Shown here in pieces: positions 1 through 33,404 of a stretch of 33,404 bases of DNA. Made by a program: the position numbers and the translations under genes. Source of the DNA: an uncultured Bacilli bacterium (lineage in GTDB: Bacteria > Bacillota_I > Bacilli_A > RF39 > UBA660). The stretch's first letter is position 1. Every line of letters begins with the position of its first letter. The notes beneath the pieces are model-generated. The model saw only the letters and a program-made list of their open reading frames with translations. It made no database searches and had not been told where the DNA came from. The DNA lies in assembly GCA_947623755.1 (NCBI GenBank), contig CANQHB010000001.1, forward strand, positions 1 through 33,404, in the 5' to 3' direction.

Positions 1-250
1 AAAACTCTGGCGTATTTTTTAAAGTGTTATACAAGTTTTTCTACTCCTTTCTTTTTTGTATAACAAATTAAAGCCAACTATATTGTACCATAAAAATACA
101 ATATAACGCCATCATTCTACTCATTATTAATCACACTTTTTATATAGTTAGTTACCAATTCTATTATATTAGGAGAATCTTTTTTAAAAGTTTCTGTTAT
201 TTTAAACATAAGTCACCTCATTTAATTTTATGACTTTGTTATTCAATTAT

Positions 251-806
251 TTATTCATCTCCTGTTCTAAAACAACTTAACAAACTCTCAAAGTACTTTT
301 GTTCATCTTCACTCATTGGTTCAGACTCGATCCTTTTACCATTCCATAATTCTACACCATCAACATCTTTTGAAATAATAGGCCCTATATTATTTCTTTT
401 AATATTATTTTTATTATTATATTACTTCAAATTATCTTGATTACCAGTATTAAGATTATTTTTAATACCTGATATCTGATTCTTTAATACTTCTGATAAC
501 ATAATAACTCTTTTAGAATTATTCTTTGCTTTCTTATCGTATTTTAAAACAATATAACTATACTTCGATAAACTACTTATACTTTTAGATATTGTTTGCT
601 TACTAACACCAAATAAATTTTTAAAATATTCATTAGTAGCCCAACAATAACCTTCTTTCTTGCTTAATGACATTATTTCAATTAATAAAAATCTTTCTAA
701 AAATGTTAATCTATTATCTTCTAATAAACTAGTTGGTATAACTAAATTAATAAAATTTTCTATATCTATTCTCTCTTTTTGATATAAGATTATCTGAGTA
801 AGTGTT
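251..806 (-). pseudogene. Decayed helix-turn-helix (phage/plasmid replication-organiser-like) gene; ORF-track piece 422..673 is its central fragment
   Basis: The 83-aa ORF has an HTH-like segment (YCWATNEYFKNLFGVSKQTISKSISSL). The same frame stays open upstream to ~806 (IDIENFINLVIPTSLLEDNRLTFLERFLLIEI then MSLSKK) without any ATG/GTG/TTG. It resumes after the single TAA at 422-424 for 56 more codons (GPIISKDVDGVELWNGKRIESEPMSEDEQKYFESLLSCFRTGDE, stop at 251-253). Confidence 0.4.
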
Positions 807-1002
807 CTATTTTTTCTCCTTTCTTAACTAGCCTTTCTAGAACATGAAAAAAGAACTAGACATATCAATCCAAAACAAAAACAAGGGAATATTATCCAAT
901 CTTGTTTGTTGGAATCAATATGTACAGTTCTACATGAACTTTAAATTATATGTTTTATTAACCACATTCCCAAGTGACTAAACAAGTATAACAATTATTA
1001 TA

Positions 1003-2031
1003 TTAAATTGCTATACTATAATTTAGATTTTTAATATAATTTTCCATAAATTCATAATCTGGAACACCATTTAGTGATGGTAATAAAACCTTTTGAGATT
1101 TTGAATATTTGGTCATTCTATATTGTCTTCCAAATGAATATCTAAAGTTTTCCATATTAATTACTGTAGAAATAAACATTCCAACATAATCACTAATTTC
1201 AATTTTAGAATGTAAAGTTACTATATTATCGTCACAATAAAACTGTTCACTATGATAAAAAGAATTACCAAACATATCTATAGTTATGCAATGATCAAAT
1301 AATTTCATATTATTATTTTCAGCAATATAAGATGCAATTCCTTGATTATACTTTCCAGCTGTAATCAAAGGAATATCTCCTTCAATCCTATCTAAAGTTT
1401 TTAGTCTTTTGCCATGGTCTATTTCAAAGATTCCATTTTCACCAATTAAATCAAAATATTCCCAACTAGAATTACTTAAATCAATTTTTTTTGAGCTCAC
1501 AGATTTTGAATATTTATCTTCAAATTTTTCTTGATCAATGTTATCCAAAAACCAACAAGCCCTTTCATATCCTTCATTTAAAAAATAATCAGGTATATCA
1601 TCTATTTTTATATTTCTAGTTTTTTCTACCCATTCTGGAAGTTCATTCAAATCTGGTACTAACAATGCATTTAAAGTTTTATTAGCTTGTCTCCCAAATG
1701 AATATTTAAATTGATTGGCTTTTATACATAGACAATAATATTGTAATATATTAATATTCATATCAATTTTAGGTTTTAGATAAAACAAATCTCTACCTGA
1801 ATAATAAGGTTTCTCTTGAATAAATGCCTCTAAAACAGAGCCTCCGCCAGCAACAGAAATGGTATATGCCGGATTTGGAACAATATCTTTAACTGGTAAA
1901 ACATTTGCAGTAATCCCGTTATTTTTTTTACTTCTACCCACATAATTTATACCATTCTCATCTTTTATAAGCTTACTTAAATCCAAATTCACTCCATAAA
2001 CCACTTCGAATAATTCATCTATTCTTTTCAT
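1003..2031 (-). CDS. Restriction-modification specificity subunit (HsdS-like; BcgI-B-like type IIB S subunit)
   Basis: 342 aa with two internally repeated halves. Each half ends in F(K/R)YSFGRQ followed by LLVP/LLPS (FKYSFGRQANKTLNALLVP and FRYSFGRQYRMTKYSKSQKVLLPS), i.e. two target-recognition-domain-like modules. Its ATG overlaps the TGA of the upstream methylase gene (ATGA, 2028-2031), suggesting translational coupling. Confidence 0.7.
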   Translation of the reverse strand: MKRIDELFEVVYGVNLDLSKLIKDENGINYVGRSKKNNGITANVLPVKDIVPNPAYTISVAGGGSVLEAFIQEKPYYSGRDLFYLKPKIDMNINILQYYCLCIKANQFKYSFGRQANKTLNALLVPDLNELPEWVEKTRNIKIDDIPDYFLNEGYERACWFLDNIDQEKFEDKYSKSVSSKKIDLSNSSWEYFDLIGENGIFEIDHGKRLKTLDRIEGDIPLITAGKYNQGIASYIAENNNMKLFDHCITIDMFGNSFYHSEQFYCDDNIVTLHSKIEISDYVGMFISTVINMENFRYSFGRQYRMTKYSKSQKVLLPSLNGVPDYEFMENYIKNLNYSIAI

Positions 2032-4145
2032 TCTTCATCACCTAAGTCATTTTCCTGCATATATTTAAACAATGCATATTTCTTTAATTGGTTTTCAAAC
2101 TCTGTTTCAGTTAACAAACTATAATCAGTCTCAACATATGCTTCAGCTAACCATTCATCATTTTTGTTTAACTCTTTTCGTAAATATACAGTATTATCAA
2201 TTTTAGCAATTCCCTTTAGCTGTCTTAACCACTCATCTTTTGTAGACATCCATGCATTATCCTTATCATATCTTCCTACATGAGGGATTGTTACTAACCC
2301 ATCATCTTGCCATCTCGCAAGAAAAACTATTTTACTGGAATCATTATGTTTAATATGAGCTCTAAACACCATTATACAAGTTGAGGTTCCTACTTTACTT
2401 TCTTGAAAAAGCTTTTTAGGCATAGTCATTGTAGCTAACAAAGTATGTTTACTCATTATTGCTTCACGCATTTTTTTATCATCTTTACTACTTGCACAGC
2501 TCATAGGAACTATTGCAATTCCAATTCCGCCAGGTTTCAAATATTCTAACATTGAATAGACAAAATCTAATTCGCTTTGACCAGTTTGTTTATTTTTTCC
2601 TTTTGTTTTCTTTGTTTTAGAATTTAAAAGCGAATATGGTGGATTAATCATTCCAACAGATGGTCTATTATCCATATTTAATATTTCATCCTGTAAAGTT
2701 TTTTTGGGATTTTCTGATATAATAGCCTTGTCTTTTAATAGCGAAGAACAAGCATATAAATTTGACTTACCGTCTCCATGAAATCGCATATTAGCGTAAG
2801 CCAAAGCAAACATTTCAGGTTCTCTTTCCACACCAATTAAACATTGTTTTCTTACTATTTTTTTCTTAATATTCTTTTCTTCCTCAGATATTGCTAAGGA
2901 TTCAATATTATGATCCATCTTATTTAAAGCGCTAATCAAAAATCCGCCAGTACCAGTACATATATCTATTATCTTTGTTTGCTCATTTAATTTTTTATCA
3001 AGAAAACATTCTGCAATATCGCAAAATAATTCAGTAATGTGTTTTGGCGTTAATACAACCCCTTTATCTTTAGCATCACCCTTTGCATATTTTAAAAATG
3101 CAGTATAAAATGTTCCCATTATGTCCACTCTAGGATGATTTTCCATTTTTAAAACAATATTTTGATAAATGGAGTAAGCACTTCTAGATAAAATATTTTC
3201 TCCAAAATTAAAATATTTACTTTCACCTTCAGGAGATTCCAAAAGGTTTGTTAATAATAAACTATTATAATATTCTTCTAAAGATTTAATCTTAATTTCT
3301 GGAAGGCAATCTTTTTCTTTCCAAATTTCTCTCAATGCCTCCCATAATCTATTTATTGATTTTTTTCCTAATTCTTCTGTATATGGCTTTTTAATTCTAG
3401 AGTTTGGCATTGCTCTTTCAACAGCCTTATAAAAATCCGAGTCTTTATTTGTCAATGCTAATACAATAGCAGACAAAAAACCTGCTCTATCCTTAGCCGA
3501 AATATGATTTGCTCTTAAAAAATTGTTACACTGTTTTGCATATACTTTTAAATCATTCTCAATTTGCTCACGCTCTTCCTTAAATTTTCCTAAATGCTCA
3601 TCAATTAATAATCTATAATCAGTTGGTTTCATAATAGTATCATTAAATTCACCATTTTCTAAAAGGTATAAACTCTCTAATCCTTTTCCTTTTGGCAAGA
3701 AGAAAGTAGTACACCTATAGTTATCCTCGCTAATTCCTGAAACTGCAACGGCTACAACATCATAAGCATAATTAACAAATGTTGCATAATGAATAGCACC
3801 ATTTATTGCATAATCCGAAATTTCTTTTGAATTGCCAAGACCAGTTTTGTAATCATCCAAATTATCATAAGTTTGGTGTCTATTAACATCTGGCTTACAC
3901 TCAATTACAACAATTAAATCTTTTTTAGTGTCTTTTGCGGTATAGTCTGGTGAACCAGCATTTCCAGTTAATTTTTTGCTAGCATTCATAAAAGCTTCAG
4001 CCAACTCTCGATCAGCATTTATTCCACTTTTATATGAATCTTCTTTATAATAAATCAAACCGTCTTCTATTTCATCTTGATTTGTAGGATAGCCTACTTC
4101 CAACAATCTTTTTTTCACTAAACCTTTTGTTAATTCTTCTGACAT
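2028..4145 (-). CDS. Fused restriction endonuclease / N6-adenine DNA methyltransferase (BcgI-A-like type IIB subunit)
   Basis: 705 aa. The N-terminal HsdR_N/PD-(D/E)xK-like motif is GSPDYTAKDTKKDLIVVIECK. SAM-binding motif I is IIDICTGTGGFLISA, and catalytic motif IV is MINPPYSL (gamma-class order). VVLTPKHITELF is typical of N6_Mtase. The size and the separate S subunit fit type IIB. Confidence 0.75.
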   Translation of the reverse strand: MSEELTKGLVKKRLLEVGYPTNQDEIEDGLIYYKEDSYKSGINADRELAEAFMNASKKLTGNAGSPDYTAKDTKKDLIVVIECKPDVNRHQTYDNLDDYKTGLGNSKEISDYAINGAIHYATFVNYAYDVVAVAVSGISEDNYRCTTFFLPKGKGLESLYLLENGEFNDTIMKPTDYRLLIDEHLGKFKEEREQIENDLKVYAKQCNNFLRANHISAKDRAGFLSAIVLALTNKDSDFYKAVERAMPNSRIKKPYTEELGKKSINRLWEALREIWKEKDCLPEIKIKSLEEYYNSLLLTNLLESPEGESKYFNFGENILSRSAYSIYQNIVLKMENHPRVDIMGTFYTAFLKYAKGDAKDKGVVLTPKHITELFCDIAECFLDKKLNEQTKIIDICTGTGGFLISALNKMDHNIESLAISEEEKNIKKKIVRKQCLIGVEREPEMFALAYANMRFHGDGKSNLYACSSLLKDKAIISENPKKTLQDEILNMDNRPSVGMINPPYSLLNSKTKKTKGKNKQTGQSELDFVYSMLEYLKPGGIGIAIVPMSCASSKDDKKMREAIMSKHTLLATMTMPKKLFQESKVGTSTCIMVFRAHIKHNDSSKIVFLARWQDDGLVTIPHVGRYDKDNAWMSTKDEWLRQLKGIAKIDNTVYLRKELNKNDEWLAEAYVETDYSLLTETEFENQLKKYALFKYMQENDLGDEE

Positions 4146-4480
4146 TTTATTTTACCTCCAATTGTTCCAAAATAATCATTTCTATTTCTAATTTTTTCTA
4201 TATTTCCATTACTTTTTAAATACAAAACTACATCTAACGGCAATTCATCTCTTTCTTTTGCAGCAATATCGAATAATTTAATCATTTCATCTTGTTTTAA
4301 TTGTAAATATTCTGAGATTTTAATTTGAGTTTCTGATGGTGGCGGATTAACTTTACCACTAATAATATCATAAAAGTATGGTTTGGCTATTTTCAAATCT
4401 TGATAAAACTGACTTTGACTAATTTTTTTACTTTTTATTAACTCGGTTAAAATTTGCCCATATTCACTTTTTTTTACCAA
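4130..4480 (-). CDS. XRE-type helix-turn-helix protein, probable controller (C) protein of the R-M operon
   Basis: HTH segment KISQSQFYQDLKIAKPYFYDIISGK. The likely start is TTG at 4480, preceded by GGAGGTG (4486-4492 rc) with a 5-nt spacer. The ORF-track ATG at 4522 has no RBS and would place a 14-bp palindrome inside the gene. The 3' end overlaps the methylase start by 16 nt. Confidence 0.65.
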   Translation of the reverse strand: MVKKSEYGQILTELIKSKKISQSQFYQDLKIAKPYFYDIISGKVNPPPSETQIKISEYLQLKQDEMIKLFDIAAKERDELPLDVVLYLKSNGNIEKIRNRNDYFGTIGGKIKCQKN

Positions 4481-4502
4481 TAATCCCACCTCCAAATAGT
4501 AT

Positions 4503-4516
4503 GTATGTATACATAC
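4503..4516 (-). promoter_or_regulatory. Perfect 14-bp palindrome GTATGTATACATAC (candidate C-box/operator) just upstream of the controller RBS
   Basis: Read directly and self-complementary. It is flanked by a direct ACATACT repeat. It follows a possible promoter on the minus strand (TTGATT-17-TAGTAT). Confidence 0.4.
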
Positions 4517-4586
4517 TAACATACTTTATTAAATAAATCAATAAATTGAAAATAATTCACAAAAAAACAACACAATTTTGGTGTCG

Positions 4587-5405
4587 TTATAAAATGCATA
4601 ATTTTTCTGATTTCAAATTATTATTTTTACCTAATAACAAACTTTCATAAAACTTAATTAAATATTTATTATCTTCTTTTATATCGAATTTATTGTTAAT
4701 ATAGTTACTTCTAACTAATGCATTTCTAAAATATTTAGAATTATCTTTAAACAAAGAATAATTTATATTATAACCTAGTTCTTTTAAATACTTAATCATA
4801 AATATTGCCGTTGTCCGAGTATTGCCTTCCATAAATGGATGAACTTGCCAAATACAAGAAGTAAAATTAGATATACTTATTATTTTATCTGATGCACTTA
4901 ATTTATTATAATCTTCTTGTCTTTCAACTGAAAAATCATAAATAAGATAATCTCTAATTCTATTATAATCGCAATATACTACTGTATCACCACTTAATAT
5001 TTCTTCGTCTTTTGAAATATTAACTTCTCTAAATTTACCAGCAAACTTATAGACATCTTTAAATGAAAAGTAATGAACATATTCATAAAAATCCATCGTT
5101 AAATAAAACATATCATTTTGTAATATTTGCATAATTCTTAATGATACAAAATCACATTCATACTCGTCTCTATTATAGCTATCATTTAGATCATCATAAT
5201 ATTTCTTTAGTTTATTTTCCAACTCATCAAGCGATATTTCATTCTTAATATTTAATTTTACTAAATTTTTCATAGTTTCAGAAGATGCTAAATTATCGAC
5301 TTGTTGTAAGCCTATTGCCATTTCCCATTTTGATTTTAAATCAGATTTGTCATTCTTTATTTCTATATATTCATTGACACTTGAGTCTAAACTTTCTTCA
5401 TTCAT
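4587..5405 (-). CDS. Fic/DOC family protein (putative AMPylase-type effector)
   Basis: Fic active-site loop HPFMEGNTRTTAIF (canonical HPFx[D/E]GN[G/K]R, here GNTR). The N-terminal segment WEMAIGLQQVDNLASS resembles VbhA-like inhibitory helices fused to Fic. The likely start is ATG at 5405 (MNEESLD) behind AGAAGGTGA; the ORF-track start at 5429 lacks an RBS. Confidence 0.75.
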   Translation of the reverse strand: MNEESLDSSVNEYIEIKNDKSDLKSKWEMAIGLQQVDNLASSETMKNLVKLNIKNEISLDELENKLKKYYDDLNDSYNRDEYECDFVSLRIMQILQNDMFYLTMDFYEYVHYFSFKDVYKFAGKFREVNISKDEEILSGDTVVYCDYNRIRDYLIYDFSVERQEDYNKLSASDKIISISNFTSCIWQVHPFMEGNTRTTAIFMIKYLKELGYNINYSLFKDNSKYFRNALVRSNYINNKFDIKEDNKYLIKFYESLLLGKNNNLKSEKLCIL

Positions 5406-5481
5406 CACTTCACCTTCTTTACATAGCAAGTATTGAAAAACTCCTCCAACAAGCCCTTTTTCACGTATTATAGGAGTAATC

Positions 5482-6339
5482 TCAATCCATATACTGTTCT
5501 AATTCTAAATTTAATTCTTTTATAAAATCATTTAACAAAAGCATTATTTGATCTACTTTTAGATTATTTGCATAACTATTCTTCTTCGAATAAGATTTCC
5601 AATTCGTTTTTATTCTATCACTATCCATAATTGATTTAATAATTTCACGATAATCATTTAAGTATTCAAAAGAATCTCTTTTAGTAAAAGTATTATTAAT
5701 TGCATCTTTTATTACATTTATATTAATTTCATTTCTTAACTTTGTTAAAAAGAAATATACATCATAAAAATCTTTCATTCTACTATTATACTTTCCACGT
5801 CTTAAAACAGTTTCTACTTTTTCAGCTAGTATAGTTTCAATATTATAACTATTAATTAAAATGCTTCTATCTTCAAATAATAAAGGATATTTAAATTTCA
5901 ATTCTTTTGGTGTTACTTTGTCACCAGTTGATATATCAATTTCTAAATTCACTTTAGTACTATTTACTCTACCAGTAATATAATATTTATTTCCACCATA
6001 TTCTTCTTCTTCTCTTATATCAGTAATGTTTACAATATCGAATTTAACTCTATCGTTTAAATCAATAGATAATATCTCATTTAAAACACTAACCATTTTA
6101 TCCTTTGAAATTTCTATCCCGTTAATTGTAGTATCCATATCTTTTGTTGTTCTATTTTCTATACCAAACATTGCGGTAAGCAACAATCCACCCTTTAATA
6201 TAAAGTTATCTTGATATTTTGAAACAGATATTCTTTCTAATATTCTTTCAAACATAAATCTTTGTAACGATTCATAGTAATTTAAATTATACTTCTCTTC
6301 AAGTTCTCTTGCTTTTAATTTAATTTTTTCTACTACCAT
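5482..6339 (-). CDS. abiEii: AbiEii/AbiGii-family nucleotidyltransferase toxin (type IV TA / abortive infection)
   Basis: 285 aa. The N-terminal pol-beta-like NTase signature is FILKGGLLLTAMFGIENRTTKDMDT. It overlaps the upstream AbiEi gene by 7 nt. Confidence 0.8.
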   Translation of the reverse strand: MVVEKIKLKARELEEKYNLNYYESLQRFMFERILERISVSKYQDNFILKGGLLLTAMFGIENRTTKDMDTTINGIEISKDKMVSVLNEILSIDLNDRVKFDIVNITDIREEEEYGGNKYYITGRVNSTKVNLEIDISTGDKVTPKELKFKYPLLFEDRSILINSYNIETILAEKVETVLRRGKYNSRMKDFYDVYFFLTKLRNEININVIKDAINNTFTKRDSFEYLNDYREIIKSIMDSDRIKTNWKSYSKKNSYANNLKVDQIMLLLNDFIKELNLELEQYMD

Positions 6340-6920
6340 TTCATCATTACCTCCACAATTGTATTAACTTTTTCATATATATTAAATATTTCAGCATATT
6401 CTAATAATTTATCAATATTTTTATCTTTGCTATGAAAATAATAATCTAAAACTCTATTTTGAAGTTCTAAATCAAATTCTCCTTCAGCCCTTAACATGTC
6501 ACAAATACATCTCTCAGCATTATATATTTTTACTGGATTTCCACTTGGACTTGGTGTTTCGATTATTCCAATATCATAAAACTTCTCTGAAACTCTATGA
6601 ATATTATAATTTCCTCTTACTTTTTTATCCCTAGGTACAGTTATATCTATTTTCATTGGAGTTCTATTTGTTAAATTAAGAATATGTAGTGCAGTATTAT
6701 AAGAAAATATTGCTAGTGGATATTTTTTTTGTAAAATAAAATATTCATCTTTTAATATCTTATTATCCATATATAAACCATAGCTTACCCTTTCAATTAA
6801 TCCTTCATCTAAAAATTTTTGAATCAAAGGTTTACTTATACCCAATGTTAAAAATTCTGCAGTAGTAATATAACCATGATTACCATTTAAAAATTCAATT
6901 ACTTTTTCTTTATTACTCAT
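6333..6920 (-). CDS. abiEi: AbiEi-family antitoxin / transcriptional autoregulator
   Basis: 195 aa. The N-terminal winged-HTH (AbiEi_4-like) is GYITTAEFLTLGISKPLIQKFLDEGLIERVSYGLY. It sits immediately upstream of, and overlapping, the AbiEii gene. Confidence 0.8.
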   Translation of the reverse strand: MSNKEKVIEFLNGNHGYITTAEFLTLGISKPLIQKFLDEGLIERVSYGLYMDNKILKDEYFILQKKYPLAIFSYNTALHILNLTNRTPMKIDITVPRDKKVRGNYNIHRVSEKFYDIGIIETPSPSGNPVKIYNAERCICDMLRAEGEFDLELQNRVLDYYFHSKDKNIDKLLEYAEIFNIYEKVNTIVEVMMKW

Positions 6921-6931
6921 ATTTTCACCAC

Positions 6932-6977
6932 TTTACTCTTGTACCCACATTATAACATTTTGTGGAACGAGAGTAAA
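6932..6977 (-). promoter_or_regulatory. Nested inverted repeat over the abiEi -10 region (candidate AbiEi operator)
   Basis: TTTACTCT (6932-6939) pairs with AGAGTAAA (6970-6977). These enclose CCACA (6945-6949) and TGTGG (6961-6965). The minus-strand TGtTATAAT extended -10 lies at 6949-6957. Confidence 0.35.
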
Positions 6978-7215
6978 TAGCAATACATTAATTTGTCAAA
7001 AAAATATTTTTTTAAGGGTTTGGGAATTTTCCCACAATAGAAAACTTGGCGAGGAGTAAGTTTTCAGTGCTGGCTAGGACAATTAATTTAACATTGTTGG
7101 AATTATACTTTTTAAAGTCATTAAATTTTTTCTAAAAAACACATCAAAAAAACTTTATTTAATCGTTAAAATTTAAACAAAGTATTTTAAATTCCATACA
7201 AATTTTTACTTAAAA

Positions 7216-7574
7216 TCATTCTAAATTAGTATGAATATATTCTCTAAAAACTATTTCTTCAGCACGATTTTTTATATTATTCATAAATCCTATCCATAAC
7301 ATTTGATTATCATTTTTAAGTTTTTCATTAACATTTTCTTTTTCATCCAGCAAAAAATTAGCTCATTTGTCTTATCATTTACTAATTTTTCAACATCATA
7401 TAGATAACTATTTAGTTGTTCTTTCATTAATAATACCGTATATAATCCTCTATTATGTTCTTTTAAGTACATTAGTTTTAACAATCCATACTTACCAATA
7501 TTGTATTGTTTTCCTTTTTTTAATTTTAAATCCGACATTAAATAATCACCAACTTTAGTGTAACTAACATTCAT
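7216..7574 (-). pseudogene. tnpV: TnpV-family (transposon-associated) gene, frameshifted
   Basis: The N-terminal frame (YTKVGDYLMSDLKL..IGKYGLLKLMYLKEHNRGLYTVLLMKEQLNSYLYDVEK) is TnpV-like. After ELIF the homologous reading continues in the -1 frame (LLDEKENVNEKLKNDNQMLWIGFMNNIKNRAEEIVFREYIHTNLE, stop at 7216-7218). The shift lies at the A6 run 7352-7357 on the plus strand. Confidence 0.6.
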
Positions 7575-7617
7575 AACTTTTTTCCATTTTTTTACTATTT
7601 TTATTTGGCTTTAATTG

Positions 7618-7929
7618 TTATACTTTAGTTACACAATGACTATCTCCTCCTCCGGCATTTATGTGATTAGATACCAATATAACATCATTCCCACTTCCAA
7701 ACAAACTTTGAGCTTTCTTTGGTCTATTATTAGAATCTAAAGTAACATCACTATCTCTAGTTAATGCACTTTCAATACCTAATTGATCCAACCTATCTTT
7801 CATATACTTACTAATCATTAAAGTATAATCTTTTTCTAATATTCCATTTGCACTAGTACCGCCATCAACTCCCCCATGACCAGCGTCAATTACCACTTTT
7901 TTACTTGCTCTATCATCCATGTTTATCAC
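7618..7929 (-). pseudogene. N-acetylmuramoyl-L-alanine amidase (Amidase_3, CwlD-like), 3'-truncated
   Basis: VVIDAGHGGVDGGT and VSNHINAGGG are the first two conserved Amidase_3 blocks. The ORF then runs into unrelated residues (DSHCVTKV) and stops at 103 aa, about half of a normal catalytic domain. Confidence 0.6.
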
Positions 7930-8000
7930 CTAATATAAAATATGAAAAAACAAGCATTAGGTGAATTATCCACTAAAATTTCATCTAGCAATAAAATTTT

Positions 8001-8912
8001 TTACTTCACTTTGCGAATCTTCACCACAAAAAATCCTTCATAAAACTCATTAGGCATAATGACCAATCCTCGACTTTGCTGATAATTTATGACAGCGCCC
8101 GACTTAGATAAGCCATCTATTAACTCTTTATCCAACTTCACGACCTCAAAACCTAATTCTTTTTGCAACCTTAATACCAATTCATAATTTTCCTGCGCCA
8201 ATATCGAACAAGTCGAATATACCATTTCTCCTCTAACTTTTAACAGTTTATAAGCTTTACGCCATAATTCTTCCTGCGTTTTACCTGACCTTTCAATTAA
8301 ATCCTTACTAAACTCGTTTTCAACAACCCCATTATTAATCTTTAATGTTCCACTCCCACTACAAGGTGCGTCTAATAAAATCTTATCAAACACAAAATTT
8401 TCATCTAAGTATCTTGCATCTTTTTTTAAAATTGTCACCCGTTTTAAGCCTAACTTGCTTATATTGTATTGTAATCTTTCCGCCCGAATTTTGTTTTTCT
8501 CAACTGCGGTAATCATACACCTATTTTGAGTTAATGCCCCTATCTGCGTTGTTTTTCCCCCAGGTGCCGCAGCCATATCTAAAATATTTTCTAACTCTTT
8601 TGGCGCAAGCACAATAACCGGAATCATTGATGATAAACTTTGCAAATAAATTTTTCCCTCTTTATATACATCCAATCCTTCTATAAAAGTCTCATCCTTA
8701 TTTAATATTACTAAAGCATCAGGATACCATTTAACCTCTCTATACAAAACAGCATTATCAGCCAAGACTTGTTCCACTTCTTCTTTTGTCCCCTTTAAGG
8801 TATTTACTCTTAAACTAACATACCGCTTTTTCTGGAACCCTTCCATTATCTTCTCTATTTCTTCCACATTATAATCTCTTTTTAATATCTCTCTAAGCTC
8901 TTTTTCTTCCAT
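8001..8912 (-). CDS. NOL1/NOP2/Sun-family RNA (cytosine-C5)-methyltransferase (RsmB/RsmF-like, short form)
   Basis: SAM motif DMAAAPGGKTTQ. Catalytic Cys motifs LLDAPCSGSGT and VYSTCS. Confidence 0.8.
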   Translation of the reverse strand: MEEKELREILKRDYNVEEIEKIMEGFQKKRYVSLRVNTLKGTKEEVEQVLADNAVLYREVKWYPDALVILNKDETFIEGLDVYKEGKIYLQSLSSMIPVIVLAPKELENILDMAAAPGGKTTQIGALTQNRCMITAVEKNKIRAERLQYNISKLGLKRVTILKKDARYLDENFVFDKILLDAPCSGSGTLKINNGVVENEFSKDLIERSGKTQEELWRKAYKLLKVRGEMVYSTCSILAQENYELVLRLQKELGFEVVKLDKELIDGLSKSGAVINYQQSRGLVIMPNEFYEGFFVVKIRKVK

Positions 8913-8956
8913 CTTATTTCCTCGAAATTCTAAAAAAAGTACTTCCTAAAAAGTAC

Positions 8957-9568
8957 TTAATCTACATATTTTATAACCACTCTTCTATTAGGTTCTTCCC
9001 CAATACTTTCCGTTTTAACCCCTTTAAAATCAGTCAAAATATTATGCACCACTCTTCTTTCATAAGAGTTCATTGCTTCCATTTCCACATCGACATGCGT
9101 TTTTCGCACTTCTCTTGCTAAATTTTTCGCTAGTCTTTCGATTCTCTTTACTTGTCTATCTTTGTAATCTTCGACATCAAGCATAATTCTTGGCCCATTA
9201 ACTGGCGCCACATTTTTCACAAATTGTCTTACCATTGTTGTTAAAGCTTCCAAGTTTTGTCCATTTTTCCCAATAATAATCGGATTATTTGACGAAAATA
9301 TCTTAAAAGTAGTTATTCCTTCTTTGGTACTTACTTCAATATTAGCTTCTATTCCCATACCATCCATTATAGTTTTTACATAATTTTCGGCATCGCTTAT
9401 TATATCTAACTTCAAAAAACCCTGACATTCATAAGTAGTCCCTTTAAATAAGCCTCCTTTATTTTCTTTAATATTATAAATAACTTCATCCATACTAGCA
9501 TTTAATTTAGCTAAGACACCATTTATTGCTTCATCTTTAGTCTTGGCACTAACTGTTACTACATTCAT
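8957..9568 (-). CDS. jag: Jag/KhpB RNA-binding protein (Jag_N + KH + R3H)
   Basis: KH-like IIGKNGQNLEALT and R3H-like MNSYERRVVHNIL. It holds the conserved position downstream of yidC. Confidence 0.85.
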   Translation of the reverse strand: MNVVTVSAKTKDEAINGVLAKLNASMDEVIYNIKENKGGLFKGTTYECQGFLKLDIISDAENYVKTIMDGMGIEANIEVSTKEGITTFKIFSSNNPIIIGKNGQNLEALTTMVRQFVKNVAPVNGPRIMLDVEDYKDRQVKRIERLAKNLAREVRKTHVDVEMEAMNSYERRVVHNILTDFKGVKTESIGEEPNRRVVIKYVD

Positions 9569-9570
9569 GA

Positions 9571-10605
9571 CTATTTTCCTTTCTTTACTTTATCCTTTTT
9601 ATTCTCTTTCTTTTTATCCTTACTCGGTTTTATAATCACATCTTTACTATTTTCTTTTTCATCTAACTTCTTAAAGACAAAGTTTTGAATAACCACAAAT
9701 CCATTCGTTGCAATCCAGTATAAAGCAATCGCTGTAGATAAATATAAAGACGCAACCGAAATCATAATAATCATAAACTTAAACATAAATTGCATTTGTT
9801 TATCCATTTCTGGATTTCCAGAATTATTAGTTCCCATTGCATTTCTAAATGATAAATACGTCGTTAAAATAATTAATACAATTATCGCAATATAAGCCCA
9901 TTCATGATATTCTAACAATCCTACAATCGGCGTTCTCCCTAAAATTAAACCAAAAAACTTATCCTCGAATATCGCCGGCGTTCTATTTATTGCTTGTAAG
10001 AAAGCAAAGAATAATGGAAGTTGAATAAAGGCAAGTAGACAACTACCAAACGGACTAATATTATATTTTTTATACACCATCATCATTTCTTGCGATTTCG
10101 CCATCATCGCTTCATTATCTGTTCGATTTTGATATTTCTTCTCAATTCTTGCTAACTCCGGTTGCGCTTTCTTCATATTATTCGACTGTTTCATAGTCTT
10201 TCTTGATATTGGCATCAAAATAAGTCTTATCGCAAGCCCAATAATCATTACTGCAAAGCCAAAATCATTAATCAAATAACCTAACTTCAAAATGATATAG
10301 GCTAATGGTTTTACAAATATTCCTTCCCAAATTCCCGAAGATTTATTACTATTAAGTTTAAAATCTGAACATTTAGGTAACTTATCATATCTAATTTTTG
10401 TTTGTTTTTTATATTTAGTATATAATTGGTCTAATTCCTTATCTTCTGGCTGACATAAAATATCTTTCTGTAAAACTTGACCTGTTGCTTTATTTTCTAC
10501 TGGTTTCTTATCATCTACAATGTAATTGCTATTTCCACATCCAGTTACCAATAAAATAAGTAACAGCATTATTCCTATTTTCCATGTTTTTTTCTTTTTT
10601 TCCAT
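9571..10605 (-). CDS. yidC: Membrane protein insertase YidC/SpoIIIJ (lipoprotein form)
   Basis: Lipobox LLVTGCG. Multi-TM core with FIQLPLFFAF and a Lys-rich C-terminal tail. Synteny rnpA-yidC-jag. Confidence 0.9.
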   Translation of the reverse strand: MEKKKKTWKIGIMLLLILLVTGCGNSNYIVDDKKPVENKATGQVLQKDILCQPEDKELDQLYTKYKKQTKIRYDKLPKCSDFKLNSNKSSGIWEGIFVKPLAYIILKLGYLINDFGFAVMIIGLAIRLILMPISRKTMKQSNNMKKAQPELARIEKKYQNRTDNEAMMAKSQEMMMVYKKYNISPFGSCLLAFIQLPLFFAFLQAINRTPAIFEDKFFGLILGRTPIVGLLEYHEWAYIAIIVLIILTTYLSFRNAMGTNNSGNPEMDKQMQFMFKFMIIMISVASLYLSTAIALYWIATNGFVVIQNFVFKKLDEKENSKDVIIKPSKDKKKENKKDKVKKGK

Positions 10606-10609
10606 TTTT

Positions 10610-10930
10610 TTATCCTTTCATCATCTTAATTAAATCTTCCTCTTTTTCCTGATAACTTAATTTAATTATATCTTTCTTTACCATTATAATATAATTTACG
10701 CCATTTTTAAATAATTTTTTATTATCCTGAATAATCATTCTAAGTTGTCTTTTAATTTTATTTCTTTCCACGGCTTTGCCACATTTTTTACTCACGGCCA
10801 GTCCAAACTTCGGATAATCGCTATCCCCATCCTTATAATATATATTATAGTAATGACTTTTTATGTACTTACCTGTCTTAATTATATCATCAAAATCTGT
10901 ATTTTTCTTTATAATTTCATATTTTTTCAA
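10610..10930 (-). CDS. rnpA: Ribonuclease P protein component
   Basis: 106 aa, basic. KFGLAVSKKCGKAVERNKIKRQLR matches the RnpA RNR motif region. It lies directly downstream of rpmH. Confidence 0.9.
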   Translation of the reverse strand: MKKYEIIKKNTDFDDIIKTGKYIKSHYYNIYYKDGDSDYPKFGLAVSKKCGKAVERNKIKRQLRMIIQDNKKLFKNGVNYIIMVKKDIIKLSYQEKEEDLIKMMKG

Positions 10931-10948
10931 ATATTTTCACTTACTTTC

Positions 10949-10977
10949 AAAAAAAATACCACTCTAAAAAAAGTGGT
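10949..10977 (-). terminator. Weak hairpin + T-run between rpmH and rnpA (possible attenuator)
   Basis: Minus strand: ACCACT-loop-AGTGGT followed by ATTTTTTTT. The stem overlaps the rpmH stop codon. Confidence 0.3.
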
Positions 10978-11099
10978 TATCTAGCTAATACTTTACGACC
11001 TTTCTTACGTCTACTACTAAGTACATTAGATTCTTTCCGAGCAAAAAATCCATGTTTTTTCGCTTTTTTACGATTATTTGGTTGATATGTTCTCTTCAT
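10977..11099 (-). CDS. rpmH: 50S ribosomal protein L34 (not in the ORF track; below its length cutoff)
   Basis: Hand translation gives [40 protein letters not shown] (40 aa). GGAGGTG precedes the ATG at 11099, and the stop TAA is at 10977-10979. Confidence 0.85.
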
Positions 11100-11133
11100 A
11101 ACATCCACCTCCTTAAAAATTTCAAGTAGTATC

Positions 11134-11162
11134 ATTATAATATTTTCTTATCAAATAGTCAA
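11134..11162 (-). promoter_or_regulatory. Sigma-A-type promoter of rpmH (TTGACT-17-TATAAT)
   Basis: The -35 is at 11157-11162 and the -10 at 11134-11139 (minus strand), with an exact 17-nt spacer. Confidence 0.55.
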
Positions 11163-11218
11163 GAACTTTAAGACTTATTCCTCTAAATTAACCCCAAAAA
11201 CTCTTTTATTTTTTTAAA

Positions 11219-11512
11219 TTATCTGGCTAATTTTGATTCATCCCTTAATTTAGCAAATTCCCTCATTGTTTTTAAAATTCTCAGTTTTCTTTTTTTCACT
11301 ATTCTTTTTTCTGATTCTTGCTCCACCAAAACTTTTTTAGCAAGTAACAATTTCCCTAAAAATAGCAATTCTTCTTTATTGTTATAGCTTCCTAACTTAA
11401 AACTTAAAATATTAACATGCAAAATTTTAAATAATAAATCAAACTCGTTAAATGATATTGCTTCTTTCGCCTTTACCTCATTAATAATTTCCGATATTGT
11501 GCCATATTCCAT
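11219..11512 (-). CDS. Hypothetical small helical/basic protein, 97 aa, no family recognised
   Basis: The ATG is preceded by GGGGGA and a consensus promoter. The C-terminus is Lys/Arg-rich (KRIVKKRKLRILKTMREFAKLR). Confidence 0.55.
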   Translation of the reverse strand: MEYGTISEIINEVKAKEAISFNEFDLLFKILHVNILSFKLGSYNNKEELLFLGKLLLAKKVLVEQESEKRIVKKRKLRILKTMREFAKLRDESKLAR

Positions 11513-11537
11513 AATTATTCCCCCTTAAATTGCCTTT

Positions 11538-11566
11538 ATTATAGCATAAACCCACCAGCATGTCAA
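11538..11566 (-). promoter_or_regulatory. Perfect consensus sigma-A promoter TTGACA-17-TATAAT driving the 97-aa ORF
   Basis: The -35 is at 11561-11566 and the -10 at 11538-11543 (minus strand), with a 17-nt spacer. Confidence 0.6.
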
Positions 11567-11588
11567 AAAAGGACACTCTCTTAGCAAG

Positions 11589-11940
11589 TTATTAACACAC
11601 TATTGTTGATAATGTGGATAAATTTTTTCATAAACAACTTATAAACAATCTACTTTTTGGAAAAACTTAGCCTCGCATATCTTATAAACAGGTAATTTGC
11701 TTTTAAAAGTTTATAACCCTAAACTTATTAACATCACATCTATTTTAAAAAAACCCTCTAATTTCTTATCCTAATTGTCATTTCTCATACCTAATCCACA
11801 CTTTCCACTTTTGCACCTTCTTATCCCCATTGTTAATTGTTTATAGAATCCACCACTCAATTGTTAGTAATGTGCATAACTTCTACTATAATAGATTCTA
11901 TCTAGCATCCACCCTGTTTATAACTCCTATCTTATTAACA
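11589..11940. other. oriC DnaA-box cluster upstream of dnaA
   Basis: Perfect box: TGTGGATAA (11613-11621). One mismatch: TAATCCACA (11792-11800), TTATCCCCA (11821-11829) and TGTGCATAA (11871-11879). Two mismatches: TTATAAACA-type (11639-11647, 11682-11690, 11915-11923 rc) and TTATTAACA-type (11589-11597, 11725-11733, 11932-11940). Gene orientation switches here from minus to plus. Confidence 0.8.
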
Positions 11941-11965
11941 ATTTAAATTTTCGTTCCTTTTTTAA

Positions 11966-11994
11966 TTGTCATTATCTTTATTTTGCGATACAAT
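11966..11994 (+). promoter_or_regulatory. Candidate dnaA promoter TTGTCA-17-TACAAT
   Basis: The -35 is at 11966-11971 and the -10 at 11989-11994. Confidence 0.4.
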
Positions 11995-12024
11995 TAACTT
12001 GTAAAAACTTAACAAGACTGCGGG

Positions 12025-13383
12025 GTGAGGTTTTTGGACAAAGAAAAATTATTAAAAGATTTTTTAGAAAATATCTCAAAAGAAATTAATCCAGCTTCTT
12101 TTAATGCCTGGTTTAATGACCTAAAAATCATTGCCTTAACTGATAATCAAATAAAATTTGAAGTTCCCATGGAAATTCATAAACGCATGCTTGGCGATAA
12201 TTACTACTCTTTAATTAGTAATACTCTATCTAAAATAACTAATACTGAATATGATATTGAATTTGTTTTAGAAGAAGAAGTTGAATTATCATCTTCCCCA
12301 AAGCCTGTTAATAACGATGAACCTATCAACAATAATTTTAATAGTAACTTAAATCCTAATTTAAATTTTGATAATTTCGTTGTTGGCGATACTAACCGTT
12401 TAGCCAAAGTCGCCGCCATGGCTGTCGCCGAAGCTCCAGGTCGTATCCATAATCCTTTATTTATTTATGGTAAAAGTGGTCTTGGTAAAACTCATCTTAT
12501 GCACGCTATCGGTAATTATATCGTTGCTAACTCCAATCGTAAAGTTCTTTATTGTACCTGCGACGAATTTATGTCAGAATATACCAACATAGCTAATCCG
12601 GACAATGCCAAAAATACTTTAGAATACGCGACCGAATTTAAAAATAAATACCGTAATGTTGACGTCTTAATCATTGATGATATTCAATATCTCGTCGGTG
12701 CCGAAAAAACTCAACAAGAATTTTTTAATACTTTTAATTATCTTCATCAGTCTAATAAACAAATTATTATTAGTTCTGATCGGTCTCCCGATGATTTAAA
12801 AATCTTAGAGGAGCGTCTTCGTTCCCGCTTTATGTGGGGCTTACCAGTCGATATTTACCCTCCGGATTTTAACTTACGATGTCGCATTATCAATAAAAAA
12901 ATCGAAAACACTAGTATTGCTAGTTTAATGAAAGAAGAAAGTATTGAATATATCGCTAATGCCTGTCCTAATGATATTCGCTTTCTAGAAGGAGCCATAA
13001 ATCGTTTGATGGCCTACACCGCGATGATTGTTCCTAAAACTATTGATTTAGAATTTACTTGTGAAGCACTTAAAGATTTTGTTAATAAAAATATCTATTC
13101 TAACAATAACATTACCAAAATCCAAAAAGCCGTCGCGGACCATTATAATATCACCATCGATGATTTAAAAGGCAAAAAGCGAAGTAACAATGTTGCTCAT
13201 CCGCGCCAGTTAGCCATGTATTTATGCCGCATGGAAACTGATGAAACATTCCCACGAATCGGCCTTGAATTTGGAGGACGAGACCATTCAACCGTCATAT
13301 TCGCTTGTGATAAAATTGAAAAAGAGCTCTTAAGTAATAAAGAACTTGAAGAAACCATAAAGGAGATAAAAGCCAAATTGTAG
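12025..13383 (+). CDS. dnaA: Chromosomal replication initiator protein DnaA
   Basis: Walker [17 protein letters not shown], Walker [10 protein letters not shown] and domain [19 protein letters not shown]. The start is GTG at 12025; an in-frame TTG at 12034 is also possible. Confidence 0.95.
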
Positions 13384-13400
13384 ATAATATTTTAAAAACC

Positions 13401-13426
13401 TGTTAATAAAAACTTACTTATTAACA
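13401..13426. promoter_or_regulatory. Inverted pair of degenerate DnaA-box-like 9-mers in the dnaA-dnaN spacer
   Basis: TGTTAATAA (13401-13409) and TTATTAACA (13418-13426), each with 2 mismatches to the consensus. The surrounding 145-bp spacer is AT-rich. Confidence 0.3.
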
Positions 13427-13528
13427 ATCATCATTTCAAAATTTGCCTAAACTATTAGGCTAAAATAACTTACAAACATTACTAACAGTATTATTAATAC
13501 TACTAATTATTAGAAAGAAGGAATAAAT

Positions 13529-14647
13529 ATGAAATTTACAATCGAAAAAAATGTAATCTTAGAAGGATTAAATAATGTTATCCGTGCCATCTCTACCAAA
13601 AATGTTATCCCGGTCTTAAATGGCATTAAATTTGAATTAACTACCGAAGGCTTATATCTCACTGCCAGTGATTCTGAATTAACGATTAAAGTTCTTATTG
13701 CTAGCAAAGACATAAAACAAGTAACTAATCTTGGCGGTATCGTAATTCAAAGTAAATATATCTTAGATATTGTAAGAAAAATGCCTAGCGATATTATTAA
13801 CTTTGAAGTAATTGATGGTCTCAAAATCAAAATTTACACAGACAATAACCAATATAACTTAAATTGTTTAGATATTAATGATTATCCTGACGTTAAATTA
13901 GAAGTTAATAAAGACCCAATTATTATTGCGGGCGATACTTTTAAAACGATTATTAACCAAACTGTGTTTGCGATTTCCACTCAAGAATTACGCCAAATCC
14001 TAACCGGAGTTAATTTTAAATTTACGAAAGACGAGCTTGAAACGGTCGCCACTGACTCTTATCGTTTAGCTAAAAAGAATATCAAATTAAATGCTCCCGT
14101 CGAAAAAGATGTCGAAATTGTTATTCCTGGCAAAAATATCATGGAATTAGAACGAATTATTACGGACGAGTCTGACGTCGAAATTCATATCTTCAATAAT
14201 AAAGTCTTATTTAAGTATAAAAATATCAATTTCCAAACCAACTTGCTAAGCGGTAATTATCCAAATACTTCAAACTTAATTCCAAGTGAATTTGCCTATA
14301 TTATTAAAGTTAATAAAAAAGACTTTAACGACGCTATCGACCGGGCTGCACTTTTAACTGTTGGTAAAGATAAAAATATTGTTAAAATGTCCTTAGAAAA
14401 TACCAAGATGGTTATAAATTCTTATGCCTCAGAAATTGGTAAAGTAGAAGAACAATTAACCGTTGAAACGAACAATAAAGAAAAGTTAGAAATTTCCTTT
14501 TCTTCTAAATATATGCTTGAAGCCATCAAAACTATGCAAGAAGATGAAATTTTACTACTTTTAAATAGTGATATAAAGCCAATAATCATCAAAAGTTTAA
14601 CGGATGAATCTCTAATTCAATTAATTTTACCAATAAAGACGTACTAA
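13529..14647 (+). CDS. dnaN: DNA polymerase III beta sliding clamp
   Basis: 372 aa. Its position directly after dnaA, its length and its N-terminus (MKFTIEKNVILEGLNNVIRAIS) are typical of DnaN. Confidence 0.9.
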   Translation: MKFTIEKNVILEGLNNVIRAISTKNVIPVLNGIKFELTTEGLYLTASDSELTIKVLIASKDIKQVTNLGGIVIQSKYILDIVRKMPSDIINFEVIDGLKIKIYTDNNQYNLNCLDINDYPDVKLEVNKDPIIIAGDTFKTIINQTVFAISTQELRQILTGVNFKFTKDELETVATDSYRLAKKNIKLNAPVEKDVEIVIPGKNIMELERIITDESDVEIHIFNNKVLFKYKNINFQTNLLSGNYPNTSNLIPSEFAYIIKVNKKDFNDAIDRAALLTVGKDKNIVKMSLENTKMVINSYASEIGKVEEQLTVETNNKEKLEISFSSKYMLEAIKTMQEDEILLLLNSDIKPIIIKSLTDESLIQLILPIKTY

Positions 14648-14731
14648 TTTGGGAATTTCTGCCAAAATTCGACAACATTGCTTCCTTTTTTGTGCTAACA
14701 TAGTTATTTAGACATGAAAGGAGGCCCTATT

Positions 14732-15172
14732 TTGTCATATATAATTACTTCCAAAACCTATGCTTTATTCCCTCAAAAATATCATACAAAAATAATTGAG
14801 GAAGAAAAAGTTGTATCTGACCCCCATTCTATAAATAACATTATTACCTATAATTGTTATATCTATGGCTCAAGTCTAGAAGGTCGCAAAAAAGGTAGTA
14901 GCTATTTAATTGGTAGTAAATATAAACCACCCATTATTATTAATGAAAGCGATTGTATAATTCTTATTCCCACACATTCTACTCGTAATAAATCTTGTAT
15001 TTGGTTTAATTTAGCTGGCATTCTAAATTATTACCCTAAAGGTTCGAAACAAGTAGTAATTGAATTTAAAAATAATCAAAAAATTATTGCCGATGTAAGT
15101 TATTATGTTTTTGACAAACAAGTCTTATTAGCTAGTCGTCTAGAAACAGTTGTAAGAAGTCGAAATAATTAA
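14732..15172 (+). CDS. comK: ComK-family (competence transcription factor-like) protein
   Basis: ComK-like pattern YGSSLEGRKKGSSYLIGSKYKPPIIINESDCIILIPTHSTRNKSCIW. The likely start is TTG at 14732, 7 nt after AAAGGAGG (14717-14724); the ORF-track ATG at 14714 contains that RBS. Confidence 0.6.
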   Translation: MSYIITSKTYALFPQKYHTKIIEEEKVVSDPHSINNIITYNCYIYGSSLEGRKKGSSYLIGSKYKPPIIINESDCIILIPTHSTRNKSCIWFNLAGILNYYPKGSKQVVIEFKNNQKIIADVSYYVFDKQVLLASRLETVVRSRNN

Positions 15173-15173
15173 A

Positions 15174-15198
15174 AATACCTTTAAAAAGGTATTTTTTT
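15174..15198 (+). terminator. Rho-independent terminator after the ComK-like gene
   Basis: AATACC...GGTATT stem followed by T5. An extended -10 TGCTATAAT for recF follows (TATAAT core 15203-15208, TGC at 15200-15202). Confidence 0.6.
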
Positions 15199-15274
15199 GT
15201 GCTATAATTATTTTAGGTATAGGAGTACGTAAATACCTTAAAATTTTTCTACGAGCAAAGTAAGGGGTGAAAAA

Positions 15275-18281
<3,007 letters not shown>

Positions 18282-18293
18282 GAGGTGTTAAAA

Positions 18294-20744
18294 ATGGATA
18301 GATTAGAAAAAAATAATATTGTAAAAGAAGTAAAAGATTCCTTCCTCGAATATTCCATGAGTGTTATCGTCGCTCGAGCCTTACCTGATTTAAGAGATGG
18401 TCTAAAACCAGTTCATCGTCGTATCTTATACTCCATGTATGAATCTGGTTATACGCCTGATAAACCCCATAAAAAAAGCGCTCGTATTGTCGGAGACGTT
18501 ATGGGTAAATATCATCCTCATGGAGACTCCAGTATTTATGAAGCCATGGTTCGGATGGCCCAAGACTTCAGCTATCGTTATATGTTGGTGGATGGCCATG
18601 GTAACTTTGGTAATATTGAAGGTTATGGCGCCGCGGCTATGCGTTATACTGAGTCGCGTTTATCCAAAATATCCCTAGAATTATTAAGAGATATTCGGAA
18701 AAACACCGTTAATTTTATTCCCAATTTCGATGAAAGTGAACAAGAACCCGAAATCTTACCTTCAAGATTTCCTAATATTTTAGTAAATGGTACTACTGGT
18801 ATCGCTGTCGGTATGGCTACCAATATTCCTCCTCATAATTTGGGTGAAGTAATTGATGGATGTGTCGCCTATATCGATAATCCTGATATTGATACGGTAG
18901 GCCTTATGCAGTACATTAAAGGTCCCGACTTTCCAACCGGTGCCATAATATTAGGTAATTCCGGCATTAAGAAAGCTTATGAAACTGGTCGTGGTTCCAT
19001 TACGATCCGTTCTCGAGCTGAAATTGAAGAAAAAAATGGCCGGGAATACATTGTAATTAATGAAGTTCCATATGGCGTCAATACTTTAGAATTAAAAAAT
19101 AAAGTCGCTGAATTAGTTCATAATAAAATTTTAGATGGTATAACTGATTATCACGTTGATTTAAAAGAAGGCGTCAAAATCACTATTACTTTAAGAAAAG
19201 ACGCCAATGCCCAAGTAATTTTAAATAAATTATATAAACATACGGCTTTTCAAACTACTTATGGAATTATCTTCCTTATGCTTGATAATGGCGTTCCTAA
19301 AACTTTAGGCTTAAAAGATATAATTTCAAAATATATTGATTATCAAAAAGAAATCATCATTAGAAGAACCAAATTCGACTTAGATAAGGCCGAAAAACGG
19401 GTTCATATATTAGAAGGTTTAAAAATTGCCTTAGATAATATTGACGCAGTCATTAAATTGATTCGTGGTTCTAAATCTGATGAAGAAGCTAAAGCTGGCT
19501 TAATGAATAACTTTAATCTTTCTGATGAACAAGCTGAAGCTATCTTAGAAATGCGCTTAAGACGTTTAACTGGTTTAGAAAGAGATAAAATTGAAGAAGA
19601 ATTAAATGAATTATTAAAACTTATCGATGAATTACGAAGTATTCTTGCATCAGAAGAAAAAGTTTTACAAATTATTAAAGAAGAATTACTTGAAATTAAG
19701 GATAAATATGGCGATAAACGTCGTACTGATATTGATATGACCGCGATTGAATATATTGAAGATGAATCCTTAATTCCTGAAGAAGACGTTTTAATCGCGT
19801 TAACTAATAAAGGTTATATTAAACGTACTACTTCTGATACCTTTAAAGCTCAAAGACGTGGTGGTATGGGAATTAAAGGTATGACTACTAATGAAGAAGA
19901 TTATGTCGAGCAAATGATTAATTTATCTAGTCATGATTACTTGTTATTCTTTACGAATAAAGGTAAGGTATATCGCTTAAAAGGCTATGAAATACCGGAA
20001 TTTAACCGTCAATCTAAAGGTCTACCAATCATTAATTTATTACAACTAGAAAAAGAGGAAAGTATTAATACCATGTTGAGTATTAGTCCTAACGAAGATA
20101 CAAAATATTTGCTATTTGTAACTAAAAATGGTCTTGTAAAACGAACAGCCATTAATGAGTTTGAGAACATACGTACGACTGGTAAGATTAGTATTAATTT
20201 AAAATCTAATGATGAACTTCTTGCCGTAAAGAAAACAAATGGCCAAGAATATGTCCTATTAGGTAGTGAAACTGGTCGGATGGTTAAATTTAAAGAAGAT
20301 AATATCCGCGCTATGGGTCGTACCGCCAGTGGTGTTAAAGGTATTAATCTTGATGGTAGTAAATGTGTCTGCGCTGAGGTAGTAACCGAAGAAGATAAAA
20401 TTTTGTTAGTAACTAAAAAAGGATATGGAAAAAAGACTTTAGTTAGTGAATTTAGAGAAACAAGTCGTGGTAGTAAAGGTGTAAAAGCCCTTAATATTAC
20501 GGAGAAAAATGGTAATATTGCTTCCGTTAAAGTTGTTGATGAAACTAAAGAATTAGTCATCATGACCAATACTGGAACTACTATGCGAATGTCTCTAGAA
20601 CAAATAAATACCTTAGGTCGTGTAACTCAAGGCGTAAGACTTATAAATCTAAAAGATAACCAATATGTAACTACAATTAGTCTAGTAGTAAAACAAGAAG
20701 AAACTGAAGATTTAGAAGAATCTGACGAAGAAAGTAATGCTTAA
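18294..20744 (+). CDS. gyrA: DNA gyrase subunit A
   Basis: [12 protein letters not shown] and the active-site region [10 protein letters not shown], plus an acidic C-terminal tail. The ATG at 18294 follows GGAGG (18281-18285); the ORF-track GTG at 18285 lies inside the RBS. Confidence 0.95.
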
Positions 20745-20747
20745 AAA

Positions 20748-20775
20748 GGCATTCTTTTTTTATGCCAATTTTTAT
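20748..20775 (+). terminator. Weak hairpin (GGCAT/ATGCC) + T-rich tail after gyrA
   Basis: 5-bp stem, 9-nt loop, followed by AATTTTTATT. Confidence 0.3.
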
Positions 20776-20797
20776 TAATTAAGTTTTAAAAAAATAA

Positions 20798-20806
20798 TGT
20801 GGATAA
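20798..20806 (-). promoter_or_regulatory. Isolated perfect DnaA box (TGTGGATAA) downstream of gyrA
   Basis: Exact reverse complement of TTATCCACA. Confidence 0.5.
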
Positions 20807-20834
20807 CTCTAAAAGTATATGGAAAATTTAATAA

Positions 20835-21319
20835 TGTTTCACGTGAAACATTATTTCTCACTCTCTTGCTAAATTATCCTTTCAAGAATAATCTAAATAA
20901 CATAAAACTATTTTGATTCATGTTTTAAAAATGTAAATAACTAAAAACTTACTAACAATGTTTCACGTGAAACATTGTTTTAATATTCAAACTAAAAATT
21001 TATTAATAATTATTTATTTAATAAAAAATTAAATTAAAAAAATAAATAAACAAAATTTAAAATTCATTTTTAAATATAAATTTATTAAATATAAAATATA
21101 ATAGAATAATATTTTATATTTTTTAAAATAAAAAATGAAAATTAATTTCAAATAAATTATTAACATTTCTAATGTTTCACGTGAAACATTAGAAATAACA
21201 AAATTAAATAAAAAATAGTTCAAAATTAATTAAAAAAATTAGCAAAAGTTACTCACAATGTTTCACGTGAAATCTTTAAAACTAAAAAAATGTCAAAAAT
21301 CAATGTTTCACGTGAAACA
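20835..21319. repeat. Cluster of five parS (ParB/Spo0J-binding) palindromes in an intergenic AT-rich spacer
   Basis: TGTTTCACGTGAAACA is perfect at 20835-20850, 20959-20974, 21173-21188 and 21304-21319; each extends to the 20-bp palindrome AATGTTTCACGTGAAACATT. A 2-mismatch copy, TGTTTCACGTGAAATC, lies at 21259-21274. This matches the Firmicute parS consensus. Confidence 0.85.
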
Positions 21320-21323
21320 TTAC

Positions 21324-21352
21324 TTGCAAATTTATTAAAAGTATGGTAAATT
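21324..21352 (+). promoter_or_regulatory. Promoter of the SRP RNA gene (TTGCAA-17-TGgTAAATT extended -10)
   Basis: The -35 is at 21324-21329 and the -10 at 21347-21352, with TG at 21344-21345. The predicted TSS is ~21359, the first base of the closing helix. Confidence 0.55.
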
Positions 21353-21358
21353 AATAAC

Positions 21359-21436
21359 GTGCAACAAATATATTGTAACCTGGTCAGAGTCGGAAGGCAG
21401 CAGCCACATCAATCCCTATTTGTGTGCACTTTTTTA
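21359..21436 (+). ncRNA. ffs: Small (4.5S-type) signal recognition particle RNA
   Basis: The conserved domain IV sequence is CCTGGTCAGAGTCGGAAGGCAGCAGCC, with a GGAA tetraloop. The closing helix pairs GTGCAACAAATA (21359-21370) with TATTTGTGTGCAC (21417-21429), followed by T6. In Bacilli the equivalent gene lies beside tadA/dnaX. Confidence 0.8.
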
Positions 21437-21450
21437 ATGGAGGAATAAAT

Positions 21451-21876
21451 ATGCCTGAAAAATATTTTCAAATTCTAATTAAATTAGCCGAGCAAGCTTA
21501 TGAGCATGATGAAGTTCCTATAAGTGCCATCTTAGTAAAAGATGATAAAATCATTGCTAAAGCTTATAATACTAAGGAATCTACTCATAATGTTACTAAT
21601 CATGCTGAAATGTTAGTAATAAAAAAAGCAAGTGGAAAATTAAAAACTTGGCACTTAGAAGATTGTGATATATATGTAACTTTAAAACCATGTCCTATGT
21701 GTGAATCAGCTTTAAAACAAGCCCACATAAGAAATGTTTATTATTTATTAGATAAATTAGATTATAAAAAAGAATATACTAAAACTAAAATAGTCAAAGC
21801 AAACATACGTACGCAAAAAGATGAATATTATCAATATTTAAAAGGCTTTTTTCAAAAGAAAAGAGACAAAAGCTAA
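21451..21876 (+). CDS. tadA: tRNA adenosine(34) deaminase TadA
   Basis: Deaminase zinc motifs HAEMLVI and PCPMCESAL. The ATG at 21451 follows GGAGGA; the ORF-track GTG at 21424 lies inside the SRP RNA. Confidence 0.88.
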   Translation: MPEKYFQILIKLAEQAYEHDEVPISAILVKDDKIIAKAYNTKESTHNVTNHAEMLVIKKASGKLKTWHLEDCDIYVTLKPCPMCESALKQAHIRNVYYLLDKLDYKKEYTKTKIVKANIRTQKDEYYQYLKGFFQKKRDKS

Positions 21877-21909
21877 TATATATGATATAATTAATATGGG
21901 TGAGTAAAA

Positions 21910-23598
21910 ATGGATTATAAAGTTCTTTATCGAAAATATCGTCCTGATGATTTTTCTAACATAATCGGTCAAGATTATATGATTTCCATTTTAAAGAATG
22001 CTATAAAAAAAGATAAAATTTCCCATGCTTATATTTTTTCTGGTCCTAGAGGTACCGGAAAAACTAGTACAGCGAAAGTTTTTGCCAAAGCTATTAACTG
22101 TGAAAATCCTGGCGAAAATGGCCCATGTAATGCTTGTGAATCTTGTCTTAATTTTAAAGATAATGCGGATATTATCGAAATTGACGCCGCTTCCAATAAT
22201 GGTGTTGATGAAATTCGGGAAATAATTAATAATATTAAATTAGCCCCCGCTTATTCTAAATATAAAGTATATATTATCGATGAAGTTCATATGCTAAGTA
22301 CTAGTGCCTTCAATGCTTTATTATTAACGCTAGAAGAGCCTCCTAAACATGTAGTCTTTATTCTTGCCACGACCAATATTGAGGCAGTTCCTATCACTAT
22401 TTTATCGCGTTGTCAACGCTTTGATTTCCATAAAATCTCACTTACGGATATTGTTAAACGTCTTGAGTATGTTGTCTCCGAAGAAAATATTGCTATTGAC
22501 CATGACGCTTTAGAAGAAATTGCTTATATTAGTGATGGTGGTATGCGTGATGCCTTAAGCATTCTAGACCAGCTATCTAGCAATAATAGTAAAATTACCA
22601 TTAATGAAGTAATTTCCAACTTTGGTTCTGTTTCTAAAAAACAAATCCAAGACTTGTATGAACACATTGTTACGAATAATGTCGACCAATTTCTAGAAAT
22701 GATGGCCAAATTCAAGAACTTAGCTATTGATTATAAGCTTTTAATTCGAAAATTACTCGAACAAATTGAATTTGAAGCTATTAAAACGAAAAAAGATTAT
22801 AGTTATAAAGGTTTGTCTTACGAAAATTTACGGAACATGGCCTTTGAACTAGCCGAGATATCTAACTATGTTAATATAAATATCGACCCTTATCTTTTAA
22901 TTGAAATTACGTTATTAAAGTATTTCTCTAATTCGGATAATCAAAATATTAGTTCCGAACTTCCTAAATCAAGTTCTAAAAAAGAAAGTACTGTCGAAGT
23001 GCCAAGTCCTTCTCCTAAAAAAGAAGAACCTAAAAATACCATACCAACTCCTGAAGAATCTAAAGTCGAAGAAGTCCAAGAAGAACCGAAAGAACCGCCA
23101 AAACCAATTCTTCCAGCTTCATCTATAGAAGACGAGTACTATACCGAAATCATGAATATCCGAATAAATAATTGCTTTGTTAATGCTTCTAAGCAATATT
23201 TGCAAACGTTAAAAACTAATTGGCCTGATTTCATTAGTAGTATGACTAATAAAAAGATTTTAAACATTATTATTGATACAACCGTGGTCGCTGCTAGTGA
23301 TACTAATGTTATTATAACAGATGAAATCGATGGTACTGTTAACTTAATTAATAAAAATCTGGCGGAACTAGATAAATTATATGAAGAAAAATATCATACT
23401 CCATATCATTTTATTGCCCTAACGCCAACCCTTTGGCAAGAAAAACGAGCCATCTACATTGAAAATTTAAAAAATAATCAAAAATACGTATATCAAGAAG
23501 AACCTGAAAAAAAAACGCCTGAAATAAAAGAGGATATTTCACCTCTTGAAGAAACTGCTTATGCTATTTTTGATAAAGATAAAATTGAAATAAAATAA
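21910..23598 (+). CDS. dnaX: DNA polymerase III subunit gamma/tau
   Basis: HAYIFSGPRGTGKTS, zinc module CNACESCLNF, LLLTLEEPP and ILSRCQRFDF. It has a Pro/Glu/Lys-rich linker. Confidence 0.95.
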   Translation: MDYKVLYRKYRPDDFSNIIGQDYMISILKNAIKKDKISHAYIFSGPRGTGKTSTAKVFAKAINCENPGENGPCNACESCLNFKDNADIIEIDAASNNGVDEIREIINNIKLAPAYSKYKVYIIDEVHMLSTSAFNALLLTLEEPPKHVVFILATTNIEAVPITILSRCQRFDFHKISLTDIVKRLEYVVSEENIAIDHDALEEIAYISDGGMRDALSILDQLSSNNSKITINEVISNFGSVSKKQIQDLYEHIVTNNVDQFLEMMAKFKNLAIDYKLLIRKLLEQIEFEAIKTKKDYSYKGLSYENLRNMAFELAEISNYVNINIDPYLLIEITLLKYFSNSDNQNISSELPKSSSKKESTVEVPSPSPKKEEPKNTIPTPEESKVEEVQEEPKEPPKPILPASSIEDEYYTEIMNIRINNCFVNASKQYLQTLKTNWPDFISSMTNKKILNIIIDTTVVAASDTNVIITDEIDGTVNLINKNLAELDKLYEEKYHTPYHFIALTPTLWQEKRAIYIENLKNNQKYVYQEEPEKKTPEIKEDISPLEETAYAIFDKDKIEIK

Positions 23599-23616
23599 AG
23601 AAAGAAGGAAAAAAAT

Positions 23617-23913
23617 ATGAATATGCAAAATTTAATGGCGCAAGCCCAAAGAATGCAAAGAGAACTTACGAAAAAGAAAGAGGAAATTGATAATAGTCAA
23701 TTTGAAGGCACTTCCGAATGGGTAAAATTGACTATAAATGGTAAAAAAGAACTTCAAAGTATCAAGATTACCTATGAAAATCCTATTGATAATGATGATA
23801 AAGAAGCTCTTGAAGACATGATTAAAATAGCTCTTAATGAAGCTTGCCATAAAGTTGACCAAAAAACCGAAGAAGTAATGGGCGCTTATGGCCAATTAGG
23901 TGGTTTATTCTAA
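23617..23913 (+). CDS. ybaB: YbaB/EbfC-family nucleoid-associated protein
   Basis: 98 aa with N-terminus MQNLMAQAQRMQ. It holds the conserved dnaX-ybaB-recR position. Confidence 0.88.
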   Translation: MNMQNLMAQAQRMQRELTKKKEEIDNSQFEGTSEWVKLTINGKKELQSIKITYENPIDNDDKEALEDMIKIALNEACHKVDQKTEEVMGAYGQLGGLF

Positions 23914-24515
23914 TGCATTATCCCAAAGATTTAGAACATTTAATTAGTTATTATGCAAAACTTCCCGGTATTGGTGAAAAAAGTGCCGAACGCTTAGCCA
24001 TTGCTACGATGGAATTTAAAGATGAAGAAATAAAAGAATTTAGTGAAGTACTAATAAATGCTAAAAAAAATCTCGTCCGTTGTAGTATTTGTGGCCATAT
24101 TACCGATAATGAAATCTGCGATATTTGCCGGGATGAAAGCCGTAATAAGAATATTATTTGTGTTGTAGAAGACTATAAAAATGTTTTTGCTTTTGAAAAA
24201 TCTGGCAAATTTAATGGTACTTATCATGTCTTAAATGGTCTCATCTCGCCCATAGATGATATTGGCCCTGATGACATTAATCTAAATAGCCTCGTAACTC
24301 GCGTCTCTTCTCTTGATAAACCCGAATTAATATTAGCCTTAAAACCTACAATTGAAGGGGAAGCTACCACATTATATATTAAAAAAATTCTCGAAAATGA
24401 AAAAGTAACCATTTCACGTCTTGCTTATGGTATCCCAATTGGCGCTGAAATTGATTATTTAGATAATGTTACATTAGAAAAAGCCCTTGAAGATAGGAAA
24501 AAAATTTCAGATTAA
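23913..24515 (+). CDS. recR: Recombination protein RecR
   Basis: HhH region LPGIGEKSAERLA, C4 zinc finger CSICGHITDNEICDIC and Toprim ICVVEDYKNVFAFEKSG. Confidence 0.95.
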   Translation: MHYPKDLEHLISYYAKLPGIGEKSAERLAIATMEFKDEEIKEFSEVLINAKKNLVRCSICGHITDNEICDICRDESRNKNIICVVEDYKNVFAFEKSGKFNGTYHVLNGLISPIDDIGPDDINLNSLVTRVSSLDKPELILALKPTIEGEATTLYIKKILENEKVTISRLAYGIPIGAEIDYLDNVTLEKALEDRKKISD

Positions 24516-24558
24516 AGCATAAATAAACCGCTCTATCATATAATTTAGTGTGATAACT

Positions 24559-24744
24559 ATGGGAAAAATGATTATAAAATTAGTAAAAAAGTTATGTCTA
24601 GCCTTTGTTATGCTCTATGGTATTAATCTTATTTTAACGGGAGTAAATATTTTTATTCCCATTAATTTAATTACTTTAGCTCTCGTAACTTTTCTAGGAA
24701 CTCCTAGTATTATTGGCCTAGTTGTTATCTTTTTTCTAATTTAG
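24559..24744 (+). CDS. bofA: BofA-like small membrane protein (pro-sigma-K processing inhibitor family)
   Basis: Two predicted TM segments. IPINLITLALVTFLGTPSIIGLVV resembles the BofA C-terminal motif, and its position after recR matches B. subtilis. The start is uncertain: GTG 24550, ATG 24559 or ATG 24568. Confidence 0.5.
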   Translation: MGKMIIKLVKKLCLAFVMLYGINLILTGVNIFIPINLITLALVTFLGTPSIIGLVVIFFLI

Positions 24745-24758
24745 TAAGAAGGTGTAAA

Positions 24759-25619
24759 ATGAATTCTGCATTATTAGAAGAATTAATAACTAAATATCGT
24801 GAGAATAAACTTGCTCACGCTTATTTAATTGAAACAAATAACTTAACCGCGGCTTTAGAAGATTTAAAAGAAGTTATCAAAAACCTTAATTGTCCCCATA
24901 CTTATCAAACTAATTGTCATGATTGTAACTTGTGTAATTTAATAAATTTAAGTAATCTTCCAAGTTTAAAAATAATTGAACCGGATGGGCCTTTCATAAA
25001 AAAGAATCAAATCGAAGAACTAAAAAGTGATTTTGCAAGCATTCCTTTATATAGTCGGTATAATATTTATATCCTTAAAAATGCTGAAAAACTAAATTCC
25101 AGTAGTGCAAATGCCATGCTTAAATTTGTCGAAGAACCAACCCCCGGGATTATTGGCTTTTTTCTTACCACTAATAAAGATATAATGATTGATACGATAA
25201 AAAGTCGTTGTCAAAGCTATACGCTAAACTATCCGGTAAATACTCTTCAAGAATCTTTAAATTTAGATGATGAAACTTACCATTCTTATCTTGATTTTGT
25301 TAAAAACTATCTTGATTATATCTTCTCATCTAATATTATTAATCATAAAAATATTTTTTTAAACCAATACAGTGACCGTCATGATATCGAAATAATTTTT
25401 AAGCTTATTTTAGCTATCTATCATGAACATTTTTTAAAATTAACTAATAGGTCCTATCAATCTGATATTATAAATATATACCCTTTAACTGCAAATATAC
25501 CAGAAATTATCAAAAAAATGCAGATTATTAGTCAATTTTTAACAAATTTGCGTTATAATGTAAGTGTTGAATTAATTTTAGATAAATTTGTTCTAGAAAT
25601 GCGAGGAAATTATGAATAA
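24759..25619 (+). CDS. holB: DNA polymerase III delta-prime subunit
   Basis: LAHAYLIE, MLKFVEEPTPG and IKSRCQSY. Confidence 0.85.
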   Translation: MNSALLEELITKYRENKLAHAYLIETNNLTAALEDLKEVIKNLNCPHTYQTNCHDCNLCNLINLSNLPSLKIIEPDGPFIKKNQIEELKSDFASIPLYSRYNIYILKNAEKLNSSSANAMLKFVEEPTPGIIGFFLTTNKDIMIDTIKSRCQSYTLNYPVNTLQESLNLDDETYHSYLDFVKNYLDYIFSSNIINHKNIFLNQYSDRHDIEIIFKLILAIYHEHFLKLTNRSYQSDIINIYPLTANIPEIIKKMQIISQFLTNLRYNVSVELILDKFVLEMRGNYE

Positions 25620-26424
25620 TGAAAATAATTACTATATCTATGGCGTAAACTTTAAAGATAATGGTAAAATCTATAATTTTAAAAGTCGTGTTAAATGTCC
25701 CATTAATGTTACTGTTATAACTGAAACGGAAAAAGGGGAACAATTCGGCAAAGTTGTAAGTCAAATTGATAATAGTGTAATAAAAAATATTGATGAACTA
25801 CGCGATATCATTAGAATATCGACCAAATCCGATTATGACCAACATTTACATAATTTAAAAGACGCCGAAAAAGCTTTAAGAGATTGTCGTAATTTAGTGA
25901 AAGAATTAAATTTAGATATGAAAGTCATTAATGCCAATTTTACTTTTGACCGTAAACAACTAATTTTTAATTTCTTAGCCGATGAACGTATTGATTTTCG
26001 GGAACTTGCCAAAAAACTAGCCGCTATTTATCGCACAAGAATTGAACTTCGCCAAATTGGAGCTCGTGATAAAGCTCGAGAAATTGGGGGAGTCGGCGCT
26101 TGTGGTCGTCGCATTTGCTGTGCCAATTTCTTAAGTCATATTGATTCTGTTTCTATGAACATGGCTAAAAATCAAGGCCTTGCCTTAAATCCATCTAAAA
26201 TTAATGGTTTATGTGGTCGTCTTTTATGTTGTTTAACCTATGAAGATGATGAATATATTTCTTGTAATAAAGATATGCCGGAACTAGGAGATATTGTTGC
26301 AACTCCTAAAGGGAAAGGCGAAGTTGTAAGTAAAGATATCTTAAATCGCACCTATAAAGTGCTAGTCGAAAATGAAAAAGTCGAAGTATCCTTAGGAGAG
26401 TGTCCTCGTGCCTGTCCTAAATGA
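25612..26424 (+). CDS. ricT: PSP1-domain protein YaaT/RicT (stage 0 sporulation / RNase Y regulator family)
   Basis: PSP1 C-terminal region with Cys clusters GACGRRICCANFL and LCGRLLCCLTYE. Synteny holB-yaaT. Confidence 0.85.
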   Translation: MNNENNYYIYGVNFKDNGKIYNFKSRVKCPINVTVITETEKGEQFGKVVSQIDNSVIKNIDELRDIIRISTKSDYDQHLHNLKDAEKALRDCRNLVKELNLDMKVINANFTFDRKQLIFNFLADERIDFRELAKKLAAIYRTRIELRQIGARDKAREIGGVGACGRRICCANFLSHIDSVSMNMAKNQGLALNPSKINGLCGRLLCCLTYEDDEYISCNKDMPELGDIVATPKGKGEVVSKDILNRTYKVLVENEKVEVSLGECPRACPK

Positions 26425-27115
26425 TTTATATGATTATGGCTTAAAAATTTATCAAGATGAAGATTCTTTTAAATTTTCTCTTGATTCTTTATTATTGGCC
26501 GAATTTACGGAGGTTTCTAATAAGCCAACTAAACTTTTAGATTTATGTACCGGTAATGCACCTTTACCTTTAATATTAGCAAGCACTCATCCCCATTTAA
26601 CCATAACAGGCCTGGAGATTCAAGAAGTTATCGCCGCTTTAGCCGAAAAAAGTATTGCTTATAATAATCTATCTAGCCAAATTACGATTTTAAATATCAA
26701 TGCCAAATCGGCCAAAGATTATTTCCCGGGAAATAATTTTGATATCATTACCTGTAATCCTCCCTTTTTTAAAACCACGGCTACCTCTCTTTTAAACGCC
26801 AATCAAATAAAAGCCATCGCTCGTCATGAGCTAACCATAACTCTTGCTGATATCATCGATATTGCATCTTATCTCTTAAAAGATAGGGGAGCTTTCTATT
26901 TAGTTCATCGTCCTGAACGCATAGAAGAAATCATATCTTTAGCCAGTAATAAGTCCTTACGCTTAAAAAAAGTAATATTTATTTATCCAAAACCCGAAGA
27001 ATGTGCTATAATGGTATTGCTTAAATTTGTTAAAAACGGGCAAATTGGCACCAAAGTCGCAAGTAAAATAGTTAATCGCGATACTAAAACATATCAAAAT
27101 ATCTTTAGAAATTAG
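26408..27115 (+). CDS. trmN6: tRNA1(Val) (adenine(37)-N6)-methyltransferase-like SAM-dependent methyltransferase (YabB/TrmN6 family)
   Basis: Motif I LLDLCTGNAPLPL and motif IV CNPPFF. The GTG start lies 7 nt after GGAGAG. Confidence 0.7.
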   Translation: MPVLNDLYDYGLKIYQDEDSFKFSLDSLLLAEFTEVSNKPTKLLDLCTGNAPLPLILASTHPHLTITGLEIQEVIAALAEKSIAYNNLSSQITILNINAKSAKDYFPGNNFDIITCNPPFFKTTATSLLNANQIKAIARHELTITLADIIDIASYLLKDRGAFYLVHRPERIEEIISLASNKSLRLKKVIFIYPKPEECAIMVLLKFVKNGQIGTKVASKIVNRDTKTYQNIFRN

Positions 27116-27124
27116 GTGATTTTA

Positions 27125-27688
27125 ATGAAATTAATAATTGGTCTTGGTAATCCCGGCCCCGAATATGCTAATACTAGACATAATATAGGTTTTATGGTCC
27201 TAGACAATTATCTTAATGCGGATACCAAACCCTGGCAAAATAAATTCTTAGCTCAAATAAAAGAACAAACAGTTGCTCAGGAAAAAGTAATATTTGTAAA
27301 ACCCCAAACCTTCATGAACCTTTCAGGCAGTAGTGTGGCCAAGATTGTTAATTTTTATAAAATATCCCCCGAAGATATTTTAGTTATTCAAGATGATTTA
27401 GACCTTCCTCTAGGGCATTATCGTCTAAAATGTCATAGTTCTAGTGGGGGTCATAATGGCATTAAGTCTATTATTGAATGCCTAAACACTACGGATTTTG
27501 CTCGCTTAAAAATTGGAGTATCCAAAAACAATTTGATTGCCACGAAGGATTATGTTTTAGGTAAATTTACCTCTTCAGAACTAGAAGCCATAACTTCTAA
27601 TTATGATACCTATAATGCCATTATAAATGATTTTATTAATGGTTATAATATAAATAATCTAATGAATAAATATAATGGGCAGGGCTAA
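27125..27688 (+). CDS. pth: Peptidyl-tRNA hydrolase
   Basis: GLGNPGPEYANTRHNIGF and GGHNGIKSI. The ATG at 27125 follows AGGTGA; the ORF-track GTG at 27116 lies inside the RBS. Confidence 0.93.
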   Translation: MKLIIGLGNPGPEYANTRHNIGFMVLDNYLNADTKPWQNKFLAQIKEQTVAQEKVIFVKPQTFMNLSGSSVAKIVNFYKISPEDILVIQDDLDLPLGHYRLKCHSSSGGHNGIKSIIECLNTTDFARLKIGVSKNNLIATKDYVLGKFTSSELEAITSNYDTYNAIINDFINGYNINNLMNKYNGQG

Positions 27689-27691
27689 ACA

Positions 27692-30600
27692 ATGGATTTT
27701 TTAACTAATTATTTTAAATATGACAATAATTTAACTATAACCGGTCTAACTCCTACGTTAGCCCATTTTTACGTGTCTAAATTATTTGCCACCAAAAACC
27801 AAAATATTCTCGTCTTAACTTCTACTTTATATGAAGCAAACGAATTATATCGTGGTATTAAAAATTTTGTTAATAATACCTATTTATTTCCAATGGATGA
27901 TTTTTTAACCAGTAAAGCCCTCGCTATATCTCCCGAATTAAAAACTAATCGTATTGAAACTTTAGAAGCTATAAAAGACCATAAAGGAATAATTGTTACT
28001 AATCTTATGGGTTATTTAAAATTCTTAACTGATACTAACGTCCAAAATAAATTAAATATTAAACTAAGTAAAAATATGGACATTAATCGAAATAAATTAA
28101 TTGAAATTTTAGAAGAATTAGGCTATAAACGCGAAACTATTGTAACCACCACTGGCGAATATGCGATAAGAGGTTTTGTTATTGATATTTTTGTTACTTT
28201 AAGCGACCATCCTATCCGTTTAGAATTTTTTGGTAATACGATTGAGTCTATTCGCTATTTTGATGAAGAAACCCAAATGTCTATTTCTGAAATTGAAAGC
28301 ATTATTTTAATACCTAATGGTGAAATAAAAACCGCTAAAAATTCTTCACTATTTGATTATTGCGCTAATCCTATCGTCGTCGCCGTCGATGAAAACCGTC
28401 TTAAAGCTAGTTACCAAAAACTTGAAGAAGAAATGTTTGAATACCGCGTTTCTAAAGATTTAGACCCCAATACTAAATTTATGTTTTCTCCTAGTGATAT
28501 TCCGGTTAAATATACAATCTATCTTAATTTTATTGATAATAAAAAAACAGCTAATTCTCTTAATTTTACCAGCCAAACTTTAACTAACTTTAATTCTGAT
28601 TTTACGCGTCTAAAAGAAGCGACGAAAGTCTGGTATAATAAAGGCTATGAAATAATTTTCTATTTATCTAAACCCAATCAAATCAAAATAATAAAAGAAG
28701 AAATTGAAGTGCCTTATAAAGTCTATAATTCTTACTTAGAAAAAGGTTTCATCTTCGATAAACATGTTGTTATTTCGGAAAATGATATCGAAAACATTGC
28801 GAAAAAAGAAATAAGGTATAAAAATTCCTATAAAATTGGTCGGAAAATAAAAGATATAAATAGTCTTAATATTGGGGATTATGTTGTTCATATGGCTCAT
28901 GGAATTGGTATTTATAATGGCCTTAAAACTCTTACCCAAAATGGTCTTGCAAAGGATTATATCGAAATATTATATGATGGTAATGATAAAGTATATGTAC
29001 CAGTCGAAAAGATGAATACGATTTTAAAATATGCCAGTAAAGATGGCCTAAAACCAAAAATTAATAAATTAAACTCTACTTCTTGGGCTAAAACCAAACG
29101 AAGTGTTGCCAAACGTATTAAAGATATTTCCGAAGAATTATTAAAATTATATGCCGCTCGTCTAGCCATGAAAAAAGATGCCTATGAATCTAACCCTATG
29201 GAAGCAGAATTTGCCCAATCTTTTGAATATATTCCCACTAAAGACCAGGAAAAAGCTATCGCCGAAATATCTAAAGATTTATCAAGTCCTGTACCTATGG
29301 ACCGTCTTTTATGTGGTGACGTTGGCTTTGGTAAAACCGAAGTTGCTTTCCGGGCTATGTTTAAAACTGTCTTAAATAATAAACAAGTCTTTTACTTATG
29401 TCCTACCACTATTTTATCCAAACAACAATATACTTCCGCTTTAAATCGTTTTAAAGATTATCCTCTAAATATTGCTTTATTAAATCGTTTTACTTCTCCA
29501 AAAGATACTAAGCAAATCTTAGCGGATTTACAAAATGGTAAAATCGATATTGTTTTTGGTACTCATCGTTTATTAAGTGATGACGTTAAATTCCAAAAAT
29601 TAGGACTTTTAATTGTGGATGAGGAGCAGCGGTTTGGTGTAACGCATAAAGAAAAGATTAAATCTTTAAAAAATGATATTAACGTCTTAACTTTATCGGC
29701 GACCCCCATTCCTCGGACTTTAAAAATGGCCATGTCTGGCCTTCGGGATTTATCAATTATTGATACAGCCCCCGTAAATAGATATCCCATCCAAACTTAC
29801 GTCTTAGCAAATGAAGACTTAATAGTGAAAGACGCTATATATAAAGAATTATCCCGTAAAGGTCAAATATTTGTCTTATATAATAATATTGAAGGCTTAG
29901 ATAGTATTATTAGAAAATTATCTACTTTAGCCCCTGAAGCTCGTATTGTCAGGGCTCATGGTCGCATGACCAAACAAGAACTTGAAAATATTATGCAAGA
30001 CTTTATCGATTATAAATATGATATTCTAGTTTGCACCACCATTATTGAAACCGGTATTGATATTCCTAATGCTAATACTTTAATTGTTTATAACGCCGAC
30101 CACTTTGGTCTTGCTCAGTTATACCAAATTCGGGGTCGAGTAGGGCGGTCTAATAAAATTGCTTATGCTTATCTTTTATATGATAAAAGTAAAGTCCTAA
30201 ATGAAACGGCCATTAAAAGATTAGACGCCATTAAAGAATTTACCGAACTCGGAAGTGGTTATCGTATTGCCATGCGTGATTTAGCCATTCGTGGTGCCGG
30301 TGATATTTTAGGAAGTGAACAAGCGGGTTTTGTTGATTCTGTAGGAATTAACTTGTACATGCAAATGATTGAAGAAGAAATGCGCCGTTTAAAAGGCGAA
30401 GAAGTAAAGGAAGATACCAGCAAAACTGCACTTATAAATGTTGCTACCCACATTGCGGATGACTATGTCTTAGATGATGAACTAAAAATAGAAATTCATA
30501 ATAAAATAAATGAAGTCTCATCTAAAGAAAGTTTTGACCGTATCAAACATGAATTAGAAGACCGCTTTGGTAAATTAAATGAAGATATTTTAATCTATAT

Positions 30601-30871
30601 GTATGAAGAATGGTTTGAAAAACTAGCTAGTGACTTAAATATTACTAAAGTTACCCAAACTAAGAATTTTATTGAAGTTGACCTACCTCCCGAAGTATCT
30701 AATAATATAAAGGCCGATAAATTATTCTTAGAAAGTTATAATATTAATCCTAACTTAAAATATAAATATCAAAATAAATGTATCAAAATCTCTTTAATTA
30801 TTAAAAAAGACGATAAGCATTTCTTATATACTTTTGTCCCATTACTAGAATTAATTAAGTCCTACTTATAA
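27692..30871 (+). CDS. mfd: Transcription-repair coupling factor Mfd
   Basis: CarD/RID GDYVVHMAHGIGIY, helicase motif I GDVGFGKTEVAFRA, motif II VDEEQRFGV and motif VI QLYQIRGRVGRS. At 1059 aa it is shorter than the ~1150-1180 aa typical of Bacilli. Confidence 0.95.
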   Translation: MDFLTNYFKYDNNLTITGLTPTLAHFYVSKLFATKNQNILVLTSTLYEANELYRGIKNFVNNTYLFPMDDFLTSKALAISPELKTNRIETLEAIKDHKGIIVTNLMGYLKFLTDTNVQNKLNIKLSKNMDINRNKLIEILEELGYKRETIVTTTGEYAIRGFVIDIFVTLSDHPIRLEFFGNTIESIRYFDEETQMSISEIESIILIPNGEIKTAKNSSLFDYCANPIVVAVDENRLKASYQKLEEEMFEYRVSKDLDPNTKFMFSPSDIPVKYTIYLNFIDNKKTANSLNFTSQTLTNFNSDFTRLKEATKVWYNKGYEIIFYLSKPNQIKIIKEEIEVPYKVYNSYLEKGFIFDKHVVISENDIENIAKKEIRYKNSYKIGRKIKDINSLNIGDYVVHMAHGIGIYNGLKTLTQNGLAKDYIEILYDGNDKVYVPVEKMNTILKYASKDGLKPKINKLNSTSWAKTKRSVAKRIKDISEELLKLYAARLAMKKDAYESNPMEAEFAQSFEYIPTKDQEKAIAEISKDLSSPVPMDRLLCGDVGFGKTEVAFRAMFKTVLNNKQVFYLCPTTILSKQQYTSALNRFKDYPLNIALLNRFTSPKDTKQILADLQNGKIDIVFGTHRLLSDDVKFQKLGLLIVDEEQRFGVTHKEKIKSLKNDINVLTLSATPIPRTLKMAMSGLRDLSIIDTAPVNRYPIQTYVLANEDLIVKDAIYKELSRKGQIFVLYNNIEGLDSIIRKLSTLAPEARIVRAHGRMTKQELENIMQDFIDYKYDILVCTTIIETGIDIPNANTLIVYNADHFGLAQLYQIRGRVGRSNKIAYAYLLYDKSKVLNETAIKRLDAIKEFTELGSGYRIAMRDLAIRGAGDILGSEQAGFVDSVGINLYMQMIEEEMRRLKGEEVKEDTSKTALINVATHIADDYVLDDELKIEIHNKINEVSSKESFDRIKHELEDRFGKLNEDILIYMYEEWFEKLASDLNITKVTQTKNFIEVDLPPEVSNNIKADKLFLESYNINPNLKYKYQNKCIKISLIIKKDDKHFLYTFVPLLELIKSYL

Positions 30872-30911
30872 AATACTTGCTTTTTCTAAATAATATCTTT
30901 ATAATAATAAT

Positions 30912-30980
30912 ATAGGGGCGCCAAAGTGGTGTTCTCCTAGTACATGGAATAGTTGAACACCAAAGGTGTTCTATTTTTTT
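30912..30980 (+). ncRNA. Candidate small RNA unit 1 (own promoter, conserved 25-nt core, intrinsic terminator)
   Basis: Promoter TTGCTT-17-TATAAT (30877-30905). Core GGCGCCAAAGTGGTGTTCTCCTAGT (30917-30941). Terminator GAACACC-AAA-GGTGTTC plus TATTTTTTT (30955-30980). No ORF. Confidence 0.5.
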
Positions 30981-31025
30981 CAAAAAAGCTTGCATTTTTT
31001 CTCTCATATGTTATATAATATTACT

Positions 31026-31107
31026 AGGACATACAAAAAGAGGCGCCAAAGTGGTGTTCTCCTAGTCCAAGAACTGTTTGAACACCAAAAGGTGTTCTAT
31101 TTTTTTT
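31026..31107 (+). ncRNA. Candidate small RNA unit 2 (paralogue of unit 1)
   Basis: Promoter TTGCAT-18-TATAAT (30990-31019). Identical 25-nt core (31042-31066). Terminator GAACACC-AAAA-GGTGTTC plus TATTTTTTTT (31080-31107). The ends are estimates. Confidence 0.5.
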
Positions 31108-31168
31108 GGCCGTCGATAATTCTTATACAAAGTACAAGAATAACGACTAGTATTACTAAATACTCCAT
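31097..31168 (-). CDS. Candidate 23-aa hydrophobic peptide (type I toxin-like): MEYLVILVVILVLCIRIIDGQKK
   Basis: Hand-translated. AGGAGG lies 3 nt upstream of the ATG at 31168. One TM-length hydrophobic stretch is followed by a charged tail. The stop codon (31097-31099) sits in the 3' arm of the sRNA unit 2 terminator. An overlapping alternative 45-aa ORF (31062-31199) lies behind GGAGGTGAGG. Confidence 0.3.
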   Translation of the reverse strand: MEYLVILVVILVLCIRIIDGQKK

Positions 31169-31235
31169 AAACCTCCTGTAAAAATACAAAAGTAATCATG
31201 GACCTCACCTCCAATCTATAATTTAAAAAAACTAT

Positions 31236-31271
31236 GGACTAAAGGATAAAACACCAACATTGGTCGCCTCT
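31236..31271 (-). repeat. Third, inverted and diverged copy of the sRNA core, forming the 5' leader of the small-ORF transcript
   Basis: Minus strand: AGAGGCGACCAATGTTGGTGTTTTATCCTTTAGTCC, versus unit 2 AGAGGCGCCAAAGTGGTGTTCTCCTAGTCC. It is preceded by TTGCAT-18-TGgTAAAAT (31278-31307, minus strand), the same promoter architecture as unit 2. Confidence 0.5.
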
Positions 31272-31334
31272 AAAGCCATTTTACCATTAAAATAAACTAT
31301 AATGCAACAAAAATCGGTCGACAAAATTCGACAC

Positions 31335-31366
31335 AAAAAAAGTTAATAACTATCTTCTTATTAACT
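31335..31366 (-). terminator. Rho-independent terminator of the XRE gene
   Basis: Perfect 9-bp stem AGTTAATAA/TTATTAACT with an 8-nt loop, followed by T6 on the minus strand. It overlaps the stop codon. Confidence 0.65.
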
Positions 31367-31596
31367 TACTTTAATATACTTTTAGGATAGGGCTTTCTAA
31401 TATCAGTTCTCCCAATTAGATAATCAACAGACACCCCATAAAAATCCGCCAAAATATCAAGTCTTTCAATAGGAATAGATTGAATACCAAGCTCATATTT
31501 AGAATATTGTTGCTGAGTTGTATTTAGAAGTTTTGCTATATCCGATTGATTTAAGTCTTTATCTTCTCTAATCTCTTTAAGTTTAATAATATTCAT
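31366..31596 (-). CDS. XRE-family helix-turn-helix transcriptional regulator
   Basis: 76 aa with a canonical HTH_3 (LNQSDIAKLLNTTQQQYSKYELGIQSIPIERLDILADFYGVSVDYLIGRTD). Confidence 0.85.
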   Translation of the reverse strand: MNIIKLKEIREDKDLNQSDIAKLLNTTQQQYSKYELGIQSIPIERLDILADFYGVSVDYLIGRTDIRKPYPKSILK

Positions 31597-31642
31597 ATTA
31601 AATACCTCTATTCTATATTATACTTACACTTAAAAAAGCGTA

Positions 31643-31671
31643 TTGACTTTAAACCTTATAAGGCGTATAAT
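31643..31671 (+). promoter_or_regulatory. Promoter TTGACT-17-TATAAT of the 502-aa gene with a 10-bp palindrome (CCTTATAAGG) in its spacer
   Basis: The -35 is at 31643-31648 and the -10 at 31666-31671. The palindrome is at 31654-31663. GCGTAT is directly repeated at 31638-31643 and 31663-31668. Confidence 0.55.
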
Positions 31672-31740
31672 AATATAAAAGTACACCTAATGAAATGTAA
31701 TTGTAAATGAAGTAGCACTTAATGAATAGGAGTAGGGAAG

Positions 31741-33249
31741 ATGAAAATTGAGAAATTAAATTATGGAAAAGAAAAAAATAAAAGAATGTTTTTATATGGC
31801 TTCATAGTGGCAGTAGTACTTCTTATTTTAGTAAATATCATTGCTAGTAAAGCCATGTACCGAAGAACTGAAAGTGTGCAGTTAGCAACCGGAACAGTCA
31901 ATTATTCCTTAGCTGATTTAAATATTATAGCTATGTATCAAGAAAAAGACAGTTATAATACTGAAGAAGATAAATATAAAAGTATTGAAGAAATACCAAC
32001 AAAAGGATATACTTTAAATAAAGAAAAATCCGTATGTAAAGTAAATAATGATAAAGAAGAAGAAATAGAAATAAAAATTATAAATAACAAAATAACAATA
32101 TCTAATATGACAAAGAAAGGTACAAAATGTTATTTATATTTTGATAAATATGTTAAATCTGGAATGCAAACATTAGCAGATTTGAAATTAAATAAAGATG
32201 GAATACTAGGAGATTCCGTAACAGGAACAGCATGTAATAATGGTTGTACAATAACAAATCAAAATGGAATATATGAAACCGAAGATGATGATGGAAAAAG
32301 TTATATATTCCGTGGAACAGTTGATAATAACTGGTTAAAGTTTGGAAAAATTAAAAATAGCCCAAATGATATCTGGTGGCGGATAATCCGGATAAATGGT
32401 GATGGAACAATAAGAATAATTTATGCCGGCGAAGGAACAAATTTTGGTACAACAGGAAATGGGACAAATGCATTGAATTATGTAGCATATAATACAAATT
32501 ATAATGATAATACGTATGTAGGTTATTACTATGGTTCAACAGGTGGAAACGATTTTAAAGCAACTCATTCAAATAGTACACCAAGTGATATAGCCAGTGC
32601 AACAAACAATTGGTTTAGTAACACTACTAATTTAAATGAAACCACTCAATTAAATCATATTGATGAAAATGCGGGATTTTGCAATAATAGACAAATTAGT
32701 ACAAATGTTAGAGAATGGTGGACAGGTGAAGGAACTGCAGATAGAGGAACCGGAACAGTAGTAACAGCTTACAAAGGAATGTATAATACCCAAACTGCCA
32801 CAGCAGTTTGGCGAACAGATGTAAATTATGCAAGTTTAAAGTGTAGTAGTAGTGCTAATAATTTTGAAGATAATGAAGATTATAAAAGAGATTATTATAC
32901 ATTAAAAGAAAAAGCAACAAGAGGTAATAAAGCTTTAGATTATCCAGTAGGACAAATTACCATGGATGAAGTAATACTTGCAGGAGGATTTGGAGGAAAA
33001 TCAAACTCTGGATATTGGTTAACTTCCAAAACTACCTATTGGACAATGTCTCCACGTTACATGTTCACCCTGAGTTATGTAGGCATGTTCACTGTGAATA
33101 GTAACGGCTACCTCGGCGACATTAAGGCGGACGACACTACTATTGGTATTCGCCCCGTAATCAATCTAAAACCTGATAACGTAACATTGCAAAATCCTAA
33201 TGGAGATAATAAAGGAACAACGTCAAATCCTTATATAGTTAGTGATTAA
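31741..33249 (+). CDS. Membrane-anchored secreted protein of unknown function (N-terminal signal-anchor, Asn/Thr/Gly-rich ectodomain)
   Basis: Lys-rich N-terminus followed by a TM segment, FLYGFIVAVVLLILVNIIA. The C-terminal block YWLTSKTTYWTMSP...IGIRPVINLKP recalls the W-x-x-SP ... G-(V/I)-RP-x-(L/I) signature of uncharacterised Firmicute surface-protein domains (DUF6273-like, from memory). RBS GGAGTAGGGAAG. Confidence 0.7.
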   Translation: MKIEKLNYGKEKNKRMFLYGFIVAVVLLILVNIIASKAMYRRTESVQLATGTVNYSLADLNIIAMYQEKDSYNTEEDKYKSIEEIPTKGYTLNKEKSVCKVNNDKEEEIEIKIINNKITISNMTKKGTKCYLYFDKYVKSGMQTLADLKLNKDGILGDSVTGTACNNGCTITNQNGIYETEDDDGKSYIFRGTVDNNWLKFGKIKNSPNDIWWRIIRINGDGTIRIIYAGEGTNFGTTGNGTNALNYVAYNTNYNDNTYVGYYYGSTGGNDFKATHSNSTPSDIASATNNWFSNTTNLNETTQLNHIDENAGFCNNRQISTNVREWWTGEGTADRGTGTVVTAYKGMYNTQTATAVWRTDVNYASLKCSSSANNFEDNEDYKRDYYTLKEKATRGNKALDYPVGQITMDEVILAGGFGGKSNSGYWLTSKTTYWTMSPRYMFTLSYVGMFTVNSNGYLGDIKADDTTIGIRPVINLKPDNVTLQNPNGDNKGTTSNPYIVSD

Positions 33250-33310
33250 TTCTTCTTGCCAATATTGCTTTTCTTATTCAAATATTGGCAAGATATGATT
33301 ATCTTTTTAT

Positions 33311-33338
33311 GGTAGAGTTAAACTCTACCTCTTTTTTT
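33311..33338 (+). terminator. Rho-independent terminator after the 502-aa gene
   Basis: GGTAGAG-TTAAA-CTCTACC followed by TCTTTTTTT. A separate perfect 12-bp-stem hairpin precedes it: CTTGCCAATATT (33255-33266) pairs with AATATTGGCAAG (33281-33292). Confidence 0.7.
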
Positions 33339-33404
33339 AAATTCCTAAGTATAAAAAAATTTACTTCGCTAATATTAATATTAGAAATGGAGTTGTATTA
33401 CTTG

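Follow-up and report, generated by a model that had tools for sequence, protein, structure and literature searches.

Two tandem units after mfd in an uncultured gut Bacilli bacterium: probable antisense RNA genes facing a predicted convergent small-ORF mRNA

Directly after mfd, in the 33,404-nucleotide stretch of DNA that we analysed (the window), stand two tandem units that are probably small antisense RNA genes, partners of a convergent mRNA with a small open reading frame; the whole would resemble a toxin–antitoxin system of type I whose antisense gene has been duplicated. The antisense RNA is most likely the antitoxin partner of that mRNA, and the module of this uncultured gut bacterium is most likely of a toxin–antitoxin-like kind that existing catalogues lack. 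A first-pass annotation had taken the units for two candidate paralogous small-RNA genes; our analysis supports it in this and sees no riboswitch in them. It had also likened them to free-standing multicopy sRNAs, a constant scaffold around a variable seed, and here we part company with it. It had overlooked their partner on the opposite strand. Why, then, is the core constant between the units? Because, we argue, it exactly complements the 3′ arm with which the minus-strand mRNA folds back on itself (Table 1).

The layout of the units is as had been described. An identical 25-nt core (GGCGCCAAAGTGGTGTTCTCCTAGT) occurs in exactly two plus-strand copies, where the number expected by chance is zero even at up to three mismatches; after it comes a 13-nt segment that differs between the copies (ACATGGAATAGTT in unit 1, CCAAGAACTGTTT in unit 2); and each unit ends in a GAACACC/GGTGTTC hairpin of seven pairs and a T-run, both called by the terminator scan. 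The two cores agree at 25 of 25 positions and the hairpin with its T-run differs by one extra loop A, whereas the 13-mer and the promoter spacers have diverged. Such uneven conservation suggests, to judge from the alignment, selection or gene conversion acting on the parts that pair. An A-rich 5′ leader is present in unit 2 alone, and its complement is the U-run 3′ of the mRNA's 3′ arm. Folded by itself, unit 1 reaches −19.8 kcal/mol (z −3.3) and unit 2 −21.0 kcal/mol (z −3.1), with core UGGUGUUC paired to GAACACCA and GCGCC to GGUGU; the alternative GGTGTTC/GAACACC pairing proposed earlier is real and is seen in the minimum free energy (MFE) fold of each unit, from which the proposed GCCA/UGGU 5′ hairpin is absent. 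That the units hold no ORF is right insofar as none is credible, although mechanical ORFs do overlap them (a Pfam search with these gave no match).

Table 1. Features downstream of mfd, with positions in the window
Feature	Positions	Strand	Details
Unit 1 promoter-like site	30877..30905	+	TTGCTT (30877-82), 17-nt spacer, TATAAT (30900-05); read from sequence; 9/12
Unit 1 predicted sRNA, ~69 nt	30912..30980	+	
Unit 1 parts	core 30917-30941, variable 30942-30954, hairpin 30955-30971, T7 30974-30980	+	
Unit 2 promoter-like site	30990..31019	+	TTGCAT (30990-95), 18-nt spacer, TATAAT (31014-19); read from sequence; 9/12
Unit 2 predicted sRNA, ~82 nt	31026..31107	+	
Unit 2 parts	A-rich 5′ leader, core 31042-31066, variable 31067-31079, hairpin 31080-31097, T8 31100-31107	+	
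Predicted convergent small-ORF mRNA, ~239 nt	31033..31271	-	5′ leader 31271-31250 pairs with 3′ arm 31062-31039, then CUCUUUUUGU
Third, degenerate core copy, AGAGGCGACCAATGTTGGTGTTTTATCCTTTAGTCCA	31235..31271	-	5′ leader of the minus-strand RNA
ORF-A with Shine–Dalgarno (SD) sequence	31097..31177	-	AGGAGG 31177-31172, ATG 31168, TAG 31099-31097
Upstream SD GGAGG (31212-31208) and ATG 31199	31197..31212	-	alignment with L037
Minus promoter-like site	31278..31307	-	TTGCAT 31307-31302, 18-nt spacer, TAAAAT 31283-31278; predicted start ~31271
Conserved 25-mer, TGTCGAATTTTGTCGACCGATTTTT	31309..31333	-	two Spo0A-box-like heptamers, TGTCGAA (31333-27) and TGTCGAC (31323-17), direct repeat, 10 bp apart
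AT-rich hairpin and T-run, likely HTH gene terminator	31335..31372	-	inverted repeat
HTH gene	31366-31596	-	HTH_3 assignment

The minus-strand RNA is predicted to fold back upon itself. Between its leader and its 3′ arm RNAfold finds 21 pairs, 20 of them Watson–Crick, the z score of the fold is −9.4 (−8.6 for a longer stretch, 31290 to 31030), and both its SD sequences (SD1 and SD2) are paired in the MFE. Since the core is the complement of the 3′ arm, the mRNA's leader resembles a third, degenerate core, and it is indeed the best non-self local alignment of the unit 2 core in the whole window on both strands (score 32 vs a background maximum of 21), beginning exactly at the predicted +1 of the minus promoter. 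This leader copy has indels, which is why an ungapped inverted-repeat search missed the closing helix. No canonical local terminator follows the minus-strand RNA, only the long-range helix and then the run given in Table 1, and its 3′ end is therefore a guess.

What might such an RNA encode? ORF-A specifies a hydrophobic peptide of 23 aa (MEYLVILVVILVLCIRIIDGQKK; GRAVY 1.5, best 13-aa hydropathy window 3.59) and, on a predicted RNA of ~239 nt, has the form expected of a type I toxin, a small (<60 aa) hydrophobic peptide ORF on a short mRNA. Its stop adjoins the unit 2 hairpin, its SD stands only 3 nt from its ATG, and its product is 43% and 35% identical to the peptides of a related locus, L123, with the same polar–hydrophobic–charged layout. 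The upstream SD with ATG 31199 is homologous to the start of the 33-aa ORF of another relative, L037, and opens a 45-aa ORF-B that is out of frame with ORF-A's stop. That is, a homologous start and a homologous stop lie 103 nt apart in different frames, so that an ancestral ORF may have been broken here, and given the frame problem either ORF of the minus-strand RNA may be the one translated. As a conserved protein ORF-B was rejected: among 1.84 billion representatives it had only spurious matches to long repetitive proteins, and it is not hydrophobic. ORF-A, ORF-B and the related peptides matched no Pfam or NCBIfam profile at E ≤ 10, profiles being weak on 23-aa queries, and none of the known type I toxin families (Fst/Ldr, TxpA, BsrG, Hok, Ibs, TisB and others) had a profile match to the peptides.

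Over its whole length the sRNA of unit 2 is antisense to the minus-strand RNA's 3′ part, which it overlaps in cis, and that of unit 1 is complementary to it over 25 nt and the hairpin. The predicted duplexes amount to −98 kcal/mol for unit 1 and −135 kcal/mol for unit 2 (cofold ddG −40 and −79), and because the leader and 3′ arm together offer only −41 kcal/mol, the models favour invasion of the closing helix by either sRNA; in the predicted cofold the SD1 helix is lengthened when the sRNA is bound. The transcription of the two kinds of RNA, the translation and toxicity of the peptide, control by Spo0A and the outcome of pairing are inferred; the last would run as follows. An mRNA started at a promoter behind two Spo0A-box-like repeats would be locked closed by the pairing of its 5′ leader to its 3′ end, its two ribosome-binding sites being paired as well. 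Unit 2, in cis, and unit 1, a stand-alone duplicate whose identical core and terminator would pair in trans over ~25+24 nt, would each supply an sRNA that enters the closing helix and builds a long perfect duplex with the mRNA's 3′ region. The peptide would then be kept unexpressed through cleavage and decay of the RNase III type, through a firmer sequestration of the SD, or through both, as happens with SR4 on bsrG and RatA on txpA in Bacillus subtilis. Pairing at the fold-back arm could in principle also open the mRNA rather than silence it.

If the partner is in cis, must the targets be there too? One might suppose instead that the units are trans-acting multicopy sRNAs whose single-stranded seed (the 13-mer plus CUCCU) finds distant mRNAs, independently of the minus-strand RNA. 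Two copies with identical ends and different middles fit that picture, unit 1 is antisense to nothing in cis, and CUCCU is able to pair with SD sequences. We nevertheless think it quite unlikely. The core is explained by its complementarity to the convergent RNA and has a paralogue in that RNA's leader. The variable segments do not behave like the seeds they had been proposed to be: that of unit 2 is antisense to a loop of the minus-strand mRNA, that of unit 1 finds no complement elsewhere in the window, and in the MFE the 13-mer lies in a partly paired hairpin loop. CUCCU, offered before as an anti-SD motif, complements AGGAG in the 3′ arm of the mRNA, and the trans role that it might still play, over ~8–9 bp, is not above chance. 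Nor did RNAduplex find the sRNAs to pair with the non-overlapping part of the minus-strand RNA any better than shuffles (p 0.31 and 0.44), a comparison that also rules out a 5′ interaction like that of par. And no further copies appeared in the GTDB representatives, in 80 related mfd loci or among plasmids, phages and viral contigs.

The same searches bear on whether the core is a dispersed repeat of the REP or MITE kind, or marks the ends of a small mobile element. The inverted cores at 31042 and 31271 bracket ~170 bp, a direct copy accompanies the inverted pair, and the spacer between mfd and the HTH gene is variable among relatives. All three core copies, however, lie within a single 400-bp locus of the window and there are no others in it; the exact 21-mer of the core is found in 0 of 185,579 representative genomes (GTDB). 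A gapped core/terminator pattern was not found in viral contigs, the 461-bp locus had no blastn match among plasmids and phages, and blastn-short with the units and the minus-strand RNA found no match in the 80 related mfd loci, nor in all 131 loci. The inverted copy, moreover, differs by indels and by transitions that preserve RNA pairing, and analogous modules have quite different arms at the same functional positions, which points to a constraint on RNA and not to a transposase site. We regard a dispersed repeat or a mobile element as very unlikely. The copy search called for at the outset yielded no dispersed copies in these collections, and the covariation given below therefore comes from relatives and not, at the sequence level, from the two units themselves.

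A pair of cis-acting attenuators or riboswitches, in which terminator and antiterminator respond to a ligand or a protein, is the reading that the mutually exclusive pairings of GGUGUUC, GAACACC and GGUGUUC might bring to mind. We find it scarcely credible, in that no plus-strand gene comes next for such a switch to control (the 260 nt beyond are taken up by the convergent unit of the minus strand and, after it, by the HTH gene's end) and the fold-back design already accounts for the triple heptamer. The earlier statement that the units match no known RNA family held even at E ≤ 10, where cmscan against Rfam over 30800–31400 returned only sub-threshold chance matches (CRISPR-DR63, at 22 bits vs a gathering score of 37, and snoRNAs). 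At the gathering threshold Rfam found only SRP RNA in the whole window and only T-box in seven related loci, and its antitoxin and sRNA models (RatA, SR4-type, Fst RNAII, SprA1as and others) did not match the units.

The probable antisense pair faces an mRNA whose promoter has a signature of its own. The two heptamers of the conserved 25-mer end 9 nt before the −35 box, and the core of the 0A box is TGTCGAA (PMC3485338); a consensus 0A box thus stands at the minus promoter, which may be under Spo0A control. The pattern TGTCGAATTTTGTCGAMCGNTTTTT is carried, exact, by 47 other metagenome loci before unrelated genes, and among the sequences listed of these loci a −35-like hexamer follows the 25-mer by 1–2 nt, as it does in the window. 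A different promoter, TTGTCG-17-TATAGT, was replaced by TTGCAT-18-TAAAAT since the related −35 boxes directly follow the conserved 25-mer, and this choice puts +1 on the first base of the leader copy (~31271). We also set aside a reading of GTCGAATTTTGTCGAC as the HTH gene's terminator: in the 47 loci the pattern stands before the promoters of unrelated genes, a stem is impossible for most copies, and the HTH gene has an AT-rich hairpin of its own. One related locus, L130, adjoins spoIVA, which makes its host, at least, a spore former. If our reading is correct, the conserved cassette suggests that expression of the peptide is tied to the stationary-phase or sporulation switch.

At least eight modules, found in metagenomes and in MAGs of related gut Bacilli, repeat the layout with unrelated sequences: a promoter with tandem Spo0A boxes, an mRNA that folds back and carries a small ORF, and, converging on it, an antisense promoter with its terminator. 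Loci L037, L087, L088, L085 and L123 (two tandem modules) have this architecture with arms unrelated to ours, fold z scores of −5.4 to −9.7 and 21–29 long-range pairs; L021 and L027 are further members, to which the peptide of L087 led us, the only useful one in tblastn searches that with such short peptides gave mostly noise. Run on four of the members, RNAalifold retrieves the closing helix (20 pairs, three with compensatory changes) and an internal hairpin, also with compensatory change, which is the antisense terminator. This covariation comes from analogous modules that cannot be aligned with ours, and none of it is direct for the two units. What computation shows, then, is the repeats, their complementarity, the folds and an architecture that recurs, with compensatory change, in relatives. 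The L123 paralogues differ by seven synonymous and four conservative changes over 26 codons, and the substitutions in the peptides of related modules are, by their sequences, of the coding type. The peptides of the closest branch (L087, L021 and L027) are not hydrophobic, and for that reason the label of membrane toxin may not be valid for the whole class.

The promoters of the units had been called near-consensus, which is true of the −10, a perfect TATAAT in both, and overstated for the −35, which matches TTG only (3/6); the promoter scan listed neither, a score of 9/12 being below its −35 threshold. (TATAAT is frequent in DNA of 30% GC.) Their positions relative to the core are nevertheless those of the antisense promoters of related modules, which the scan calls at the equivalent place in L037 (10/12, TG), in L123 twice (10/12, TG) and in L085 (10/12), and antisense terminators are called in L123b and L085.

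One may still ask whether the units are genes at all. They could be plus-strand terminators only, with unit 1, whose hairpin is also the first terminator 3′ of mfd, ending mfd transcription, and on the minus strand they would be the structured 3′ end of the small-ORF RNA; TTG...TATAAT would then be a chance product of AT-rich DNA, and unit 1 a neutral partial duplication. The lack of any other terminator from the mfd stop (30871) to 30955 speaks for this, as do the poor −35 boxes, not called by the scan, and a count of promoter-like sites in the 2-kb region that equals the shuffle expectation (12 vs 11.0). But both units combine a perfect TATAAT with TTG at 17–18 nt, so placed that the start falls just before the core; the core and hairpin of unit 1 match those of unit 2 though the flanks diverge; and the antisense promoters of analogous modules are co-located, three of them scan-called at 10/12, with −35, −10 and +1 aligned across four loci (L037, L087, L021 and L027). 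On this balance we consider terminators without genes rather unlikely, and continue with antisense RNA genes.

Could the modules form a class? Tentatively, and with more doubt than conviction, we propose one that is widespread in uncultured gut Bacilli and undescribed. Its toxin promoter would be wired, through tandem consensus 0A boxes, to the master regulator of sporulation and stationary phase; its toxin mRNA would be shut by a 5′–3′ closing helix; and its antitoxin RNA, a paralogue of the mRNA's own 5′ leader, would compete for the 3′ arm, so that a single helix might serve as lock, terminator and antitoxin target. Duplication would have given a cis and a trans copy, one of them tied to read-through from mfd. 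If this is true, type I toxin–antitoxin-like modules become known from a branch of the gut Bacilli that is large, uncultured and poorly annotated, and in which gene finders call none of these RNAs or peptides. Relatives in the branch include Mycoplasma sp. CAG:776, Ca. Caccenecus and Ca. Coprovivens. The tandem 0A-box cassette would be, besides, a handle on genes controlled by stationary phase or sporulation in these metagenomic lineages, and there is a lesson for annotation: where paired sRNA candidates have a “constant core”, it should be compared with the other strand.

How, finally, does the module compare with systems already known? In the part of the work on Clostridioides difficile drawn on here (PMC6563280), CD2517.1/RCd8-type pairs, likewise convergent, overlapping toxin and antitoxin genes of a gut Firmicute, show long complementarity that suggests decay, and their toxins were previously unannotated and not homologous to known families. 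Those toxins, unlike ours, have 50–53 aa and lie in prophages or adjoin CRISPR arrays, and a fold-back or leader-mimic feature was not found described in that part of the source (PMC6563280).

With hok/sok of plasmid R1 and aapA1/IsoA1 of Helicobacter pylori, the module shares an upstream start and reading frame that precede or overlap the toxin ORF, as mok does. In those systems the mRNA is closed by a long-distance 5′–3′ interaction (fbi/tac in hok) and is untranslatable, and our full-length toxin mRNA is likewise predicted to be closed by 5′–3′ pairing, which recurs in six other modules. Their antisense RNA, however, pairs with the 5′ part of the mRNA, from within it, whereas ours approaches convergently from outside it and has the 3′ arm as its target; the units have no above-chance complementarity to the 5′ part of the mRNA. 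Those systems also belong to another phylum and have no sequence similarity to ours.

The par system (Fst/RNA II) of Enterococcus faecalis pAD1 is alike in its convergent toxin mRNA and antitoxin RNA, its shared terminator, the repeats near the 5′ ends that relate the two RNAs, and a toxin that is small and hydrophobic with a charged tail. There, direct repeats read in opposite directions give complementary 5′ ends, whose pairing blocks the ribosome-binding site. In the window the repeat is inverted, the two 5′ ends are alike and not complementary, and pairing takes place at the 3′ end of the mRNA; the terminator has a U-run on one side only, and the Rfam antitoxin models have no match.

The type I toxins of B. 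subtilis compared here are peptides of 38–59 aa, much longer than our 23 aa, and neither peptide nor RNA shows sequence or profile similarity to the module. The layout is closer. In Gram-positive type I families the 3′ side is where the antisense RNA lies, in part overlapping the mRNA, and tandem repeats are typical (PMC8594479); bsrG/SR4, txpA/RatA, bsrE/SR5 and yonT/SR6 are, like our units and their partner, convergent, the antisense RNA overlapping the 3′ end of the small-peptide mRNA (PMC8594479). In these as in ours the end of the ORF meets or contains the antisense terminator, the mRNA sequesters its own SD, and the expected outcome is duplex-dependent decay by RNase III (PMC3834814, PMC3531473), which SR4 combines with a longer SD helix on bsrG (PMC3834814). 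The design, if our reading is true, would join this Gram-positive 3′ overlap to the fold-back lock of hok and aapA1, with the lock itself as the antitoxin's target. Two further features set the module apart from the B. subtilis systems: its antisense gene has been duplicated without the toxin, and its antisense target is the 3′ arm of a 5′–3′ closing helix, and therefore the sRNA resembles the mRNA's own leader.

Much of what the first-pass annotation had described in the two tandem units behind mfd held up. The 25-nt core that they share occurs exactly twice in the window, the 13-nt segments after it differ as described, a terminator scan calls the hairpin and T-run ending each unit, and the mutually exclusive alternative fold exists and is the minimum-free-energy structure; Rfam gave no match even at E<=10. 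The promoters, presented as near-consensus, have a -10 without mismatches, but their -35 agrees with the consensus at TTG alone, and so they are weaker than stated. The core itself, taken for a constant scaffold, is instead the complement of one arm of a different, predicted RNA. Further copies of the window's own sequence were sought in representative genomes, viral contigs, plasmids/phages and related mfd loci, and none was found.

What is this other RNA? In local alignment against both window strands, the best non-self match of the unit-2 core (AGAGGCGACCAATGTTGGTGTTTTATCCTTTAGTCCA, 31271->31235, minus strand) is a single outlier: it scores 32, and the background goes no higher than 21. A promoter-like site lies shortly upstream of it. 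Between 31290 and 31030 the minus strand folds at -90 kcal/mol (z -8.6), with this leader copy of the core paired to the antisense of the unit-2 core and CUCUUUUUGU after the helix; folded from the predicted start, the RNA reaches z -9.4 with 21 long-range pairs. Both of its Shine-Dalgarno (SD) sites are paired in the predicted fold, and its 3' end, as placed by prediction, is uncertain. Pairing with one and the same arm explains the likeness of leader and core, and the "constant core" is thus the complement of the closing helix's 3' arm.

The predicted duplexes with this minus-strand RNA come to -135 kcal/mol for the product of unit 2 and -98 for that of unit 1, far stronger than the intramolecular lock (-41), so that invasion is thermodynamically favoured. 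We conclude that the units are probably two copies of an antisense, antitoxin-like RNA gene: unit 2 would be the cis-encoded gene and unit 1 a stand-alone duplicate retaining exactly the pairing parts. The small RNA would invade the closing helix, and in the cofold the freed leader extends the helix over the first SD site; a weak point is that pairing with the fold-back arm could open the mRNA rather than close it. Two details fit the two-copy antisense reading. Only unit 2 has an A-rich 5' leader, whose complement is the U-run after the minus-strand 3' arm, and the terminator of unit 1 is the sole one after mfd, so that mfd transcripts may carry the unit-1 sequence as their 3' UTR as well.

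Features of the window and of related modules (L-numbers are loci from related gut Bacilli genomes or metagenomes)
Feature	Position	Strand	Remarks
Mfd	27692-30871		identified by Pfam domains
HTH_3 gene, 76 aa	31366-31596	minus	Pfam
502-aa protein	31741-33249	+	no Pfam match; N-terminal hydrophobic segment read from sequence
Promoter 25-mer	31309-31333	minus	TGTCGAATTTTGTCGA(A/C)CGNTTTTT, shared with L037; two Spo0A-box consensus heptamers, direct repeat, 10 bp apart
GGAGG-N8-ATG	31212-31197	minus	downstream of leader core copy
AGGAGG-N3-ATG	31177-31166	minus	downstream of leader core copy
ORF-A, 23 codons	stop 31099-31097	minus	MEYLVILVVILVLCIRIIDGQKK; stop abuts unit-2 hairpin
L037 mRNA promoter			TTGACA-17-TAGAAT
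L037 mRNA leader			GAACATTTAAGACGAGTGCCTAC
L037 SD and 33-aa ORF
L037 mRNA 3' arm			GTAGGCATTTGTTCTTAAATGTTC
L037 antisense promoter		opposite	TTTACA-17-TAAAAT; starts RNA with complement of 3' arm
L088 module			peptide MDEEKKYLFIIIILLLLVLLKAM
L123, two tandem modules			peptides MSDT[KT]LLL[IV]IIIML[VI]SIIRDDHKK[KR]R
L085 and L130 modules			peptide MKKDNRFLKLVIILLLIIYLLTIIKSA
L087 module			fold-back small-ORF RNA and convergent antisense unit
L021 and L027 modules			adjoin mfd/HTH genes of relatives; reached via L087 peptide

The same arrangement, in different sequences, lies between the HTH gene and mfd at L037, whose Mfd is 82% identical to that of the window. The two have only three things in common: the SD region, the ORF end (CCA.A.AAAATAG) and a 25-mer ahead of the promoter, which in the window is directly upstream of the -35. 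The Spo0A box consensus is TGTCGAA (PMC3485338). A scan of JGI/ENA metagenomes for this promoter 25-mer gave 47 loci (L085-L131); among those whose sequence was read, it stands 1-2 nt before a -35-like hexamer upstream of many different genes (a VirB4/T4SS-like ATPase, a UvrD-like helicase, a CspA-like cold-shock protein, small peptides), named from translated sequence rather than by profile search and unrelated on that reading. L085 has a third box, and the L130 module adjoins spoIVA. Such exact conservation before unrelated genes at 47 loci suggests a common regulator-binding cassette, and the 25-mer looks like a portable promoter/regulator element.

At several of these loci the 25-mer is followed by a fold-back small-ORF RNA and, converging on it, an antisense unit. 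The seven modules that were folded all gave z -5.4 to -9.7 with 21-29 5'-3' pairs. RNAalifold on the four alignable members recovered two elements, the closing helix and the hairpin of the antisense terminator, and each of them shows compensatory changes. Antisense promoters were called by scan in L037, L123 (twice) and L085, and their positions align in L037, L087, L021 and L027; antisense terminators were called in one L123 module (L123b) and L085. Of the substitutions between the two L123 paralogues, 7 are synonymous and 4 conservative over 26 codons, so selection acts on this ORF as coding sequence. Tandem duplicates of entire modules, from the boxes and promoter to the fold-back mRNA and antisense unit, occur at L123:7268-7967 and L027:7960-8425.

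Which peptide would the window make? ATG 31199, which has the best SD of the start codons and is the homologue of the L037 start, is 103 nt from TAG 31099-97, the homologue of the L037 stop. The two are therefore one base out of frame, and the stretch between them contains T5 and A8 homopolymer runs. A true frameshift, a mistake in the assembly or an overlapping frame of the mok kind could each account for the offset (31097-31199, minus). The window has either lost the intact ancestral ORF or makes the internal ORF-A instead, whose own SD stands at a short spacing of 3 nt. ORF-A is 43% and 35% identical to the two L123 peptides in an alignment without internal gaps; a sequence search with the 45-aa ORF-B returned no real homologues. 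In the L087/L021/L027 branch the peptides lack hydrophobic character. In one branch the putative toxin start carries a conserved GATGTAAATG (L088:4430-4445; L123:7420-7430, 7765-7775); this is a start-stop ORF of minimal length (AUG UAA) that overlaps the main AUG, and L088 additionally has a 4-codon uORF (MKDR*) across its SD.

The window is one complete contig of 33.4 kb; its host is an uncultured low-GC gut bacterium, and the window sequence is also present in four ENA metagenome assemblies. Its Mfd is 75-84% identical to those of rabbit, mouse and human gut "Bacilli bacterium" MAGs, Mycoplasma sp. CAG:776 and Candidatus Caccenecus. NCBI taxonomy assigns Caccenecus to Bacilli incertae sedis, and likewise Candidatus Coprovivens, which is more distant. 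Past mfd come the two units, ~260 bp without a long ORF, the minus-strand HTH_3 gene and the gene for the 502-aa protein, which is merely 30-40% identical between close relatives. That gene, paired with at least one XRE-type HTH gene, adjoins mfd in one orientation or the other in many related MAGs (L073, L037, L019, L087, L088 and others); together they appear to be a fast-evolving surface-protein cassette, which the toxin-antitoxin-like modules tend to adjoin.

The post-mfd spacer differs among relatives. In L007, the relative whose HTH gene comes closest (82% identical), it holds, in place of the RNA module, ~11-nt tandem repeats (GATACACAAAATGGTACACAAAGTGATACACAAGGTGGCACACAAAGTG; L007:4836-4940) and a 329-aa minus-strand ORF. 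Relatives have mfd, a SpoVT/AbrB-like gene and a metG-like gene in succession, the ancestral order, which is absent from the window; in L021 a T-box leader (10686-10896, 108 bits) is upstream of the metG-like gene. Elsewhere in the window, a small bacterial SRP RNA (21353-21438, +; Rfam RF00169, 54 bits) of just 86 nt directly precedes deaminase and dnaX genes, with AT-rich tandem repeats at 21012-21097 immediately upstream. All five assemblies (window 33250-33404; the ends of L001-L004) stop less than ~150 bp past the 502-aa gene, and this shared break suggests repeat or strain-variable sequence just beyond.

Taken as antisense partners in a type I toxin-antitoxin-like module, the units are, we think, somewhat better than an even bet; we go no higher because of the weak -35, the uncertain 3' end, the frame problem, the non-hydrophobic branch, the want of a known family and the possible opening of the mRNA. 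Profile searches of the peptides and Rfam searches, for the window and related loci, matched no peptide or RNA to a known family, and every sequence or profile test of membership in a known system failed. In layout the module is a Gram-positive type I locus: an RNA with strong predicted structure buries its SDs and carries a small ORF, in many cases a hydrophobic one, and a small RNA converges on it and overlaps its 3' end. In bsrG/SR4, 3'-end pairing has two effects, decay of the mRNA and a longer helix sequestering the SD (PMC3834814), and in txpA/RatA RNase III is the key nuclease (PMC3531473); with that group the window module has the 3' overlap in common, as predicted here from sequence, with hok/sok and aapA1/IsoA1 the 5'-3' lock, and with par the convergent genes meeting at a terminator. 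Unlike in all of these, the predicted antisense target in the window is the 3' arm of the lock, so that the antitoxin would look like the leader of the toxin mRNA.

Follow-up and report, generated by a model that had tools for sequence, protein, structure and literature searches.

We examined a 33,404-nucleotide chromosomal contig segment (here called the window) from an uncultured, low-GC gut member of the Bacilli, which carries dnaA-side genes, an SRP RNA, and mfd on the plus strand (27692-30871). The Mfd protein has 75 to 84% identical relatives in MAGs labeled Bacilli or Firmicutes. The locus studied here lies in the 494-nt gap between mfd and a 76-aa XRE-type HTH gene on the minus strand (31366-31596). 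To define its components, both strands were read directly, and promoters, terminators, repeats, and small open reading frames (ORFs) were scanned and compared with shuffled sequences. The features identified are as follows.

30877-30981, plus strand: sRNA unit 1, a paralogue of unit 2, with -35 TTGCTT (30877-82), -10 TATAAT (30900-05), predicted RNA at about 30912-30981, core at 30917-40, and terminator at 30955-71; it is also the first terminator after mfd.
30990-31108, plus strand: sRNA unit 2, the candidate cis-antisense antitoxin, with -35 TTGCAT (30990-95), -10 TATAAT (31014-19), predicted RNA at about 31026-31108, core at 31042-65, and a terminator stem at 31080-97 followed by a T-run at 31100-07.
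31026-31108, minus strand: predicted 3′ tail of the putative toxin mRNA, the complement of the whole of sRNA 2; the 3′ arm of the long-distance helix is 31069-31039, followed by UUUUGUAUG (31038-30).
31097-31177, minus strand: SD2 AGGAGG (31177-72) and a 23-codon ORF (ORF23; ATG 31168, stop 31097) encoding MEYLVILVVILVLCIRIIDGQKK, the candidate toxin.
31062-31212, minus strand: SD1 GGAGGTGAGG (31212-03) and a 45-codon ORF (ORF45; ATG 31199, stop 31062) that is not hydrophobic, overlaps ORF23 out of frame, and runs through the terminator complement; it is probably an upstream or coupling frame.
31236-31271, minus strand: predicted leader of the putative toxin mRNA, the 5′ arm of the long-distance helix and a diverged, same-sense copy of the sRNA core; its 3′ part, CCUUUAGUC (31245-37), pairs with SD1 in the predicted folds.
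31278-31307, minus strand: predicted sigma-A-type toxin promoter, with -35 TTGCAT (31307-02), an 18-nt spacer, and an extended -10 TGgTAAAAT (31286-78); the predicted start is at about A31271.
31310-31333, minus strand: two tandem TGTCGAA-type boxes (TGTCGAATTTTGTCGAC, then CGATTTT), ending 2 nt upstream of the toxin -35.

The preliminary description had reported convergent promoters, two tiny ORFs, and a third, inverted copy of the sRNA core at this site, and this observation was confirmed. Units 1 and 2 share an exact 24-nt core (GGCGCCAAAGTGGTGTTCTCCTAG; 0 expected by chance), and both have terminator-like hairpins (3 terminators found against 0.4 expected from shuffles). Each unit is predicted to fold as one rod (-24.2 kcal/mol, z -3.8, for unit 1; -21.8 kcal/mol, z -2.9, for unit 2). 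The leader AGAGGCGACCAATGTTGGTGTTTTATCCTTTAGTCC (31271-36) is a gapped, same-sense copy of the unit 2 core AGAGGCGCCAAAGTGGTGTTCTCCTAGTCC (31039-68), with an alignment score of z = 3.3 against shuffles. A simple promoter scan did not list the toxin promoter, because TTGCAT matches TTGACA at only 3 of 6 positions, but it aligns with the clear TTGACA and the -10 of related modules described below. Among 299 ATG ORFs of 15 to 60 aa in the whole window, only three have GGAGG within 17 nt upstream, namely, ORF45, ORF23, and rpmH (ribosomal protein L34), indicating that these Shine-Dalgarno (SD) sequences are not background. ORF23 has a 15-residue hydropathy of 3.5, the highest of the SD-led small ORFs.

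Several details of the preliminary description did not hold. The ORF23 stop codon (31099-97), which had been placed inside the terminator stem, straddles the last stem base and the spacer before the T-run. ORF23 had been described as having a strong SD, but only 3 nt separate AGGAGG from its AUG, which is below the usual functional minimum; SD1, in contrast, has ideal spacing for the 45-codon frame, typical of the family described below. The proposed second contact between the unit 2 variable loop and codons 10 to 13 of the peptide mRNA exists as a 9/10 complementarity, but 37 to 56% of shuffled loops pair at least as well, so it is at chance level.

The preliminary description had also noted that the leader and the sRNAs are alike rather than complementary. 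To account for this, we folded the putative toxin RNA. The unit 2 hairpin (31080-97) is present on both strands but has a U-tract only on the plus strand, and no canonical minus-strand terminator was found; the full overlap and the fold described here therefore depend on read-through past this hairpin. Read-through would give a tail that is the exact complement of sRNA 2, followed by UUUUGUAUG. The RNA from 31271 to 31028 had a minimum free energy (MFE) of -88.9 kcal/mol (z -8.4) and was closed into a predicted panhandle in which the leader pairs with the tail (leader-tail duplex, -41.8 kcal/mol), while local hairpins hold both SDs and both start codons (probability of being unpaired, ≤0.01 for both start codons). 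A shorter form gave a z score of -7.3, again with both SDs paired. In these folds SD1 pairs with the nearby leader segment CCUUUAGUC, and SD2 pairs within a local hairpin. The leader thus resembles the sRNA because both are complementary to the same 3′ segment, which is also the sRNA target. sRNA 2 is perfectly antisense to the tail (-127.5 kcal/mol, with an overlap of about 80 nt if the toxin RNA passes the unit 2 hairpin), and sRNA 1, which can pair with it in trans, is nearly so (-98.2 kcal/mol).

To search for relatives, we used several approaches. A search of genome contigs with 21 nt of the core gave only a chance hit in Polaromonas, the 24-nt core gave nothing in metagenome contigs, and an 18-nt core gave two chance hits in unrelated contexts in viral contigs. 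blastn of the whole 494-nt intergenic region against plasmid and phage collections found nothing. Contigs encoding the identical XRE protein were 100% identical and so uninformative; the four other contigs carrying this sequence type (type A) are all 100% identical, and no diverged homologue was found, so that type A is represented by a single sequence. Rfam searches gave no hit at gathering score and only chance-level matches at an E value of ≤10, ORF23 had no Pfam hit at an E value of ≤10, and neither Pfam nor NCBIfam matched any peptide of the window or the related modules.

Synteny through relatives of Mfd (metagenome loci are designated L with a number) revealed no type A homologue but showed that the slot between mfd and the HTH gene is variable: it is empty in a close relative (L011), holds a Fic gene in L014, and holds other genes in L006, L008, and L018. 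L009 and L015/L016 hold a different module (type B) in the same orientation, with a 33-aa ORF behind AGGAGG (MIKAILFVIILFKAIKMTLILISIDIKINVHRK; the L015 copy has 4 substitutions), a convergent promoter and terminator, and a leader (GAACATTTAAGACGAGTGCCTAC) that again copies the sRNA 5′ end (GAACATTTAAGAACAAATGCCTAC). Its full-length RNA also closes 5′ to 3′ in the predicted fold (z -4.95).

The window and type B share TGTCGAATTTTGTCGA(A/C)CG.TTTT just upstream of the toxin -35. Scanning metagenomes for this motif gave 62 loci. The motif is a direct repeat, not a hairpin, and in most of the loci read, a -35-like hexamer lies at or within a few nucleotides of its 3′ end. Its unit, TGTCGAA, is the core of the Spo0A 0A box (PMC3485338). 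In the window, where this is the only tandem copy (0.03 expected), there is one perfect box and one 6/7 box, 10 bp apart; a role for Spo0A here is inferred from sequence alone. Sporulation genes occur nearby in related loci, with SpoIVA beside the L020 module and BofA and SpoVT in Mfd relatives. The motif is absent from viral contigs. We considered that it might be the terminator or operator of the XRE gene, but most copies cannot form a hairpin, and only the window and type B loci have an HTH gene just upstream.

Among 45 distinct motif-bearing sequences, including the window and the type B loci, seven showed the full architecture and an eighth, L042, showed a mosaic version of it. They fall into four unrelated sequence types: A (the window), B (L009, L015, and L024), C (L020, L078, and the mosaic L042), and D (L026 and L069). 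Because the metagenome modules were retrieved through the motif, its presence in them is by construction, and the association of the motif with these modules is partly so. The order of parts is tandem boxes, promoter, leader arm at or within ~15 nt of the predicted start, sequestered SD, small ORF, A-run plus the sRNA terminator, complement of the leader arm, and a convergent promoter. Positions are nearly constant relative to the motif, with the leader arm at +51 to +99, the ORF at about +135 to +285, and the 3′ arm at +256 to +306, and -10 boxes lie about 7 nt before each arm in three of the four types. The peptides are 23 to 41 aa and hydrophobic in all but L024; that of ORF23 aligns with those of related modules, although the peptide sequences diverge fast while keeping only hydrophobicity. 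L026 has a second tandem sRNA paralogue, as the window does.

To test whether leader-tail pairing is conserved, we compared duplexes within and between modules. Cognate leader-tail duplexes were -30 to -42 kcal/mol, while cross-type pairs were -7 to -22 kcal/mol. Within types B and D, cognate pairs equaled or beat cross pairs (equal for L009/L015, whose tails are the same; lower by 4 to 12 kcal/mol for the others). L042 has lost most of the complementarity. All seven full-length RNAs were predicted to fold with the 5′-3′ helix. Where the leader and the sRNA-sense arm differ, the changes are A→G (8) and C→U (4), which keep pairing to the tail through G·U, while the disruptive directions occur as G→A (1) and U→C (0); since L009 and L015 share two of these events, about 10 against 1 are independent. 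This bias is expected if the leader must pair with the tail as RNA and argues for selection on RNA pairing. L020 and L078 differ only by six clustered changes inside the ORF, giving three synonymous changes plus I→V and T→S. We also asked whether sRNA binding changes SD accessibility, as SR4 does, but blocking the tail did not change accessibility in a consistent direction across modules, and a translational switch is thus not supported. Alternative pairings allowed by a GGUGUUC/GAACACC/GGUGUUC triple in units 1 and 2 suggested an attenuator or riboswitch, but the MFE structure is one rod followed by a U-tract, and no gene lies downstream on that strand.

Taken together, the in silico evidence supports the earlier interpretation of the locus as a type I toxin-antitoxin-like module, and we hold this reading with moderate confidence. 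In this view, the minus-strand promoter makes an RNA of about 240 nt encoding the 23-aa hydrophobic peptide, overlapped upstream by the 45-codon frame with the better-placed SD, and two sRNAs of about 70 to 80 nt are transcribed towards it. The first ~35 nt of the mRNA, a G/U-enriched copy of the sRNA 5′ region, would pair with the 3′ tail, and the resulting panhandle would keep the message stable and translationally silent. The sRNA would compete with the leader for the same tail, and because its perfect duplex is stronger than the wobble-containing intramolecular helix, it could displace the leader, exposing the mRNA ends and creating a double-stranded RNase III substrate, as proposed for other convergent Firmicute systems (PMC6563280), and the message would be destroyed. 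If the sRNA supply falls, surviving toxin mRNA could be processed and translated, with ORF23 initiated either directly or through coupling to ORF45. The analysis itself establishes the sequence elements, the predicted folds, the complementarity, and the recurrence and covariation of the architecture in other genomes, whereas the production of the RNAs, the 3′ end of the toxin RNA, the involvement of RNases, the toxicity of the peptide and its neutralization, and binding and control by Spo0A are inferences. Weighing against this reading are the lack of a diverged type A homologue, the 3-nt spacing of ORF23 (with the SD of typical spacing serving the nonhydrophobic 45-codon frame), the lack of a canonical terminator for the toxin RNA, the inconsistent effect of blocking the tail on SD accessibility, the nonhydrophobic L024 peptide, the loss of most leader-tail complementarity in L042, the ease with which hydrophobic ORFs arise in AT-rich DNA, and the absence of a match between any peptide and a known toxin family.

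An alternative that remains possible, although unlikely, is that the RNA architecture is real but the product is a harmless small membrane peptide, for example, a stationary-phase or sporulation-stage factor under Spo0A control, fine-tuned by a cis-antisense RNA. The tandem boxes, the spore-former context, the chromosomal location of a module absent from viral contigs, plasmids, and phages, and the L024 peptide are consistent with this idea. However, heavy SD and start codon sequestration, a protective 5′-3′ helix, a full-length antisense RNA in one or two copies, and patchy presence in a variable slot are hallmarks of type I loci rather than of ordinary small-protein genes (PMC6563280, PMC6733600, PMC7472228), and the peptides diverge fast while keeping only hydrophobicity. 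Somewhat less likely, the module may be a decayed or attenuated remnant whose RNAs persist without toxin function, the hydrophobic ORF being no longer efficiently translated because of the 3-nt SD spacing and because the well-placed SD1/AUG 31199 is out of frame. SD1 with AUG 31199 has the 8- to 9-nt spacing seen in types B and C and is the SD held by the leader, yet it opens the nonhydrophobic frame, and removing one T from the T5 run would fuse this frame to the hydrophobic one. Against decay, ORF23 from its own AUG matches the length (23 to 26 aa) and layout of the type D peptides, L026 also has an upstream SD plus a mini-ORF before the toxin start, suggesting coupling instead, and the sequence is identical in four independent assemblies. 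That the repeats are merely terminators or inverted protein-binding operators and the ORFs accidents of AT-rich sequence is very unlikely, since, although unit 1 is the first terminator after mfd, an HTH regulator gene is adjacent, promoter hits in the region are near shuffle expectation (9 against 6.6), and the -35 hexamers of the toxin and unit 2 promoters match the consensus at only 3 of 6 positions, a symmetric DNA operator does not predict the 12-against-1 substitution bias, four unrelated arm sequences keep the same geometry, GGAGG before small ORFs is otherwise found only at rpmH, and substitutions in L020/L078 preserve the ORF.

We compared the module with described systems. Like par (Fst/RNA I-RNA II) of Enterococcus faecalis pAD1 and its chromosomal relatives (PMC7472228), it has convergent promoters, a terminator hairpin of the sRNA shared with the toxin RNA, an SD held in a predicted intramolecular hairpin, a 5′ end of the toxin RNA sequestered in a predicted helix (analogous to the stabilizing 5′-UH, without shown homology), a peptide with a hydrophobic core and charged C-terminal tail, and an upstream gene that can read through into the antitoxin. 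The preliminary description was right that it differs from par, in which direct repeats (DRa/DRb) make the two 5′ regions complementary and the antitoxin masks the start site; here the repeat is inverted, the two 5′ regions are alike, and the antitoxin would pair with the 3′ tail. Moreover, the shared hairpin lacks a U-tract on the toxin strand, and the peptide contains no proline, lacks the PXXXG(C) motif, and does not hit Fst_toxin. With txpA/RatA and bsrG/SR4 of Bacillus subtilis and CD2517.1/RCd8-type loci of Clostridioides difficile, Firmicute type I systems in which duplex formation and RNase III or other RNases are thought to remove the toxin mRNA (PMC6563280), it shares convergent genes and a long predicted 3′ overlap. 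A 5′-3′ fold-back using the antitoxin target is not known to have been described for them, their toxins are longer (38 to 59 aa) and unrelated, and they lie in prophages or next to CRISPR arrays, whereas this module lies in a core-genome slot. With hok/sok (plasmid R1) and aapA/IsoA (Helicobacter pylori), it shares a predicted long-distance lock between the mRNA ends, with local SD-sequestering hairpins (PMC6733600), and ORF45 could play the part of mok, the overlapping upstream frame needed for hok translation. In hok and aapA, however, the 3′ arm is the anti-SD, the antitoxin overlaps the 5′ region, and activation needs 3′ trimming, while here the SDs are held by nearby sequences and the 3′ arm is itself the antitoxin target; those systems come from Proteobacteria and Campylobacterota, without sequence similarity.

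Type I toxin-antitoxin loci are hard to find by homology and are almost unknown in uncultured gut Bacilli. The recurring architecture of tandem TGTCGAA boxes, promoter, leader copying the antisense RNA, sequestered SD, tiny hydrophobic ORF, and convergent sRNA provides a search recipe that found at least four sequence-unrelated types. The design combines two control principles so far described in separate systems, the Firmicute 3′-overlap antisense arrangement and a hok/aapA-like 5′-3′ lock, with the lock and the antitoxin competing for the same RNA segment in a testable strand-displacement mechanism. A more speculative and at present doubtful possibility is that these modules form an undescribed, sporulation-gated family of type I toxins in gut Firmicutes, in which the toxin mRNA carries a built-in mimic of its own antitoxin that locks the message into a nuclease-resistant, silent panhandle, the sRNA acts by toehold strand displacement of the leader, and Spo0A~P, binding the tandem boxes, decides when the message is made, for instance, for mother-cell lysis, cannibalism, or a commitment checkpoint. 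If the boxes are real Spo0A sites, small toxins would be tied to the decision to sporulate.

The tandem TGTCGAA-TTT-TGTCGAA motif found at window positions 31310-31333 on the minus strand also occurs in 62 metagenome contigs of varied GC content (loci L019-L080), and in most of those that were read, a -35-like hexamer lies at or within a few nucleotides of the 3′ end of the motif. The motif matches the Spo0A 0A-box core. The cargo downstream of the motif varies and includes a UvrD-like helicase, a cold-shock protein, conjugation-type genes, membrane proteins, and small hydrophobic ORFs. In the window itself, a promoter scan listed an alternative promoter, TTGTCG-17-TATAGT (31296-31324, minus strand), with a -35 that lies inside the second TGTCGA box. 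If this promoter is used, the toxin RNA would start about 18 nt earlier, and a protein bound at the boxes would overlap the -35. With respect to translation signals, rpmH (ribosomal protein L34; 10977-11099, minus strand) is the only other small ATG ORF in the window preceded by GGAGG.

At three of the motif-bearing metagenome loci (L071, L074, and L034), other small hydrophobic ORFs follow the same motif, for example, MIFKIILFFFILLFIRRIILKFLSKRILRKIQIKDS. These loci lack a leader/tail repeat but share a downstream element, AAGTTT(T/A)TAATCTTGTA(A/G)(A/G)G, and may represent a further module type with a different layout. We also compared L042 with the type C modules L020 and L078. L042 has the same toxin promoter, leader, and ORF start as L020, but the ORF end, terminator, and 3′ arm are different, and its leader/tail pairing drops to -13.5 kcal/mol; this arrangement looks like a recombinant between modules. 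The L020 and L078 contigs are identical over the ~480 nt compared, except for six substitutions clustered in 24 nt of the ORF region (+183 to +207 from the motif) that encodes the hydrophobic core of the peptide.

The gap between mfd and the next genes is a variable slot in close relatives (loci L011, L014, L006, L008, and L018), in which the following arrangements were seen:

L011, 7181-7221: the slot is empty, and mfd is followed directly by an HTH gene 38% identical to the XRE gene of the window.
L014, 4836-6229: the slot holds Fic plus HTH.
L006, 7190-7650: the slot holds a 95-aa ORF plus PadR.

What appears to be a recurrent protein of 435 to 502 aa, with an N-terminal membrane anchor and no significant Pfam match, was repeatedly found next to these modules and next to the HTH gene. 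A protein of this kind is encoded in the window (31741-33249, plus strand), in L009 (8146-9459) and L015 (7156-8601), in L018 (6391-7698), and in L024, which, like L009 and L015, carries a type B module. On the other side of the module, no terminator lies between the mfd stop (30871) and sRNA unit 1 (window 30872-30981). Read-through from mfd would end at the unit 1 terminator and would add antisense (antitoxin-like) RNA, resembling what was suggested for par EF0409 downstream of mtlF.
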